NCBI GenBank assembly: GCA_965219575.1
Contig: OZ244779.1
Location: 1,516,769 to 1,580,768 of the forward strand
Direction of reading: 5' to 3'
DNA length: 64,000 bases
From: Candidatus Oxydemutatoraceae bacterium
Lineage (GTDB): Bacteria > Pseudomonadota > Gammaproteobacteria > Poriferisulfidales > Oxydemutatoraceae
Shown here: positions 1 through 64,000 of the stretch, one piece after another
How positions within the stretch are numbered: position 1 is the stretch's first letter
How the letters are laid out: the number at the start of each line of letters is the position of its first letter
Position numbers and translations under genes: made by a program
Notes under the pieces: generated by a model
Databases searched by the model: none
The model's input: only the letters and a program-made list of their open reading frames with translations
Told to the model about the DNA's origin: nothing

Positions 1-915
1 TGTCACCAATGCGACTCGCCGCTTGTTCTTCTTAAAATTTACCAAAGTCTCGGTCAACGAGGTATGTTCACCGATGAAGTAGGGCGAGCGTGACATTTTT
101 TTTAGTGCGTCGGCATTAAATTCCTTGATGTTTGCGGATACAAGATGACGCAGATGTAAGATACCGACGATGTTGTCAATCGTTTTGTCGCATAACGGGA
201 TGCGCGTATAAATCGCACTGCTTATATTTTTTTCTATTTGTTCGATTGGATCGGAGAGATTGATTGCATAGATTTCCGATCGTGGCACCATGATATCGGC
301 AACCGTTTTCTTATCCAGATCCAATATCCCCAGCAACATATTGCGATATTCGGTAGGGATGAGTTTTCCTGCGGTGGTAACCGCAGTGCGCAATTCTTCG
401 CGATTGAGTGCCTCTACGGTGTTTGCGTTTCTCCGAACTCCCAATAATCTGAGTAAACTATTGGTAATCAAATTACTAAATCTGATAAAAGGGTAAAGCA
501 CGATACGCAATACTACATAGATTCGTCCGGCGATAGCGGCCAATCTATCCGGATAGATCACCGCTAGGGTCTTGGGTGTCATCTCGGCAAATATCAACAA
601 TAAGAAAGTCAATACGAGTGTCGCAACGGCTATGCCTATTTCGTTGTAGATGCGATAACCTATATAGGCGGCGATCTGAGCAATCAGGATATTGATTAAG
701 TTGTTTCCCAGTAAAATTAAGGCAATGAGTTGATCCGGCTTCTTTAATAGTTTCAGCACTCGTTTTGCATCTTTTTGTCCGGCTTTGGCTCGGTGAACCA
801 AGCGATAACGGTTCGCTGCCATCAATGCCGTTTCCGAACCGGAAAAGAAAGCGGATAAGAAAAATAAAAATATAACGATTAAAATCGGTATATAGAGCGG
901 GATGTCTTCCAGCAT
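1..915 (-). CDS. yfjD: CNNM/DUF21-CBS (HlyC/CorC-family) membrane protein, runs off the window edge
   Basis: Manual translation from ATG at 915 gives MLEDIPLYIPILIVIFLFFLSAFFSGSETALMAANRYRL, the DUF21 signature; lies directly downstream of ypjD as in other gammaproteobacteria. Absent from the ORF track because it is truncated. Confidence 0.85.
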   Translation of the reverse strand, partial: MLEDIPLYIPILIVIFLFFLSAFFSGSETALMAANRYRLVHRAKAGQKDAKRVLKLLKKPDQLIALILLGNNLINILIAQIAAYIGYRIYNEIGIAVATLVLTFLLLIFAEMTPKTLAVIYPDRLAAIAGRIYVVLRIVLYPFIRFSNLITNSLLRLLGVRRNANTVEALNREELRTAVTTAGKLIPTEYRNMLLGILDLDKKTVADIMVPRSEIYAINLSDPIEQIEKNISSAIYTRIPLCDKTIDNIVGILHLRHLVSANIKEFNADALKKMSRSPYFIGEHTSLTETLVNFKKNKRRVALVT

Positions 916-922
916 TGCGCTT

Positions 923-1729
923 CTATATTTTGTCGAGTATGACTTCGAGGACGAATTTACTGCCTAAATAGCCTAGTATCAGTAGCCCGGTGGCAATTAG
1001 GACTAAACCAACCGCAATACTCGTGCGCCACCCATATAATTGCTTGCCGACCAAAACGATACCGAAAACCAACCAAGCCATTACCGATAATACGGTCTTG
1101 TGCATCAAATGCTGTGCAAAAAGATCCTCGTGATAAAGCCAACCACTCACTAAACCGATTGTCAATAATACGATGCCGAGCTTGATTAAGGCAAATAGAA
1201 AAGACTCCATTGCATCGAGTGTCGGTAGTGTGGATATTAGCCGATGTGTAGATTGATCTTTTAGCTTTAAGTAGGTAGTTTGCCTATAGATCGCTAAGGC
1301 TTGTATGCTTGCCATGATCAGCAGACTATAAGCTAGTAGCGACGCTACGATATGTAGCTGTATGCCCGCCGAGATTGCACTGCTCACCAGTTTGTCGGCG
1401 GTTTCTATAGGAGCTAGAGCTACGCAAACAGCCGTTATCGGCAAGATAATCATTCCCATCGCCGAGAGTGCTTGTCGTGTGCAGACAATGAATAAAATCA
1501 ATGAAATCAGTAATGCCGATAGCGAAATTGCATTGAACAACGATAGGTCTATACCGTCCGCAGTAATAACTTCGGGCATCAAAGCACCCGCGTGGCATAA
1601 CATTGCCAGTAGCCAAAGTGCTAATGAAGACTTTGCCGCAACGCCTAGTCCCGAGCGTACGCTACGCAACAACATGAACGCTGCTATCAAATATAGAGCA
1701 ATAGAAGCTAGACTAAAGAACAGAACCAT
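923..1729 (-). CDS. ypjD: Cytochrome c assembly (CcsA/YpjD family) inner-membrane protein
   Basis: Multi-TM protein with LHIVASLLAYS, LPTLDAME, HKTVLS and GYLGSKFVLE motifs. Confidence 0.85.
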   Translation of the reverse strand: MVLFFSLASIALYLIAAFMLLRSVRSGLGVAAKSSLALWLLAMLCHAGALMPEVITADGIDLSLFNAISLSALLISLILFIVCTRQALSAMGMIILPITAVCVALAPIETADKLVSSAISAGIQLHIVASLLAYSLLIMASIQALAIYRQTTYLKLKDQSTHRLISTLPTLDAMESFLFALIKLGIVLLTIGLVSGWLYHEDLFAQHLMHKTVLSVMAWLVFGIVLVGKQLYGWRTSIAVGLVLIATGLLILGYLGSKFVLEVILDKI

Positions 1730-1868
1730 GACATCCTGCAGTTATATGTATCATGAGTGAATTATAGCAAATAGCGGGGCGGTGCAATGGATTTGTTGGT
1801 TTCAAAATTTGTTAGATAGGAGGGCTGGGTATAATATCGCTTTTGAAACCATTAATGGAAAAATAGAG

Positions 1869-2132
1869 ATGACCGATACTGCTTTGTATAACTTATTGCG
1901 ACGGATACCTGACACCACTGATGATGAAGTAGAGAAAGCGGTTGCCGATGTTGCGAGTTCAAAGGAAATAGCAACCAAAGCCGACTTAAAAGCAGAGATA
2001 GCAAAGGTAGATAAAACGATAGCAGAACTAAAAGGTGAATTATTAGCGGAAATGTACCGCTTGAATAATCGTACGATCATGTGGATGGCCGGTATTGGTT
2101 TAGCGATTATCGGAGTCATTAAATACCTATGA
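1869..2132 (+). CDS. Small coiled-coil protein with C-terminal TM helix (CCDC90/DUF1640-like)
   Basis: IATKADLKAEI coiled coil followed by IMWMAGIGLAIIGVIKYL; start placed at ATG 1869 rather than the upstream GTG. Confidence 0.6.
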   Translation: MTDTALYNLLRRIPDTTDDEVEKAVADVASSKEIATKADLKAEIAKVDKTIAELKGELLAEMYRLNNRTIMWMAGIGLAIIGVIKYL

Positions 2133-2239
2133 TGAGCCTGGAGCCTGTTAACTATTTTGTGTAACTTCGTTTTCCTCAATATCAAATCTACCTTCGTATT
2201 CAATAGCTAATCGGTTCATCGAAATAATTTAAGGTACTT

Positions 2240-2494
2240 GGGGCTGTTGAAAAAGTATCCACGAACCGTAGGGGCGGACTAACATGTCCGCCCGTAACGC
2301 GTTGGCCGGCACGATTTATACATTCATCCATTCAATTTATGGAAACCAAAACCATACGGCGCAAGCGGTTGGTGTCGTGCAGAACGGTACTTAAGGGCAG
2401 ACACACAGGTCTGCCCCTACGGCTTGGTGGTTATTATAAATTCACGGCGCAAGCGGTTACGGTTGCACGCCGGCGATACTTTTTCAACAGCCCC
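2240..2494 (+). mobile_element. MITE copy 1 (255 bp), about 20-bp TIRs, 4-bp target duplication ACTT
   Basis: GGGGCTGTTGAAAAAGTATC…GATACTTTTTCAACAGCCCC; ACTT at 2236-2239 and 2495-2498; internal GTAGGGGCGGAC…GTCCGCCC and GGGCAGAC…GTCTGCCCCTAC hairpins; no coding capacity. Confidence 0.85.
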
Positions 2495-2537
2495 ACTTGA
2501 CTAGTTTAGGGGGTACGATTTGATAAAATAACTAGTA

Positions 2538-3212
2538 ATGACAACACCTAACAGACATTTTAGAGGGGCGCATATTTCAAACAGGAAAATGGGAAGCTTA
2601 GTTATTTATAGAACCGAACGAAATACTGGCAAAGTAGATGTTGAGACTGGCGATGTGGATGTTGATATCAACGATCCGCTGGATAGTCTGCTAGGTTATG
2701 TTCTTTCATTTGTCCCTATTGATGAATCTATTACCGATAAAGGGGAGTTGGAAACCTACTTGGAAGATCCGCTAGAACCGATAAAAGAGATGTATGACGA
2801 TGACTTTATCCGTCATCACAAAACACGTTATGAAGCATTAAAAAAAGCAACCGCCGCAAACTCTAAAGGTTGGTACGTGTACTACTCTGGTGATGACCAA
2901 TGCTACGACACTACCAACACCAAGGAGCTTCTTATCTTGCTTTGTACGATCCTTAAAAGGAAATACCCGAAGTATGAATTTGCGATATTTTATGACCAAT
3001 TCACAGGGGACGGGTGTTACGATATGAAGGAGATATATTTTACTATTCGACACGAAGGCAAGATAAACTACAAAACGCTGAAAGCAAAACTACCGCTTTA
3101 TTATAGCGATACCGTGTTGACATGGTATATAAAACAGCTGTCTGAACTTGGTTTGGTAAACGTTGAGTTGAGTAAAGCAGAGCCTCACAAAATTATATCA
3201 GTTAAGGCTTAG
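2538..3212 (+). CDS. Hypothetical protein, possible C-terminal winged helix
   Basis: 224-aa ORF; C-terminal SDTVLTWYIKQLSELGLVNV resembles a wHTH recognition helix and wing. Confidence 0.55.
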   Translation: MTTPNRHFRGAHISNRKMGSLVIYRTERNTGKVDVETGDVDVDINDPLDSLLGYVLSFVPIDESITDKGELETYLEDPLEPIKEMYDDDFIRHHKTRYEALKKATAANSKGWYVYYSGDDQCYDTTNTKELLILLCTILKRKYPKYEFAIFYDQFTGDGCYDMKEIYFTIRHEGKINYKTLKAKLPLYYSDTVLTWYIKQLSELGLVNVELSKAEPHKIISVKA

Positions 3213-3239
3213 TTGAAAACTTTTATTCAATTATTTTTA

Positions 3240-3267
3240 ATTTAACATAATATATATTATGCGAAGT
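3240..3267 (-). other. dif: dif (XerC/XerD recombination) site
   Basis: Minus strand ACTTCGCATAA-TATATA-TTATGTTAAAT: XerD arm identical to E. coli dif, 6-bp spacer, XerC-like arm. Confidence 0.9.
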
Positions 3268-3301
3268 ATTCTAAGTCGCTACTTTCATAGAACCGGCAGT
3301 G

Positions 3302-4201
3302 CTATGCAGTAAGGGCTTCAATTCGTTGCTCTGCTTTGCGGGCTATCTCAATATCTATCTCGGTACCGACGAAGTCTCTGTTTTCTAAACGTGCCGCAAC
3401 ACCGGTTGACCCCGATCCTGCAAAAGGATCAAAAACTACGGCGTTCTCGGGAGAAAAAATGCGTATTAGATGTTGTAGCAAATCGACTGGTTTTGTTGTC
3501 ATATGACCATGCCTTCGTCGTGGTTTTTGAGCAGCAATCACCGTTCCGGGAAAGCGATCAGGGTCTATTAACGGGTCGTGCGGATCAATCAAACCGGTTT
3601 CCCATTTGTCCCAATTATCAACGAATGTTCCCTCTCGCGGTGCTTGAGCCATTACGATTAATTCGCATTGTGGTTTGAGTTGCGGAGTTTTTCTCCCTCC
3701 AAGTTTTTTTATTAACCTCTTTTTTTCGGATTCCGGGATACGCCGCTTATGGATAAAATGTTCCTGTGAAAATGCCTTCGCTTGACCTTCATAACGCCAT
3801 ACAAAAATATCTCTAATCTCAAAACCGGCCATTTCTATAGCCATAGCTGTGCGGTGTACGAGACGATTTTGCGCAAAGCAAAGAATAAATCCGCCGGGTT
3901 TAATCAATCTTATCCATTCGCTTGCGATAGGCTGCAGGAATGATTGTAGTCTTTCGCCTTGCGTCACATCAAATTTCATTCCCACGGGCAAAGACCCAAC
4001 CACACCACCGGGTCTTAATCTACGCGCAAGGCTATCGTTATTCCACTCATCCCCCATTCCATCGATAAAATAAGGTGGATCGGTCACGATAAGAGAAACA
4101 CTCGAGTCTTTCATTGTCGGCATATGTTTGCGACAATCCTTTGCTATGACCCAATGCGATTGTTTTTGTTTTCTTGGCTTGGCGGAAGGTTGGGGTTGCA
4201 T
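3302..4201 (-). CDS. N4/N6 DNA methyltransferase, beta class
   Basis: Motif IV TDPPY N-terminal; HMTTKP and motif I DPFAGSGSTG C-terminal. Confidence 0.9.
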   Translation of the reverse strand: MQPQPSAKPRKQKQSHWVIAKDCRKHMPTMKDSSVSLIVTDPPYFIDGMGDEWNNDSLARRLRPGGVVGSLPVGMKFDVTQGERLQSFLQPIASEWIRLIKPGGFILCFAQNRLVHRTAMAIEMAGFEIRDIFVWRYEGQAKAFSQEHFIHKRRIPESEKKRLIKKLGGRKTPQLKPQCELIVMAQAPREGTFVDNWDKWETGLIDPHDPLIDPDRFPGTVIAAQKPRRRHGHMTTKPVDLLQHLIRIFSPENAVVFDPFAGSGSTGVAARLENRDFVGTEIDIEIARKAEQRIEALTA

Positions 4202-4329
4202 TTTATGTCGTTAGTTGTTGATTAAATATGCCTTGTTAATTCCGACTGACTCCCACCGGTTTATGGCCGGCAATCGTTGAACACTATACAGCATAAAACA
4301 GAATATCCAATATCAGAACGAAAATAGAT

Positions 4330-4359
4330 TTGACATTTTCATAAAGTTCATGTTATAAA
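4330..4359 (+). promoter_or_regulatory. Probable strong sigma70 promoter for the lipoprotein gene
   Basis: TTGACA (4330-4335), 18 nt, TGn-TATAAA (4351-4359); AAGGAG RBS before ATG 4437. Confidence 0.6.
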
Positions 4360-4436
4360 TAGTTCTTTATTGCCTCCCTCTAAGGCGATAAATCTTAGAT
4401 CTAAGATACATTTAATTTATTAAAGGAGTTTAAACA

Positions 4437-4748
4437 ATGAAGAAATATTTAATTGCAATGCTTGCTACAGCGACAGTGTCTTTAGCAGGTTGTGGTATGA
4501 TGTCGGAAGACCAAATGATGATGATGGAAAATCAAACGATGATGATGGAAGAAATGAGTGCTCAGATGAGTGAGATTCAATTCCAAGTCAACTCTAATGC
4601 GGCGGCTGCGGCTAGTGCTAAAGATATGGCAAACGAAGCAATGATTAAAGCCTCCATGATGGACATGGACGGTCGCTCGATGACGCATGACCGTAACATG
4701 AAGATGCACGATCGTGGCATGATGCATAACAGAGACATGATGAAATAA
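4437..4748 (+). CDS. Methionine-rich Lpp/OprI-like alanine-zipper lipoprotein
   Basis: Signal peptide with LAGC lipobox, NAAAAASAKDMANEA alanine zipper, C-terminal MMK; strong RBS and terminator. Confidence 0.75.
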   Translation: MKKYLIAMLATATVSLAGCGMMSEDQMMMMENQTMMMEEMSAQMSEIQFQVNSNAAAAASAKDMANEAMIKASMMDMDGRSMTHDRNMKMHDRGMMHNRDMMK

Positions 4749-4775
4749 TTATAAAGATTTCATATATAGCAAAAT

Positions 4776-4807
4776 AGAAAAGGGGGCTTATTCAAGCCCC
4801 TTTTTCT
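4776..4807. terminator. Bidirectional intrinsic terminator
   Basis: AGAAAAGGGGGCTT-ATTC-AAGCCCCTTTTTCT between convergent genes. Confidence 0.85.
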
Positions 4808-4813
4808 TAGCCG

Positions 4814-5770
4814 TCAAAAGATGTAATCCCTCTTTTTCTTAAACTGGTTCGCTCTCTCTATCCTAACCAACTCTAAAGGATAATCCCCTAAATTAACAGC
4901 CGTCGGGATGCCTCGTGACTCCTTGGCTATTCGTATGAATTTCTCCCAATCTATACTGATAGATTTGCCTTCCGATAACTTACTCATGGTTATAATTGCT
5001 TGGCCTAAATAATCGGCCAGTATCCGAGGATCGTCACCGTCGTGAGCCTCTAGATAAGCTATACCGTCATCGATAGCAACCTTAAAAGGTTCATATTTAA
5101 TCGTCACCGAAGTCTGACGCGGTGTTTTATCGAATAGTACCTCGATGTCTGCCGGACGCATTCGTATGCATCCGTGCGTTACCCGCATGCCGATACCTTC
5201 GGGACGATTCGTTCCGTGTATGAAGTAGCTCGGTAAATCCAACTGCAGTGCATATTTTCCCAGTGGATTATCGTCTCCGGGCGGCACCGATGCCGGAAGT
5301 ATATCGCCCCTCAAAGCATGTTGCTCTCTTACGCTTTCCGGTGGATACCATGTCGGATTTACCAATTTATCGATAACTTTAGCATTCGCACGAGGGGTCA
5401 ACCAATCACCCTGCCCTATGCTGATCGGATAAGTGTCTACCGAATTTTCCTCGATATAATGGTATATACGCATTTCCGCTAGATTGATATAAATACCTTT
5501 GTAATCCGGTTGTGGCAATATGAAGCGACCGGGCAAAATGATCGTGCTATTCTCTCTCGGGACCCAAGCATCCAGATTCGGATTGGCAACTCTCATTTCG
5601 TCGTAGCCGAGTGAATATTGCTGTGCTAAGGCAACAAAAGTATCGTCGGGTTGTGCGGTGACACTACGCAACGAACCTACTATAATATGTTCCGGATCGT
5701 AACTGAAGTTTTCAGCCTCGGCAACACCGACCAGACCAAGTACTAAAACTGTTTTTAATAGATAAATCAT
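4814..5770 (-). CDS. L,D-transpeptidase (ErfK/YbiS/YcfS family)
   Basis: Signal peptide, LysM-like ANP.LD.WVP, INLAEMR, NPTWYPP, IHGTN and THGCIRM catalytic motif. Confidence 0.92.
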   Translation of the reverse strand: MIYLLKTVLVLGLVGVAEAENFSYDPEHIIVGSLRSVTAQPDDTFVALAQQYSLGYDEMRVANPNLDAWVPRENSTIILPGRFILPQPDYKGIYINLAEMRIYHYIEENSVDTYPISIGQGDWLTPRANAKVIDKLVNPTWYPPESVREQHALRGDILPASVPPGDDNPLGKYALQLDLPSYFIHGTNRPEGIGMRVTHGCIRMRPADIEVLFDKTPRQTSVTIKYEPFKVAIDDGIAYLEAHDGDDPRILADYLGQAIITMSKLSEGKSISIDWEKFIRIAKESRGIPTAVNLGDYPLELVRIERANQFKKKRDYIF

Positions 5771-5771
5771 A

Positions 5772-6929
5772 GTGGATATTATAAAAGCAATCGTAGATGA
5801 ATTTCCACATACCGATATAATTCATCTAAATCATGCCGGCGTGGGTCGGTGGCCGATGCGCACCGTTCATGCGATACATCGCTTTGCCGAAGAGAACGCG
5901 CGATACGGTGCGATACATTCGCCGGATTGGTCTAAACATGCCTACACTTTGCGAGCCATGCTCACAAACTTGATCAATGCGAAAAGCGAAGATGAAATTG
6001 CCTTGCTCAAAAATACCTCGGAGGCTTTATCGCTTATCGCTTACGGCATAGATTGGCAAGCCAAGGATAATATCGTGGTCGGCAAGCAGGAATTTCCCTC
6101 TAATAGAATAGTTTGGGAGTCCTTGAAAAATACGCATGCCGTAGAAATACGGGTCGTTGACTTATATGCAGCAAAAACTCCCGAGCAAACATTGATCGAG
6201 GCAAGCGATGCGCATACTCGTTTGATTGCGGTTAGTTCCATACAATACGCAACAGGCTATCGCATGGATCTAAATTACTTAGGTCGGCATTGCCGCACTG
6301 CCGATATTCTGTTTTGCGTCGATGCGATACAAAGTTTAGGTGCAGCTGCAATAGATGTGCAGCATAGCTTCATTGATTTTTTAGCTGCCGATGCCCATAA
6401 ATGGTTATTGGCTCCCGAGGGTATCGCCCTGCTCTATTGCAAAGACCTACATATACCCAAATTAAAATTAAACCAGTACGGTTGGAATATGATGGACGAT
6501 TGCAATAATTACGATGCGCTATATAACGAAGCCGATATAATGAAATGGCAACTCAAAGCAAATGCACAGCGTTTTGAATGTGGTAGCTTGAATCATCTAG
6601 GTATTTATGCATTGCATGCCAGCTTGGCTTTGTTGATGGAAATCGGTCCTGCCGAGATATATAGTCGGATTGCCCTGAATGTCGGTTATTTGGCAAAGCA
6701 CCTAGACCGAAACCGATTTGTACCGCTTACACCCGATGATAAAGCCCGACGCGGCGGTATCTTCACGTTTAAGTCATTGAGACGAGATACTAAAACCTTG
6801 TTTAAGCATCTTATCGAAAATAAGGTATTTTGCGCTTATCGCGGTGGTGGCATACGCTTGTCTCCGCATTTTTACAATAAAGCCGAGGATTTAGATACGG
6901 TGCTTGAAATACTACACGAAAACAGTTAA
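5772..6929 (+). CDS. Class V PLP-dependent aminotransferase (cysteine desulfurase-like)
   Basis: LNHAG, KNTSE, VDAIQSLG, AHKWLLAPEG and IRLSPHFYN motifs. Confidence 0.88.
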   Translation: MDIIKAIVDEFPHTDIIHLNHAGVGRWPMRTVHAIHRFAEENARYGAIHSPDWSKHAYTLRAMLTNLINAKSEDEIALLKNTSEALSLIAYGIDWQAKDNIVVGKQEFPSNRIVWESLKNTHAVEIRVVDLYAAKTPEQTLIEASDAHTRLIAVSSIQYATGYRMDLNYLGRHCRTADILFCVDAIQSLGAAAIDVQHSFIDFLAADAHKWLLAPEGIALLYCKDLHIPKLKLNQYGWNMMDDCNNYDALYNEADIMKWQLKANAQRFECGSLNHLGIYALHASLALLMEIGPAEIYSRIALNVGYLAKHLDRNRFVPLTPDDKARRGGIFTFKSLRRDTKTLFKHLIENKVFCAYRGGGIRLSPHFYNKAEDLDTVLEILHENS

Positions 6930-7882
6930 CGATTGTAGGTAGCCTTCCGCCATTCCAGCAACCCTCCTTCTAATAATAGGCGCGGATTAATATTCTGTTT
7001 GGCAAAGCGGCAGCGCTCGATTTGTCGCTGATACAACCAATAGAGCAGATTTTTCGGATTAGCTCCGGTTGATTTCGGATCTATCTTACCGGAAGCTATC
7101 TCTTTAGCCTGCCTTGTTATCGTATGTTGCAGATGTTCCAACAACCACCGCTGAATTGCATCGGCAGGCCTGTCGCACCAGTGATCGACAAAATCGTGGG
7201 TAGTAATCTGCTTAGTCATCCATTGCTCGAATTCTTGATAAAATAATAGCTTATCCGACTCATCGGATGTTTCCTCTAAAGCTATTAATGGACTATTACC
7301 GCAAAGCAACAGTTTTTGCTTTGCGTCTTCCTCGGATATAGACATTCGGGAGGCAAGCCAAGCGGAAGCTTCCGTTCCCGGCTCTTTGATATGAATGCGA
7401 TGACAGCGGCTGCGTATAGTCGGGGTCAATGTCGAGGGCTGTCTGCAAGTCATCAGAATGATTGACTCTGCAGGAGGTTCCTCCAATGTTTTAAGCAGGC
7501 TATTCGCTGCTGCATAATTCAGATTATCGACCTCTTTAATCAATACGATCTTATGGTTCGGATAATGCCGGCTCAGTTGTAAAAAGTTTATAGCATAGCG
7601 AATTTGTTCTATTTTGATTTGATCTTGCTCGGCTTCTATCATCAAATAATCAGGGTGATTGCCTGTCAGAAAAAGTCGACAACCTTCACATTTGAGACAA
7701 GGCTTAGAGTTATTATCACTATTACATAATAAGCTACAGCATAATCTTAGAGCAAAATCGCTGACGCCGCAGCCACAATGCCCGTGCAACAACAATGCAT
7801 GCGGTACTTTTGATTGGGTCAAATAATGCTGCCAATTTTGCCATGTATCACGTTGCCATGGGTAAAGTTCATGCGTCATCAT
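6926..7882 (-). CDS. holB: DNA polymerase III delta-prime subunit
   Basis: YPWQ, HALLL, C..C..C, NHPD, AANSLLKTLEEPP, TIRSRC; follows tmk. Confidence 0.93.
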   Translation of the reverse strand: MMTHELYPWQRDTWQNWQHYLTQSKVPHALLLHGHCGCGVSDFALRLCCSLLCNSDNNSKPCLKCEGCRLFLTGNHPDYLMIEAEQDQIKIEQIRYAINFLQLSRHYPNHKIVLIKEVDNLNYAAANSLLKTLEEPPAESIILMTCRQPSTLTPTIRSRCHRIHIKEPGTEASAWLASRMSISEEDAKQKLLLCGNSPLIALEETSDESDKLLFYQEFEQWMTKQITTHDFVDHWCDRPADAIQRWLLEHLQHTITRQAKEIASGKIDPKSTGANPKNLLYWLYQRQIERCRFAKQNINPRLLLEGGLLEWRKATYNR

Positions 7883-8496
7883 GGTTGTTTCATCAGCGGT
7901 CTCAAGTGTTCTATGATCATTTTTGTCACCTCGGTTATGTCCTGCTCGGCATCGATGATTTTAATGCGCTCGGGGTGATTGTCGGCGCATTGCAAGTACG
8001 CATTTCGTACCCGTTCAAAAAACACCTTATCTTCTCGCTCGAAGCGATCCAAGTTTTTAGAATTTATTCGTTTCCATATATGTTTAGGAGACATATCTAA
8101 TAATAAAGTCAAATCCGGTTTTATAGATACCGCCATTCGATCAAGTTGCCTTATATAATCCAATGGAATGTTGCGTCCTCCTCCCTGATAAGCATAGCTG
8201 GAGTCCATAAAGCGGTCACAAATTACCCAGGCACCTTTTTTGAGGGCGGGCTTTATTTGCCGTTCTACATGTTGCATGCGAGCCGCATAAAACAACAATA
8301 ACTCGCTTATTTCGGTTATCCGATGGTCGGGATCCAGCAACCACTGCCGTATTTTTTCTCCCAATCGAGTTCCTCCCGGCTCCTGCGTGATATAGATCTC
8401 TACACCTTTGTTGCGCAAATACTCGGCTATTTCCGCCGTTTGTGTGCTTTTCCCTGTTCCCTCCAGACCCTCTAAGGTAATAAACTTGGCATTCAT
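7879..8496 (-). CDS. tmk: Thymidylate kinase
   Basis: FITLEGLEGTGKST, EPGGT, DRFMDSSYAYQG. Confidence 0.96.
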   Translation of the reverse strand: MNAKFITLEGLEGTGKSTQTAEIAEYLRNKGVEIYITQEPGGTRLGEKIRQWLLDPDHRITEISELLLFYAARMQHVERQIKPALKKGAWVICDRFMDSSYAYQGGGRNIPLDYIRQLDRMAVSIKPDLTLLLDMSPKHIWKRINSKNLDRFEREDKVFFERVRNAYLQCADNHPERIKIIDAEQDITEVTKMIIEHLRPLMKQP

Positions 8497-9512
8497 CGTT
8501 TTAATTGATATTTTTTGACTGCTTTTAAGTGCTCTGCATATGTTTTGGAAAAATGATGGCTCCCATCGCCTTTAGCGACAAAATATAGATAATCGCCATA
8601 TTCCGGGTGCATCACCGCAGTAATAGAGGAAAGGCCCGGCATCGCAATCGGTGTCGGAGGCAGTCCTTTACGCGTATAGCTATTGTATGGTTGGTCTTCC
8701 TTCAAGTCTCGCGAACGAAGATTGCCGTCGAAGCGCTCACCCAAACCGTAAATTATAGTAGGATCTGCCTGCAACAGCATATTTTTTTTAAGACGGCTAA
8801 TAAAAACCCCCGCTACTCTTGGACGTTCCTCTATTTTAGCGGCTTCTTTCTCTACTATCGATGCGAGGATTAACGCTTGATACGGTGAGGCTAAAGGCAG
8901 CTGTGGGTCTCTGGTTTGCCATGCTTCTGTCAATACAGTCTGCATTTTTTGATGGGCTTGTTTGAGTAGATCTATAGAATCGGTGCCGACAGTATAATAA
9001 TATGTATCGGGGAAAATCCAACCTTCGGGTGAAGACTGTGAGATACCTAGATGCAAGCTAATATCGGCATAATCCGTACTACTCGTATTGATATGAGGTA
9101 TCGCTTCCATTGCATCCAGTATCTGTTTCATTGTGTAACCTTCTATGATACTGAATTTTCTCTGCACAACTTCACCGGCAAACGCTTTGTCCAGGAATTG
9201 ATACAATTTCATATCCGGCTTTAGCAGGTATTCACCGGCTTGTATTTGCTCCAATCTCATCCCACCGATCTGTGCATAGAGCCTTATATACCAAGATAAC
9301 GGCACGATACTATCATGAGGTTTTAATAATTGCTTATCGTGCATGTCCGATAAGATATTCTGAAAGTTATCGCCTAATCGTATCGAAAAGTTGTAATCAT
9401 CGTTTATATTCATAGATTTTAGATATATCTGTCTCCTGAAATCATAACCCAAAATTGACACGATAAGCACACCGATAACCAATGTAATAATCGCAAGTCG
9501 TTTCCCTGTCAT
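8493..9512 (-). CDS. mltG: Endolytic transglycosylase MltG
   Basis: EGWIFPDTY, LASIVEKE, LQADPT, YNSY…GLPPTPI; start set at ATG 9512, overlapping the pabC stop. Confidence 0.93.
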   Translation of the reverse strand: MTGKRLAIITLVIGVLIVSILGYDFRRQIYLKSMNINDDYNFSIRLGDNFQNILSDMHDKQLLKPHDSIVPLSWYIRLYAQIGGMRLEQIQAGEYLLKPDMKLYQFLDKAFAGEVVQRKFSIIEGYTMKQILDAMEAIPHINTSSTDYADISLHLGISQSSPEGWIFPDTYYYTVGTDSIDLLKQAHQKMQTVLTEAWQTRDPQLPLASPYQALILASIVEKEAAKIEERPRVAGVFISRLKKNMLLQADPTIIYGLGERFDGNLRSRDLKEDQPYNSYTRKGLPPTPIAMPGLSSITAVMHPEYGDYLYFVAKGDGSHHFSKTYAEHLKAVKKYQLKR

Positions 9513-10345
9513 AATGCAATACCTAATTCGGCAAATGCGAGCGGTTGTAATAATCGATGCACTATCCGTATGTCGAAATGGCAAGTCTCCAAGTTGCGTA
9601 CCGGCCAGATTCGTATTAAGGCGTTGCAAAAAAATAACCCATCCGCTTCTAATATCGCTTGTCTGTCTATTTCGGTCTCAACCACCGTGATGTGGTGTTC
9701 GTTGCATTGCTCGATAATCCATTCTCGCATCACACCTTGAACACCACAGTTGGCTAAGCACGGCGTTATTAATGCCGAGTCTTTTACAATAAACAGGTTG
9801 CTCATCGTCCCTTCTATCGCGTTATTTTGATAATCAAACATAATGCCCTCGTGATATTCATCTTGCCATTCCATTCTTGCGATCACCTGCTCCAGTCGGC
9901 ATAAATGTTTGATTCGAGCCAATCTCGGATTATGGGCCAACCGTTGCTCGCAAAAACATGCCGTAATCCCCTCTTTGTATAAAATTTCCGAAAATGTCCG
10001 TCTCTCCTGGAATTGTACGACTCGGCAAGGTTCATCCGAGTTTTGTATGCGATAGCCCAATGCCTTTGAACCTCTCGTAATAACAATTTTTATAACACCA
10101 CACGGCTTTGCCTGTTTTGATAATAGAAATACTTCTTTTTCCAGTTCAGATATATTCTCAAATATAATTCCTAAGCTATTACATCCCCTTAATAATCTAT
10201 GCAAATGCTTCTGCCATAGGCAAGGTTTCCCGTTAATAACCGATACGGTTTCAAAAATACCGTCGCCGTAAGCAAGGCCTCTATCGGTAATGGGTAGATA
10301 ATCGGTAGATTGACCGTTGACTAAAGCTGAGGCTATATTCGGCAA
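9509..10345 (-). CDS. pabC: Aminodeoxychorismate lyase
   Basis: DRGLAYGDGIFET, IKHLCRLEQV, EGTMSNLF; canonical fabF-pabC-mltG order. Confidence 0.92.
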   Translation of the reverse strand: MPNIASALVNGQSTDYLPITDRGLAYGDGIFETVSVINGKPCLWQKHLHRLLRGCNSLGIIFENISELEKEVFLLSKQAKPCGVIKIVITRGSKALGYRIQNSDEPCRVVQFQERRTFSEILYKEGITACFCEQRLAHNPRLARIKHLCRLEQVIARMEWQDEYHEGIMFDYQNNAIEGTMSNLFIVKDSALITPCLANCGVQGVMREWIIEQCNEHHITVVETEIDRQAILEADGLFFCNALIRIWPVRNLETCHFDIRIVHRLLQPLAFAELGIAL

Positions 10346-10357
10346 GATTGGCTAGGT

Positions 10358-11599
10358 TTAGATTTTCCGAAATGCAAGCGATGCATTGGTTCCGCCGAAA
10401 CCGAAAGAATTGGATAATATGCAGTTAACCGCTGTTTCTCGGGCTTGTCCGGGAACATAGTCCAAATCGCATTCGGGATCGGGCGTTTCTATATTGATGG
10501 TCGGCGGCACTATCTGATCCCTCAATGTCAACACCGAAAACACCGCCTCTACACCTCCGGCCGCCCCCAGTAGATGACCGATCATCGATTTAACCGAACT
10601 GATTGCGATTTTGTTTGCATGTCCCTTAAAAACATTTTTGACTGCGTCGCTCTCTATTTTATCGCCTAGCGGTGTAGAGGTACCGTGTGCATTGAGACAA
10701 TCGACATCGTCGATATTCAGTGCGCCGTCTTTTAAGACATCGCGCATACAACGACCGGCTCCCTCGCCTTGCGGCGAGGGTTGGGTAATATGATAAGCAT
10801 CGCTCGATGCACTGTAGCCGATGAGTTCGCAATAGATATTCGCACCGCGGTTCACCGCATGTTCGTACTCCTCTAAGACGACGACACCGGCACCGTCACC
10901 CAATACAAAGCCGTCGCGGTTTAGATCCCACGGTCGGCTCGCTTTTTCCGGTGTGTCGTTGTGCGATGCGCTCAACGCGCGAGCCGCCGCAAACCCACCG
11001 ATACCTAGCGCAGTGCTCGCTTTCTCGCTGCCTCCGGCAATCATTACATCGGCACCGTCGGCAGCGATAATACGAGCAGCTTCACCGATATTGTGGGTTC
11101 CGGTCGCGCAAGCGGAAACTATCGAATAGTTGATTCCCTTAAAGCCGTATTTGATGGATAAGTTCCCGGATACCATATTGATAATACTCCCGGGAATAAA
11201 AAAGGGCGATAATTTAGCACTGCCTTTATCCTTCAATACATCGTGTTGTTTTTCAATCAAGGGCAAGCCGCCGATACCCGAACCGACCATGACACCAATG
11301 CGATGTGCCTCGGCTTCGTCGACAACGATACCGGAGTCGGCAATTGCCTGACTGCCGGCAGCGATACCGTAATGTATAAATTCATCGCATCGTCTCTGCT
11401 CTTTGGGAGATAAATAATCGTCGGCATTGAATCCTCTCACCAGACCGGCGATGCGCACCGAAATATCGGTATTTTCAAGTTCGGGGACTATGCAAATACC
11501 GCTCTCTCCCGCCAGTATCGCTTGCCAAGCACTCTCTATATCGCTCCCTAGAGGGCATACGATGCCGAGTCCGGTTACTACGGTTCTTCTACCTTTCAA
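10358..11599 (-). CDS. fabF: 3-oxoacyl-ACP synthase II
   Basis: VVTGLG, SACATG, NAHGTST, GHLLGAAG, NSFGFGGTN. Confidence 0.96.
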   Translation of the reverse strand: MKGRRTVVTGLGIVCPLGSDIESAWQAILAGESGICIVPELENTDISVRIAGLVRGFNADDYLSPKEQRRCDEFIHYGIAAGSQAIADSGIVVDEAEAHRIGVMVGSGIGGLPLIEKQHDVLKDKGSAKLSPFFIPGSIINMVSGNLSIKYGFKGINYSIVSACATGTHNIGEAARIIAADGADVMIAGGSEKASTALGIGGFAAARALSASHNDTPEKASRPWDLNRDGFVLGDGAGVVVLEEYEHAVNRGANIYCELIGYSASSDAYHITQPSPQGEGAGRCMRDVLKDGALNIDDVDCLNAHGTSTPLGDKIESDAVKNVFKGHANKIAISSVKSMIGHLLGAAGGVEAVFSVLTLRDQIVPPTINIETPDPECDLDYVPGQARETAVNCILSNSFGFGGTNASLAFRKI

Positions 11600-11620
11600 G
11601 GTATCACTCCCGAATCTATA

Positions 11621-11854
11621 TCAAGAATTATTTTTGATATAGTCTATGGCCTGCTTGACCGTCGTGATTTTTTCGGCTTCTTCGTCCGGAATAGCACACT
11701 CGAATTCCTCTTCGAGTGCCATTACCAATTCAACGGTATCGAGCGAGTCTGCATTCAAATCGTTGACGAAAGAGGCATCGTCGGTCACCTTATCTTCGGT
11801 TACGCTGAGTTGTTCCGCTACAATTTTTCGGACTCTAGATTCTATATCTTCCAT
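11621..11854 (-). CDS. acpP: Acyl carrier protein
   Basis: [16 protein letters not shown]. Confidence 0.98.
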
Positions 11855-11887
11855 TATGTTCTCCTTTTAAGTTTGTAAAAAATAGTT

Positions 11888-12631
11888 TCAGGACATATAC
11901 ATGCCGCCGTTAATATGAATAGTCTCTCCGGTAATATATCCGGCATTTTCGGAAATTAAGAAGCGGGTTAAATATCCGATCTCGCTCGGCATGCCGAAAC
12001 GCCGCAAAGGGATAGTTTCCAGTAATCTAAGGCGTTGTTCCTCGGCAAGCGGTGCGGTCATATCGGTTTCTATAAAGCCGGGGGCGATATTGTTCACCGT
12101 GATGTTGCGAGGAGCCAACTCTCTCGCCAGGCTCTTGGTCAAACCCAGTGCACCGGCTTTTGCCGCAGCATAATTGGATTGTCCGGCATTTCCGGTGGCT
12201 GCGATCACCGAAGTGATATTGATAATCCTACCCCACTTTTTTTTCATCATCTGCTTGACAAAGGCTTTGCTGATTCTATAAAGCGAGGTTAAATTGGTAG
12301 TAATTACATCTTGCCAATCTTCGTATGTCATTCTAAGCAAAAGATTATCACGGGTAATGCCGGCGTTATTGACGATAATGTCCGGTAATTTATCTTGCTT
12401 TTTAAGATAGTCGGCTATTTGCTCGATCGAGTCGTGTTTGTCTACTCGTAATATCAAGCCCGCGCCTTTAACATCATTGCTTTTTAGTTTTTCCGATATG
12501 GCTGCGGCCCCTTTATCGCTGGTTGCGGTACCGTAAATCTCCAGCTTATCGATCATCAGGCTGTCTAAAATGGCAGCACCTATACCGCGTGAGGCACCGG
12601 TAATCAAAACGGTTTTAGAGGGCTCTATCAT
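11888..12631 (-). CDS. fabG: 3-oxoacyl-ACP reductase
   Basis: TGASRGIG, NNAGITRD, YAAAKAG. Confidence 0.96.
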   Translation of the reverse strand: MIEPSKTVLITGASRGIGAAILDSLMIDKLEIYGTATSDKGAAAISEKLKSNDVKGAGLILRVDKHDSIEQIADYLKKQDKLPDIIVNNAGITRDNLLLRMTYEDWQDVITTNLTSLYRISKAFVKQMMKKKWGRIINITSVIAATGNAGQSNYAAAKAGALGLTKSLARELAPRNITVNNIAPGFIETDMTAPLAEEQRLRLLETIPLRRFGMPSEIGYLTRFLISENAGYITGETIHINGGMYMS

Positions 12632-13572
12632 GCTATAAATTCTTCCAGTGCGTAGTTGAGGCTCTTGATATCGTTAACACTATAAGTCGTAAAACTTTTA
12701 TCTATGCGCTTGATTAAAGACGATAGCACTCGTCCGGGACCTATTTCTACATAATGTTCTATACCGTTTGCCGAGATGTTCTGTATGGTATCGACCCACC
12801 TCACCGGCATGTATAACTGCTTAATCAATGCATCCAGTATATGCCGGGGACTGTCATGGGATTGCGCGTCGCAGTTATGGACAATCTTAACTTTGGGTGT
12901 TTTGATTTTCACTTTCTTAAGTTCTTCGGAGAATTTTTCCGCAACTTCTCTCATGACCGAGCAATGCGAAGCCACCTTGACCGGAAGTAAAATACATTTA
13001 CTGGCACCTTTGGATTTGGCTTCTTCGAGTGCTTTATTCACTTGCGCTTTTTTTCCTGCGATTACGGTTTGCAAAGGTGCATTAAAATTGACGGCTTCCA
13101 CCCTATCACATTCGGTAGATATTTTCTCACACAACTCAACGATTACATCCTTCTCCAAACCTATGATGGCTGCCATAGAACCTTTAGAGCCGAGCGGCGA
13201 GTTTTGCATAAATTCGGCTCGCTTCGAAACCAAATGTAATGCCGACTTAAACGATAAAGAATTACCACAAACCAAAGCACTGTATTCGCCTAAACTGTGC
13301 CCGGCCATTACCGTCGGCATATGGTTGGTGGAATTCGTCCAAATTCGCCATACCGCAACGCTGGCGGTTAGCATAATCGGTTGCGTATTGGTAGTGTGAT
13401 TCAACTCTTCGGCGGTTCCTTTAACAAGTAGTTTATAAAGATCGTGCGATAGTATATCGGACGCTTCCTTAAAAGTAGTCCGTACCTCTTTATACTTGGA
13501 GGCTAATTCTTTTAGCATGTTGATACTTTGAGAGCCCTGTCCCGGAAAGACAAAAGCGGTTTCAGCAGACAT
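12628..13572 (-). CDS. fabD: Malonyl-CoA:ACP transacylase
   Basis: FPGQGSQ, GHSLGEYSAL, EIGPG. Confidence 0.96.
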   Translation of the reverse strand: MSAETAFVFPGQGSQSINMLKELASKYKEVRTTFKEASDILSHDLYKLLVKGTAEELNHTTNTQPIMLTASVAVWRIWTNSTNHMPTVMAGHSLGEYSALVCGNSLSFKSALHLVSKRAEFMQNSPLGSKGSMAAIIGLEKDVIVELCEKISTECDRVEAVNFNAPLQTVIAGKKAQVNKALEEAKSKGASKCILLPVKVASHCSVMREVAEKFSEELKKVKIKTPKVKIVHNCDAQSHDSPRHILDALIKQLYMPVRWVDTIQNISANGIEHYVEIGPGRVLSSLIKRIDKSFTTYSVNDIKSLNYALEEFIA

Positions 13573-13673
13573 GTTTAAACTTCTCGAGTTTTTTCATATA
13601 GGTTTACGCAAAAATAATTTTCTATATAATATACGATTTATGTTTGTAGCAACCGAATTAAAATTTATAATTT

Positions 13674-13892
13674 ATGCCCAAGGAACAAATTTTTGAAATC
13701 GACGGCGTTGTCACAGAGGTACTGCCGAATACCGTTTTCAGGGTCAAACTTGAAAACGGACACATCGTCACCGCCCATATATCCGGTCGTATGCGCAAGC
13801 ATTATATACGCATATTAGCCGGCGATAAAGTAACAGTTGAGATGACACCCTACGACCTAACACGCGGTAGAATTATATACAGGGAAAAGTGA
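13674..13892 (+). CDS. infA: Translation initiation factor IF-1
   Basis: [14 protein letters not shown]…[12 protein letters not shown]…PYDLTRGRI. Confidence 0.98.
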
Positions 13893-13897
13893 TGCTT

Positions 13898-16147
13898 TCA
13901 ACATTTGATCGGTTTCTTTTTGGGTGCTTTTATATCGAATAGTATCTCTTTCCCTTTCAGTGTATAAGATAATTCTCCACCTTTTTTTAATTTCCCGAAT
14001 AATATTTCGTCCGATATAGGCTTTTTGAGTTTATCCTCTATTAAGCGGTGTATAGGACGCGCACCCATCGTTTCGTTATACCCGTTATCGGCAAGCCATG
14101 CGCGTACTTTTTTATCTACGTCGAGCACGATGTTATGGCTCTCGAGTTGTGCTTGAAATTGGGTCAGGGCTTTGTCTACAACCGACAACACGATTTCCCT
14201 GTCCAATGAATTGAAGCGGACGATTGCACTCAGTCGGTTGCGAAATTCGGGGGTGAATACGCGGTTGATGGTTTCCATCCCGTCGAGTTTTCTGTCGCGT
14301 TCGGTAAAACCCATATTGCCTTGCATAATTTCGTCGGCACCGGCATTCGTAGTCATGATGATTATGGTGTTCCTAAAATCTATTTTGCGACCGTTGGTAT
14401 CGGTTAGCATACCGTAGTCCATCACTTGCAACAGTAAAGCCGAGACATCCGGATGTGCTTTCTCCATCTCATCGAGTAGTACGACCGCCTGAGGGTTTTT
14501 CAGTACGGAATCGGTGAGCAACCCGCCCTGGTCGTAGCCGACATAACCCGGCGGCGCGCCGATAAGTCTCGACACCGTATGCCTTTCCATGTATTCGGAC
14601 ATATCGAAGCGCAATAGCTTTTTGTCGAAATTTAATGCCAACTGTTTAGCGAGCTCGGTTTTGCCTACTCCGGTAGGTCCGGCAAATAAAAATGCACCTA
14701 TAGGTTTATCTTTTTCTTTCATACCGATACGAGATAATTTGATAGATGTCACTACTTGTTCCACGGCTTCGGACTGACCGAAAATGACCATCTTAAGGTT
14801 ACGCTCCAAGTTTTGTAATCCTTGCATATCGCCGGCCGATATACTCTTCGTGGGGATGCGTGCAATTTGGGCAATAATCTCTTCGATGTCTTTGGAGCGC
14901 ACCGATTTGCGCTCGTCGGCAACCGCCGATATTCGCGCCCGTGCACCGGCTTCGTCGACGACATCGATTGCTTTATCGGGTAATCGACGCTCGTGTATGT
15001 AGCGCGATGCGAGTTTGCTGGCCGTATCTAAACTCTGCTTGGAATAACGAACCTTATGGAAATCCTCAAAACCTTGTTTCAAGCCCAGCAGTATTTTGTA
15101 TGTCTCTTGAGTTGTGGGTTCCTTAACATCTATTTTTTGAAAACGGCGCGCCAGCGCATGATCTTTCTCGAATATATTACGGTATTCTTGATAGGTGGTA
15201 GAGCCTATACATTTGAAATGATTGGCCAGTAGCTGCGGTTTTATCAAGTTCGAAGCATCCAAAACACTACCGGAGGCGGAACCGGTACCGATTAGGGTAT
15301 GGATTTCATCTATGAAGAGTATCGCATGTTTTTCTTTCTCCAGTTGCTTAAATACCGTTTTTAAGCGTTTTTCAAAATCGCCTCGGTATTTGGTACCGGC
15401 AATCAAGCTCCCCAAATCCAGAGAAAATACGACCGCGTCCTGCAGTATCTTGGGTACTTTATTAGCCACTATTCTGGAGGCAAATCCTTCCGCCAACGCA
15501 GTCTTTCCGACACCTGCTTCACCCACATAAAGCGGGTTATTCTTGGATTTGCGGCACAGTATTTGTACAGTTCTCTCTATCTCGGTCTCGCGACCGATCA
15601 GCGGATCGATTTTACCCGCTTGTGCTTTTTTGTTTAAGTTCTCGGCATAATCTTCCAACGACGCCGCTTTTTGTGAAGTTTCGGTATCGTTCGCATATTC
15701 GTATTGAGAAATATCGTCTTTTCTTATGTTATGCGCTATGTAGTTGACGATATCCAATCTTTCTATATCGTAGTGAGATAGAAAATAAACCGATTGGGAT
15801 TCCTGTTCCTCGAACAACGCAGCTAATACATTTCTACCTTTGATTTTTTCTTCCACAGGCATCGCTTGATTGCGAAAAATAGCACGTTGCAAGGTACGTT
15901 GAAAGCCTAAGGTGGGACGCGTATCATCACCCTTGACATTGAATTTAGGTGTTGTTTTTTCTATATGTCCGATCAACTTCTGCGATAACTCTTCTAAATC
16001 GGCACCGCACGCTTCCAATACTTCGGCGGCATCGGGATTGTCTATCAACCCCCAGAGTAAATGCTCGGTTGTCACGTATTCATGACGGTGCGAACGAGCA
16101 AAATCAAATACACCGGCTAAAGTCTCTTCCAATTCTTTATCGAACAT
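13898..16147 (-). CDS. clpA: ATP-dependent Clp protease ATP-binding subunit ClpA
   Basis: Two AAA modules (GEAGVGKT, GPTGVGKT); start MFDKELE overlaps the clpS stop (TGATG). Confidence 0.96.
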   Translation of the reverse strand: MFDKELEETLAGVFDFARSHRHEYVTTEHLLWGLIDNPDAAEVLEACGADLEELSQKLIGHIEKTTPKFNVKGDDTRPTLGFQRTLQRAIFRNQAMPVEEKIKGRNVLAALFEEQESQSVYFLSHYDIERLDIVNYIAHNIRKDDISQYEYANDTETSQKAASLEDYAENLNKKAQAGKIDPLIGRETEIERTVQILCRKSKNNPLYVGEAGVGKTALAEGFASRIVANKVPKILQDAVVFSLDLGSLIAGTKYRGDFEKRLKTVFKQLEKEKHAILFIDEIHTLIGTGSASGSVLDASNLIKPQLLANHFKCIGSTTYQEYRNIFEKDHALARRFQKIDVKEPTTQETYKILLGLKQGFEDFHKVRYSKQSLDTASKLASRYIHERRLPDKAIDVVDEAGARARISAVADERKSVRSKDIEEIIAQIARIPTKSISAGDMQGLQNLERNLKMVIFGQSEAVEQVVTSIKLSRIGMKEKDKPIGAFLFAGPTGVGKTELAKQLALNFDKKLLRFDMSEYMERHTVSRLIGAPPGYVGYDQGGLLTDSVLKNPQAVVLLDEMEKAHPDVSALLLQVMDYGMLTDTNGRKIDFRNTIIIMTTNAGADEIMQGNMGFTERDRKLDGMETINRVFTPEFRNRLSAIVRFNSLDREIVLSVVDKALTQFQAQLESHNIVLDVDKKVRAWLADNGYNETMGARPIHRLIEDKLKKPISDEILFGKLKKGGELSYTLKGKEILFDIKAPKKKPIKC

Positions 16148-16497
16148 CAGTTCTCCTCCATAACACATAGCAAAGGATGTTTATGCTCTCTAGAGTATCT
16201 ATTCACATCGGCAACTTTAGTCTCCGCTATGTCTTTAGTATAAATACCGCATACACCTTTGCCGCGAGTGTGAATCTGCAACATCAAGCGCGTTGCATCC
16301 TCGGTATTCATCCTAAAAAAGTTAATCAATATATAAACCACAAACTCCATCGGTGTAAAATCATCGTTCAGTAATATCACTTTATAAAGAGGCGGTTGTT
16401 TAATTTTAAGTTTTCGTTTCCTTTTTGCAATAGTGCGAACTGTCTTTTCCTTTACCGAATTATCCGAAGTAGCTTGCGGATGTTTTATATAACCCAT
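16147..16497 (-). CDS. clpS: ClpAP adaptor ClpS
   Basis: [19 protein letters not shown]…HPLLC. Confidence 0.96.
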
Positions 16498-16731
16498 TCA
16501 CCCTCCTATTATCACAATAAGAAATCTAGTTCCGTCGGTCGAATTAATTCTATCCATAACCGTATAAAATATACTCTACGATTTCCGATTATAAAGTGTA
16601 CACATCATCAAAATAAAGTTCAATATGGGGATAGAGATTTCGTGTATAGCTTCGGTTGACATATATAAGAAGTAAATGACTCTGCAATATTCGGTTCGTA
16701 ATTAGTATAGCATGACCTCAATATACGCAAT

Positions 16732-17829
16732 ATGAAAAATTTTATCGATACTAAAAAGATCATCGTCGGCTTATCGGGTGGTGTAGATTCGGCAGTGGGT
16801 GCCCTGCTTCTACAACAACAAGGTTGGTGTGTGGAAGCATTATTTATGAAAAATTGGGAAGAAGAAGACGACGAACACTGTGCGGCAGCGGAGGATTTGG
16901 TACAAGTACGACACATCACCGACATTCTAGACATACCCCTACATACCGTCAATTTCGCCGCCGAGTATTGGGACTCGGTATTCACTTATTTTCTAGACGA
17001 ATATCGCGCCGGACGCACACCCAACCCGGATATAGCATGTAATAAAGAAATCAAATTTAAGGCGTTCATAGACTATGCGCATACATTCGGTGCAACATAC
17101 ATTGCAATGGGACATTACGCCGAGGTGCAACATAACGATAATAATCATCGCTTGTTGCGAGCCAAGGATCAAAGCAAAGATCAGACTTATTTTCTTTATA
17201 CTCTAAGCCGAGAGCAGTTGTCCCACGCCATATTTCCTCTTGCAAACCTGCATAAGTCCGAGGTACGAAAAATCGCAAAACAACATAACTTCCCATGCCA
17301 CGATAGAAAAGACAGCACCGGTATTTGCTTTATAGGAGAACGCAATTTTGCTCGTTTCTTGGCTCGTTATATTCCTGCCGAAGCGGGTGACATTCTAGAT
17401 ACGGACGGCAATAGACTCGGCCGTCATAAAGGTTGCTGGCAGGCAACGATAGGTCAACGACACGGGTTGGGAATCGGTGGTGTTAAAGGCGGAAACGGCG
17501 GCGCGTGGTATGTAGTAGCCAAAGATACCGATCGTAATACATTGACCGTCGTGCAGAATAAAAATCACCCTTTATTATTCCGCTCCGAGATTGATATCGC
17601 CGATATCAATTGGATAAACGATGCGCCACAAGAAGACGAATGCTTGGAATGCAGAATACGGCACGGGCAGGTATTACAAAAGTGCCGAATACACTTCGGT
17701 GAAAATAAATCGTATCTATCGATACATTTCGAGCAACCACAACGCGCAGTTGCAACGGGGCAATCGGCAGTGCTTTACCGAGGGCGAGAATGCATAGGTG
17801 GCGGTATTATCTATAGAGCTAGGACATAA
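16732..17829 (+). CDS. mnmA: tRNA 2-thiouridylase
   Basis: SGGVDS, TPNPDIACN, KDQTYFL, KDSTGICFIG. Confidence 0.96.
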   Translation: MKNFIDTKKIIVGLSGGVDSAVGALLLQQQGWCVEALFMKNWEEEDDEHCAAAEDLVQVRHITDILDIPLHTVNFAAEYWDSVFTYFLDEYRAGRTPNPDIACNKEIKFKAFIDYAHTFGATYIAMGHYAEVQHNDNNHRLLRAKDQSKDQTYFLYTLSREQLSHAIFPLANLHKSEVRKIAKQHNFPCHDRKDSTGICFIGERNFARFLARYIPAEAGDILDTDGNRLGRHKGCWQATIGQRHGLGIGGVKGGNGGAWYVVAKDTDRNTLTVVQNKNHPLLFRSEIDIADINWINDAPQEDECLECRIRHGQVLQKCRIHFGENKSYLSIHFEQPQRAVATGQSAVLYRGRECIGGGIIYRART

Positions 17830-19150
17830 AGCCGGCCGGCATTTTGGCGAGTTTGGGAGACTTGCCGAGCTTTTTTGCCGCTTTTTGCATTTGTTGGTGT
17901 TGCTTTAAGACGCGGTTAATATCTTGTATCGCCGTCCCCGAACCTGCCGCAATCCGTTTTTTACGAGAACCGTTGAGACGCTCGGGGTGTTCGCGCTCGA
18001 AAGGTGTCATCGAATCGATTACTGCGACACTGGCTTTTAATTGAGTTTCTTGTGTTGCCGATTTAAGCATTGCATTTTTTCTCATTGCAGCCGGCAGTTT
18101 ATCCAGCATCGCCGAAACACCGCCCATATTTTTTATTTGCCCGATCTGATCTTTCACGTCGTTTAAGTCGAATTTGGCACGCCTCACCTTAGCGGCGAGT
18201 TTTTCGGCATCTTTTTTGTCGGTCTTTTGTTCGATGTCTTTGAGCAAGCTCTCTATCTCACCCAAGCCCAGAATACGCGCAGCAATGCGATCGGGATCGA
18301 AAATTTCCAGCTGATCTAATTTTTCTCCGGTACCTATTAATTTAATCGGTTTGCCGGTGACCATCTTGGCGGATAATGCGGCACCGCCGCGACTATCGCC
18401 GTCGGCTTTGGTCAATACAATGCCGGTTAACGGTATACGCTCGGAAAACGCCTTTGCCGAATTAACCGCGTCTTGTCCGCTCATACTATCTACTGCGAGT
18501 AAAACCTCGTTAGTCGGCACCGAGTCATGAATACGATGTATCTCATCCATCATTCCGGTATCTACATGCAATCGCCCGGCGGTATCGATGATCAAAACAT
18601 CGAATAATTCTCTGGAAGCTCTCTCGTATGCTTGTTTTGCGATTTCATCGGGTCGGAGTTCCGACGGTGTCGGATAGCACGATGCCTTAGTTTGTCGACA
18701 CAGCACTTTGAGTTGCTCGACCGCAGCCGGACGATGTACATCGCAACTGACCATCGCCACCATTTTTTTTTGTTTTTCTAAATGGCGCGCCAGTTTAACT
18801 GCAGTGGTTGTTTTACCCACACCTTGCAGACCTACCATCAATAGGGTTACAGGTGGTTTGGCTTTGAGTTTAAGTTCGATGTCGGAATCGGCGATTAAGG
18901 CGACAAGCTCGTCTTTGATCAGACGGGTTAATAATTGTCCGGGATTTATGTCTTTTTGGATACGAATATCAACCGCTTTGCTTCGTATCGCATCGCTGAA
19001 TTTATCTACGACAAAAAGTGCAACATCGGCTTCTATCAATGCCGTTTTAATCTCGGCCAAGGCATTGTCGATATGTTCGGCACTCAGATATTTGTAGCCT
19101 TGAAGGCGATTTACGATGGCACCGAATTGATTACTAAGTTGCTCAAACAT
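17819..19150 (-). CDS. ffh: Signal recognition particle protein
   Basis: GLQGVGKTT, DTAGR, TKADGDSRGGAALS, SRKKRIAAGSG. Confidence 0.96.
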   Translation of the reverse strand: MFEQLSNQFGAIVNRLQGYKYLSAEHIDNALAEIKTALIEADVALFVVDKFSDAIRSKAVDIRIQKDINPGQLLTRLIKDELVALIADSDIELKLKAKPPVTLLMVGLQGVGKTTTAVKLARHLEKQKKMVAMVSCDVHRPAAVEQLKVLCRQTKASCYPTPSELRPDEIAKQAYERASRELFDVLIIDTAGRLHVDTGMMDEIHRIHDSVPTNEVLLAVDSMSGQDAVNSAKAFSERIPLTGIVLTKADGDSRGGAALSAKMVTGKPIKLIGTGEKLDQLEIFDPDRIAARILGLGEIESLLKDIEQKTDKKDAEKLAAKVRRAKFDLNDVKDQIGQIKNMGGVSAMLDKLPAAMRKNAMLKSATQETQLKASVAVIDSMTPFEREHPERLNGSRKKRIAAGSGTAIQDINRVLKQHQQMQKAAKKLGKSPKLAKMPAGFMS

Positions 19151-19152
19151 GT

Positions 19153-19440
19153 GGGATTGTTGAAAAAGTATCCACGAACCGTAGGGGCGGACATCATAAC
19201 TGCCGATTGACCTACCGGCTCAATCGGCGGCCTTATCCTGCCCGTAACGCATCGGCCGTCACGATTTATGCATTCATCCATCCAATTTATGGAAACCAAA
19301 ACTAAATGGCGCAAGCGGTTACGGTTGTTCCGGACAGTACTTAAGGGTAGACATGCAAGTCTGCCCCTACAGGTGGTTTGCGTAATTGGGTGGCGTAAGC
19401 GGTTGGATTTTTGCGCTGCCAATACTTTTTCAACAGCTCC
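19153..19440 (+). mobile_element. MITE copy 2, 4-bp target duplication ATGT, with nested 41-bp palindrome
   Basis: GGGATTGTTGAAAAAGTAT…ATACTTTTTCAACAGCTCC; ATGT at 19149-19152 and 19441-19444; body collinear with copy 1. Confidence 0.85.
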
Positions 19441-19563
19441 ATGTGTGCCGCACCTACGGATTAAATCGGTGATTCTATTTTTCAATATTGCCATATCTTC
19501 CAACTTGAGGCATGCCATTAAATTAGGATGAATGAATGTATTGTGTGCTAGTCCGTCGCGTTC

Positions 19564-19589
19564 GGGCGGACATATAAGTCCGCCCCTAC
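19564..19589 (-). repeat. Solitary GTAG-type REP-like hairpin
   Basis: GGGCGACATATAAGTCCGCCCCTAC, the same hairpin as inside the MITEs, just downstream of the 16S 3' end. Confidence 0.6.
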
Positions 19590-19644
19590 AGTAGCAGATA
19601 ATTCTTAAAAGATTTGTGAGGACACTCGCATCGAGCAGATACTC

Positions 19645-21189
<1,545 letters not shown>

Positions 21190-21290
21190 AAATTTAAAAC
21201 TTTCGAGTTTTTGCCGGATTTTGCCGAAGCTCTATCCGAGCAAAATGGGTTTAATCGACTCAACGCAAGCGCCCACACAAATCTTCTATG

Positions 21291-21357
21291 CTATTTTTAA
21301 AAGAACATTAAAATATATAAGCTGTGCATTATACAATGATATTGTTATAAAATGCAA
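21291..21357 (-). promoter_or_regulatory. rRNA promoter and boxA-like element
   Basis: Minus strand TTGCAT (21357-21352), 18 nt, TATAAT (21333-21328), then boxA-like TGTTCTTTTAAAAA. Confidence 0.6.
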
Positions 21358-21437
21358 GCGGAAAACGGCAATTCTACATTGCCGTTTAAACAATTTAGCA
21401 TGTAAAACTCTGGTTATTGATAGTTGCTCGTATAAAT

Positions 21438-22211
21438 ATGAAACATTTTATCGTTCTTTTAATCGGCATGATTTTAGTTGCCGTAGGCGGTCGGGGGATT
21501 ACCGGTGATGAATTTTCCGATTACCGCAAGAATAACGAAAATTACGACGGCATTTGGAACGGATATTTCGACATCAACGGTCGCGGAAATTTTAAGTTCA
21601 ATGCGCTTTATGTCGCCAATGAACTAATCGCTTTCAGTCCCGATGCCAGAGTTTCATATAAAGGAACGGTTGATATCAAAAACAATGTTTATCACTCCGA
21701 AATGGAAATGTACTTGTTGACCAACGGCGGTTATTTCGACTCGGTGACGCTCGAGGGCAAAGTAATATCACCCGATAAAATAGAAGCTCGTTTTCTGACT
21801 CACGATGCCAAAGATGCCGGCACACTCAAATTGGAAAGAGATAAATCTTTATACGAGAAAGATGCACGGATAAGCAAGGTGAACGATGAATGGATTTATT
21901 ATCACGGTTTTACGATTACGAAATTTACTATCCAGGAAAACGGATACATCGCCGGTGCCGACACCAACGGCTGTGGTTATGAAGGTGAGATCAATGTTAT
22001 CGCACCCGATTATAATGCGTACCGTGTAAAATTATTGCTCAATTCCTGTCACGAATTAGACGGTTTGTATCACGGTATGGCTTATCTACTCGGCAGTGTA
22101 GAAAAAGACGATACACTAAATGTCCAAGTTTATAAAGACGGACAAGCACTCTATCTGCCTATCGTGCGCAACACCAAAGACTCCGAGTCTTCATCGCAAA
22201 ACCCTACTTGA
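21438..22211 (+). CDS. Hypothetical exported beta-rich protein
   Basis: Hydrophobic N-terminus MKHFIVLLIGMILVAV; two beta-rich halves, Cys pair in the second (TNGCGYEG…NSC). Confidence 0.7.
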   Translation: MKHFIVLLIGMILVAVGGRGITGDEFSDYRKNNENYDGIWNGYFDINGRGNFKFNALYVANELIAFSPDARVSYKGTVDIKNNVYHSEMEMYLLTNGGYFDSVTLEGKVISPDKIEARFLTHDAKDAGTLKLERDKSLYEKDARISKVNDEWIYYHGFTITKFTIQENGYIAGADTNGCGYEGEINVIAPDYNAYRVKLLLNSCHELDGLYHGMAYLLGSVEKDDTLNVQVYKDGQALYLPIVRNTKDSESSSQNPT

Positions 22212-22245
22212 ATAACCGGTTGGTAGGCTAACAATATGCTTCGAT

Positions 22246-22321
22246 TGGTGGAGCTAGGCGGGATCGAACCGCCGACCCCTTGCATGCCATGCAAGTGCTC
22301 TCCCAGCTGAGCTATAGCCCC
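22246..22321 (-). tRNA. tRNA-Ala(GGC), CCA encoded
   Basis: GGGGCTATAGCTCAGCTGGGAGAGC…loop ATGGCAT…GGTTCGATCCC…CTCCACCA. Confidence 0.96.
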
Positions 22322-22375
22322 AATCGATATTAAACATTATATCATGTGCATTTGCACCCTAAGGCAACGATAAAA

Positions 22376-23185
22376 TCAGCCTCTTTGACTCGGCAAGATA
22401 CCGCGATGTTTGCCGTCCATACTCGTTTCTATAAATTCAATCAGATGTTTAACCTCGAAGCACTGTTCGGCAACTTGATACTGCTCGTCTATATTCATTT
22501 TATAATCGGCTGGCGAGCGAAGTAATTTCAAATAGCTTTGGTGTAATTTTTGTATAACATCCTCGGAAAAACCGGCTCTTCTCAGCCCGACCTTGTTAAG
22601 CCCGTGCGTTTGTGCCGGAAGTCCGGCAGCGAGTAAATAAGGAGGCAAATCTCTATTCAGGCCGCTTCCCATACCGCCGTATGCGTGTTGTCCTATACGG
22701 CAGAACTGATGTACCATCACAAAGCCGCTCAGCGTGGCGTAATCGCCGACCTCTACATGCCCTGCCAGACTTGCCGCATTGGCAAAAATAGTATGGCTGG
22801 CAATTTTACAATCGTGAGCTATGTGTACATAAGCCATAAAAAAGTTATCATCGGCTATCGTCGTTTGTCCTCCTCCCGCTATCGTTCCGCGGTTGATCGT
22901 GCAATACTCACGAATCGTATTGTTGTCTCCTATTATCAAACGACCACCGCTATTCTCGGGGGTCGGATTGCGGCATCGTTTATCCTGGGGTAATTCTCCT
23001 ATCGAACAAAACTGAAAAATTCGGTTATTGCACCCGATTTGCGTAGATCCTTTGATAATCGTATGCGAACCGATCCGTGTTCCCAACCCTACGGAAACTT
23101 CGGAATCAATGATACTATAAGCACCTACGGATACATCCTCGGCAAGTCTTGCGTCATCGGCAATGATTGCAGTCGGATGTATCAT
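22376..23185 (-). CDS. lpxA: UDP-N-acetylglucosamine acyltransferase
   Basis: IHPTAII hexapeptide repeats, IREYCTINRGT, HIAHDC, HQFCRIG. Confidence 0.95.
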   Translation of the reverse strand: MIHPTAIIADDARLAEDVSVGAYSIIDSEVSVGLGTRIGSHTIIKGSTQIGCNNRIFQFCSIGELPQDKRCRNPTPENSGGRLIIGDNNTIREYCTINRGTIAGGGQTTIADDNFFMAYVHIAHDCKIASHTIFANAASLAGHVEVGDYATLSGFVMVHQFCRIGQHAYGGMGSGLNRDLPPYLLAAGLPAQTHGLNKVGLRRAGFSEDVIQKLHQSYLKLLRSPADYKMNIDEQYQVAEQCFEVKHLIEFIETSMDGKHRGILPSQRG

Positions 23186-23207
23186 AACTGAACACCCCAA
23201 TCCGAGT

Positions 23208-23663
23208 CTATTTCATCATACATTTCAAGGTTGCAACGGCAACTGTTTGCTCGTCCACCAAAGCCAAGCAATGAAACACGGCATAATTTTTCTTAAATTT
23301 TTCTAAGACGACATCCAGCATCAACTGATCGCCGGGCACTACGGGGGCTTTGAATCTTGCTCGCTCGATACCGGCGAGTAAAATGAGCTGTTCGCCACTC
23401 TCGCCGATCGATTGTTCTCTGATATGCGCTTCTTTCAGAAGCAGCAAACACGATGCTTGTGCCATCGCTTCAATAATCAGCACACCCGGCATAACGGCTT
23501 TTTGTGGAAAGTGACCGTTGAAAAAATCTTCGTTAATGGTCACATTTTTAATTGCCTTCAGACGCTTTCCTTTGTTGTATTCAACGACTCGGTCAACCAA
23601 AAGCATCGGAAATCGATGCGGCAATATATGTTTAATTTCTTTTTCAAAATCAAATGAATGCAT
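23208..23663 (-). CDS. fabZ: 3-hydroxyacyl-ACP dehydratase
   Basis: LPHRFPMLLVDRV, GHFP…MPGVLIIEAMAQ. Confidence 0.96.
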   Translation of the reverse strand: MHSFDFEKEIKHILPHRFPMLLVDRVVEYNKGKRLKAIKNVTINEDFFNGHFPQKAVMPGVLIIEAMAQASCLLLLKEAHIREQSIGESGEQLILLAGIERARFKAPVVPGDQLMLDVVLEKFKKNYAVFHCLALVDEQTVAVATLKCMMK

Positions 23664-23673
23664 ATTAATCTTC

Positions 23674-24690
23674 CTATCTTTTATCCGATTTATTCAAATT
23701 ATCAAGTAGTTTATATAACTTCTTGAAATAAATACTATTTTTCAACCATTCACTGTGTTCAACAGGGAGCAAACCAGAACTATAACGTCCTTTTTTTGTA
23801 ATAGATTTATGGATGCGCGTTGCCGGTGTAATCGTCGTGCCGTCGCAAATGCTAATTTGCCCGTTGATCATTGCCGCACCGCCGATTTTACAATCTTTGC
23901 CTATCGTAGTACTGCCGGCGATGCCGGTGCAAGCAGCGATGACTGTCCTGTCTCCTATGCTATCGTTATGGCTGATATGCACCAAATTATCTATTTTGAC
24001 TCCGTTTCCTATGACGGTGCTACCCAAGGTCGCTCTATCTATTGCCGTGTTCGCACCGATCTCTACATCGTCGCCTATTTCCACATTACCCAGATGCTCT
24101 ATCTTCACCCAATCGTCGCCGTCCGGCACGAAACCGAAACCATCGCCACCGATCACCGCACCCGGTTGTATTATGACACGCCGGCCGAGCTTGGTTTTAT
24201 CGGCAAGCACGACATGCGCCTTAAGCAAAGCATTTTCTCCTATATGGCAATGATTTCCTATCGTACAGTTCACTCCGATCGTAACATTATCGGCTAAGAT
24301 ACAATGCCTTCCGATTGCGGCACCTGATCCTATAAAAACACCTTGCCCTATCCGTACGTCGGTTGCAATATCGGCAGTCGGATGGATCGTATTGGTCGGC
24401 GAACGATTGTCGGTTCCGAATAGATGAGTGAGTCGTGCAAAAGCAAGGTATGGATTTTCGCAAAGTAATGCCGGCTGTTTGCACAAGTGTCGGTCTTCGG
24501 GTTTGATTAAAACCGCACCTGCTCGAGTTGTAGCTAGAAAATCTCGTTGCTTGGAATTGGCATAAAACGAAATTTGATTCGGTTGCGCATCGCGCAAACT
24601 TGCAATGCCGTCGATTTCGGTATCCCCCGGTGATTTGGAAACATTAATATGCTCTGCCAGTTCGGCTAAAGAATAAGACCGCTTGGTCAT
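23674..24690 (-). CDS. lpxD: UDP-3-O-acylglucosamine N-acyltransferase
   Basis: NPYLAFA, GGDGFGF, EIGANTAIDR, KIDNLVHISHN. Confidence 0.95.
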   Translation of the reverse strand: MTKRSYSLAELAEHINVSKSPGDTEIDGIASLRDAQPNQISFYANSKQRDFLATTRAGAVLIKPEDRHLCKQPALLCENPYLAFARLTHLFGTDNRSPTNTIHPTADIATDVRIGQGVFIGSGAAIGRHCILADNVTIGVNCTIGNHCHIGENALLKAHVVLADKTKLGRRVIIQPGAVIGGDGFGFVPDGDDWVKIEHLGNVEIGDDVEIGANTAIDRATLGSTVIGNGVKIDNLVHISHNDSIGDRTVIAACTGIAGSTTIGKDCKIGGAAMINGQISICDGTTITPATRIHKSITKKGRYSSGLLPVEHSEWLKNSIYFKKLYKLLDNLNKSDKR

Positions 24691-24704
24691 AGTAGATATA
24701 ACCG

Positions 24705-25229
24705 TTATTTAGCTCGTTTTTCCAATACATCCAGCACTTGATCGGTTAAATTAACTTGATCGTCGGCATAAAGTATAGGCTCGGAGACAACCATATCAAA
24801 ATCCTTTCTCTTTGCCAACTCTTTGATAATCTCCAGAACCTCTTGTTGTATCTTAGCCTGCTCTTCGGTGCGCCGTTTATTGAATTCCTCCTTAAATTCT
24901 TCCCGTCTTTCCTTGAATTCCCGTTTCATAGAAATAATCCTCGCTTGCAGACGTTCTCTTTTTTCTTCGTCCATATTTCGCGACGAGCGTCTGAGTAAAA
25001 TTTCACCCTTTCTGATATCGTCTTCCAGCTCCAGTAATTGGGCATCTTTTTTGTCAAACTCCGCTTCCAAGCGTTCAACTGCGGCGATAGATTGGGGGGC
25101 TTTCTGCATCACGATAGAGATATTGACGAAGCCCACGCCTGCCGCAGAACTACTCGTATTGATCAGTAAAGCTACGATCAAAATAAACCCTTTCAAGGGT
25201 ATATCGTTGTTTTTTATGGTCATATTCAT
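24705..25229 (-). CDS. skp: Periplasmic chaperone Skp/OmpH
   Basis: Signal peptide, VGFVN, long coiled coil, position between bamA and lpxD. Confidence 0.9.
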   Translation of the reverse strand: MNMTIKNNDIPLKGFILIVALLINTSSSAAGVGFVNISIVMQKAPQSIAAVERLEAEFDKKDAQLLELEDDIRKGEILLRRSSRNMDEEKRERLQARIISMKREFKERREEFKEEFNKRRTEEQAKIQQEVLEIIKELAKRKDFDMVVSEPILYADDQVNLTDQVLDVLEKRAK

Positions 25230-25232
25230 TGC

Positions 25233-27557
25233 TTAAAAATTGGTTCCTAAATCGAATTGAAAACTCTCGGTTCTATCTTCACTCTGATCATTATACTGCG
25301 TTGCGAAGTTAAAAGTAACCGCACCGATCGCGGTTATCCAACTTACATTAACCCCTATGGCACCTCGCAACTCGGAAAAATCAAAATCGCTAAAATCCTC
25401 GAAAACATTGCCGATATCGCTGAAAATACTTGCGCGTAGTCGTTTGGGGTCGTATAAAAAGCCGGTCGGAAAGTACAAATCAAAATTTCCCACCGCCCTA
25501 AAATTACCACCCTCGGCACGATCGAGCCTGTCTCTGGGACCTAATGAATTATTCAAGTAACCGCGAACCGTTTTGGTTCCTCCGGCGAAAAAGCGATCGG
25601 TGCACGGTACTTCCGGCGTATCACCGTATTTATCGGCGTACGATAACAACAACCTAGGCGCAAAAACAAAATCCTTATCGTCGTCTAAAGGAAAAAAATG
25701 CCGATGCGAGTAATTCGCCTTATAATATTTCAAACCGCTACCCGGTCCGTAGACTTCTAAATTGGTCGATATCCTTGCGCCGTCGGTAGGGAATAGCGAA
25801 CTGTTCCGAGTATCGTAAGCCACGCCTGCGGTGACGGCATAATTTCTGAACACATAATACTCGAAATCTTCGTCTTCTCTACCCAGACACTCTCTCAAAC
25901 TGCTAAAACGATTCCCCACGAACCGTCTATCCAGACTATCCTCGTAGCGAACTTCTTCCCACCGTATACCCAGTCCCAGGGTATCCACTTCGGAGATAGG
26001 AATACCGTAATGCACCCCCAAATTAATCTCATCGGTATCTATATAAGAGACATCTCTCTCACCGTAGTCGGTTGAACTATAACTCGCCGACAAAGTGCGG
26101 CTCACGCCGTCTATGGTATAGTTCGGGTCGGTAAATCGCAACGCATAACGCGTGTTTGACTTGCTATTATTGAAGACCGTACTGACTCGATTACCGGTGC
26201 CTAAAAAATTAGACTGGCTCAGTTGCAAACTCACCACCGCACCGTCACTATCCGAAAATCCCGCACCTATATTAAAACTTCCCGATTTACGTTCCTCTAC
26301 CTCAAAACTTAAATCGAGCTGATTAGTCGACCCTTCGACCGGGGTTTCTTCTATCTTTACACCACTCACAAAAGGTAATCGTTGCAGTCTCTTTTTAGAG
26401 AGTTCTATCTTCTGCGCCGAATAAGGCGCACTCTCGATCTGTCTCAATTCGTGTCTGAACACTTCACCGTCGGTCGCCATATTACCGTGTATGTTGATAC
26501 GCCGCACATAAGTCAACGGACCGGGGTTCGGAAAAAAAGTCACATCGACGGTATTATTTTCGCTATCGGGTTGAGGAATGGCATCGACTTTGGCCGATGC
26601 ATAACCTCGATCTTTTAGAATATTGCCGATTTGGGCACTCGCTCTCAATGCTTCTCGACGCGAAAAAATTTCATCTTTTTTAATACGCTCGTTTATTATT
26701 CCGGTGATTTTACCTCGCTCGGGTACGGAGACCGAAGCAAGATTGGCCTTGTCGATACGATACGGTTGCCCCTCTCTTATTTTGATTAAAACATCGATAA
26801 AACGCCGATCGGGTGTCAGTGTCACTTTGGTCTCTTCGACGGCAAAATCCAAATAGCCCCTATCCTGATAAAAAGCTTGCAATGATTCTATATCCGCTGC
26901 CAGCTTAAATCTGGAGTACTTATCTTGGTCTTTCCAAAATTCGTACCATTTTTTGTTTCCCGACTCGAAATTCTCTATCAACAGCTTCTTGGGTAAACGG
27001 CGATTTCCTATGATTTCGATGTTTCTGACGCGAGTAGTCTCGTTTTCGTTGATTCGCACGACAAGGTTGATCTGATTGTCGGGTAGTGCTAGGGTATCTA
27101 TGTTGATATTGACGGCATACTTTCCCAGTGCATGATACTGCTTTCGAAGTTCCTGCTTAATTCTATCAAAAGTGGCATATTTGTAGATGCGCCCGGGGGC
27201 AATATCGTTAACTTCCAGGGCTTCCAATATCGCTTCTTCCGGTACTTCGTCGCTTCCTTCTACATAAATCGCAGCGATGCCCGGCCTTTCGCTAACGATA
27301 ATATATAAGCGATTCCGATCGTAGCGTAATTCTACTTCCTCAAAGTAACCTTCCGCATATAGCGACCGAATCAACTCCGGAGAATTCGAAAAATCAAAAT
27401 AATCGTTGATACGAAACGGTAGTATCAAAAAGATACTACTTGCATCGACACGATTGAGGCCCTTTATTTCTATATCTTGGATAACGAAGCCGTCGGCATG
27501 AACAACGCCGTATAAAGCGATTAGAATAACGGTTAAAAATTCACGAACGAACTTCAA
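25233..27557 (-). CDS. bamA: Outer-membrane protein assembly factor BamA
   Basis: POTRA repeats, NFLGTGN, VRGY, C-terminal FQFDLGTNF. Confidence 0.95.
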   Translation of the reverse strand: MKFVREFLTVILIALYGVVHADGFVIQDIEIKGLNRVDASSIFLILPFRINDYFDFSNSPELIRSLYAEGYFEEVELRYDRNRLYIIVSERPGIAAIYVEGSDEVPEEAILEALEVNDIAPGRIYKYATFDRIKQELRKQYHALGKYAVNINIDTLALPDNQINLVVRINENETTRVRNIEIIGNRRLPKKLLIENFESGNKKWYEFWKDQDKYSRFKLAADIESLQAFYQDRGYLDFAVEETKVTLTPDRRFIDVLIKIREGQPYRIDKANLASVSVPERGKITGIINERIKKDEIFSRREALRASAQIGNILKDRGYASAKVDAIPQPDSENNTVDVTFFPNPGPLTYVRRINIHGNMATDGEVFRHELRQIESAPYSAQKIELSKKRLQRLPFVSGVKIEETPVEGSTNQLDLSFEVEERKSGSFNIGAGFSDSDGAVVSLQLSQSNFLGTGNRVSTVFNNSKSNTRYALRFTDPNYTIDGVSRTLSASYSSTDYGERDVSYIDTDEINLGVHYGIPISEVDTLGLGIRWEEVRYEDSLDRRFVGNRFSSLRECLGREDEDFEYYVFRNYAVTAGVAYDTRNSSLFPTDGARISTNLEVYGPGSGLKYYKANYSHRHFFPLDDDKDFVFAPRLLLSYADKYGDTPEVPCTDRFFAGGTKTVRGYLNNSLGPRDRLDRAEGGNFRAVGNFDLYFPTGFLYDPKRLRASIFSDIGNVFEDFSDFDFSELRGAIGVNVSWITAIGAVTFNFATQYNDQSEDRTESFQFDLGTNF

Positions 27558-27573
27558 TAATATCCACCCTTAA

Positions 27574-28941
27574 TCAAGAACCCAACAGACGTTGTAGATC
27601 GTTGTACAAAGCCAGCACTATCAAAGAACCGATCATTACCATACCGACCAACTGGGCTTTGGCTTGCGCCGCTATGGACAGTGGCTTGCCGGCGATAAAT
27701 TCCCATAAGTAGTGCAATAAATGACCGCCGTCCAATACCGGCACAGGAAGTAAATTGAGTACGCCGATACTGATGCTGATTATCGCCAGCACACTCAGAT
27801 AGCTCACGATACCCAATAGAAAAGAAACACCGGCAACCTCGGCGATGGTGACCGGACCGCTGATATTGGAAAGCGATACCGAGCCGGTGATCATGTGCCC
27901 AATAAACTTAAAAGTCAGTATCGTCATCGTCCAGGTTTGCTGTGCAGCTTTTACAATCGAATCGAACAAACCATAACGTATATGAACCCGATAAGGTTCA
28001 AACAGCGATGCCGGGCTATGCACTACGATCCCGGCCTTACCGATCGAATTCTCTCCTTGCACCTGCGCATCGGGTCTAAAATCTATCGTCATTTCTTGTC
28101 CGTCTCGAAGAATCGTTAATTCTACCGATGTATCGGGATTGGCTCGTATTTGTTCGGTCAACCGGCTCCAATTATCTACGGGCAATCCGTCGAACCGAAC
28201 AATGCGATCGTTTTTGATTAAGCCGTAGCGTTCCGCCGCACTGCCTGCCAATACTTCGCCGACGATTGCTTCCAATTCCGGTTGCATCAAAGTCATACCC
28301 AATTTTTCGAACGGCGAACGACTTTCGTCATTAATAAATGTCTCGTTATCTATTTCCAATGTATGTTGTCTACGATTGCCATTTCCGGCAACGACCTCCA
28401 CCGTAATACGAGGACTACCCAAAGCAGCTTCGATAATGGCAAGCATCGTCTGTCTAGTTCCCTGCACCGTACGACCTTCGACGGCATAAATCTCGTCTCC
28501 TCTCTGCAAGCCGGCATTGATCGCCGCACCTTGGGGTTCCATTTCTCCTACGATGACCCGACGCTCGAAAGAACCCACCATGAACACGACGATGTAAAGT
28601 AAGAACGCCAGTATGAAGTTTGCCAGCGGTCCTGCGGCAACAACCAAAGCTCGTATACCCAAGGACTGACGATTGAATGCTCTGTGTGCTTCTTCGGCAG
28701 GCACTTCACCCTCGCGCTCGTCGAGCATTTTCACATAGCCTCCTAAGGGAATACTGCCGACTATAAAATCGCTTTTGTCGGGACCGAATTTTCTGCTGTA
28801 TATCGCCTTACCGAAACCTATTGCAAAGCGTAGAATCTTGACATTCGCTCTGCGAGCAACCCAATAATGTCCGAATTCATGGAATGCAATCAGTATGGTA
28901 ATTGCTATGAGAAATCCGACGGCACCGATAATGTAATCCAT
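27574..28941 (-). CDS. rseP: RIP metalloprotease RseP
   Basis: HEFGH, PLGGYVKM, two PDZ-like domains, NLLPVPVLDGG. Confidence 0.96.
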   Translation of the reverse strand: MDYIIGAVGFLIAITILIAFHEFGHYWVARRANVKILRFAIGFGKAIYSRKFGPDKSDFIVGSIPLGGYVKMLDEREGEVPAEEAHRAFNRQSLGIRALVVAAGPLANFILAFLLYIVVFMVGSFERRVIVGEMEPQGAAINAGLQRGDEIYAVEGRTVQGTRQTMLAIIEAALGSPRITVEVVAGNGNRRQHTLEIDNETFINDESRSPFEKLGMTLMQPELEAIVGEVLAGSAAERYGLIKNDRIVRFDGLPVDNWSRLTEQIRANPDTSVELTILRDGQEMTIDFRPDAQVQGENSIGKAGIVVHSPASLFEPYRVHIRYGLFDSIVKAAQQTWTMTILTFKFIGHMITGSVSLSNISGPVTIAEVAGVSFLLGIVSYLSVLAIISISIGVLNLLPVPVLDGGHLLHYLWEFIAGKPLSIAAQAKAQLVGMVMIGSLIVLALYNDLQRLLGS

Positions 28942-28997
28942 AATAGTCTCCTGGTTAGCTTCATATTATAGCGATATTTCAATAAATCATATCAAAT

Positions 28998-30233
28998 TTA
29001 CCGGATTATATGACGATTAGTCCGGTTATCGGGAAAAAAGACGACATTACTCCTATCTCTATTGATGAGGGTTTTAGTGAGACGGCGAGTACGACGGTCT
29101 ATTTCTAGAATATGCTCCAAACCATCGGCATTTTCAAAAGTGCTCTCTTCCATGAGTTCGGAGCATATCGTCGCGATGCAATCAAAGTTGATGCGACCAT
29201 CCAAAAAAGCACTTACCGCCTCTTCGTTTGCCGCATTCAGAACGATAGGCGCACTGGCTCCTATTTGCATCGCATCGTAAGCCAAAGATAAACAAGGAAA
29301 TCGTTCGTGGTCGACCGCATAAAATTCCAATTTTCCGCACCGTTCGAGGTCTAGATAAGTATGCGCTTGATCGAATAAGCGTTCCGGTTGCGCTAAAGAA
29401 TACGCAATAGGAATACGCATATCCGGTTTTGATAATTGTGCAATAACCGAGCCGTCCTTCATCTCGACCAAACCGTGCACGATACTCTGCGGGTGTATCA
29501 AAACTTTGATTCGCGATAATTCCATATCGAATAACCAACGCGCTTCTATGACCTCCAGCCCTTTATTCATCAAAGTTGCCGAATCCACCGAGATTTTAGC
29601 CCCCATATTCCAGTTGGGATGGGCGCACGCTTGCTCGGGTGTTGCTTGATGCAATTTTCCCAGCGGCCAATTCAGCAACGGTCCACCCGAAGCGGTTAGC
29701 GTAATGTGCCTGACTTCTATACCGGCTCTTGAACTATTGCCCAAGCACTGAAAAATTGCATTGTGTTCGCTGTCTATGGGTAGTAATTCTGCCGAATATT
29801 TTTTCACGGTTTGCATCAGCAAAGTACCGGCGACAACCAAGGCTTCTTTGTTAGCAAACAAAATTCTTTTACCCGCTTGCGCCGCACTCAAAACGGACTG
29901 TAAGCCGGCCATACCCGAAACGCCGGTAACGATAGTGTCATAGTCTCCATCGATAATCAGATCGTCGAGCATGGTCTGTGGCAGCACCTGGGTAGGTAAT
30001 TTGTATTTTTGTAATAAGGCTTGTAACTCGACGAGCTGATTTTTATCGGAAAGTATTGCGTAGCTCGGCTTAAATTCTAAGCATTGCTCGGCTATTTTTT
30101 CTGCAGAACTGTAAGCAGTTAAAGCAAATACCTCATAATGGTTAGAGCGTGACCGTATCACATCCAAAGTCTGCATCCCGATACTACCGGTAGAACCCAA
30201 TACGATAATTTTTCTGCTACCCGAACTAATCAT
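28998..30233 (-). CDS. dxr: 1-deoxy-D-xylulose-5-phosphate reductoisomerase
   Basis: LGSTGSIG, ANKEAL, PIDSEHNAIFQ, HPNWNMGAKISVDSATLMNKGLE. Confidence 0.97.
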   Translation of the reverse strand: MISSGSRKIIVLGSTGSIGMQTLDVIRSRSNHYEVFALTAYSSAEKIAEQCLEFKPSYAILSDKNQLVELQALLQKYKLPTQVLPQTMLDDLIIDGDYDTIVTGVSGMAGLQSVLSAAQAGKRILFANKEALVVAGTLLMQTVKKYSAELLPIDSEHNAIFQCLGNSSRAGIEVRHITLTASGGPLLNWPLGKLHQATPEQACAHPNWNMGAKISVDSATLMNKGLEVIEARWLFDMELSRIKVLIHPQSIVHGLVEMKDGSVIAQLSKPDMRIPIAYSLAQPERLFDQAHTYLDLERCGKLEFYAVDHERFPCLSLAYDAMQIGASAPIVLNAANEEAVSAFLDGRINFDCIATICSELMEESTFENADGLEHILEIDRRTRRLTKTLINRDRSNVVFFPDNRTNRHIIR

Positions 30234-30244
30234 CTCTTAAACCC

Positions 30245-31063
30245 TCAAAGATATAAAACGCCCAATGCAATAACCGGTGCCACGGCGATGAATGCATCCA
30301 ATCTATCGAGTAGACCGCCGTGTCCCGGCAATACATTACCGCTGTCTTTGACACCGGCACATCGCTTAGCCATACTCTCGGTCAAATCCCCTACGACACC
30401 TGCGATACAAGCGATCAAGCTCAAAAGCGTCCATGATACCACATTCAACGGCGTGCTATTCTCGAAGAACAAAATTGCGGTTGATAAACTCAAAATCGTC
30501 GTAGCAAACAGCGCACCCCAAAATCCTTCCTTGGTTTTTCCCGGGCTGATTGTCGGAGCAAGTTTGTTTTTGCCCATCCGGCGACCTACATAGTAAGCCG
30601 AAGTATCGCTAACGATAACCAATATCACCGCATATAACAGTAAAGCCCAAGCCATTCGATGCAACAGATAGACAGCGACACCACAAGCCGCCAGCGCAAC
30701 GACGATATGAAGCGATAAAAACCATCTGAAAATCGTGTTTGCAGACAATTTTCGGTCATAAAAAATGCCGATCAACAGTGCTATAAACCACCATATCGCA
30801 GCGACATACAGGATTATTTTGTTATCGTAATAAATAGACGACGATGCGAGAAACAAGGTGCCGAGTGCGCTTATCGATAGATACAAGCGTTGCTTATTCT
30901 CACTATCTTTATACATCAACCGTCCCCACTCATAAACGGCTAATACACCGAGCAATGCAAAAATACCGGTGATCGTCGGACTCGGTAAAGCGATAATACA
31001 AAATACGATAACGGCCGATAATACGCTACCGACCGCTAATCTTTGTGTGTGTTGATTCATCAA
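30245..31063 (-). CDS. cdsA: Phosphatidate cytidylyltransferase
   Basis: SPGKTKEG, KRCAGVKDSG…LPGHGGLLDRLD. Confidence 0.95.
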   Translation of the reverse strand: MMNQHTQRLAVGSVLSAVIVFCIIALPSPTITGIFALLGVLAVYEWGRLMYKDSENKQRLYLSISALGTLFLASSSIYYDNKIILYVAAIWWFIALLIGIFYDRKLSANTIFRWFLSLHIVVALAACGVAVYLLHRMAWALLLYAVILVIVSDTSAYYVGRRMGKNKLAPTISPGKTKEGFWGALFATTILSLSTAILFFENSTPLNVVSWTLLSLIACIAGVVGDLTESMAKRCAGVKDSGNVLPGHGGLLDRLDAFIAVAPVIALGVLYL

Positions 31064-31764
31064 TCGGTCACACCGCCGAAACGTCTTTGCCTGAGGCTAA
31101 ACCAGTCCAACGCTTTGAGAAACTCTGCGCGACGAAAATCCGGCCATAAAATTTCGCTGAAATATAACTCTGCATAAGCACTTTGCCACAACAAAAAATT
31201 ACTGATGCGAGACTCACCACCGGTGCGAATCATCAGGTCTACATTGCCCACACTATTGCATCTCAGATATTCGCATATTTTGGCTTGTATCGTCGAATGA
31301 TCGGATAACTCCTGGTTTTGACCGTACAGATATTTCACTGCGTTGGCAATATCCCATCGTCCGCCGTAGTTTAATGCGATATTCAGGCGTAACTTATCGA
31401 GTTTTGCGGTTATTTTTTCGGCATGGATTATCTCCTCTACGATGCTTTCGTCGAAGGCCGATATATCTCCTATAAAGCGTACCCGTACTTGGTTTTTTAT
31501 CAAGTCATCCAACTCGGCTGCCAAAGTTTCTTTGAACAACCTCAATAAAGCGTTGACCTCCATCGAAGGCCTAGACCAGTTTTCGCTACTAAAGGTATAA
31601 AGTGTAAGTTCGGGAATTTGATATTCAACTGCGAGTTCTACGACTCTTCTCGTACTTTTAACTCCCATTCGGTGTCCGTAAATTCTGCTTTTCCCGAGAA
31701 GTTTTGCCCACCGCCCGTTACCGTCCATGATAATCGCAATATGCCGAGGCACAGGCTTATCCAT
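31060..31764 (-). CDS. uppS: Undecaprenyl diphosphate synthase
   Basis: HIAIIMDGNGRWA, FSSENW, RTGGESRISNFLLWQ. Confidence 0.97.
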   Translation of the reverse strand: MDKPVPRHIAIIMDGNGRWAKLLGKSRIYGHRMGVKSTRRVVELAVEYQIPELTLYTFSSENWSRPSMEVNALLRLFKETLAAELDDLIKNQVRVRFIGDISAFDESIVEEIIHAEKITAKLDKLRLNIALNYGGRWDIANAVKYLYGQNQELSDHSTIQAKICEYLRCNSVGNVDLMIRTGGESRISNFLLWQSAYAELYFSEILWPDFRRAEFLKALDWFSLRQRRFGGVTD

Positions 31765-31771
31765 TTTAGGT

Positions 31772-32323
31772 CTAAATCTCCATTAATTCTTTTTCCTTCT
31801 GCTCCAGTAAATGGTCTATTTGCTTGACATAATCGGCGGTTAATTTCTCGATGCGAGTATGAAACGCCTGTTCTTCGTCTTGACTGATTTCTTTGGCTTT
31901 GGTCTGCTGTTTTAATTGCTGATTGCTATCGCGACGAATGTTGCGTATCGCAATTTTAGCGGTCTCGCCGTATTGTCTGACGATTTTGTTCAGTTCTTTG
32001 CGCCGCTCTTCGTTGAGTTGCGGCATCGGCACTCGTATCACATTTCCTTTGACTACCGGATTGAGTCCCAGATTTGCGCTCGAGATCGCTTTTTCAACGG
32101 CACCGATACTCTCTTTTTCCCACACCTTGAGAGTCAAAGTTCTTGCATCTTCGGTAGTAATGCTTGAGATCTGGTTGATCGGTGTTTTAGAACCGTAGTA
32201 TTCCACGGTGATATGATCGAGTAGGCTCGGGTTGGCACGCCCGGTCCTGATTTTCGTCAAATCACTTGTCAGCGAATCGATACTTTTCTCCATTTTAATT
32301 TTGGTATCGTCTATGATGTCCAT
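31772..32323 (-). CDS. frr: Ribosome recycling factor
   Basis: IRTGRANP, LNEERRKEL, AIRNIRRD. Confidence 0.97.
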   Translation of the reverse strand: MDIIDDTKIKMEKSIDSLTSDLTKIRTGRANPSLLDHITVEYYGSKTPINQISSITTEDARTLTLKVWEKESIGAVEKAISSANLGLNPVVKGNVIRVPMPQLNEERRKELNKIVRQYGETAKIAIRNIRRDSNQQLKQQTKAKEISQDEEQAFHTRIEKLTADYVKQIDHLLEQKEKELMEI

Positions 32324-32327
32324 CGTT

Positions 32328-33059
32328 TCATCCGCTAATCAAGGTTCCGACACTCTCACCCTTGATGATTTTTCTGCACATACCGCGTGCCTTCATATTA
32401 AATACCCGTATCGGTATTCCATTCTCCTTGCATAAAACGATTGCGGTTGCATCCATAACCGCTAAATTTCTCGACAACGCATCGTCGTAGCTCAACTTTC
32501 TATACAATGTGGCGTCGGGATTCTGCTCCGGGTCGGAATCGTATACACCGTCCACCTTGGTTGCTTTGCACAAAACATCCGCATCTATTTCAACCGCTCT
32601 TAGGCTTGCCGCCGTGTCGGTCGTGAAAAAAGGATTCCCGGTGCCGGCCGCAAATATAACGATGCGTCCTTTCTCCAGGTGACGTATCGCTCGCCGGCGT
32701 ATATAACTCTCGCATACTTCATCCATTTTGATTGCCGAAATCACGCGCGTATCGATGCCTTTTCTCTCCAGAGCATCTTGCAGTGCCAACGCATTGACCA
32801 CGGTGACCAACATGCCCATATAGTCTGCGGTAGTCCGGGCAGTGCCGCCGGCAGCAAAGGCTTCACCGCGAATGATATTGCCTCCGCCTATCACCAAAGC
32901 CAATTCAACTTTATCCTCGTGTAGTAATTCGATCTCGCCGACGAGTTGGTTTAATGCCTCTATCCCTATTCCATAACCATCGGTATTGGAGAGTATCTCG
33001 CCGCTGAGCTTCAATACGATGCGCAAGTTTACTTTATCGGGTTGCGCTTCTGTTTTCAT
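32328..33059 (-). CDS. pyrH: UMP kinase
   Basis: [30 protein letters not shown]. Confidence 0.97.
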
Positions 33060-33089
33060 GACAGCCTATCACTATTCGTATAGCGATGT

Positions 33090-33968
33090 TTAGCCTTGAT
33101 TGACCTGTGCCATTACTTCTTCGGCAAAATTTTCCTGTTTACGTTCTACACCTTCACCGAGCTCATAACGCAAAAAAGCTCGCACCGAAGCCGAATGGGC
33201 TTTGAGTTTTTGCGCAACCGTTTGATCCGTATCTTTAACAAAAGCTTGCCCTAACAGCGTTATCTCGTTTAGATATTTCCGTAATTTTCCGGCTACGATT
33301 CTATCTATTAGATGGTCGGGTTTGCCGCTTTGTTTGGTTTGCTCGATTAAAATTTCTCGCTCCTTGGCAAGTATTTCGGGCGGCACCTGTCGTTCGCTTA
33401 TGCACAGCGGTTTGCCGGCTGCAATGTGCATTGCAATATCTTTGGCAACTTCGGCATCACCGCCCTCCATATCGACCAGCACGCCGATACGATTACCGTG
33501 GTTATAATTCGCCAATATATCGCCTTGCCGGTTTAGCTTATCGAAACGTCTGATTTTTATATTCTCGCCGAGTTTGGCGGTCAGCGATAGGCACAGATCT
33601 TTTATCGTCGTCGTTGCACCGGTAAAATCCTCCAGGTCGGCTATCGTGTCGACAGAAGTATCCAAAGTCGCGTCTGCAACAATGCCACAAAATTCGCCGA
33701 ACTGCTTATCCTTGGCGACAAAATCGGTTTCGCAGTTGACCTCGAGTAATGTTGCCGTTTCACAATCGGGAGAAATGCGAATAACGATCAAACCCTCGGT
33801 TGCGACCCTGGCGGATTTTTTGGCTGCTTTAGCCTGACCTGATTTACGCAGTATCTCGATTGCAACATCGCCATCGCCTTCGGCTTCGACCAAAGCGCGT
33901 TTACATTCCATCATACCGGCACCGGTAGCCTCTCGCAGTTGCTTGATCATCGCCGGGGTAACATTCAT
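33090..33968 (-). CDS. tsf: Elongation factor Ts
   Basis: LREATGAGMMECK, EVNCETDFVA, IAMHIAA. Confidence 0.97.
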   Translation of the reverse strand: MNVTPAMIKQLREATGAGMMECKRALVEAEGDGDVAIEILRKSGQAKAAKKSARVATEGLIVIRISPDCETATLLEVNCETDFVAKDKQFGEFCGIVADATLDTSVDTIADLEDFTGATTTIKDLCLSLTAKLGENIKIRRFDKLNRQGDILANYNHGNRIGVLVDMEGGDAEVAKDIAMHIAAGKPLCISERQVPPEILAKEREILIEQTKQSGKPDHLIDRIVAGKLRKYLNEITLLGQAFVKDTDQTVAQKLKAHSASVRAFLRYELGEGVERKQENFAEEVMAQVNQG

Positions 33969-33984
33969 AGGACTTTATAACGCG

Positions 33985-34776
33985 TTATTCGGTTTGCGCG
34001 GGTGCCACGGGTGCCACACTCTCCTCTCCTACGATGACGGCATCACCTTTGATCAATAACGGCGATGCAGCCTCTTCCGCTGCCGCTTCCTCGGCTTTTG
34101 CAATGCCTTCCAATACGGTATCGGCAACCAGACGAGTATACAGTCTGATAGAGCTGATTGCATCGTCGTTGGCGGGAATAGGATAATCTATGTCTTCGGT
34201 CGCATTGTTGGTGTCGACGATTGCAACAACCGGGATATTTAATTTCCTCGCTTCTTTGACCGCAATTTCCTCATAAGCGGTATCGATAACGAACAAGGCA
34301 TCGGGCGGTGAAGTCAAATTGCATATCCCTTCAAAATCGCGACTCGATTTTTCAAATTTGCGCTGGATTTGTCGGCTCTCTTTTTTATTCAAACCGCTGA
34401 AGGCATTATTTTCTATCTGCACTTTGAGTTTATTAAATTCCCTAATCGAATTTTGAACGGTCTTGTAATTGGTTAAAAATCCACCCAGCCAATGCACATG
34501 TACATAGGGCATCCCGCATCGGCCTGCTTCGCGCTCTATCGCATCGGATGCCGCCCTTTTGGTTCCTACAAAAAGTATTTTGCCGCCTTTGGACACCATT
34601 TCGTATATGAACTTCAGCGCCGCTTTGAACATAGGCAAAGTTTTATCTAAATTGATGATGTGAATACCGTTGTGTTTTCCGTATAGATACGGGGCGAATT
34701 TCGGATTCCAAAAACGCGGTCGATGCCCCAAGTGTGCGCCCGCATCAAAGAGCTGCTTGATGGTTAGTTCGGGCAT
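33985..34776 (-). CDS. rpsB: 30S ribosomal protein S2
   Basis: AGAHLGH, WNPK, LFVGTKR, WLGGFLTN, PANDDA. Confidence 0.97.
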   Translation of the reverse strand: MPELTIKQLFDAGAHLGHRPRFWNPKFAPYLYGKHNGIHIINLDKTLPMFKAALKFIYEMVSKGGKILFVGTKRAASDAIEREAGRCGMPYVHVHWLGGFLTNYKTVQNSIREFNKLKVQIENNAFSGLNKKESRQIQRKFEKSSRDFEGICNLTSPPDALFVIDTAYEEIAVKEARKLNIPVVAIVDTNNATEDIDYPIPANDDAISSIRLYTRLVADTVLEGIAKAEEAAAEEAASPLLIKGDAVIVGEESVAPVAPAQTE

Positions 34777-34931
34777 ACAAAAACCCGTTTAGCAATGCTA
34801 TGCATATAGATAATCTCCTACGATAAGTTAACGAATGGCGAAGTATAACATATTTGCGCATGATAACGAAATGTGCACGATGCCCGATACATATTGCCAT
34901 ATCACAATGGATGAATATAATAAACCTTGTT

Positions 34932-36209
34932 ATGGCGAAGCGTGTTAAGAGAAGTAGTAGTTCCCGAAGTAAATCTATCCATTGTTCATTCTGTGGCAAA
35001 AGTCAGCAAGAAGTAGATCGGCTCATAGCCGGCCCGTCGATTTATATCTGCAACGAGTGCATAGAATTATGCAACGACTTATTACTCGAAGAAAAAAATA
35101 TACCCGCTCGCGACACCGAAGAAATTCCCAAGCCTCAAGAAATCAAGAGCACTCTGGATCAATATGTCATCGGTCAGGACTATGCAAAAAAAGTTCTATC
35201 GGTTGCGGTTTATAATCATTACAAGCGACTACGGCAAAAAAACAAAGACAACGATGTAGAAATTTCCAAGAGCAACATTCTGCTAATCGGTCCTACCGGT
35301 TGCGGCAAGACCCTACTTGCCCAAACACTTGCACGGATATTGAACGTACCCTTCGCTATTGTCGATGCGACGACTCTGACCGAAGCGGGTTATGTCGGAG
35401 AGGATGTGGAAAATATCATCTATAGGCTTTTGCAATCGTGTGATCACGATATCGGTAGAGCGCAGCAAGGGATTATTTATATAGATGAAATAGATAAAAT
35501 CTCTCGCAAGTCCGATAATCCTTCGATTACTCGAGATGTCTCGGGTGAGGGCGTGCAGCAAGCCTTACTCAAGCTCATAGAGGGTACCGTTGCCGGAATT
35601 CCACCGCACGGCGGACGCAAACACCCCCAACAAGAGCTCATACAAATCAATACCCAAAATATACTCTTCATCTGCGGCGGCGCATTCGCCGGATTGGAAC
35701 AAGTGATACAGCGACGTACCGACAAAAACGGCATCGGTTTCTCGGCAGACATTCGCAACCCTAAAGACACCGAGATACTGGCGCATACCTTAGCGCAAGT
35801 TGAATCGAAGGATTTGATCTCGTATGGTTTGATACCTGAGTTCGTCGGTCGGCTGGCAGTGTTCTCGGTGTTGGACGAATTGGATAAAAAAACTCTGGTT
35901 CGCATATTAACCGAGCCCCGCAATGCTTTAACCAAACAATATCAACACCTGTTCAACATGGAGGATATCAAGTTGGAGTTCAAACCCCAAGCACTGCAAG
36001 CGATCGCCGAGAAAGCAATCGCCAAGCATACCGGCGCACGCGGCCTGCGTAACATTATAGAAGCCCTGCTCTTGGATACGATGTACGATTTACCTTCTAT
36101 GGATAATATAGTACAGGTTATCGTCGACGAGAATGTCGTGGCCGGGAACACCTCGCCTATACTGGTAGCCAAGGCTTCATCACGGCAAAAATACGAGAAA
36201 GCCGGATAA
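34932..36209 (+). CDS. clpX: ATP-dependent Clp protease ATP-binding subunit ClpX
   Basis: CSFCGK zinc finger, [21 protein letters not shown]; start set at MAKRVK. Confidence 0.97.
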
Positions 36210-36266
36210 ACCGCTTGAAATATCAAGACCAAACCCTAATAGTAGAAAGACAAACCGGAGGATATT

Positions 36267-38708
36267 ATGTCAACCCATGTAAAACACCAAGATAGCGATT
36301 TGGTATTGCCCGTCTTGCCGTTGCGAGATGTGGTCGTTTATCCGCATATGGTTATTCCCCTATTCATAGGAAGGAAAAAATCTATCAGTGCGATTGAATT
36401 TTCCATGCAGTGCAACAAGCAGATTATGCTAATAACGCAAAAAGAAGCCGACACCGACAAACCTTCATCGAAAGATATCTACACGGTCGGCACTATGGCA
36501 AATATTTTGCAGTTGCTCAAATTGCCCGACGATACGATCAAACTCCTGGTCGAAGGCACCGAGCGTGCCAAAGTTGTTAGATATACCAAAGACAAGAAAT
36601 TTATAGGTGCCGAAGTTGATATACTGGAAACGACATCTAAGTACGACTCCAAAAAAATCGAAACACTCGCCCGTCTGGTTCTCAATCAATTCAGCCAATA
36701 TGTCAAATTCAATAAAAAAATACCCGACGAAGTGTTGCAAACACTCACGACCACCGAAACCCTGAACAAGTTGGCATATACGATTGCCGCGCATACCACG
36801 CTGAGTATAGAAAGCAAACAGAAGATTCTGGAAATCGACGATATATACGAGCGCTTGGAATGTTTGATGGCATTACTCGAAGAAGAACTCGATATTCTCA
36901 AGGTAGAGAAACGTATTCGCGGTCGAGTGCAACAACAAATGGAAAAAAGTCAACGAGAGTACTATCTGAACGAGCAGATGAAAGCCATACAAAAAGAACT
37001 CGGCGACATAGACGACGTTGCCGGCGAGACACAAAATTATCGCGAAAAAATCACCAAAGCGCACATGCCCGCAGATACCCAAAAGAAAGCCCTCGTAGAA
37101 CTGAGTAGACTGAACATGATGGCACCGATGTCTTCCGAAGCTGCAGTGGTTCGCAATTATCTCGATTGGTTAATCAATATGCCGTGGAGCAAAAAGTCGA
37201 GAATTAAAAGGAGTTTGGACGATGCCTCGAAAATCCTAGAGAGAGATCACTACGGTTTAGAAAAAGTCAAAGAGCGTATTATAGAATATCTGGCAGTTCA
37301 ACTGAGAACGCAGAAAATCAAAGGCACGATACTCTGCCTAGTCGGTCCACCGGGAGTCGGTAAAACCTCGCTGGGTAAATCGATTGCCAACGCAACCGGA
37401 CGCAAGTTTACGCGTATGGCACTCGGCGGTGTTCGAGACGAGGCCGAAATACGCGGACACCGCAGAACTTATATCGGCGCACAGCCCGGCAAGTTCGTCC
37501 AAAATCTATCCAAAGTCGGTGTACGCAATCCGCTGTTTTTATTGGACGAAATCGATAAAATGTCGACCGACTTCAGGGGCGACCCGGCATCGGCTTTGCT
37601 CGAAGTATTGGATAGCGAACAAAACTCTACCTTCACCGACCATTATCTGGAGGTTGAGTTCGACCTATCCGATGTGATGTTCGTTTGCACCGCAAACAGC
37701 TTGCGCATTCCACCGGCATTATTGGATCGTATGGAAGTCATTAGAATACCAGGCTACACCGAAGATGAAAAACTTAATATCGCAATGCAATACCTAATGC
37801 CCAAAGCAATGAAAGCAAACGGGCTGGCTAAAAACGAAATGCAAATCTCTCAAAACGCGGTATTGGATACGATACGTTATTACACACGCGAGGCTGGGGT
37901 ACGCAACCTCGAGAGAGAGATCATGAAAGTCTCTCGTAAGGTTGTCAAAAATCTGGTTTTGAGCAAAGAAAAAGCTAAAAAACCGGTAAAAGTAGGCACC
38001 GGTTCTCTCGAACATTATCTGGGTGTAAGAAAGTTCCGCTACGGGGTTGCCGACGAAGAGAACCGTATCGGGCAAGTCAACGGATTGGCATGGACCGAAT
38101 CCGGTGGAGAATTGCTGACCGTGGAGAGCACGACGATGTCGGGTAAGGGAAATCTATCGCATACCGGTCAACTCGGAGATATTATGAAAGAATCGGTACA
38201 AGCTGCAATGGCTATCGTGCGAAGCCGCGGTGAGATTTTAGGTATCGCCCCCGACTTTCATGAAAATCACGATGTACATGTGCATATACCCGAAGGCGCC
38301 ACTCCCAAGGACGGACCGAGTGCGGGCATTGCGGTGTGTACTGCGATTACATCGGCAATCACAAAAATACCGGTGCGTGCAAATGTGGCGATGACCGGAG
38401 AGATCACGTTGCGCGGCGAAGTACTGGCAATCGGTGGCTTAAAAGAAAAACTTTTGGCTGCGCAAAGGGCACACATCAAGACCGTCCTTATCCCTAAAGA
38501 GAATGCCAAAGACTTAAAAGAAATACCTAAAAACATCATCGGTAAACTCGATATACAAGCGGTACAATGGATTGACGAAGTATTCAAAATAGCATTGACC
38601 GAGATGCCGATACCGATAGAGTACAAAGATAAATTAACCGAGAAAATTCGTACCGAAAAGGAAATATCCAATAAAACGGGCAAAACGAGAAGAATTCAAA
38701 GCCACTGA
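36267..38708 (+). CDS. lon: Lon protease
   Basis: [26 protein letters not shown]. Confidence 0.98.
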
Positions 38709-38873
38709 AACGAGTGAATTTACAAATTTTTTGGCATATTCCCTTACTTTTTCGGGTTTTTGTTGTTAAAATTGCTAGTTAATAATTCGCGGAGCCCTCT
38801 TTAATTATTAGATAAAGCAGGGTTCATCCTTTAACCATTACATTTAACTATTATTTAAGGAGATTAAGCAAAA

Positions 38874-39143
38874 ATGAATAAATCTGAACTTATTGAAGCA
38901 ATCGCCGATATCGGCCTAACAAAAGCCGATGCAACTAAAGCCCTAGATGCAACAATATCCGCAATAACCGCAAGTCTTAGAAACGGTCAATCCGTGACCA
39001 TTGTAGGATTTGGAACCTTCATGGTTCGCGAAAGCAAAGCTCGCATGGGCCGCAACCCCAGAACCGGTGAGAGTATTCAAATCAGTGCCAGCAGACGTCC
39101 TTCGTTCAAGGCAGGCAAAGGACTGAAGGACGCCCTAAACTAG
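38874..39143 (+). CDS. hupB: HU DNA-binding protein
   Basis: MNKSELI, GFGTF, GRNPRTGE, FKAGK; follows lon. Confidence 0.95.
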   Translation: MNKSELIEAIADIGLTKADATKALDATISAITASLRNGQSVTIVGFGTFMVRESKARMGRNPRTGESIQISASRRPSFKAGKGLKDALN

Positions 39144-39156
39144 TCCACCGACCGAA

Positions 39157-39228
<72 letters not shown>

Positions 39229-39343
39229 CCGGATAAGCGGAACGAGAAACTAGGGAATCTATGATATGGATATTGATACACTTATTTGCTTTAATATCCA
39301 TTATCATAGATAGGTATGAAGAGGCAACCGATTAATATTTTTA

Positions 39344-39420
39344 GGAGTGGTAGTTCAGCTGGTTAGAATACCGGCCTGTCACGCCGGGGGTCGCGGGTTC
39401 GAATCCCGTCCACTCCGCCA
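39344..39420 (+). tRNA. tRNA-Asp(GTC), CCA encoded
   Basis: GGAGTGGTAGTTCAGCTGGTTAGAATACCGGCCTGTCACGCCGG…CACTCCGCCA. Confidence 0.96.
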
Positions 39421-39456
39421 TATTTGAACAGAGAGTAGGATCATCGTTAAAGTATA

Positions 39457-41346
39457 ATGCTTATAAAAATCAGAGATAAAGCAACGGGCTGGATAGCCTA
39501 TGCAATCGTCATATTAATCTCCATCCCCTTTGCTTTGTGGGGCATACAACAATACTTCGGTTTGGATAGTTCTCCCGTTGCGATTGAAATTGACGACCGA
39601 GAAATCACCGAGTTTCAAGTCGAGCAGGCTTTTCTCAATAGGAAAAGAATGTTGGAGCAGAACCAAATCAATCACGGGTTCACCGATAAAGAAATCAGAA
39701 CCGAGGTGGTAGGCGAGTTGGTCAGCGCACAACTGCTCGACATAGCGATTAATAAATACGGTTTGCAAACCAACGATTCGGAACTTGCGGAATTTATCAG
39801 AAACAGACCGGAATTTAAAAAAAATCAACGCTTTGACGCAGAAACCTACAGAGACCTGCTTGCTAGAAGCGGGTATACACCCACTCTTTTCGAGCAGACA
39901 CAAAGAGAGGCATTAAAAGAAGAGCAATTTATATCGGCAATACAAAACTCGAGTTTCATCTTACCGAGCGAACGCAAACGCTATGTCTATCTCTCCGATC
40001 AGAAGAGAAAAATACGCTATCTGCCGGTTAGCTACAGCTATTTTATAGAACCCGATAGTATCGGCACCGAACAAGCACAAGCTCATTACGAAGAAAACAT
40101 GACCTTATACCAATCGCCGTATAGAGCAAGGTTCGATTATTTAGAAATCGACACGGCAAAAATAGAAGCACGGCAAACTATCGGAGACGAAGAAGCAAAA
40201 CAATATTACGAAGAGCGTTCCGACGATTATCTCTATCCCGAAAAATTCAGTTTGCGGCACATTCTAATATTAGCCGAAGATCGCAGTACGACCGAGGCAC
40301 TCGAAGAAGCCGAAGAGCTTTATCTACAACTTCAAGAAGGTGCGGACTTTTCCGAACTTGCCCGCAACTACTCGGACGACGACTTGACCTCGGAAAGCGG
40401 CGGTGAACTCCCCGAGCTCACCGCCGAAGAACTGGAAAATGAGAATGTTCGAGATGCCGTACTGCAACTCGTGCCGGGAGAATACACTCGCCCGATACGC
40501 ACCCAATACGGTGTACAAATTTTTCAGCTGATAGACCTTGTGGAAGCCGAACAAAAACCCTTCGAAGTAGTCCGCGAAGAATTAATCGGAGATATGAAAC
40601 GTCGGATGGCGGAAATTCGTTATGCCGGATTAATTGAAAACCTCGATCTACTTTTATTCGAAGACGAAATCGGGTTTTTTAACGCAGTCAGAGATAATTA
40701 CGGATACGCCAAGCAGAGCACCGGATTTTTAGACCTCAACAAGCAAGAGAGCATTCTGGCAAACCCCGTGGTCAAGTCGGCGATAATCTCGGAGATAATA
40801 CAAGGCGGAAAAACGAATACCGGTTTGATCGAAGTAGAAACGGGAAAAAGATTCTTCTTCGTGGGCATAACCGACTCGCAACCTTCGCGTCAATTATCGT
40901 TTGAAGAAGCCAGGCAAGACATTGTCACCGATTTGATCCTCCGGCAAGCATACCAAAAAGTCCAAGCGAATAGCGAAGCATGGTTGGAAGAAATACAAGC
41001 CGGCAACACAAGTCTGGATGAAATTGCCGCCGAGAACCGGTGGGTCATCGAAGACCCCGGTTATATCGAGCGAATCGAGACTTCTATCCCTCGCCCTATC
41101 GTAGAGGCAACCTATAAAATATCGCCACTCAGTGAGCCTCCCGTATACCGAACATTACAGCTCGACGAAAATTATAATAACGAACATACCCTCATAGAAC
41201 TACTCGACATCGAGGCCGGCGTAGAAACTTCTCAAACTTTTGTCATATATTCACTACAAAACCGTGAATCGGTAGCCGTTTTGGATAGCTTACGAGATTT
41301 CTACGAAATAAAAATTAACCTAGATTTAGAGTCGGAAGATGAATAG
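39457..41346 (+). CDS. ppiD: Periplasmic folding chaperone PpiD
   Basis: N-terminal TM (FALWGI), SurA-N domain, parvulin motifs HIL…FSELARNYSDD…GGEL; canonical position after hupB. Confidence 0.88.
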   Translation: MLIKIRDKATGWIAYAIVILISIPFALWGIQQYFGLDSSPVAIEIDDREITEFQVEQAFLNRKRMLEQNQINHGFTDKEIRTEVVGELVSAQLLDIAINKYGLQTNDSELAEFIRNRPEFKKNQRFDAETYRDLLARSGYTPTLFEQTQREALKEEQFISAIQNSSFILPSERKRYVYLSDQKRKIRYLPVSYSYFIEPDSIGTEQAQAHYEENMTLYQSPYRARFDYLEIDTAKIEARQTIGDEEAKQYYEERSDDYLYPEKFSLRHILILAEDRSTTEALEEAEELYLQLQEGADFSELARNYSDDDLTSESGGELPELTAEELENENVRDAVLQLVPGEYTRPIRTQYGVQIFQLIDLVEAEQKPFEVVREELIGDMKRRMAEIRYAGLIENLDLLLFEDEIGFFNAVRDNYGYAKQSTGFLDLNKQESILANPVVKSAIISEIIQGGKTNTGLIEVETGKRFFFVGITDSQPSRQLSFEEARQDIVTDLILRQAYQKVQANSEAWLEEIQAGNTSLDEIAAENRWVIEDPGYIERIETSIPRPIVEATYKISPLSEPPVYRTLQLDENYNNEHTLIELLDIEAGVETSQTFVIYSLQNRESVAVLDSLRDFYEIKINLDLESEDE

Positions 41347-42622
41347 CAGTATGGGGAGAATGCCTCTGCATACACAGATATTCATCGCACTATTTCTAGC
41401 CGCCGTAGTCGGTGCTTCGACTACCCCGCAAACCGAATTATTCGGCGTCGTAATATACGATGTGTTGGATTTTTTCGGGAAACTGTTTTTGAACGCCTTA
41501 AAGATGATCGTCGTTCCACTGGTCTTTTCGTCTATCATAGTCGGCGTTTCGAATATTGCAGCCGAGAACGGCTTTGCGCGCATGGGAGCCAAAACGATAA
41601 TCTATTACTTGGTCACCAGTAGCTTATCGATACTGGTAGGATTGATTCTAGTCAACGTGTTTCAACCCGGCGTTATGGAAGACGGCTTGAACAAACTCGG
41701 TGGTGTTCTATCCGACGACCAAGCGGATGTAATGGACAAATTGCAAGGACACGATACATCGAGCTTATTCGGTGTCTTTTTGCGTATGATACCGAGTAAT
41801 ATCGTCATGGCTGCCGCACAAGGACAGCTTCTAGGCATAATCTTTTTTGCTGCGGTATTCGGCTTTTTTATAACTAGAATAGATAAACCGTTGAAACGCT
41901 CGATGATGAATTTTTGGAGCGCTTTCAACGAAACCATGATGAAAATTACCCTGTGGGTCATCAAGTTCTCTCCTTACGGAGTTTTTGCTCTGGTCGGCAA
42001 AGTCATCATGACCTCGGGGCTCGAAGTCTTTTTGGTATTACTACAATTTTTCCTCACGGTATTGGGCGGGTTGGCAATACATTTTCTTATAGTTCTGCCG
42101 CTGATTCTTTATCTCGTTGCACGGGTCAATCCACTGTCGTATTTGAAGGCGATGATGCCCGCCGTGCTGATGGCTTTTTCAACCGCATCGTCGTCGTCGA
42201 CATTACCGCTCACGATGAATTGTGCGCAAAATCGAGTAGGTGCTTCCAAAAAAGTCACCAGTTTTGTGATGCCCTTAGGTGCCACCATCAACATGGACGG
42301 AACTGCGCTCTACGAATGTGTTGCGGTTATTTTCATCGCCCAGCTCTACGGCATAGATTTGAGTGTCGCAACACAATTTACGATAGTATTGCTGGCGTTA
42401 TTAACCTCTATAGGCGTTGCCGGAGTGCCCGCTGCAAGCCTGGTCGCAATTGTTCTAATCATGGGGGTGGTCGGCTTGCCCGCAGAGGGTATCGCATTAA
42501 TTCTTGCCGTGGATCGAGTACTCGATATGTGCCGCACCGGCGTTAATGTCTATAGCGACTCCGCTGCAGTCGGTGTCATTGCAAGGAGTGAAGGAGAAGC
42601 CCTAGCCGGGGTTCGCGTCTAA
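41339..42622 (+). CDS. Dicarboxylate/amino acid:cation symporter (DAACS, GltP-like)
   Basis: LKMIVVPL, AFSTASSSSTLP, GATINMDGTALY, DRVLDMCRTGVNV. Confidence 0.93.
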   Translation: MNSSMGRMPLHTQIFIALFLAAVVGASTTPQTELFGVVIYDVLDFFGKLFLNALKMIVVPLVFSSIIVGVSNIAAENGFARMGAKTIIYYLVTSSLSILVGLILVNVFQPGVMEDGLNKLGGVLSDDQADVMDKLQGHDTSSLFGVFLRMIPSNIVMAAAQGQLLGIIFFAAVFGFFITRIDKPLKRSMMNFWSAFNETMMKITLWVIKFSPYGVFALVGKVIMTSGLEVFLVLLQFFLTVLGGLAIHFLIVLPLILYLVARVNPLSYLKAMMPAVLMAFSTASSSSTLPLTMNCAQNRVGASKKVTSFVMPLGATINMDGTALYECVAVIFIAQLYGIDLSVATQFTIVLLALLTSIGVAGVPAASLVAIVLIMGVVGLPAEGIALILAVDRVLDMCRTGVNVYSDSAAVGVIARSEGEALAGVRV

Positions 42623-42634
42623 GGCGCACGAGCA

Positions 42635-42865
42635 ATGCACATCGGCGAAATCGTAGAAAAAGGCGCAATTATTTTTTTGGATAAAGAGACCGATATATTA
42701 ATCGCCTGGGACGGTCGCATAGATTTTAGAGTTTATGCTGGAAAATTCGACGGCGATTACGATTTACTCGACGAATTCTATAAAGAGATCAAAACCATGC
42801 CGGCTGCACGCGAAGTGGCTAGAATGTGGTTCCACGACCATTCGGTCTACAACCCGGGACCTTAA
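42635..42865 (+). CDS. Small hypothetical protein
   Basis: 76-aa ORF filling the gap between the symporter and fabI on the same strand. Confidence 0.55.
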
Positions 42866-42875
42866 ATATACGAGC

Positions 42876-43664
42876 ATGGGTATTTTAGACAATAAATATG
42901 CGTTGGTCACCGGAGTTGCCACCAAACATTCTATCGCCTGGGGAATTACTCAAAGTCTGGCACGCGAAGGTGCGCACATTGCGCTGAGCTATCAAAACGA
43001 AAAATTAAAAAGTCGTGTAGAGAAACTTGCCGAATCGTGCAACGCCGATATGATACTACCGTGCGATGCGCAAAACGACGCCGAAATAGATTCGTTATTC
43101 AAACACTTGAAACAAAAATGGCAGCGTTTGGATGTATTGGTACACTCCATCGCTTATGCCCCGCGTGAAGAATTGACCGGTGAATTCGTAGAGCAAAGTA
43201 CCAGACAAGGTTTTAATATCGCCCACGAGGTTAGCTGCTACAGCTTGGTTGCACTGGCACAACATGCGAGAACGATGATGCAAGGCGGCGAAGCCGCAAT
43301 GCTGACACTGAGTTACTTAGGGGCCGAAAAAGTCGTGCCGAACTACAATGTGATGGGCTTGGCAAAAGCGAGCCTAGAAGCTGCGGTGCGCTATTTAGCG
43401 GCGGGACTCGGCGGCGACGGTATACGCGTCAATGCAATTTCGGCAGGTCCTATAAAAACTTTGGCGGCATCGGGTATCTCCGGTTTCCGAGATATGCTCA
43501 ATTATGTAGAGAGAAATGCACCGCTGGGCAGAAATATCACCATAGAAGAAGTCGGAAATGTAGGTGCTTTTTTGTGTTCCGATCTGGCGCGGGCGATTAC
43601 CGGTGAAATTATACATGTAGACTCGGGCTATCACTTGCTGGGTATGAACAAGACTGCCGATTGA
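42876..43664 (+). CDS. fabI: Enoyl-ACP reductase
   Basis: [38 protein letters not shown]; start set at MGILDNK. Confidence 0.96.
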
Positions 43665-43695
43665 ACCGGTAGGTCAATCGGCGTGACATTGTACA
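43649..43695 (+). repeat. CCGATTGA…TCAATCGG palindromic element (GTGACATTGT-tailed variant) supplying the fabI stop codon
   Basis: GCCGATTGAACCGGTAGGTCAATCGGCGTGACATTGT; close match to 58850-58897. Confidence 0.75.
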
Positions 43696-43740
43696 GAATT
43701 TGACCATGATTGCTAAACGCATACATTGCAAAATGCGTGA

Positions 43741-43786
43741 GCCACCCCTCCAAAGGAGGAGAATAGTCTGGCTCAATCGGCAATTC
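43741..43786 (+). repeat. CCCCTCC/GGAGG hairpin repeat followed by half of the CCGATTGA palindrome
   Basis: GCCACCCCTCCAAAGGAGGAGAATAG (compare 52227-52252), then GGCTCAATCGGCAATTC. Confidence 0.6.
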
Positions 43787-44306
43787 ACTGTAGAGGACCT
43801 TCCAGAAATACTTTGCTACGGATACAAAGAGCTGCGTTCTCAGGAACAATCCTTACTGTGGCAGCCCGTACAGAGTAATTGTTACTAGGAGGAAATGTTA
43901 TAACCAATGAGGCACTACACCTACTACCTGAGTCTATAGTAGGAATTGGAATACTCAATTCTCTGAAACTCGAAAAAATTATAACACTTGGACTTAAATT
44001 AGGCTGAATATAGCTTCCACCTCCCGAAAGTTGAAACGTTAATGTTTGGAAGGGGATGCTGAATCTCGGATTGATATTCACAATGACTGTCATCGTAGTG
44101 CCCGCTACAACGGTAGTCGGTGTGGTGCTGATAGTCAGCGTAGGCACATTTTGTGCGGCATGTCAACCCAAAGTAGAAATGTCACCCCCTTGACCAAAGT
44201 AGAAATGTCACCCTTGATGCCGATAAAACCTTCAGGAAACTAGATATCTAAGATTACTTTATGTCCGTTAGTTGATTATTCGACTAGGTGATAAATTGGC
44301 TAATAC

Positions 44307-44573
44307 TGCTTGTTTTTGCCTAAATCAGGCTTGCCGACTAAAAAACAAGCCCCATAGCGTGCCGTTAAGAGACGATCTCTAGTTGAGATGAACTCTACTA
44401 CCTTCCAATTTCCAAGCATTTTAGAGCGTATGCGGTGCCAGTGCTTGTTTTTGCCTAAATCAGGCTTGCCGACTAAAAAACAAGCTCTATAGCGTGCCGT
44501 TAAGAGACGATCTCTAGTTGAGATGAACTCTACTACCTTCCAATTCCCAAGCATTTTAGAGCGTGTGTGGTGC
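44307..44573. repeat. 135-bp-period tandem duplication in the non-coding 3' arm of the IS
   Basis: TGCTTGTTTTTGCCTAAATCAGGC…CAAGCATTTTAGAGCGT starts at 44307 and again at 44442, with a few substitutions. Confidence 0.92.
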
Positions 44574-44669
44574 TCGGTTGCTATCTCGTGGTTTGACGAA
44601 TGATGCGTTTGCAGTGGCACAGGCATGTTAGACAGCCTGTGCGTAAGTCTGGGAAAACACCGGTTCTGA

Positions 44670-45980
44670 TTACTTCTGCTTGGCACTGAGATAATCCTTA
44701 TTGTAGCGTCTCCACGGGTGGGTCGGCTTCGGCTTATGACCGCGACGGTGTTTTGCCACAATCTCATCTACCGCTAGATTGATTGTTTTGTCGTTGTACG
44801 GTTGAGACAGTGGGGGGTGTTCGCAGTAGATATCATGCGCCAACTCCCGCCCTTTGTAGAGTATGACAATCTCGCCATTGAGTAGCTCGCACACGGTGAC
44901 CGATGCGCCACGCATCGCATAACCGGGTTTCTTGGTTTTGATAAGATACTGTATATTATGATGCTGACAGATGAGGTTTTTCGATAACTTTCTAGTACTC
45001 TGTTTAGACAAAGCCAGTGCTAATTCTCGCTGGGTGAGAGGCATTTTGCGATGATAGTCGTGGCTGTCTAGAGGCTTCGTGGCGAACTGCTGATTGTGTT
45101 TTGGGAGATACCATTGAGCAAACTGGTTAGCTTCCTCAATAGAGCAGATGTTGTGAAGCCTCATGAGTTTGACCCATCGGTCTTGCAGGGTTTTGAATGC
45201 GCGTTCAACGCGTCCTTTAGCTTGCGGTGTGCGTGCCAGGCATAGTTCAATTTCCATTTGTTGCAAAGCACTTTGGAACTGGGTCGGTTGTTGAAAGATG
45301 TGTTGCTCTTTGGCATTGTTGCTAAAGATGCTATGGCGGTCGGAATACAGGCACAACGGGCAGCCATGGCGTTGGATATGCTGTTTGAGTGTTCGCATAT
45401 AATCAAAGGTGGTCTCGGCAGCACAGAAATGCAATGCGGTAATCTGTGAGGTGGCATCGTCAATAAATATAATGAGCGTGCAGGGGTCGCCTCGCCCTTC
45501 AAACCAATCGTGGGTCGAACCGTCAATCTGTATGAGTTTGCCGAAGCCAGTTTGTCTGGGACGGCTTTGATGCGTTTTGATTGCATTGCGTCGCTTACCC
45601 TGGTGTAGCCCCTCTGCAATCATCCACTTGCGCAAGGTTTCAACGCTGAATGAGCGGTCAAATAAATGCCCATGACATTCAAACAACTGCTCATGTGCAA
45701 AAGTCGGTCCGAAATCGTGATAGTTCTCACGAATGAGCTTAACGGCTAGTTGTTTGATTGTCTCCGGTATTTTATTGTTTGAAGGCTTACCGCGTCGTTT
45801 AGATATCAGTGCCTTGATATCTTGCTTGCGATAGGCACTTAATAATCGCTTCACATGGCGGACGCTGATGTTGAGCATCTGTGCGGCCTTGGCTCTCGGT
45901 AATTTTTCCTCCAAGCATCGCTTGAGGACATGGTGGCGTTCTATTTCTTTGTCTGACATAGAGTAAGTTCCTTCGTTCAT
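44670..45980 (-). CDS. DDE transposase (ISNCY/IS1202 type)
   Basis: N-terminal HTH, IQIDGSTHDWFEGRG, LYSDRHSIF, PQAKGRVERAFKTLQDR. Confidence 0.93.
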   Translation of the reverse strand: MNEGTYSMSDKEIERHHVLKRCLEEKLPRAKAAQMLNISVRHVKRLLSAYRKQDIKALISKRRGKPSNNKIPETIKQLAVKLIRENYHDFGPTFAHEQLFECHGHLFDRSFSVETLRKWMIAEGLHQGKRRNAIKTHQSRPRQTGFGKLIQIDGSTHDWFEGRGDPCTLIIFIDDATSQITALHFCAAETTFDYMRTLKQHIQRHGCPLCLYSDRHSIFSNNAKEQHIFQQPTQFQSALQQMEIELCLARTPQAKGRVERAFKTLQDRWVKLMRLHNICSIEEANQFAQWYLPKHNQQFATKPLDSHDYHRKMPLTQRELALALSKQSTRKLSKNLICQHHNIQYLIKTKKPGYAMRGASVTVCELLNGEIVILYKGRELAHDIYCEHPPLSQPYNDKTINLAVDEIVAKHRRGHKPKPTHPWRRYNKDYLSAKQK

Positions 45981-46155
45981 TGCATCTTCTCCTAAGCTGG
46001 GTTAAAAATGCTTTATTGTCCCCTAAAGGTGACATTTCTACTTTGGCGAAAGGTGACATTACTACTTTGCGCTTACACACATTTTGTGCGGCAGCTATAT
46101 CTGCAAAGCACGCGAGCAGTATACACAGAACGATACGAGTGCAGTTTATTCTCAT

Positions 46156-46773
46156 TTAAGGTTTGGTGTCGCGATGCTTGAGTATTTTATCTACGATGCC
46201 GTATGCGAGTGCCTCTTCCGCGTCCATAAAATTGTCGCGCTCGGTGTCGCGACGGATTTTAGTTATCGTTTGTTTGGTATGCTTGCTCAATAACTGATTC
46301 AGCTTCTCTCGTGTTTTGATGATTTCTTTGGCGTGTATGTCTATATCGGTGGCTTGACCCTGAAATGCACCCATCGGTTGATGAATCATCACTTTGGAAT
46401 GTGGCAACAGATGACGTTTGCCGCGTGCACCCCCTGCCAACAGGACAGCCCCCATGCTCGCCGCCTGTCCGACGCACAGCGTACTGATCTCGGGGCGTGT
46501 AAATTGCATCGTATCGTAGATTGCAAGACCCGCCGACACCGAACCACCCGGCGAGTTGATATAAAGAGAGATTTCCTTATCCGAGTTTTCCGATTCCAAA
46601 AATAGAATTTGGGCAATGATCAAGTTTGCCATATGGTCGTTGATCGCACCGACGACAAAAATCACGCGCTCTTTGAGCAGTCGCGAATAAATGTCGTAGG
46701 ATCGCTCACCGCGAGCACTTTTTTCTACTACGATAGGTACTAAATTTAATGCGGTTTCTTCGTGTGAGTTCAT
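46156..46773 (-). CDS. clpP: Clp protease proteolytic subunit
   Basis: [30 protein letters not shown]. Confidence 0.98.
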
Positions 46774-46782
46774 TTCAGCTCC

Positions 46783-48087
46783 TCATTGCGTTTTTTCCAT
46801 GTCCATAAGTTCGTAAAAAGGGTATGCTTTTTCGCTTATATTTGCTTTTTCGATCACATAATCGATGATTTTATCTTCCAGCACCATCGATTCCACTTTA
46901 CGGTAAGCCTCGACACTGCCATGGTAGTAGTTTTTCATACGCTCGGGATCTTTGTAGCCTTCTACCAGCTCGTTAATTTTAGCCTCGCGTGCGCTACGAT
47001 CGATTTTGAAAAAGTTTTTTTCGTTAATGTAAATAAACAAGATATCCAAACAAACTTTACGCTCTGCGGTTTTTTCGAATAACTCGTCGGATATATCTTC
47101 ATTGACATAATTCTTACCATCCTTAGCTAGGATTTTTTTCATTTTTTCAATTTGCTCTTTCATCATCGCCGGAGGTGCTTTTATGTTAGCGTGGGTCAGC
47201 ATTGCATTTTCTACATTCGTGCGACGTAGTTGCGAGAGCTTTCTTTTGAGTTCCCACTCCATCCCCTCGCGCAGCGAGCTACGCAAAGCATCCACCCCGC
47301 CCTCTTCGATATTACACGCTTTGAAAAAATCGTCGTCCAGTTCGGGCAGAACCGCCGTTGCCACCGACTTCAGAGACACTTCGTAGCGCATGGCCGTTTT
47401 ATCCGAGTCTGCGGTATCTACGGTTTTTTGATCGATCTTCTCTCTCAAGCTGATTTCTTTTTTTTCACCTGCGCGCATATTTTCAATCTGCCGATCGAGA
47501 CGCTCGCTCATCAGCTTCGAACCTAAGATATAGCTTTTATCGTCAAACACTTTTATAGGTTTCTTATCGGTTTCCACGATGTTCACATTTATAGTCACCT
47601 TGTCGCCGACGCACGCCGGTCCGTCTTTGACTTGCCATGTAGCATGATTCATGCGCACCCGTTCCACCATAGTGTCTATATCTTTCTCGGTAATCTCACA
47701 GATCGGCTTTTCAATCGTGATATCCTCATAAGTATTCAACTGCAAATCGGGTAGCACTTCTATATAAGCCGTGTAGTGGATGCCTTTATCCGTATCTATC
47801 TCTATGTCTTCAAAAGAAGGATTGCTCAAGACGAAAAAATCGTGTTGTTTCGTTACTTCTTCGTAACTCTCGTACAATAAGGTATTGACAACATCGGCTT
47901 TTACTTCTGCCCCGTAATAACGTTTGATTATCTCCAGCGGTGCCTTGCCCGGCCTAAAACCCTTGATCTCGGCAGTGGTAGACAGTTTACGAAGTTTTGC
48001 ATCGATCCGTTCGTTAAAATCCGCCGCCGGAATATCAATATGGAGTTTGCGCCCGAAAGTATCTATTTCTTCTATTCTACAATTCAT
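46783..48087 (-). CDS. tig: Trigger factor
   Basis: GFRPGKAP ribosome-binding motif; directly upstream of clpP. Confidence 0.92.
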   Translation of the reverse strand: MNCRIEEIDTFGRKLHIDIPAADFNERIDAKLRKLSTTAEIKGFRPGKAPLEIIKRYYGAEVKADVVNTLLYESYEEVTKQHDFFVLSNPSFEDIEIDTDKGIHYTAYIEVLPDLQLNTYEDITIEKPICEITEKDIDTMVERVRMNHATWQVKDGPACVGDKVTINVNIVETDKKPIKVFDDKSYILGSKLMSERLDRQIENMRAGEKKEISLREKIDQKTVDTADSDKTAMRYEVSLKSVATAVLPELDDDFFKACNIEEGGVDALRSSLREGMEWELKRKLSQLRRTNVENAMLTHANIKAPPAMMKEQIEKMKKILAKDGKNYVNEDISDELFEKTAERKVCLDILFIYINEKNFFKIDRSAREAKINELVEGYKDPERMKNYYHGSVEAYRKVESMVLEDKIIDYVIEKANISEKAYPFYELMDMEKTQ

Positions 48088-48129
48088 TAAACCGATATGT
48101 TTTGAGTGGTTATTATAACCTTAAAACGA

Positions 48130-48212
48130 TGCGGAAGGAGAGACTCGAACTCTCAAGGGAATATCCCACTGGCACCTAAAGCCAGCGCGTCTACCAATTT
48201 CGCCACTTCCGC
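48130..48212 (-). tRNA. tRNA-Leu(TAG), CCA not encoded (followed by TCG)
   Basis: GCGGAAGTGGCGAAATTGGTAGACGC…loop TTTAGGT…long variable arm…GTTCGAGTC…CTTCCGCA. Confidence 0.93.
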
Positions 48213-48264
48213 ATCGCTTAAAAATAGCTTATTATAATTGATTATTCCGACGATAACCGACTCG

Positions 48265-49152
48265 ATGCGCCTATTTCTGCTTTTTCTATTTTCCGTATTG
48301 CTTGCCATCGTAGGCAGTAGCTTGGTTGCGCAACCGCTCTATGAATTATTAGACATTGACAATCTAATCGATTTCGACAACTTCGGGAAGCGGTTGGCGA
48401 TGCTGGCAATTTTACTGACGATTGTCGCAATACTCAAGTTCAAAGGTTTGCTGGATCAGAAAAATGTAGGCTGGTCGGTGAATGAAAACCAAACACGACG
48501 CGGATTATTATTTTATGGCTTCGTCGTAGGTATAGCAATGATGCTACCCATCGCTTGGCTGTTTCATCTAACGGAACTTCGGGTTTTTAATCTTGCGCCG
48601 GACTTTGTCTGGGGTTCTTTTGTAGTCAAGTTCGCATCGCTACTACTCGCCGCCTTTGCGGTTTCTTTAATAGAGGAAACTTTTTTCAGAGGCGTTCTGT
48701 TCGGTGGTTTTCTGAAAGACAAAACACCGCTATTTGCGGTATTATTAACTGCCCTGTTCTTCGCAGTGATACACTTCGCACGCATCAAGGGAAGCGAATT
48801 GCCCGCCGATGCACCGTGGTATTACGGTTCGGTGATACTCGCCGACAGTATCGCAATGCATTGGCACGGCGACTATGCCGCAACGGCACTCAGCCTTTTT
48901 TTAGCCGGCGTATTGCTGGGCATCGTGCGCTTAAAGACCGCAAGCGTATGGGCTTGCATCGGCATACACAGCGGATGGATATTGACGCTCAAGGTCGATA
49001 AAAAATTATCCTATTTCAACGAACAGTCCGATTGGAGTTTTCTGGTCGGAGCGTACGATTCGTATAACGGTTGGGCAACCGCCGGCTGGTTGGCGATTAT
49101 CTCTCTTATCTACTTTGCCGTTGCCATCTATAGAAAGGCTAGCGGTTCATGA
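48265..49152 (+). CDS. CPBP (CAAX/Abi) family intramembrane glutamic endopeptidase
   Basis: IEETFFRG, FFAVIH and IGIHSGW motifs in a multi-TM protein. Confidence 0.88.
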   Translation: MRLFLLFLFSVLLAIVGSSLVAQPLYELLDIDNLIDFDNFGKRLAMLAILLTIVAILKFKGLLDQKNVGWSVNENQTRRGLLFYGFVVGIAMMLPIAWLFHLTELRVFNLAPDFVWGSFVVKFASLLLAAFAVSLIEETFFRGVLFGGFLKDKTPLFAVLLTALFFAVIHFARIKGSELPADAPWYYGSVILADSIAMHWHGDYAATALSLFLAGVLLGIVRLKTASVWACIGIHSGWILTLKVDKKLSYFNEQSDWSFLVGAYDSYNGWATAGWLAIISLIYFAVAIYRKASGS

Positions 49153-49444
49153 TATTGCTTTTATAGAAATACCATCGCTTGCCCATCAACTGCCGCACCG
49201 CTTCGTCGTTGCGATAACGTCTGCGCAACAAGCGATACACAAAATAAGGAATATTGTAAAAAACAAATGCCAGAAAAATCATCACCAAACCGACGATCAC
49301 TTTGTATTCATCCAACAACGGAATCTCCGCCCACCAAAATGCTAATCCGACCAAGCATATGACGGCAGCCAACGAGAGTGTCAAACAGCGATTATAGTAA
49401 TCGTGTTCGCGTTTGAGATGTTGTAATCGTTTTATCGAATCCAT
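49139..49444 (-). CDS. Small two-TM hypothetical protein
   Basis: MDSIKRL… with two hydrophobic segments; start trimmed to avoid overlap with the upstream gene. Confidence 0.6.
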   Translation of the reverse strand: MDSIKRLQHLKREHDYYNRCLTLSLAAVICLVGLAFWWAEIPLLDEYKVIVGLVMIFLAFVFYNIPYFVYRLLRRRYRNDEAVRQLMGKRWYFYKSNIMNR

Positions 49445-49470
49445 CTTTACCGTACCACCGCCTTTGATTA

Positions 49471-49941
49471 CTAGAGCTTCTGCAAATAATCGGTCAACAA
49501 TGCTTTGGTATATGCGTAAGCATCGGGCTGTTTGCTGGCACGAGGTCCGGCGATATTCAAAGTCTCGGGTTGAATACGGCGAGTAAAGCTCAACACTTCG
49601 TCGACCGCCGATGAAAATTGTACGGCATTTGCATCTATCGTTAAAACCGGCTTGGCTTCTTGATTGCAAAATTCAACCGTCAACTCGGTGCCACCTTCCA
49701 GTCGATCAAAATAGATAATCACGGTTGCATCGCTATCCGACACATTGCGCAAAGTACGCCGAATATAATCCCCTCCCACAAGCTCTTTTAGAGGATAGTA
49801 TGAAGCAATTATACCGTCTTCGGCTAAACGTCCTTCGGGACACCAGCCTCCGCATGGTATTGCCAACTCCAGCGCAACATCCAAAGCTGCCCTATCGACA
49901 CCCGTCTGCCCACCGGAAATAATGATGATATTTTTTTTCAT
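49471..49941 (-). CDS. Putative molybdenum carrier (SLOG-fold) protein
   Basis: IISGGQTGVDRAALD, GWCPEGRLAEDG, RTLRNV, LNIAGPRAS. Confidence 0.88.
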   Translation of the reverse strand: MKKNIIIISGGQTGVDRAALDVALELAIPCGGWCPEGRLAEDGIIASYYPLKELVGGDYIRRTLRNVSDSDATVIIYFDRLEGGTELTVEFCNQEAKPVLTIDANAVQFSSAVDEVLSFTRRIQPETLNIAGPRASKQPDAYAYTKALLTDYLQKL

Positions 49942-49983
49942 AGCCGTAGTGGCTATTTTACAATACTCTACAAGGACAGACCG

Positions 49984-50025
49984 TTCGCCTCCTATGGAGA
50001 GGAGTAGAGCTATTGAAAAAGTGCT
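49984..50025. repeat. Degenerate CCTCC/GGAG hairpin plus a lone MITE TIR remnant
   Basis: TTCGCCTCCTATGGAGAGGAGTAG, then AGAGCTATTGAAAAAGTGCT (compare GGGGCTGTTGAAAAAGTA). Confidence 0.5.
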
Positions 50026-50037
50026 GGTATCGCACAC

Positions 50038-50078
50038 TAGAACCGCCGATTGAGCCGGTAGGTCAATCAGCGATTCTA
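50038..50078. repeat. 41-bp TA-flanked palindromic element overlapping the stop codon of the secreted paralog
   Basis: TAGAACCGCCGATTGAGCCGGTAGGTCAATCAGCGATTCTA. Confidence 0.8.
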
Positions 50079-51308
50079 CTGGAGAGGACCTTCCAAAAAC
50101 ACTTTACTACGGATACAAAGGGCTGCGTTCTCCGGAACAATCCTTACTGTGGCAGTACTAGGATCACCTATAAAGTAACCGGTAACAACACTAGGATCAG
50201 GACGGATTGTTATAGTTAATTCAGCACTACACATACTACCCGAGTCAATAATGCTAATTTTGGCAGAACCTTCTTCCACACTTTGCGGAAGTGCAACTCT
50301 TATTACTGGATCATCAAGATCAACATAGCTTCCACCTCCGGAAAGTTCTATCTCTACTAATACTGAGGATGTGAGTGTTACATTGGCAGTTATTGTGGTC
50401 GTCACCGTATCACCCGGCATAACGATTCTCGGTGCGGTGATAGTCACCGTAGGATCATTATCGGTGATGAGGAGTAGACCATTACGACATGAAGCACGAT
50501 TATCGGGAACATTGGTCGGCACTTCGCTTGGATTTTGTGCCACTGATATATCAACCTGATCGGTCTGCCTAATTTCTACTATATCGTCGTCCACCACCAG
50601 ATTATTCAAAAGAAAGTGTGTTTGTCCGGCTCTGATAGTCAAAGAGTCGATGGCATTAATATCGGCACGCGATGCACTACCTGAAAAGTCATATGTAAGT
50701 GAGGCTGTGACATCTCTATTCAAGCCTTTGCTATTATCTTCACTCTCTCCTCTTAAGAGGTTGATCTGCGGGATATCGCCAAAACCATCAACATTGCTAC
50801 CTTCTTGTATTTGATAACCAAATTTAGAGAAGCAGAGTATGTATTCGTCGTCCAATACGGTCACCGAATCATTAGCAAGTCCTGCGATTGAAATTTCTAT
50901 GGTTTTATCGGCATTGAGTCTTCGGTTATCGTTCAATTTTAATTCAAATCTCGCAGTTTGCGAACCTTGCCGAAAAGAAATAATATTATTATAAGTTGAA
51001 GATTGGACGACCTCAGTCCCTAAAGATACACCGGGTCCGCGTACTAAACTTAAACTATTAAAGTCTCCCGCTTCAAAACCACGGATAGCAAGATTTAGGG
51101 CAATCATTTCGGTGCCGGTGAGCCTACGATTTAAGGTGACATCAAACGGTATCGTCGCACCGACCAAAGAACCTTGGACTAGATTGCCTTCGTAGTACTC
51201 GTCTCGATCAGCCGATATCGTAGCTGTTACCGATTGCTGTGCGACGGCTGTATCTGCAAAGCACGCGAGTAGTATACATAAACCTATAAGTTTGTAGTTG
51301 ATTCTCAT
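50076..51308 (-). CDS. Secreted beta-sandwich (Calx-beta/Ig-like repeat) protein with conserved C-terminal KVFLEGPLQ motif
   Basis: Signal peptide ending AVA-Q; domain ends SVTVLDDE and LLITDND; last domain and termini shared with 43785-46155. Confidence 0.75.
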   Translation of the reverse strand: MRINYKLIGLCILLACFADTAVAQQSVTATISADRDEYYEGNLVQGSLVGATIPFDVTLNRRLTGTEMIALNLAIRGFEAGDFNSLSLVRGPGVSLGTEVVQSSTYNNIISFRQGSQTARFELKLNDNRRLNADKTIEISIAGLANDSVTVLDDEYILCFSKFGYQIQEGSNVDGFGDIPQINLLRGESEDNSKGLNRDVTASLTYDFSGSASRADINAIDSLTIRAGQTHFLLNNLVVDDDIVEIRQTDQVDISVAQNPSEVPTNVPDNRASCRNGLLLITDNDPTVTITAPRIVMPGDTVTTTITANVTLTSSVLVEIELSGGGSYVDLDDPVIRVALPQSVEEGSAKISIIDSGSMCSAELTITIRPDPSVVTGYFIGDPSTATVRIVPENAALCIRSKVFLEGPLQ

Positions 51309-51383
51309 ATTTAAGATTTAATATTGCGATTCATTTTTATATCTTCAAATGTCTATTTTACAATACCCTCCCATAAGGGCAAA

Positions 51384-51411
51384 CTATTGTCCTCCTGAGG
51401 AGAGGCGTAGC
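51384..51411 (-). repeat. CCTCTCC/GGAGG hairpin repeat downstream of rnpB
   Basis: Minus strand GCTACGCCTCTCCTCAGGAGGACAATAG resembles 43741-43766. Confidence 0.5.
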
Positions 51412-51425
51412 CTCTCGAAACCGAA

Positions 51426-51764
51426 AGGCGAGTTGGTCTATAAGCCGGGTTCTGTTTCGGCAGCCATCCATCTGGGATATATGTCGCCATATACCTCTAG
51501 CGGTTTACCCGAGAGTCTGCGCGGGCAACGCATAACGCTCTCCTATTCAACCTTGCTCCAAGTGGGGTTTACCCTGCCACCGATGTTACCATCGGCGCGG
51601 TGTGCTCTTACCACACCTTTTCACCCTTACCTCCGAAACGAGGCGGTATCTTTTCTGTGGCACTTTCCATGGACTCACATCCTCCAGATGTTATCTGGCA
51701 CCCTGCCCTGCGGAGCCCGGACTTTCCTCTATGTGTTGCTCATAGCGACTGCCCGACCAACTCC
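51426..51764 (-). ncRNA. rnpB: RNase P RNA, class A
   Basis: Minus strand GAGGAAAGTCCGGGCTCC, GGAAAGTGCCACAGAAAA, GGTAAACCCCAC and ACAGAACCCGGCTTA; P1 ends GGAGTTGGTC/GACCAACTC. Confidence 0.96.
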
Positions 51765-51861
51765 ACACAAGCATAACATATTCGGGGTTTCGTCGCTTGC
51801 TTCGGCACCATCCGAGTTATCATAATTCGGTGGGTGAACGCGTTGATTATGCAGATATGGC

Positions 51862-52196
51862 GGGACTGTTGAAAAAGTATCGTCAGCTTGCAACCGTAAC
51901 CGCTTGCGCCATGAATTTATAATAACCACCAAGCCGTAGGGGCAGGATAAAGCCGCCGATTGAGCCGGTAGGTCAATCGGCAATTTTAATGTCTGCCTTT
52001 AAGTGCCGTTCTGCACGACACCAACCGCTTGCGCCCAACAAATAATAGTTTTCATAATATTAATGGGTGAACGCATTAATCGTGCAAACATGATACGTTT
52101 CGGGCGGACATGCAAGTCCGCCCCTACGGCGGTTTGTAAATATTCACGGCGCAAGCGGTTGCAGTTGTGCAAAAACAGTACTTTTTCAACAGCCCT
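51862..52196 (-). mobile_element. MITE copy 3 (inverted, mosaic, nested 41-bp palindrome at 51948-51988, no target duplication)
   Basis: GGGACTGTTGAAAAAGTAT…TACTTTTTCAACAGCCCT; reverse complement of the copy 1 body, but with the long arm at both ends. Confidence 0.8.
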
Positions 52197-52204
52197 CGTT
52201 CGCG

Positions 52205-52252
52205 ACCACCCCGTCAGGCTTCACCTGCCACCCCTCCACAGGAGGGGAATAG
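52205..52252 (+). repeat. CCCCTCC/GGAGGGG hairpin repeat
   Basis: ACCACCCCGTCAGGCTTCACCTGCCACCCCTCCACAGGAGGGGAATAG. Confidence 0.6.
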
Positions 52253-52268
52253 ACTGATGTGGTGGCGG

Positions 52269-52340
52269 TGCCGAGGAGAGGACTTGAACCCCCAACCTTC
52301 GCATTACAAGTGCGCTGCACTACCATTGTGCTACCTCGGC
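52269..52340 (-). tRNA. tRNA-Thr(TGT), CCA not encoded (followed by CCG)
   Basis: GCCGAGGTAGCACAATGGTAGTGC…loop CTTGTAA…GGTTCAAGTCC…CCTCGGCA. Confidence 0.92.
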
Positions 52341-52375
52341 ATGGGTCGTTCACCGCAAATCCGTACTTCAATATG

Positions 52376-55300
52376 TCAATGGGTGGGTCTATATTCTATT
52401 CTAAGGTCTAAAATACCCGGGATACTTTTTATGCTTTCGAGCATTTGTGCACTAGGCTCCACTTTGTACGACTCGGATAGCACCATTCTGGTTTCGGCAT
52501 CGGCATTGCGGAATATGATATAAACCTTGCATCCCCCGGAGGGTTTCACAAACGGTTGCATCGATGCGATTAGTTTATCGACCAGGCCATCTTTTTGAGA
52601 TAGATCGTCGATATTACCGGTATCCCATACGATGCTAAGATTTTTGGCGAATGATTGTTCGGCTTGTTCGAGTGTCATGATTCGTGAAGCACGCCAGCGA
52701 TCGTTTTTATTTTGAATATCGTAAGCCGCCTTGTACACGCCGACGACAACGATACCCTCGTAAGAAAGCATGTCTTTGCAGTTCTTATAATCGTTGTCGA
52801 ATAGCGATAAATTAAGTCTATCGGTGCCGTCGTCGAGTGCGAAAAATGCAACCGATTTTCCTTTCCTTTCACCTTGTTTCTCGGTTGCGTTATCTTGTCG
52901 GTTCGATGATTTTCTGTAAATAACTCTGTGTTCAACTTTATCCAAAGTACCGGCAAGCCAAACCGCTTCTCTTTCGTCATGCTTCGATGTTCCGAGTGCT
53001 CGCCTGAAGTCACCGAGACTTTGATAATCAACGATGTTTTTTATCTTGTCGCTACACTTAGAAATAGGATGTGCGGTTAGATAAAAACCTAAACTGTTTT
53101 TTTCTTTCTCCATGAGTTGCGCTTGGGTCATGGTCTCGGTATTTTTATCGGGCATCTCGGAGACGGTAGACGAAGTATGCGTCTCGCCGAAAATACTGGT
53201 TTGACCGCTTTCGTTATCTCGGAAAGTCCTCTCCGCCAAATCATAGATATTCTCCAGAGATTGCAGTGCCGAAGCTCTATCGGCTTCTATTTTGTCGAAG
53301 GCACCTACCGATACGAGCGGTTCGATCATATTCGCTCTGAGTTTCGGCACTAGGCGGCGGCAAAAATCGGTCAACGATTTATAATTTCCTTCGGCTTTAC
53401 GGTCGTTCACGATAGTTTTGATCATCTCATGACCGATTTGTCGTATTGCGCCCAAGCCATAGACTATCTGCCCTTCTTCTATTTCTCTAAACTCGTATTC
53501 CGAGCGGTTTATATCGGGTGGCACGATCGTCAATCCCAAGTTGCGACATTCACTCAACAAATCTATAATTTTATCGGTATCCGACATCTCCGATGTCAAT
53601 ACCGCCGCCATAAAAGCACCGCTGTAATTGCTCTTGAGCCAAGCGGTCTGATAGGCTACGAGTGCGTATGCAACCGAGTGTGATTTATTGAATCCGTAAC
53701 CGGCAAAATGTTCTATCAAATCAAAAAGTCTAGTCGCAACGCCGCGAGCGACACCGTTTGCCATAGCCCCTTCGACAAAAACCACTCGCTGCTCGGCCAT
53801 TTCTTCGGGAATTTTCTTGCCCATCGCACGGCGTAAAATATCGGCTCCACCCAAAGTATAACCGGCGAGCGTTTGTGCAATCTGCATAACCTGCTCTTGA
53901 TACAAAATGACCCCGTAGCTGGTACTCAATATCGGTTCTAATACCGGGTGTTGGTATTCGAATTCCTCACCGTGCTTACGGTTCGCATAGCTGTCGCCCA
54001 TACCGGCTTGCAACGGGCCCGGACGGTAAAGCGCAACAAGGGCGACGATATCTTCAAATTTATCGGGCTTTAATTTTTTGATTAAACGACGCATACCACC
54101 CGACTCCAGCTGAAACAATGCGGTCGTCTCGGCATTTTGCAATAAGCGATAGGTCTTAGGGTCGTCGAGCGGTATTTGTGAGATTTCGGGAACCGAGACA
54201 CCGCGACGCTTAAGATTCGCCAGAGTTTTGTTGATAATGGTTAAGGTTCTAAGCCCCAAAAAATCAAATTTAACCAAGCCTACTTTTTCTATATCTTTCA
54301 TATCAAAATGCGTTGCGGCATTTTGATGATCGGCTTCTTTATACAATGCGGTGTAATCGGTTAACGGAGCCGGTGCAATGACGATACCGCCGGCGTGTTG
54401 GCCGGCGTTTCTAACCAAACCTTCTATAGCCAAAGCATTATCGAACACCCTTTTGACTCTCGCTTCATTATCGTAGCGTTCTTTTAGCTCGGGAGATTCT
54501 CTAAGTGCCTCGCTTAATTTAATGTTCAAGCGCGACGGTATCAGTTTGACGAGATCGTCGCCCAAACCATAAGCATAACCCAGCACGCGGGTCACATCGC
54601 GTATTGCCGCTTTAGCCCCTAGACTGCCGAAAGTGATAATCTGACTCACATTATCTCGCCCGTATCGCTCGACGACATATTGGATGACGCGATCCCGACC
54701 TTCTATGCAAAAATCAACATCAAAATCCGGCAACGATATGCGGTCGAGATTTAGAAAACGTTCAAAAAACAAGTCGTACTTCAGAGGATCTATCTCGGTA
54801 ATCCCCAAAGCATAAGCAACCAAAGAACCTGCCCCCGAGCCTCGCCCCGGACCGACCGGAATGTCGTTATGCTTGGCCCATAAGATAAAATCGGCAACGA
54901 TCAAAAAATAACCTTCATAACCCATCTCGCTAATTACTTTTAGTTCCGCTTCCAGACGCTCGGTATAGGCGGCTTGATCCAAGTCGGTATTTTTATCCAA
55001 GTAATTCTGCAGACCGGCAACGGCATCGTGTCTCAGCTTATCCTTTACGCTAAGCCTCTCTTCTATAGGGAAAGATGGCAAGTGTGTCTGCCCCAACCGA
55101 AGTTCCAGGGTGCAACGCCTCGCTATTTCCACACTGTTTTGTATCGCACTCGGTATATCTTTGAACATCGCCACCATCTCGTCGGCACTTTTGAGGTATT
55201 GCTCGGGGCTGTATAGATCTCGTCGACGGTGTTTATCGTTCAAAGTACGACCTTCGGCAATACAAACCTTAATTTCGTGCGAATTAAAATCTTCTTTGTT

Positions 55301-55909
55301 CAAAAAACAGACATCGTTGCTCGCAACCATCGGCAACGCTGCCCGTTTAGCCAACTTAATTGCTTTTGTCACATAATCGCGCTCGTTTTCTCGCCGCGTG
55401 TATTGGAGCTCCACATAAAAGCGATCTTTGAATACCGAAGTCCAAAATTCCACCAAACGATCAACCTGTGGTGACTCGTCGTGCAATAACGCCGCTGCGA
55501 GCGCACCCCGCAATGCACCCGAAAGTATCAATAAACCCTCGTTGTAATGTTCTAAATCCTCTCGCTTCACGGCAATCTTTGCGTTTTCGTGATTTTCCAG
55601 ATAAGCGGTGGAAACCAACCGCGTTAGATTGCGATAGCCGCGTTCATCCAGACATAAAACGACGCATTGCTCGCCGGTCGGTGCGATGGCATCCGCGTGT
55701 ATAGATAATTCGCACCCGATAATCGGCTTTATGCGGTGTTCGATCGCTTGGGTGTAAAACTTGATTACCGCAAAAAGATTATTGATATCGCTGATTGCAA
55801 TCGCCGGGAATTGCATCGCTCGGGCTTTTTCAAAAAGTGCGGGTATACGCAATACACTATCTTGAATAGAGTACTCGGTATGCAAATGTAAATGTACGAA
55901 CCGGTTCAT
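52376..55909 (-). CDS. dnaE: DNA polymerase III alpha subunit
   Basis: FVHLHLHTEYS PHP domain, GPGRGSGAGS, PDFDVDF, KFDFLGL, YGFNKSHS; upstream start at 55945 also possible. Confidence 0.97.
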   Translation of the reverse strand: MNRFVHLHLHTEYSIQDSVLRIPALFEKARAMQFPAIAISDINNLFAVIKFYTQAIEHRIKPIIGCELSIHADAIAPTGEQCVVLCLDERGYRNLTRLVSTAYLENHENAKIAVKREDLEHYNEGLLILSGALRGALAAALLHDESPQVDRLVEFWTSVFKDRFYVELQYTRRENERDYVTKAIKLAKRAALPMVASNDVCFLNKEDFNSHEIKVCIAEGRTLNDKHRRRDLYSPEQYLKSADEMVAMFKDIPSAIQNSVEIARRCTLELRLGQTHLPSFPIEERLSVKDKLRHDAVAGLQNYLDKNTDLDQAAYTERLEAELKVISEMGYEGYFLIVADFILWAKHNDIPVGPGRGSGAGSLVAYALGITEIDPLKYDLFFERFLNLDRISLPDFDVDFCIEGRDRVIQYVVERYGRDNVSQIITFGSLGAKAAIRDVTRVLGYAYGLGDDLVKLIPSRLNIKLSEALRESPELKERYDNEARVKRVFDNALAIEGLVRNAGQHAGGIVIAPAPLTDYTALYKEADHQNAATHFDMKDIEKVGLVKFDFLGLRTLTIINKTLANLKRRGVSVPEISQIPLDDPKTYRLLQNAETTALFQLESGGMRRLIKKLKPDKFEDIVALVALYRPGPLQAGMGDSYANRKHGEEFEYQHPVLEPILSTSYGVILYQEQVMQIAQTLAGYTLGGADILRRAMGKKIPEEMAEQRVVFVEGAMANGVARGVATRLFDLIEHFAGYGFNKSHSVAYALVAYQTAWLKSNYSGAFMAAVLTSEMSDTDKIIDLLSECRNLGLTIVPPDINRSEYEFREIEEGQIVYGLGAIRQIGHEMIKTIVNDRKAEGNYKSLTDFCRRLVPKLRANMIEPLVSVGAFDKIEADRASALQSLENIYDLAERTFRDNESGQTSIFGETHTSSTVSEMPDKNTETMTQAQLMEKEKNSLGFYLTAHPISKCSDKIKNIVDYQSLGDFRRALGTSKHDEREAVWLAGTLDKVEHRVIYRKSSNRQDNATEKQGERKGKSVAFFALDDGTDRLNLSLFDNDYKNCKDMLSYEGIVVVGVYKAAYDIQNKNDRWRASRIMTLEQAEQSFAKNLSIVWDTGNIDDLSQKDGLVDKLIASMQPFVKPSGGCKVYIIFRNADAETRMVLSESYKVEPSAQMLESIKSIPGILDLRIEYRPTH

Positions 55910-55934
55910 CGTAATGCTCGGTTTTTGTGCCGAC

Positions 55935-56585
55935 TCACAATTCATTTCTTTCGTCTAAAGGCAGCGGCACTTGAGCAATCGCTTCGCGCACTTTAGCCCA
56001 GCTCGTTCTGTGTAGTGCGCAACTACCGTGGTTCATCAGTGCGCGCTTGTGCTTAGTGGTTGCATAACCTTTGTGTTCGGCAAAATGATACGACGGATAT
56101 TTATCCGCCAACATTCGCATCTGTCGATCGCGCGTCGTCTTAGCCAAAATAGAGGCCGCTGCAATACACATCGTTCGGTCGTCTCCGGCAATAATCGCAT
56201 TACACGGAATATCGCTTTGCGGACAACGATTACCGTCTATCAATACGCGTTGCGGTTTGAGATCTAAACCTTCTATCGCTCTTTGCATTGCCAGCAGTGT
56301 TGCGTTGAGTATATTGACGCGATCTATTTCATCGCTATCGGCACTGCCTATAGCCCAAGCATGCGCACTTTCCTTTATTTTATCGGCTAGATACTCGCGG
56401 CGAGCCGGCGATAATTTTTTGGAATCTACGCAACCGTCTATGGTTCGCTCGGAATCTAAAATAACCGCAGCGGCAACCACCGGTCCCGCTAAAGCACCGC
56501 GTCCCGCTTCATCTACGCCGGCGATATAAATCTCACCGAAGCGCGGTATCGCTTGATGTCTTAAGATAACATTTTCACAATTCAC
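55935..56585 (-). CDS. rnhB: Ribonuclease HII
   Basis: AGVDEAGRG, DSKKL, IDGN, IAAASILAK; start uncertain. Confidence 0.95.
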   Translation of the reverse strand: MNCENVILRHQAIPRFGEIYIAGVDEAGRGALAGPVVAAAVILDSERTIDGCVDSKKLSPARREYLADKIKESAHAWAIGSADSDEIDRVNILNATLLAMQRAIEGLDLKPQRVLIDGNRCPQSDIPCNAIIAGDDRTMCIAAASILAKTTRDRQMRMLADKYPSYHFAEHKGYATTKHKRALMNHGSCALHRTSWAKVREAIAQVPLPLDERNEL

Positions 56586-56772
56586 GGTTTATTCTTGTGT
56601 CTCTCATATTGGCAAGAGACTATTATAATGTGTTCGCCCGTTTAATTTATAATTTCCCTATTTGTGGGCGCAATAACACAAAAATCCTCTTGCGATATAC
56701 CATTAAAAATGCGTTAAGGTCAACAGGATGTGCTAGAATGTGCGTTTTAACCATACCGAGTAAAATCCTACG

Positions 56773-57393
56773 ATGATCAAAAAATATTTAACACACAGCA
56801 TTGCGTTAATAGCTTGTCTTGCAATCGTTGCATGCAAGCCTTCACAAACCGAAGACAAGGATAACAAATCAATGAATACCAACACCGAAAATGCAATCGT
56901 CACATTAAAAACCAGCGAAGGCGATATCAAGATCGAACTTTATGCCGATAAAGCACCGATTACCGCAGAAAATTTTCTGAAATATGTCCAAGAAGGTTTT
57001 TACGACGGTACTATCTTTCATCGGGTCATACCCAACTTTATGATACAAGGCGGTGGTTTTACCGAGGATATGAACCAAAAGCAAACCAATCCCGACATTA
57101 AAAACGAAGCCGATAACGGCTTAAAAAACGACCGCGGCACTATTGCGATGGCGCGCACCCCCGACCCGGATTCGGCAAGTTCACAATTTTTTATCAACTT
57201 GAAAAATAATGACTTTCTTAATTTTAGAGATAAAAGCATGCAAGGCTGGGGATATTGCGTCTTCGGCAAAGTGATCTCGGGCATGGAAGTAGTGGATAAA
57301 ATCGCAACGGTAAAAACCGGTCCAAAGCAAGGTCACCAAGATGTCCCGATGCAGACGATTACCATTACGAAGGCGACCCTAGAGAATGGATGA
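56773..57393 (+). CDS. Cyclophilin-type peptidyl-prolyl isomerase (PpiA/PpiB) with lipoprotein signal
   Basis: [34 protein letters not shown]; N-terminal LAIVAC lipobox. Confidence 0.93.
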
Positions 57394-58139
57394 CAACGCT
57401 ATTCATTGCAGATTGTCACCTCAGCCCGAAGCGACCGCAAATCGTCGAACTTTTTTGTAACTTTCTAGAGAACCGAGCGCAAGCCGCACAACAACTTTAC
57501 ATACTCGGCGATCTATTCGACCAGTGGCTGGGCGACGACGACCCGGCGACAGGCTTGGAGGCGGTCTTCGTAGCACTACGAAAGTACGCCGACAAAAAAC
57601 CGCTCTATTTCATGCACGGCAACCACGATTTCTTAATCGGTAAAGAGTTTAGCCGCCGCACGCATTGCCGATTCGCCGGCGAGCACCCGTCACAAGATGC
57701 CGTGGTAGCCGATATAGAAGGTTGTGCAACTCTGCTGATGCACGGCGACCAACTATGTACCGACGATGTAGCGTATCAAAGATATAGAGCTGTGGTTCGC
57801 AATCGTACACTACAAAAACTTTGGAAAACAATGCCGTTGAGATGGCGGCAATCCTTCGTTAAGCGATTAATTTCTACAAGCGAAAACGCCACCGCTAAAA
57901 AAACTGAAGCGATTATGGATGTCAACACCGCTACCGTAAATGCAACGATGCGACACTACCGCGTCCGACGACTTATACACGGGCATGTTCACCGTCCGGC
58001 TATACACGATTTTATGTTGGACGGCAAAGCCACACAACGGCTGGTACTGGGCGATTGGTACGAGCAAGGTAGTGTGTTGGAAGTCACGAGCGATAACACC
58101 ACGCTCCACCGATTGTCGTATCCATCCACTAAATCATGA
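57390..58139 (+). CDS. lpxH: UDP-2,3-diacylglucosamine diphosphatase
   Basis: ADCHL, LGDLFD, HGNHDFL, MHGD, HGHVHRP, LGDW. Confidence 0.94.
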
Positions 58140-58337
58140 TACTCCTCTACGGATGTAGCCCGATACTTGACTTAGGTTGCTATACCGTTGGTCGGATATA
58201 TCGCTATTTAATCCGTATTCTGCTTGACATTAAAATATGCTACTGATATAAGGTTATACGATATTGCAATAACGGTATATGAAAATTTGACGGTTTTTAT
58301 ATGCACTGATGGAATTACTTTTAACCGGAGATTATTA

Positions 58338-58865
58338 ATGTCTACATTATTTGAATATCTAAGCAACGATGTTTCACTGCTGATTGCGATAATACTCGTT
58401 ATCGGATGGTGTTTTGCTATACATTTGAAAATTCAGGACTTTGAACCTTTAAGAAAAAATGCAAGTAGTATCTTGGCTGTAGTCAAAAAAGTAGAGAAAA
58501 TAAACGAGACATTGATCAACCGATACGGTAAAGATGTCACCCGCATCGATAGCCCCGTATCGCTAAGCGACTACGGTATCCAATTATCCCAAAAAATAGA
58601 TGCACCTTCTATCGTTACCGAGTACGCTCCGAAACTGACACAAAAAGCAAAAGAAAAACACATGAATAGGTACCAGATACAGAAAAACAGTTTTACTCTG
58701 GCAAAGCAGGCCCTGGAGAATTTGGAGAAAATAGATAAAAAACGCTTTGACAGGCTAGCCAATCTAGCTTACGAAGAAGGTATAGAAATAGAAAGTCTGA
58801 TAAAGATTTTGGGATTGGAATTGCGAGACGAAGTACTAAAATCCGTTAATAGAACCGCCGATTGA
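58338..58865 (+). CDS. Hypothetical protein with N-terminal TM
   Basis: GGAG RBS before ATG 58338; AT-rich; stop codon supplied by the repeat. Confidence 0.6.
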   Translation: MSTLFEYLSNDVSLLIAIILVIGWCFAIHLKIQDFEPLRKNASSILAVVKKVEKINETLINRYGKDVTRIDSPVSLSDYGIQLSQKIDAPSIVTEYAPKLTQKAKEKHMNRYQIQKNSFTLAKQALENLEKIDKKRFDRLANLAYEEGIEIESLIKILGLELRDEVLKSVNRTAD

Positions 58866-58897
58866 ACCGACAAGTCGATCGGCGTGACATTGTGCTA
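58850..58897 (+). repeat. TA-flanked CCGATTGA palindrome (tailed variant) bridging two convergent stop codons
   Basis: TAGAACCGCCGATTGAACCGACAAGTCGATCGGCGTGACATTGTGCTA. Confidence 0.75.
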
Positions 58898-60130
58898 TAT
58901 TCTGAGCCCTATCATCAAATCCATAACATTGGTTCCGGTAGGACCAGTGTTGATTAAATCTCCAGTCTGCTCCAGAAAACTGCCGCTATCGGCATTTGCC
59001 AAGCTATGTTTTATATCCAAGCCCAGTGCCGAAGCTCTACGCACCGTCGTGCCGTCAACCAAGGCACCGGCGTCGGTGGTCGGTCCATCGCTGCCATCGG
59101 TGCCGGCAATTACAAAATAAACACCTTCTTCATTTGACAAGCGTTCGGCTATCAGCAAAGCGAGATGCTGATTGCGCCCGCCTCGTCCCGGAGATTGCGG
59201 TAGTTGCATAGAGGGTTCTCCTCCCCAAACCAGTAACTGATGCTTATCGGTGAATAGTGTGTCGCATAAACGCTCGGCAACCGCTACGACATCACCTGCT
59301 ACGAAGTCCGGCATCAAACGGGCATCGTAACCCAATGCTATTGCCTTATTAACGCACGCTTTTTTGGCATTGTCTAAACGCGCAACTATACGGGTATCGA
59401 TAAGCCTAAAGACTTCTGCGTCGGGCGGTGGCACCAATGTAATGCCGGTCAAACAATCTTTAATTTCCGTCGGATAATCGTCAAAATTCGGTTTTGTGTG
59501 CGGTGGATTCAGTAAGCCCGAGCCTATCACGCTAGGATCGTCCCCCGGCACATCGGATATCATCAAATTCAGCACGGCGCAACCCTCGAGTCTCATTGCC
59601 AATCGTCCGCCTTTAATGCACGAAAGTGATTGGCGCACTGCATTCATCTGTCCTATATCCAAGCCTTTGGCGAGCAACACTTCGGTTATGTTTTTTAGAT
59701 TCTCCAAGCGCATGCCGGCGGGCAGTACTTCAACCAAGCTCGAAGCACCCCCCGACAATAAAAAAAGAAAATGTGCCTTGCGAACCGTACGGCTTTCCAG
59801 ATAGGCTAATAATCGCCTTCCCGCCTCTAGGCTCTTATCGCTAGGCACCGGATGATCCGATTCTATGACCTCTATGGAATTATGGTCGTGTAGTTCGGGT
59901 GCGGTATGTAGATGCTTGGTAATTAGCAAACCGTCTTTTATTCGGTTGCCGAGCACATCCAATGCGCCCAAAGTCATATCCGAGGCAGCTTTGCCTATCG
60001 CAACCAAATGTAGTGCCTCGCTACTCGGGCGATGCGCTTCAAGATCGGCGATAACCGCCCGACGCCCCTTAACTCTATTGAGCCCACTATTAAAAATTTG
60101 CATTAAGTCGCTACGAATTTTATCTTGCAT
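58895..60130 (-). CDS. Glycerate 2-kinase (DUF4147-MOFRL, TtuD-like)
   Basis: IGKAA, HPVPS, SGGASSL, IKGGRL, SDVPGDD, GRGGRNQ, TDGSDG, TGPTGTNVMD. Confidence 0.93.
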   Translation of the reverse strand: MQDKIRSDLMQIFNSGLNRVKGRRAVIADLEAHRPSSEALHLVAIGKAASDMTLGALDVLGNRIKDGLLITKHLHTAPELHDHNSIEVIESDHPVPSDKSLEAGRRLLAYLESRTVRKAHFLFLLSGGASSLVEVLPAGMRLENLKNITEVLLAKGLDIGQMNAVRQSLSCIKGGRLAMRLEGCAVLNLMISDVPGDDPSVIGSGLLNPPHTKPNFDDYPTEIKDCLTGITLVPPPDAEVFRLIDTRIVARLDNAKKACVNKAIALGYDARLMPDFVAGDVVAVAERLCDTLFTDKHQLLVWGGEPSMQLPQSPGRGGRNQHLALLIAERLSNEEGVYFVIAGTDGSDGPTTDAGALVDGTTVRRASALGLDIKHSLANADSGSFLEQTGDLINTGPTGTNVMDLMIGLRI

Positions 60131-60157
60131 GATTACGGGTATTCTAACGCGAGCGGT

Positions 60158-60658
60158 GTATGGGTGCAATAGAACGTAGGACATTCCAAGCATCGCTTTA
60201 CAACGGCGCACCGCTCTATACTTCATGCAACCAAAAGCAAAGATAATGCTTTCTACAAAGAGCAAGTTGCCCAGCCGTACAAAAATCCCGAAGACCCTCG
60301 AATACGAGAACAGATAGCAAACGGTGCAAAGGGACGGATGCCGTATTCGTGGTTTTACTTTAACCTTGTCAAAAATGTTTCAAAAGACAAAACTTTTCAT
60401 TCGTGTCAAATTCCCTTGAAACTTGTAGAAATGCTTATTTCCGCGACCACGAAACCCGGAGATAGTGTATTCATTCTATTCGGTGGCAGTGGATCGGAGA
60501 TAGTGTTGGCAGAAAAGATGAATAGAGTTTTCTTATCTTGTGAAATCAATCAAAAATATTATACGATGATCCAAGACAGGTTGGGTCGTCGAGGAGAAAT
60601 CATAGATAAATACCGTTGCCTCCCGAATATTCAATTGCGTTTACCCGTTGATTTATGA
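60158..60658 (+). pseudogene. C-terminal remnant of a beta-class N4/N6 DNA methyltransferase
   Basis: Frame extends upstream of ATG 60338 as VWVQ*NVGHSKHRFTTAHRSILHATK…; HSCQIP and motif I LFGGSGS present, motif IV absent, in-frame TAG at 60170. Confidence 0.75.
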
Positions 60659-60719
60659 AAGACATAATCTTACGATTCTAGGTGGTTCTATTCTACCCCG
60701 ACAAGCTCAATCGGTGATT

Positions 60720-61232
60720 CTATGGTGCAATAATATAAACGATGGAATTACACTCTAAGATATCAAATACTTCTACTACATCTTTGTTTTTCATTCTAAC
60801 ACAACCGACCGACGACGGGCGACCGATGCGCTTTTCGTCGATCGTGCCGTGTATATAAATGTAGCGGCGTTGGGAGTCATGGTAGCCTCCTTGGTTGATA
60901 TTCGGTTCGAGTCCGGCTAACCATAGAATACGGGTGCAGATTGCATCTTCGCAGCCGATTGTTGTATGCGGGTTGGGTGATGCGATATTATCGGTTGCTC
61001 GTCGTGCTATGAAAAGTCTGCACAGAGGTTCACCCTCGCCTATTTTCATTGCAACCCGATGTGCGCCTTGCGGTGTTTTACGAGAGTCCTCTGTAGAACC
61101 CACCCCATAGCGCGATGTGGATATCGGATACCATGCACATAGATGCAAACGCCTGATCAGATAAAGCCTTTGTGTGTAAATATCGATCAATGCCAGCGGA
61201 TGCCGCGCGTATTTAGGATAAGTCCTCAGCAA
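60720..61232 (-). CDS. YkuD-family L,D-transpeptidase domain protein
   Basis: QRLYL, YPISTS, TPQG, IYIHGT…IGRPSSVGCVRM; start uncertain. Confidence 0.88.
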   Translation of the reverse strand: MLRTYPKYARHPLALIDIYTQRLYLIRRLHLCAWYPISTSRYGVGSTEDSRKTPQGAHRVAMKIGEGEPLCRLFIARRATDNIASPNPHTTIGCEDAICTRILWLAGLEPNINQGGYHDSQRRYIYIHGTIDEKRIGRPSSVGCVRMKNKDVVEVFDILECNSIVYIIAP

Positions 61233-61314
61233 ACGCCGAGAGCGTGTTTGCCAATCAACGATGATAAATCTCTCTGTTCGTAATACGCATCAACTCTTTT
61301 CGATCTATCGCATT

Positions 61315-62811
61315 TTATGCGATATACAAATCCGCTTCACCTGCTTTCTTTTTCTCTTGCTTGGATTCTTCGCTGCGTTGTCGCCTTATTCGATCCAAAT
61401 AACCGGTTTCGGGTTCAACCACATATTCACCGTTGAACATAGAGCAGTCAAAATGCTTTAGCTTCTGGTTGCCCTTTTGTACTGCCGCCACCAAATCGTC
61501 CAAGTCCTGATAAAACAGAACGTCCGCTCCTACAAAAGAACAGACTTGGTCTATGGTGCGATTGTGCGCTATCAATTCGCCCGGCACCGGCATATCAATG
61601 CCGTAGATATTCGGATAACGTATAGGTGGCGATGCCGAGACCAAAAATACCCGCTTGGCACCGGCTTCGCGTGCCATCTGTACGATTTGCTTGGAAGTCG
61701 TGCCGCGCACGATGGAATCGTCGACGATCATCACATTCTTATCCTTAAACTCGATACCGAGCGGATTCAATTTGTAGCGTACCGATTTCTGTCGTTCTTG
61801 CTGCTCGGGCATAATAAATGTGCGACCGATATAGCGGTTTTTTATAAACCCTTCGCGATAACGCACTTTGAGTTTGATTGCCAGTTCCAATGCGGCGGTA
61901 CGGCTGGTGTCGGGCACCGGTATCACAACATCAATTTTATAATCCGACCATTCTCGTTTAATCTTTTTCGCCAATCTATCCCCCATACGCATGCGTGCTC
62001 TATGGACAAAAACTTCGTCTATTTCCGAGTCGGGGCGAGCAAAATAAACATATTCGAATATGCAACTGCGATACTCCGAAGATTCACTGCATACCTTTGC
62101 ATAAAGATCGCCTGCGCTATCTATAAAGATGGCTTCGCCCGGTTTTAGGTCTCTAACTTTCCGAAAACCGGAGGTGCCGAATGCAACACTCTCCGAAGCA
62201 AACATATATTCCAAGCCTTTGGTCGTTTCTCTTACACCGTAGATTAACGGGCGAATTGCGTACGGATCACGAAACGCAACGATACCTATACCGGCTATCA
62301 TTGTCACCACGGCGTAGCTACCTCGCACTCGCATATGCAATTTTTTTACCGCCTGAAATATCTCGTTCGGCCCCGGCATCAATTTCTGCTGTAGCAGTTC
62401 GTGGGCAAATATATTCAGCAAAATTTCCGAATCCGAACCGGTGTTAATGTGCCTTCTATCCTGATTGAATAATTGCGTTATGAGTTTCTCGGAGTTGATC
62501 AAGTTGCCGTTATGGGCAAGCGCAATGCCGTAAGGGCTATTGACATAGAGCGGCTGTGCTTCCGCACGATGCGAAGTGCCTGCGGTTGGATAACGCACAT
62601 GGGCAATACCGATAGAACCCTTTAGGTCGAGCTTATTATTCGCTTGAAATACATCCCTGACCAAACCGTTGCCTTTGTGTTGGTATATCCTGCTATTTTC
62701 TTGCGTTATAATTCCGGCAGCATCTTGACCGCGATGTTGCAATAATAACAGGCCGTCGTGCAGAGATTGTGCAACCGCTTGGTGACCGTAAATAGCGAGT
62801 ATTCCGCACAT
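61315..62811 (-). CDS. purF: Amidophosphoribosyltransferase
   Basis: MCGI, QHRGQDAAG, HVRYPTAG, CIFEYVYFARPDS, VDDSIVRGTT. Confidence 0.98.
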   Translation of the reverse strand: MCGILAIYGHQAVAQSLHDGLLLLQHRGQDAAGIITQENSRIYQHKGNGLVRDVFQANNKLDLKGSIGIAHVRYPTAGTSHRAEAQPLYVNSPYGIALAHNGNLINSEKLITQLFNQDRRHINTGSDSEILLNIFAHELLQQKLMPGPNEIFQAVKKLHMRVRGSYAVVTMIAGIGIVAFRDPYAIRPLIYGVRETTKGLEYMFASESVAFGTSGFRKVRDLKPGEAIFIDSAGDLYAKVCSESSEYRSCIFEYVYFARPDSEIDEVFVHRARMRMGDRLAKKIKREWSDYKIDVVIPVPDTSRTAALELAIKLKVRYREGFIKNRYIGRTFIMPEQQERQKSVRYKLNPLGIEFKDKNVMIVDDSIVRGTTSKQIVQMAREAGAKRVFLVSASPPIRYPNIYGIDMPVPGELIAHNRTIDQVCSFVGADVLFYQDLDDLVAAVQKGNQKLKHFDCSMFNGEYVVEPETGYLDRIRRQRSEESKQEKKKAGEADLYIA

Positions 62812-62825
62812 ACCGAGCTATCCTA

Positions 62826-63437
62826 TTAAATGCTATGCTCCTCGACTTTGCGACGAGGTTCGGGGTTCAATTCCGTGGGATTATCGGTTCCGACATCGGG
62901 CAAGCCGAAATCAAAATGCCAAGAGTACTGTGTCGGCAACATTGCCACGATACGTTGTGCACCGTCGACGAACGGCGGCAATAAGCGAGATTGGTTCCAC
63001 CAATCGTAGATCGATACTTTCGTCAGTCCGGCAAAAATAACCAATAGCATCACGATGATTGCCCCTCGTGCTAAACCGAAAGCAGCACCTAAAATACGAT
63101 TCATGCCTTTTAGTATAGTGCTGTGCGAGACTAAATTGCTAAGCGCATTGCTTAGTAGATTGCCGATGAAGAGTGAGACGATGAAAATCAATATAAACGA
63201 GATTACAAAGACGATAGACCCTCCTTCTACATTAAAGCCTAGCCATTCTCCGCCCCAGTTTTGCGAAACCGGCATCAACCATCGCACCGGATATTCGGAT
63301 AGATAAAAGGCGAGAAATAACGCCACAATCAAACTCGCCAGAAATAATGCTTCCTTAACAAATCCTTTATAGATACCTATGCCCACCGAAATAAACAGAA
63401 TCAAACATATCGCAACATCGACATAGTTCAACATCAA
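62826..63437 (-). CDS. cvpA: CvpA (colicin V production) family membrane protein
   Basis: GFVKEA, NRILGAAFGLARG, WWNQS; directly upstream of purF. Confidence 0.92.
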   Translation of the reverse strand: MMLNYVDVAICLILFISVGIGIYKGFVKEALFLASLIVALFLAFYLSEYPVRWLMPVSQNWGGEWLGFNVEGGSIVFVISFILIFIVSLFIGNLLSNALSNLVSHSTILKGMNRILGAAFGLARGAIIVMLLVIFAGLTKVSIYDWWNQSRLLPPFVDGAQRIVAMLPTQYSWHFDFGLPDVGTDNPTELNPEPRRKVEEHSI

Positions 63438-63438
63438 A

Positions 63439-63894
63439 TCATTCTCTTCCTTTTATAAAGGCATCGGGATAATCTTTTTTGATAAGTTCCGTTATCTCAC
63501 TCAAAACCTCGTAATCGTCGGAAAGTACTTTAACGACATAAACCTCACGATCATCAGCCATCTCGGTTTCTATGCTGATGAACACATTCAATGCTTCCAT
63601 TGCAATGATTTTTTCGCGTGCTACGAAAGCATCTTCCTCAACATCAAAACTCCCCACTTGCGTCACCCACAACGGGGTAAATTCGGCATCCTCCGGCTCA
63701 TCCAATAGTATTTCCGGTGAAGGATAGTTTTGTTCGCTTGCGTCGATTTGTCTAGGCGGTGCGGTCATACTATCGTTGAATCCTTTGGTATCCATCGACG
63801 GCGGCGGCGGTTCAAATAACAAAGACAATAAGATCACCGCAACCAAAACCAGTATGATCGTACCTAATAATCGTTTCTTGATATGCCGTTCCAT
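63439..63894 (-). CDS. dedD: DedD-like SPOR-domain cell division protein
   Basis: KKRLLGTIILV N-terminal TM, WVTQVGSF SPOR motif; folC-dedD-cvpA-purF order. Confidence 0.8.
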   Translation of the reverse strand: MERHIKKRLLGTIILVLVAVILLSLLFEPPPPSMDTKGFNDSMTAPPRQIDASEQNYPSPEILLDEPEDAEFTPLWVTQVGSFDVEEDAFVAREKIIAMEALNVFISIETEMADDREVYVVKVLSDDYEVLSEITELIKKDYPDAFIKGRE

Positions 63895-63895
63895 C

Positions 63896-64000
63896 TTAAG
63901 CATCCAATTCCTTCAAGGCATCTGCGACGGTCATCGTAGAACCGAAAACGAGTAATTGCTCTCCGTTTTGTATGTTTTATATTGCATAGTTGTATGCCTC
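63896..64000 (-). CDS. folC: 3' end of folylpolyglutamate/dihydrofolate synthase (partial; contains an in-frame TAA)
   Basis: EAYNYAI*NIQNGEQLLVFGSTMTVADALKELDA*; the LVFGS..TV motif and synteny match the FolC C-terminus. Confidence 0.7.

Follow-up and report, generated by a model that had tools for sequence, protein, structure and literature searches.

A lineage-restricted C-terminal tag on otherwise unrelated secreted proteins of a Candidatus Oxydemutatoraceae bacterium: a candidate docking label

Introduction

Short signatures placed at the very C-terminal end of proteins exported by Sec, borne by many unrelated passengers per genome and restricted to particular lineages, are known from the GlyGly-CTERM/rhombosortase, PEP-CTERM/exosortase, MYXO-CTERM/myxosortase and LPXTG/sortase systems. 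Other described modules occupy the same end of the polypeptide: dockerins (small, C-terminal, present on diverse secreted proteins and docking non-covalently), the CTD of Type IX cargo in Bacteroidota (which accompanies an N-terminal Sec signal on giant adhesins and proteases, and is removed, the cargo being tethered to LPS), the BamA-read β-signal of outer membrane proteins and the C-strand of chaperone-usher pilins (both amphipathic, strand-like, very C-terminal and read by strand augmentation). Type I-secreted RTX adhesins (of the LapA and SiiE type) are likewise giant and repetitive and carry their information C-terminally; type I substrates lack Sec signal peptides.

Here we describe a tag that resembles each of these systems in part. 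It comprises the last 12-14 residues of its carriers (φ-R-φ-R-x-[KR]-V-F-L-E-G-[PA]-L-x-COOH), is matched by no model in Pfam or NCBIfam and was not found in the literature searched. In comparison with the tripartite C-terminal sorting signals it has neither a transmembrane helix nor a basic tail and only three residues after its core, no NCBIfam CTERM model matches it even at E ≤ 10, and no cognate enzyme follows its distribution (CPBP, S41 and YkuD examined). It lacks the calcium-binding loops of dockerins (12-14 aa vs about 60). Whereas the Type IX CTD is a folded β-sandwich of 70-100 aa, the tag is unstructured in the AlphaFold2 (AF2) model, occurs in a gammaproteobacterial lineage, and its tails gave no Pfam match. 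Unlike the β-signal and the pilin strand it has no terminal aromatic residue (an earlier note on this DNA had remarked on this, as on the missing helix, and both points hold), its carriers are not β-barrels, and the genomes encode one Omp85 and no usher. Unlike type I adhesins, the carriers bear Sec signal peptides, and Pfam detected no RTX nonapeptide family in their last 650 aa.

Two tagged genes in the window

The window (the whole stretch analysed, 64,000 nt of contig OZ244779.1 from assembly GCA_965219575.1) contains two genes that end in the tag (Table 1), in the places that the earlier note had assigned to them. The first encodes a 410-aa protein, while the second is split by an insertion sequence (IS), of which the genome has 8 copies of 99.6-100% identity. 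The IS has terminal inverted repeats and is flanked by a direct repeat. Excising this IS in silico yields a 145-aa frame, and an intact 151-aa ortholog (P0053) was recovered from another assembly, both of which uphold the reconstruction proposed in the note. Also as proposed, the two genes have a common type of signal peptide (MRINCTRIVLCILLACFADIAAAQ and MRINYKLIGLCILLACFADTAVAQ, respectively), the aligned last-domain motifs LSGGGSY and IDSGS.CSA, and identical last 25 aa, encoded by stretches that agree in 69/75 nt, all 6 differences being synonymous. The predicted fold of the 410-aa protein is tandem Calx-beta/cadherin-like: its AF2 model is of moderate confidence (mean pLDDT 65, from 10 sequences), and Foldseek returned a match to NCX1/CALX CBD12 (E 2.4e-8). 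Pfam Calx-beta finds the paralogs and misses the 410-aa protein itself.

Table 1. Positions of the features discussed, numbered from the first letter of the window.
Feature	Position	Strand	Basis or remark
Insertion sequence splitting the paralog, 1.9 kb	44161..46077	-	Flanked by 16-bp direct repeat TGCCGCACAAAATGTG
IS transposase, 436 aa, HTH+rve	44670..45980	-	Pfam HTH_29 and rve
C-terminal portion of the 145-aa paralog (last domain + tag), cut off by the IS	43785..44147	-	ORF; tag 43788-43823, stop 43785-43787
N-terminal piece of the IS-split paralog, signal peptide MRINCTRIVLCILLACFADIAAAQNV	46078..46155	-	Starts like intact ortholog P0053
REP-like hairpin CGCTGATTGA-loop-TCAATCGGCG, directly 3′ of the 410-aa gene's stop	50044..50072	-	Sequence
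Secreted protein of 410 aa, tandem Calx-beta/cadherin-like β-sandwiches (predicted), tag-ended	50076..51308	-	ORF, AF2, Foldseek, orthologs
Sec signal peptide (signal peptidase I type) of the 410-aa gene, MRINYKLIGLCILLACFADTAVA↓Q	51237..51308	-	Sequence reading; AF2 helix 5-18
Pre-tag 13 aa of the 410-aa gene, ATVRIVPENAALC: last β-strand of the terminal domain + linker	50115..50153	-	AF2 strand 385-390, then coil
General C-terminal tag of the 410-aa gene (copy 2), IRSKVFLEGPLQ	50079..50114	-	Stop codon 50076-50078

The earlier note had regarded all 25 identical residues as one unit under selection, and the comparison with orthologs reduces this unit to the last 12-14. In alignment A1 the tag of the 410-aa protein supplies the sole invariant columns besides T289 and I290, and the identity of the 13 pre-tag residues is limited to the two window paralogs, the orthologs differing there. 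The two Cys residues, for which a disulfide tether had been suggested, are replaced by S and Y in the orthologs of 75-76% identity (P0020 and P0021), and the suggestion is not supported. High nucleotide identity between the window copies runs ~14 nt beyond the stop codon, into the REP-like hairpin, and delimits a common 3′ tract of ~95 nt that spans the stop and may stem either from conversion or from a recent common origin. The 13 pre-tag residues are thus identical partly because the neighbours share this tract, besides selection, which alone does not account for the 25-aa identity as the note had read it. The hairpin is a repeat found genome-wide, with similar sequence 3′ of many other tag stops (summed contig depth at 50002-50103 rises into the thousands), and lies outside the protein signal.

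Selection acts on the peptide

The note had allowed for the case that the two window copies were the only ones. The genome contains 49 tag-like frames, in 47 of which a stop codon follows directly (TAG 23, TAA 19, TGA 5); together they total 148,538 aa (18.8% of the genome DNA), the longest ORF having 16,069 aa. Exact copies ending in KVFLEGPLQ-stop number 32 (the tag of the 410-aa protein among them) and resolve into 28 distinct 27-mers. Compared in pairs, they have an identity of 0.977 over codon positions 1+2 and of 0.522 over position 3 (0.416 being expected by codon usage), between flanks of 0.32 and 0.28 identity. Since synonymous sites are almost random, selection is acting on the tag peptide. 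The copies are not due to chance, for the reversed pattern, used as a control in 41 genomes, gave 0 strict and 2 relaxed matches.

A DNA-level artefact (i.e. a mobile or converted repeat that happens to be translated) might be suspected from the REP-like hairpins and MITE-like inserts directly 3′ of many tag stops, and from the tract shared by the window copies over their stop. The third-position values, the 28 different 27-mers among 32 copies, the three stop codons and the unrelated flanks speak against it, as does the other genus, which encodes the same peptide with 64% GC-type codons. As a general explanation it is refuted, with a residual probability close to nil, and it holds for nothing beyond the 13 additional residues in which the window genes agree.

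Carriers and position of the tag

The carriers are giant β-sandwich/β-helix adhesins, small Ig-like proteins and subtilisin-type proteases, in which the tag is preceded by domains of at least six Pfam families (GLUG, cadherin-like, Big_9, Big_2, Calx-beta and P_proprotein). Of the 45 carriers of at least 100 aa, 38 begin with a hydrophobic signal region, in 32 cases together with a cleavage motif of the A↓Q type. The tag was C-terminal in 71/71 word-index matches, and a profile search of 1.84 billion cluster representatives placed it at the extreme C-terminus in 132/136 matches. The tail profile that the earlier note had recommended thus returned many unrelated N-termini with a strictly C-terminal motif (47 copies in this genome), rather than a mostly internal one. 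Exactly three residues come after FLEG in 47/49 frames here, 128 of the 132 C-terminal public matches end in such a tripeptide, and F, E and G are invariant in 38/38. Three proteins carry a variant (VRA[KR]VFLEGAL followed by a Gly linker) internally or at the N-terminus, in one of them directly after a bare signal peptide, which indicates that a free C-terminus is not strictly needed.

A purely structural role, in which the tag would shield the edge strand of the last β-sandwich or prevent aggregation and have no part in sorting, draws on the β-sandwich or β-helix nature of the carriers' ends, on the strand-like alternation in the tag, and on P0022, where the tag lies only five residues past the last Calx-beta strand. 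We consider such a cap very unlikely, given that the tag stands behind at least six different folds and, in one protein, behind nothing else than a signal peptide. AF2 leaves it unpacked (residues 391-410 of the 410-aa protein are coil, unattached to the last domain), and it is therefore no mere last strand of one known domain, the deflating outcome that the note had foreseen. Moreover, the invariance of F, E and G would be unusual for a generic cap, and homologous adhesins of a tag-less sister genus use other ends.

Distribution across genomes

The tag is present in 8/19 genomes of the family, belonging to two genera (5/5 in g1 and 3/5 in g4), and a search of 22 genomes from three other families found none; the exact tag, sought in 185,579 species genomes, occurred only in Candidatus Porisulfidus records. 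In G007, of the second genus, the carriers contain Cadherin_4, Cadherin, Calx-beta or no recognised family, end in FRIRVFLEGALQ, and have no BLASTP match in this genome at E<1e-5. The alternation φ-R-φ-R-φ-K is kept in both genera (IRIRAKVF here, FRIRVF or MRIKVF in G007), while the terminal tripeptide varies by lineage (PLQ, PLR, ALE, ALN, LLR), with a lineage-typical final Q, R or E. This genome has mostly PLQ, G002 has PLR in 15/15 copies, and ALE ends 12/12 copies of G017 and 11/11 of G018; the copies within G000, G001, G003 and G004 do not agree in their last residue, sub-families ending in LLR or PFR. The uniform ends of G002, G017 and G018 could reflect shared descent or gene conversion (visible in the window pair) and not co-evolution with a receptor.

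The position of the tag is filled by other modules on related proteins. Tag-less G005, from the sister genus, encodes giant adhesins homologous to G000 carriers (BLASTP down to 1e-64), whose C-termini are formed by a dockerin-like module with a double calcium loop (19 ORFs of 1,384-17,496 aa, passenger homology to G000 carriers being shown for some; Dockerin_1 scores 22.0 bits, just below the cut-off of 22.9) or by another conserved end (5 ORFs). Furthermore, M36 models that depend on rhombosortase or myxosortase match, with their pre-anchor region, the domain preceding the tag in four carriers (E 1e-6 to 1e-11).

The search for a reader

Profiling of co-occurring transport and protease families, as the earlier note had advised, yielded none that tracks the tag. 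Genomes of the genus encode a single Omp85 (BamA), with no extra copy; secretin counts do not differ in step with the tag between tag-bearing and tag-less genomes; no usher is present, and a search of G000, G005, G010 and G007 for cohesins was negative. The type II secretion (T2SS) marker GspC, present in 12/12 family genomes searched and in 0/8 genomes of tag-less families, likewise fails to separate tag-bearing from tag-less genomes. The CPBP protease encoded between the two window genes is split in G001, which bears the tag, and intact in G006, which lacks it, S41 peptidases number one per genome searched (except G004, with two matches), and YkuD transpeptidases number four in every genome, tag-bearing or not. 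Three subtractive candidates absent from tag-less G005 do not follow the tag in their distribution, the S8-like o556053 is absent from G002 and G007, both of which bear the tag, and no gene recurs beside the carriers in this genome or in G007.

These results weigh on the possibility that the tag is the substrate of a processing enzyme or transpeptidase, in which V-F-L-E-G would be recognised, the last three residues (x-L-x) would leave, and the new Gly carboxylate would either be set free or become joined to an amine of a lipid, LPS or peptidoglycan, in parallel to sortase, rhombosortase, PorU or butelase-type reactions. The fixed length beyond FLEG, the lineage-dependent tripeptide after an invariant F, E and G, and the occupation of a GlyGly-CTERM-type position on related domains are all in its favour; known transpeptidases use short leaving groups, and this genome also has GlyGly-like tails of the classical kind, which renders envelope transpeptidation plausible. 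Nevertheless, the failure of CPBP, S41, YkuD and o556053 to track the tag, together with the internal variants, whose carriers would be cut in two upstream of further domains, leaves this reading unlikely.

The same want of a machinery gene would be accounted for if the tag were a self-sufficient membrane- or LPS-binding peptide, its I-R-I-R-A-K-V-F portion acting as a cationic amphipathic strand that holds proteins on the outer leaflet by contact with anionic lipid A or core. Alternating basic/hydrophobic strands bind LPS in motifs of the Limulus anti-LPS factor type, the alternation is conserved in both genera, and such a peptide could also work N-terminally or internally. Charge and amphipathicity, however, do not demand an invariant F, E and G or a fixed three-residue end, and in the window copies the basic residues number just two (C-I-R-S-K), so that we hold direct lipid binding to be decidedly unlikely.

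Equally in keeping with the lack of a bacterial reader, and with adhesin-like carriers that take up 18.8% of a reduced genome, the tag might be a ligand that adhesin ends present to a sponge receptor, serving for example to avoid digestion. We find this far-fetched, as the tag is also on proteases and small proteins, a ligand need not sit at the exact C-terminus, and we know of no eukaryotic motif that it would represent.

A putative docking label

The tag is a lineage-restricted, modular C-terminal tag, of which the window tail is one copy: it is maintained by selection on the peptide, is almost always terminal, is found on proteins with signal peptides and stands where known anchoring modules stand. 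Some fifty secreted proteins that are otherwise unrelated share this ending, and hence it has the look of an address or docking label of an undescribed kind. The reading of the earlier note thereby survives as a modular, strictly C-terminal signal, without the 25-aa unit, the disulfide tether and an identity owed wholly to selection. We favour, with a probability of roughly 0.55, a docking or sorting label that is recognised in trans once its carriers have reached the periplasm and that routes or tethers them to the envelope or surface via a shared receptor.

The carriers would leave the cytoplasm by Sec and reach the periplasm, where the tag (an amphipathic, cationic, strand-like peptide, then a G-P/A turn and two residues) would be bound by the shared receptor, probably through β-strand augmentation. 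Reading by a partner is what we infer from this pattern, with surface retention, as opposed to transport, as the presumed outcome. The carriers would probably cross the outer membrane by way of the T2SS, which is present in every family genome searched. In this role the tag would do for its carriers what dockerin-like and GlyGly-CTERM-like ends do on the homologous proteins of relatives.

Conservation of the C-terminal tag

We scanned all six frames of the 2.37-Mb genome to which the window belongs (G000) for [KR][VIL]F[LIVP][EQ]G-type cores and recovered 49 tag-like frames, 47 of which run directly into a stop codon, with exactly three residues (x-L-x) between FLEG and the stop in 47/49 copies. 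The open frames upstream extend from 13 to 16,060 residues, and summed together the tag frames (148,538 aa) make up 18.8% of the genome. The consensus (I-R-I-R-x-K-V-F-L-E-G-P-L-Q-COOH, hereafter the tag, the proteins ending in it being carriers) keeps its F, E and G without exception across the 38 aligned tails and is among the most strongly conserved peptides of the genome; degenerate tag-like ends (RVLLEGALTR, RVLPEGLLR, RLFPEGLLNP) are present as well. Tag sub-types track paralog families. The RVFPEGLL[RKL] type was observed throughout a tandem array of giant paralogs in G000 (see table) and in five copies spaced ~18 kb apart in G003, a genome of the same genus (g1).

The 32 exact copies (KVFLEGPLQ followed by a stop) are encoded by 28 distinct 27-mers, whose pairwise identity is 0.977 over the first two codon positions and 0.522 over the third (0.416 being expected there from the genome codon usage); the two flanks have identities of 0.32 and 0.28, and each of the three stop codons occurs. 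The codon-position identities, the variety of 27-mers, the unrelated flanks and the mixed stop codons place selection at the peptide level, and a DNA-repeat origin of the tag is excluded (save for 13 extra residues of the two window genes).

The earlier note had reported an identical 25-residue end and a common signal peptide for the two tagged window genes, and both descriptions stand: the 75 terminal coding nucleotides differ at 6 positions, every one synonymous, and near-identical Sec signal peptides are found at both starts. Nucleotide identity rises from ~50-70% in the last domain to 69/75 in the tail and stays high for ~14 nt past the stop, into a REP-like hairpin, which shows that the pair shares a ~95-nt 3' tract; it is because of this tract that 25 residues, instead of 12, are identical. 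The selection on the peptide that had been proposed is upheld for the tag by the 32-copy codon analysis; the identity of the 13 residues preceding it reflects, at least in part, the shared tract, and these residues differ in the orthologs of the 410-aa protein (P0020 and P0021, at 75-76% identity). At the positions of the two cysteines these orthologs have S and Y, and the suggested disulfide tether thereby loses its general basis.

The interruption of the second gene is due to an insertion sequence (IS) that has 8 copies in the genome (99.6-100% identity, inverted ends) and is flanked in the window by a 16-bp direct repeat (TGCCGCACAAAATGTG); upon its removal the 145-aa frame is regained, and an intact 151-aa ortholog (P0053) was found elsewhere. 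The direct repeat is unusually long, and the IS contains a tandem internal repeat of 132 nt close to one of its ends. The REP-like hairpin lies directly 3' of many tag stops genome-wide and is extremely repeated in the aligned contigs, which confirm that the sequence is present and that the repeat follows the stop; downstream of the split gene it is broken by a ~90-nt MITE-like insert bounded by a 9-bp duplication.

Coordinates of the features discussed (window positions unless a contig or locus is named)
Feature	Position	Strand	Remarks
410-aa ORF	50076..51308	(-)	
Split second gene	C-terminal piece 43785..44147; N-terminal piece starts 46155	(-)	
IS splitting the second gene	44161..46077		1.9 kb; 436-aa transposase with HTH and rve domains
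CPBP/Rce1-type intramembrane protease gene	48238-49152	(+)	between the two tagged genes
REP-like hairpin	50044-50072		CCGATTGA-loop-TCAATCGG
Broken hairpin downstream of split gene	43640-43784		
9-bp duplication	43773-43781 and 43674-43682		GCCGATTGA
RNase P RNA	51425-51764	(-)	directly upstream of 410-aa gene
16S rRNA gene	19646-21190	(-)	
BamA	25236-26210	(-)	only Omp85 of the genome
Tandem giant paralogs	G000:C1:1232414-1331804	(+)	5,772-5,916 aa; all end RVFPEGLL[RKL]
Internal-variant proteins	G000:C1:1796419-1800531; 1308343-1313601; 1918093-1923426	(-); (+); (-)	VRA[KR]VFLEGAL plus Gly-rich linker
Large secreted proteins with GlyGly-CTERM-like tails	G000:C1:97399-100092; 960381-963353; 2241568-2246022	(-); (+); (-)	
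S8-like gene	G000:C1:556053-557156	(+)	secreted; 367 aa
T3SS, T2SS and two type-IV-pilus-like clusters	G000:C1:2263228-2271160; 170844-175654; 221068-223833		
Dockerin-like ends (sister genus, G005)	loci L095-L213, e.g. L123:9225-9884, L133:3252-3911	(-); (-) for the examples	..DRNGVIDERDE..VDADVDFDGEVLSADRYF..

Distribution

A search of 185,579 species, each represented by one genome, recovered the nine residues followed by a stop, in their exact form, in 26 stretches, all of them from three records that bear the title uncultured Candidatus Porisulfidus sp. Within a set of 41 relatives the exact form is found in 4/5 genomes of genus g1 (with no hits for the reversed-pattern control), and a relaxed pattern (2 reversed-control hits in the 41 genomes) additionally recovered 15 copies, all PLR, in G002, the fifth genome of the genus. 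The relaxed pattern also detected the tag in 3/5 genomes of a second genus (g4): 12 copies in G017 and 11 in G018, all ending ALE, and 7 in G007, ending ALQ, SLQ or ALN. It was absent from the nine genomes of the family's four remaining genera and from 22 genomes of three further families. The G007 carriers (1,158-3,329 aa; Cadherin_4, Cadherin, Big_9, Calx-beta or no family) end in FRIRVFLEGALQ and give no BLASTP hit at E<1e-5 against G000, in agreement with the idea that unrelated N-terminal parts bear the same tail.

In public protein sets the tag occupies the extreme C-terminus in 71/71 word-index hits and in 132 of the 136 matches that 1.84 billion cluster representatives gave at E<=0.001, with PLQ (83), PLR (25), SLQ (5), ALQ (5) and others as end tripeptides. 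Together with the 47/49 frames of G000, the profile check thus delivered the many strictly C-terminal matches that had been anticipated. The peptide was not found in the literature searched, and has no match in Pfam or NCBIfam models.

Carrier proteins

Carriers are beta-sandwich or beta-helix arrays: within the last 650 aa of 38 of them we identified GLUG, cadherin-like (PF12733), Big_9, Big_2, Calx-beta, PKD-like or P_proprotein domains (no family match in 9/38), and one carrier is a subtilisin-type protease. Nearly all giant adhesins of this reduced symbiont genome bear the tag.

The AlphaFold2 model of the 410-aa protein (10-sequence alignment, mean pLDDT 65) contains three beta-sandwich regions, with the last strand stopping at residue 390 and residues 391-410 in coil; in the public protein P0022 the terminal domain is absent and the tag follows five residues past the last Calx-beta strand. 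As to the Calx-beta-like character claimed for the 410-aa protein, the model (of moderate quality) matched the NCX1/CALX CBD12 tandem (E 2.4e-8, TM 0.42) and also protocadherins in Foldseek; Pfam Calx-beta matches two paralogs (E 2e-9 and 1e-7) but the 410-aa protein itself has no Pfam match.

An N-terminal hydrophobic signal region was detected in 38/45 carriers of at least 100 aa, with an A|Q-type cleavage motif in 32 of these 38, so that the mature N-terminus would be Gln, recalling the 'Q-rule' of Bacteroidota. As a carrier-specific mark the motif was ruled out, since signal peptides of this genome very often end in this way, those of many cytochromes and periplasmic proteins included. An internal variant of the tag was encountered in three G000 proteins. 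In one it stands between the signal peptide, which it follows directly, and two FGE-sulfatase domains; in the other two its position is residue 287, and propeller-like, FN3-like and LRR-like parts come after it.

Terminal modules in the tag-less sister genus

The tag-less sister-genus genome G005 (64% GC, whole contig analysed) encodes giant ORFs that start with signal peptides and reach 17,496 aa; their repeats are homologous to those of the G000 carriers (BLASTP E down to 1e-64), and no frame contains a tag-like motif. A dockerin-like module with a double calcium loop closes nineteen of its ORFs (1,384-17,496 aa); Pfam Dockerin_1 (model positions 1-53/57, E 2e-4 to 8e-3) matched 3/4 ends tested, with a best score in G005 of 22.0 bits, below the 22.9 cut-off. 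Five other ORFs end in a ..FYMPSANV.. type sequence (..FYMPSANVSLDE.LVSSDF..; neither of the two tested matched Pfam). Some of the longest ORFs have a Gly-rich stretch at the end, followed by a hydrophobic helix and an Arg cluster; these ends appear GlyGly-CTERM-like by eye, and the pattern written for them matched none. No cohesin was found in G005, nor in G000, G010 and G007, and we know of no partner for dockerin-like ends on giant adhesins of Gram-negative symbionts. Furthermore, four G000 carriers have a pre-tag domain matching the pre-anchor region of rhombosortase-/myxosortase-dependent M36 models (E 1e-6 to 1e-11, far under the whole-protein cut-offs). These matches and the G005 ends therefore place the tag at the position of recognised anchoring or docking modules, and the exchange of tag and dockerin-like end on homologous adhesins of neighbouring genera constitutes a natural experiment in signal replacement.

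Comparison with known C-terminal signals

C-terminal sorting signals govern which exported bacterial proteins stay at the surface, and to our knowledge every well-understood one is either a tripartite membrane-spanning signal with a sortase-like enzyme or a folded domain; the tag is neither. In line with the earlier note, the tail differs from the tripartite signals (LPXTG, PEP-CTERM and GlyGly-CTERM, with MYXO-CTERM added here), which have a TM helix after the motif and a basic cluster at the C-terminal end, whereas the tag has no helix, only three residues after FLEG (47/49) and ends such as PLQ, PLR or ALE. NCBIfam CTERM families gave no match for 16 carriers (E<=0.1) and for 3 tails (E<=10), and of the cognate-enzyme families compared (CPBP, S41, YkuD) none tracks the tag. 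Three large secreted G000 proteins possess GlyGly-CTERM-like tails (Gly-rich stretch, hydrophobic helix, basic cluster; weak PVV_CTERM, GG_III and MprA_tail matches in 2/3), and classical tripartite signals therefore coexist with the tag.

The T9SS CTD is a folded beta-sandwich of 70-100 aa, whereas the conserved part of the tag spans 12-14 aa and is modelled as coil, and no Pfam match (Por_Secre_tail-type models) was obtained on the tails. The distinction formerly drawn from the BamA beta-signal likewise proved sound: OMP beta-signals place a terminal aromatic on a beta-barrel strand, whereas the tag ends in Q, R, E, K or N and the carriers are not barrels. Type I secretion substrates have no Sec signal peptide, unlike most carriers; dockerins have a duplicated calcium-binding loop-helix, whereas the tag is devoid of D-x-D-x-D-G loops, and the module, weakly recognised by Dockerin_1 in G005, is absent from G000. 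Chaperone-usher pilins would be expected with usher and chaperone genes; Usher PF00577 had 0 matches in 5 genomes (the E. coli control matched).

Candidate readers

The neighbours of 44 G000 carriers include no recurring family save repeat-derived ORFs and IS, and nothing recurs beside the G007 carriers, 6/7 of which adjoin housekeeping genes. An additional Omp85/TpsB/TamA protein was ruled out, as the five genomes of genus g1 have one match each (BamA). Each of the genomes G000-G003 has four secretins, belonging to T2SS, T3SS and two type-IV-pilus-like clusters, and G004 gave six matches; tag-less relatives show overlapping numbers, and secretins were rejected as tag partners for that reason. 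In G001, G003 and G004 a carrier is encoded 2-4 kb away from the MSHA-like secretin; as the gene of this secretin is present in every tag-less genus, we take this proximity as synteny. GspC was found in 12/12 family genomes searched and in 0/8 outside the family, and was rejected given that its PDZ region hardly differs between tag-bearing G007 and tag-less G011.

The CPBP/Rce1 protease was discarded (its gene is split by TGA in tag-bearing G001, has two stops in G011 and is intact in tag-less G006), as were the S41 peptidase (one match per searched genome, two in G004) and YkuD (four in every genome), neither of which correlates with the tag. Subtraction against G005 left 493 of 1,774 G000 ORFs without a hit, including 239 single-copy non-carriers (86 with a hydrophobic segment), of which the three profiled (o556053, o481195, o531324) do not fit the tag pattern.

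Besides the search, we observed that the S8-like protein (99% identical between G000 and G003; only 64-68% in comparison to the G001 and G004 copies) is encoded in an island whose genes G005 lacks, which suggests a recent transfer within the genus, and that G000, with four secretins in a 2.4-Mb symbiont genome, encodes a T3SS (YscC-type secretin, YscD, CesT-/TPR-type chaperones, export-gate genes).

Proposed role of the tag

The best-supported reading is that of a modular docking or sorting label, which would be read in trans once the carriers have undergone Sec export. For the subsequent passage across the outer membrane the family-wide T2SS would be the most plausible route, because BamA was the only Omp85 found and an usher was not found. 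The reader may possibly be a general component, or LPS itself. Rival readings make the tag a transpeptidase substrate, an LPS-binding peptide, a structural cap or a host ligand.

We tentatively suggest, with a probability of roughly 0.3, that the docking or sorting label belongs to a new envelope-sorting/docking system of Gram-negative symbionts, in which a non-membrane C-terminal peptide of 12-14 residues would send about one fifth of the coding capacity (adhesins of 13,000-16,000 aa included) towards the surface, with a reader outside the sortase, exosortase, rhombosortase, T9SS, Omp85 and usher families, and with the tag evolutionarily interchangeable with the dockerin-like ends of the sister genus. 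A reader, if found, would account for the mounting of megadalton adhesins, exported by Sec, on the outer membrane of a gammaproteobacterium that uses neither an autotransporter barrel nor a two-partner channel nor type I secretion for them, and would also provide a one-line sequence rule listing the surface proteome of uncultured sponge symbionts. Tagged proteins take up 19% of the DNA of the reduced symbiont genome, and if the new-system reading is true, the family would possess a plug-and-socket mounting of giant adhesins on the outer membrane.
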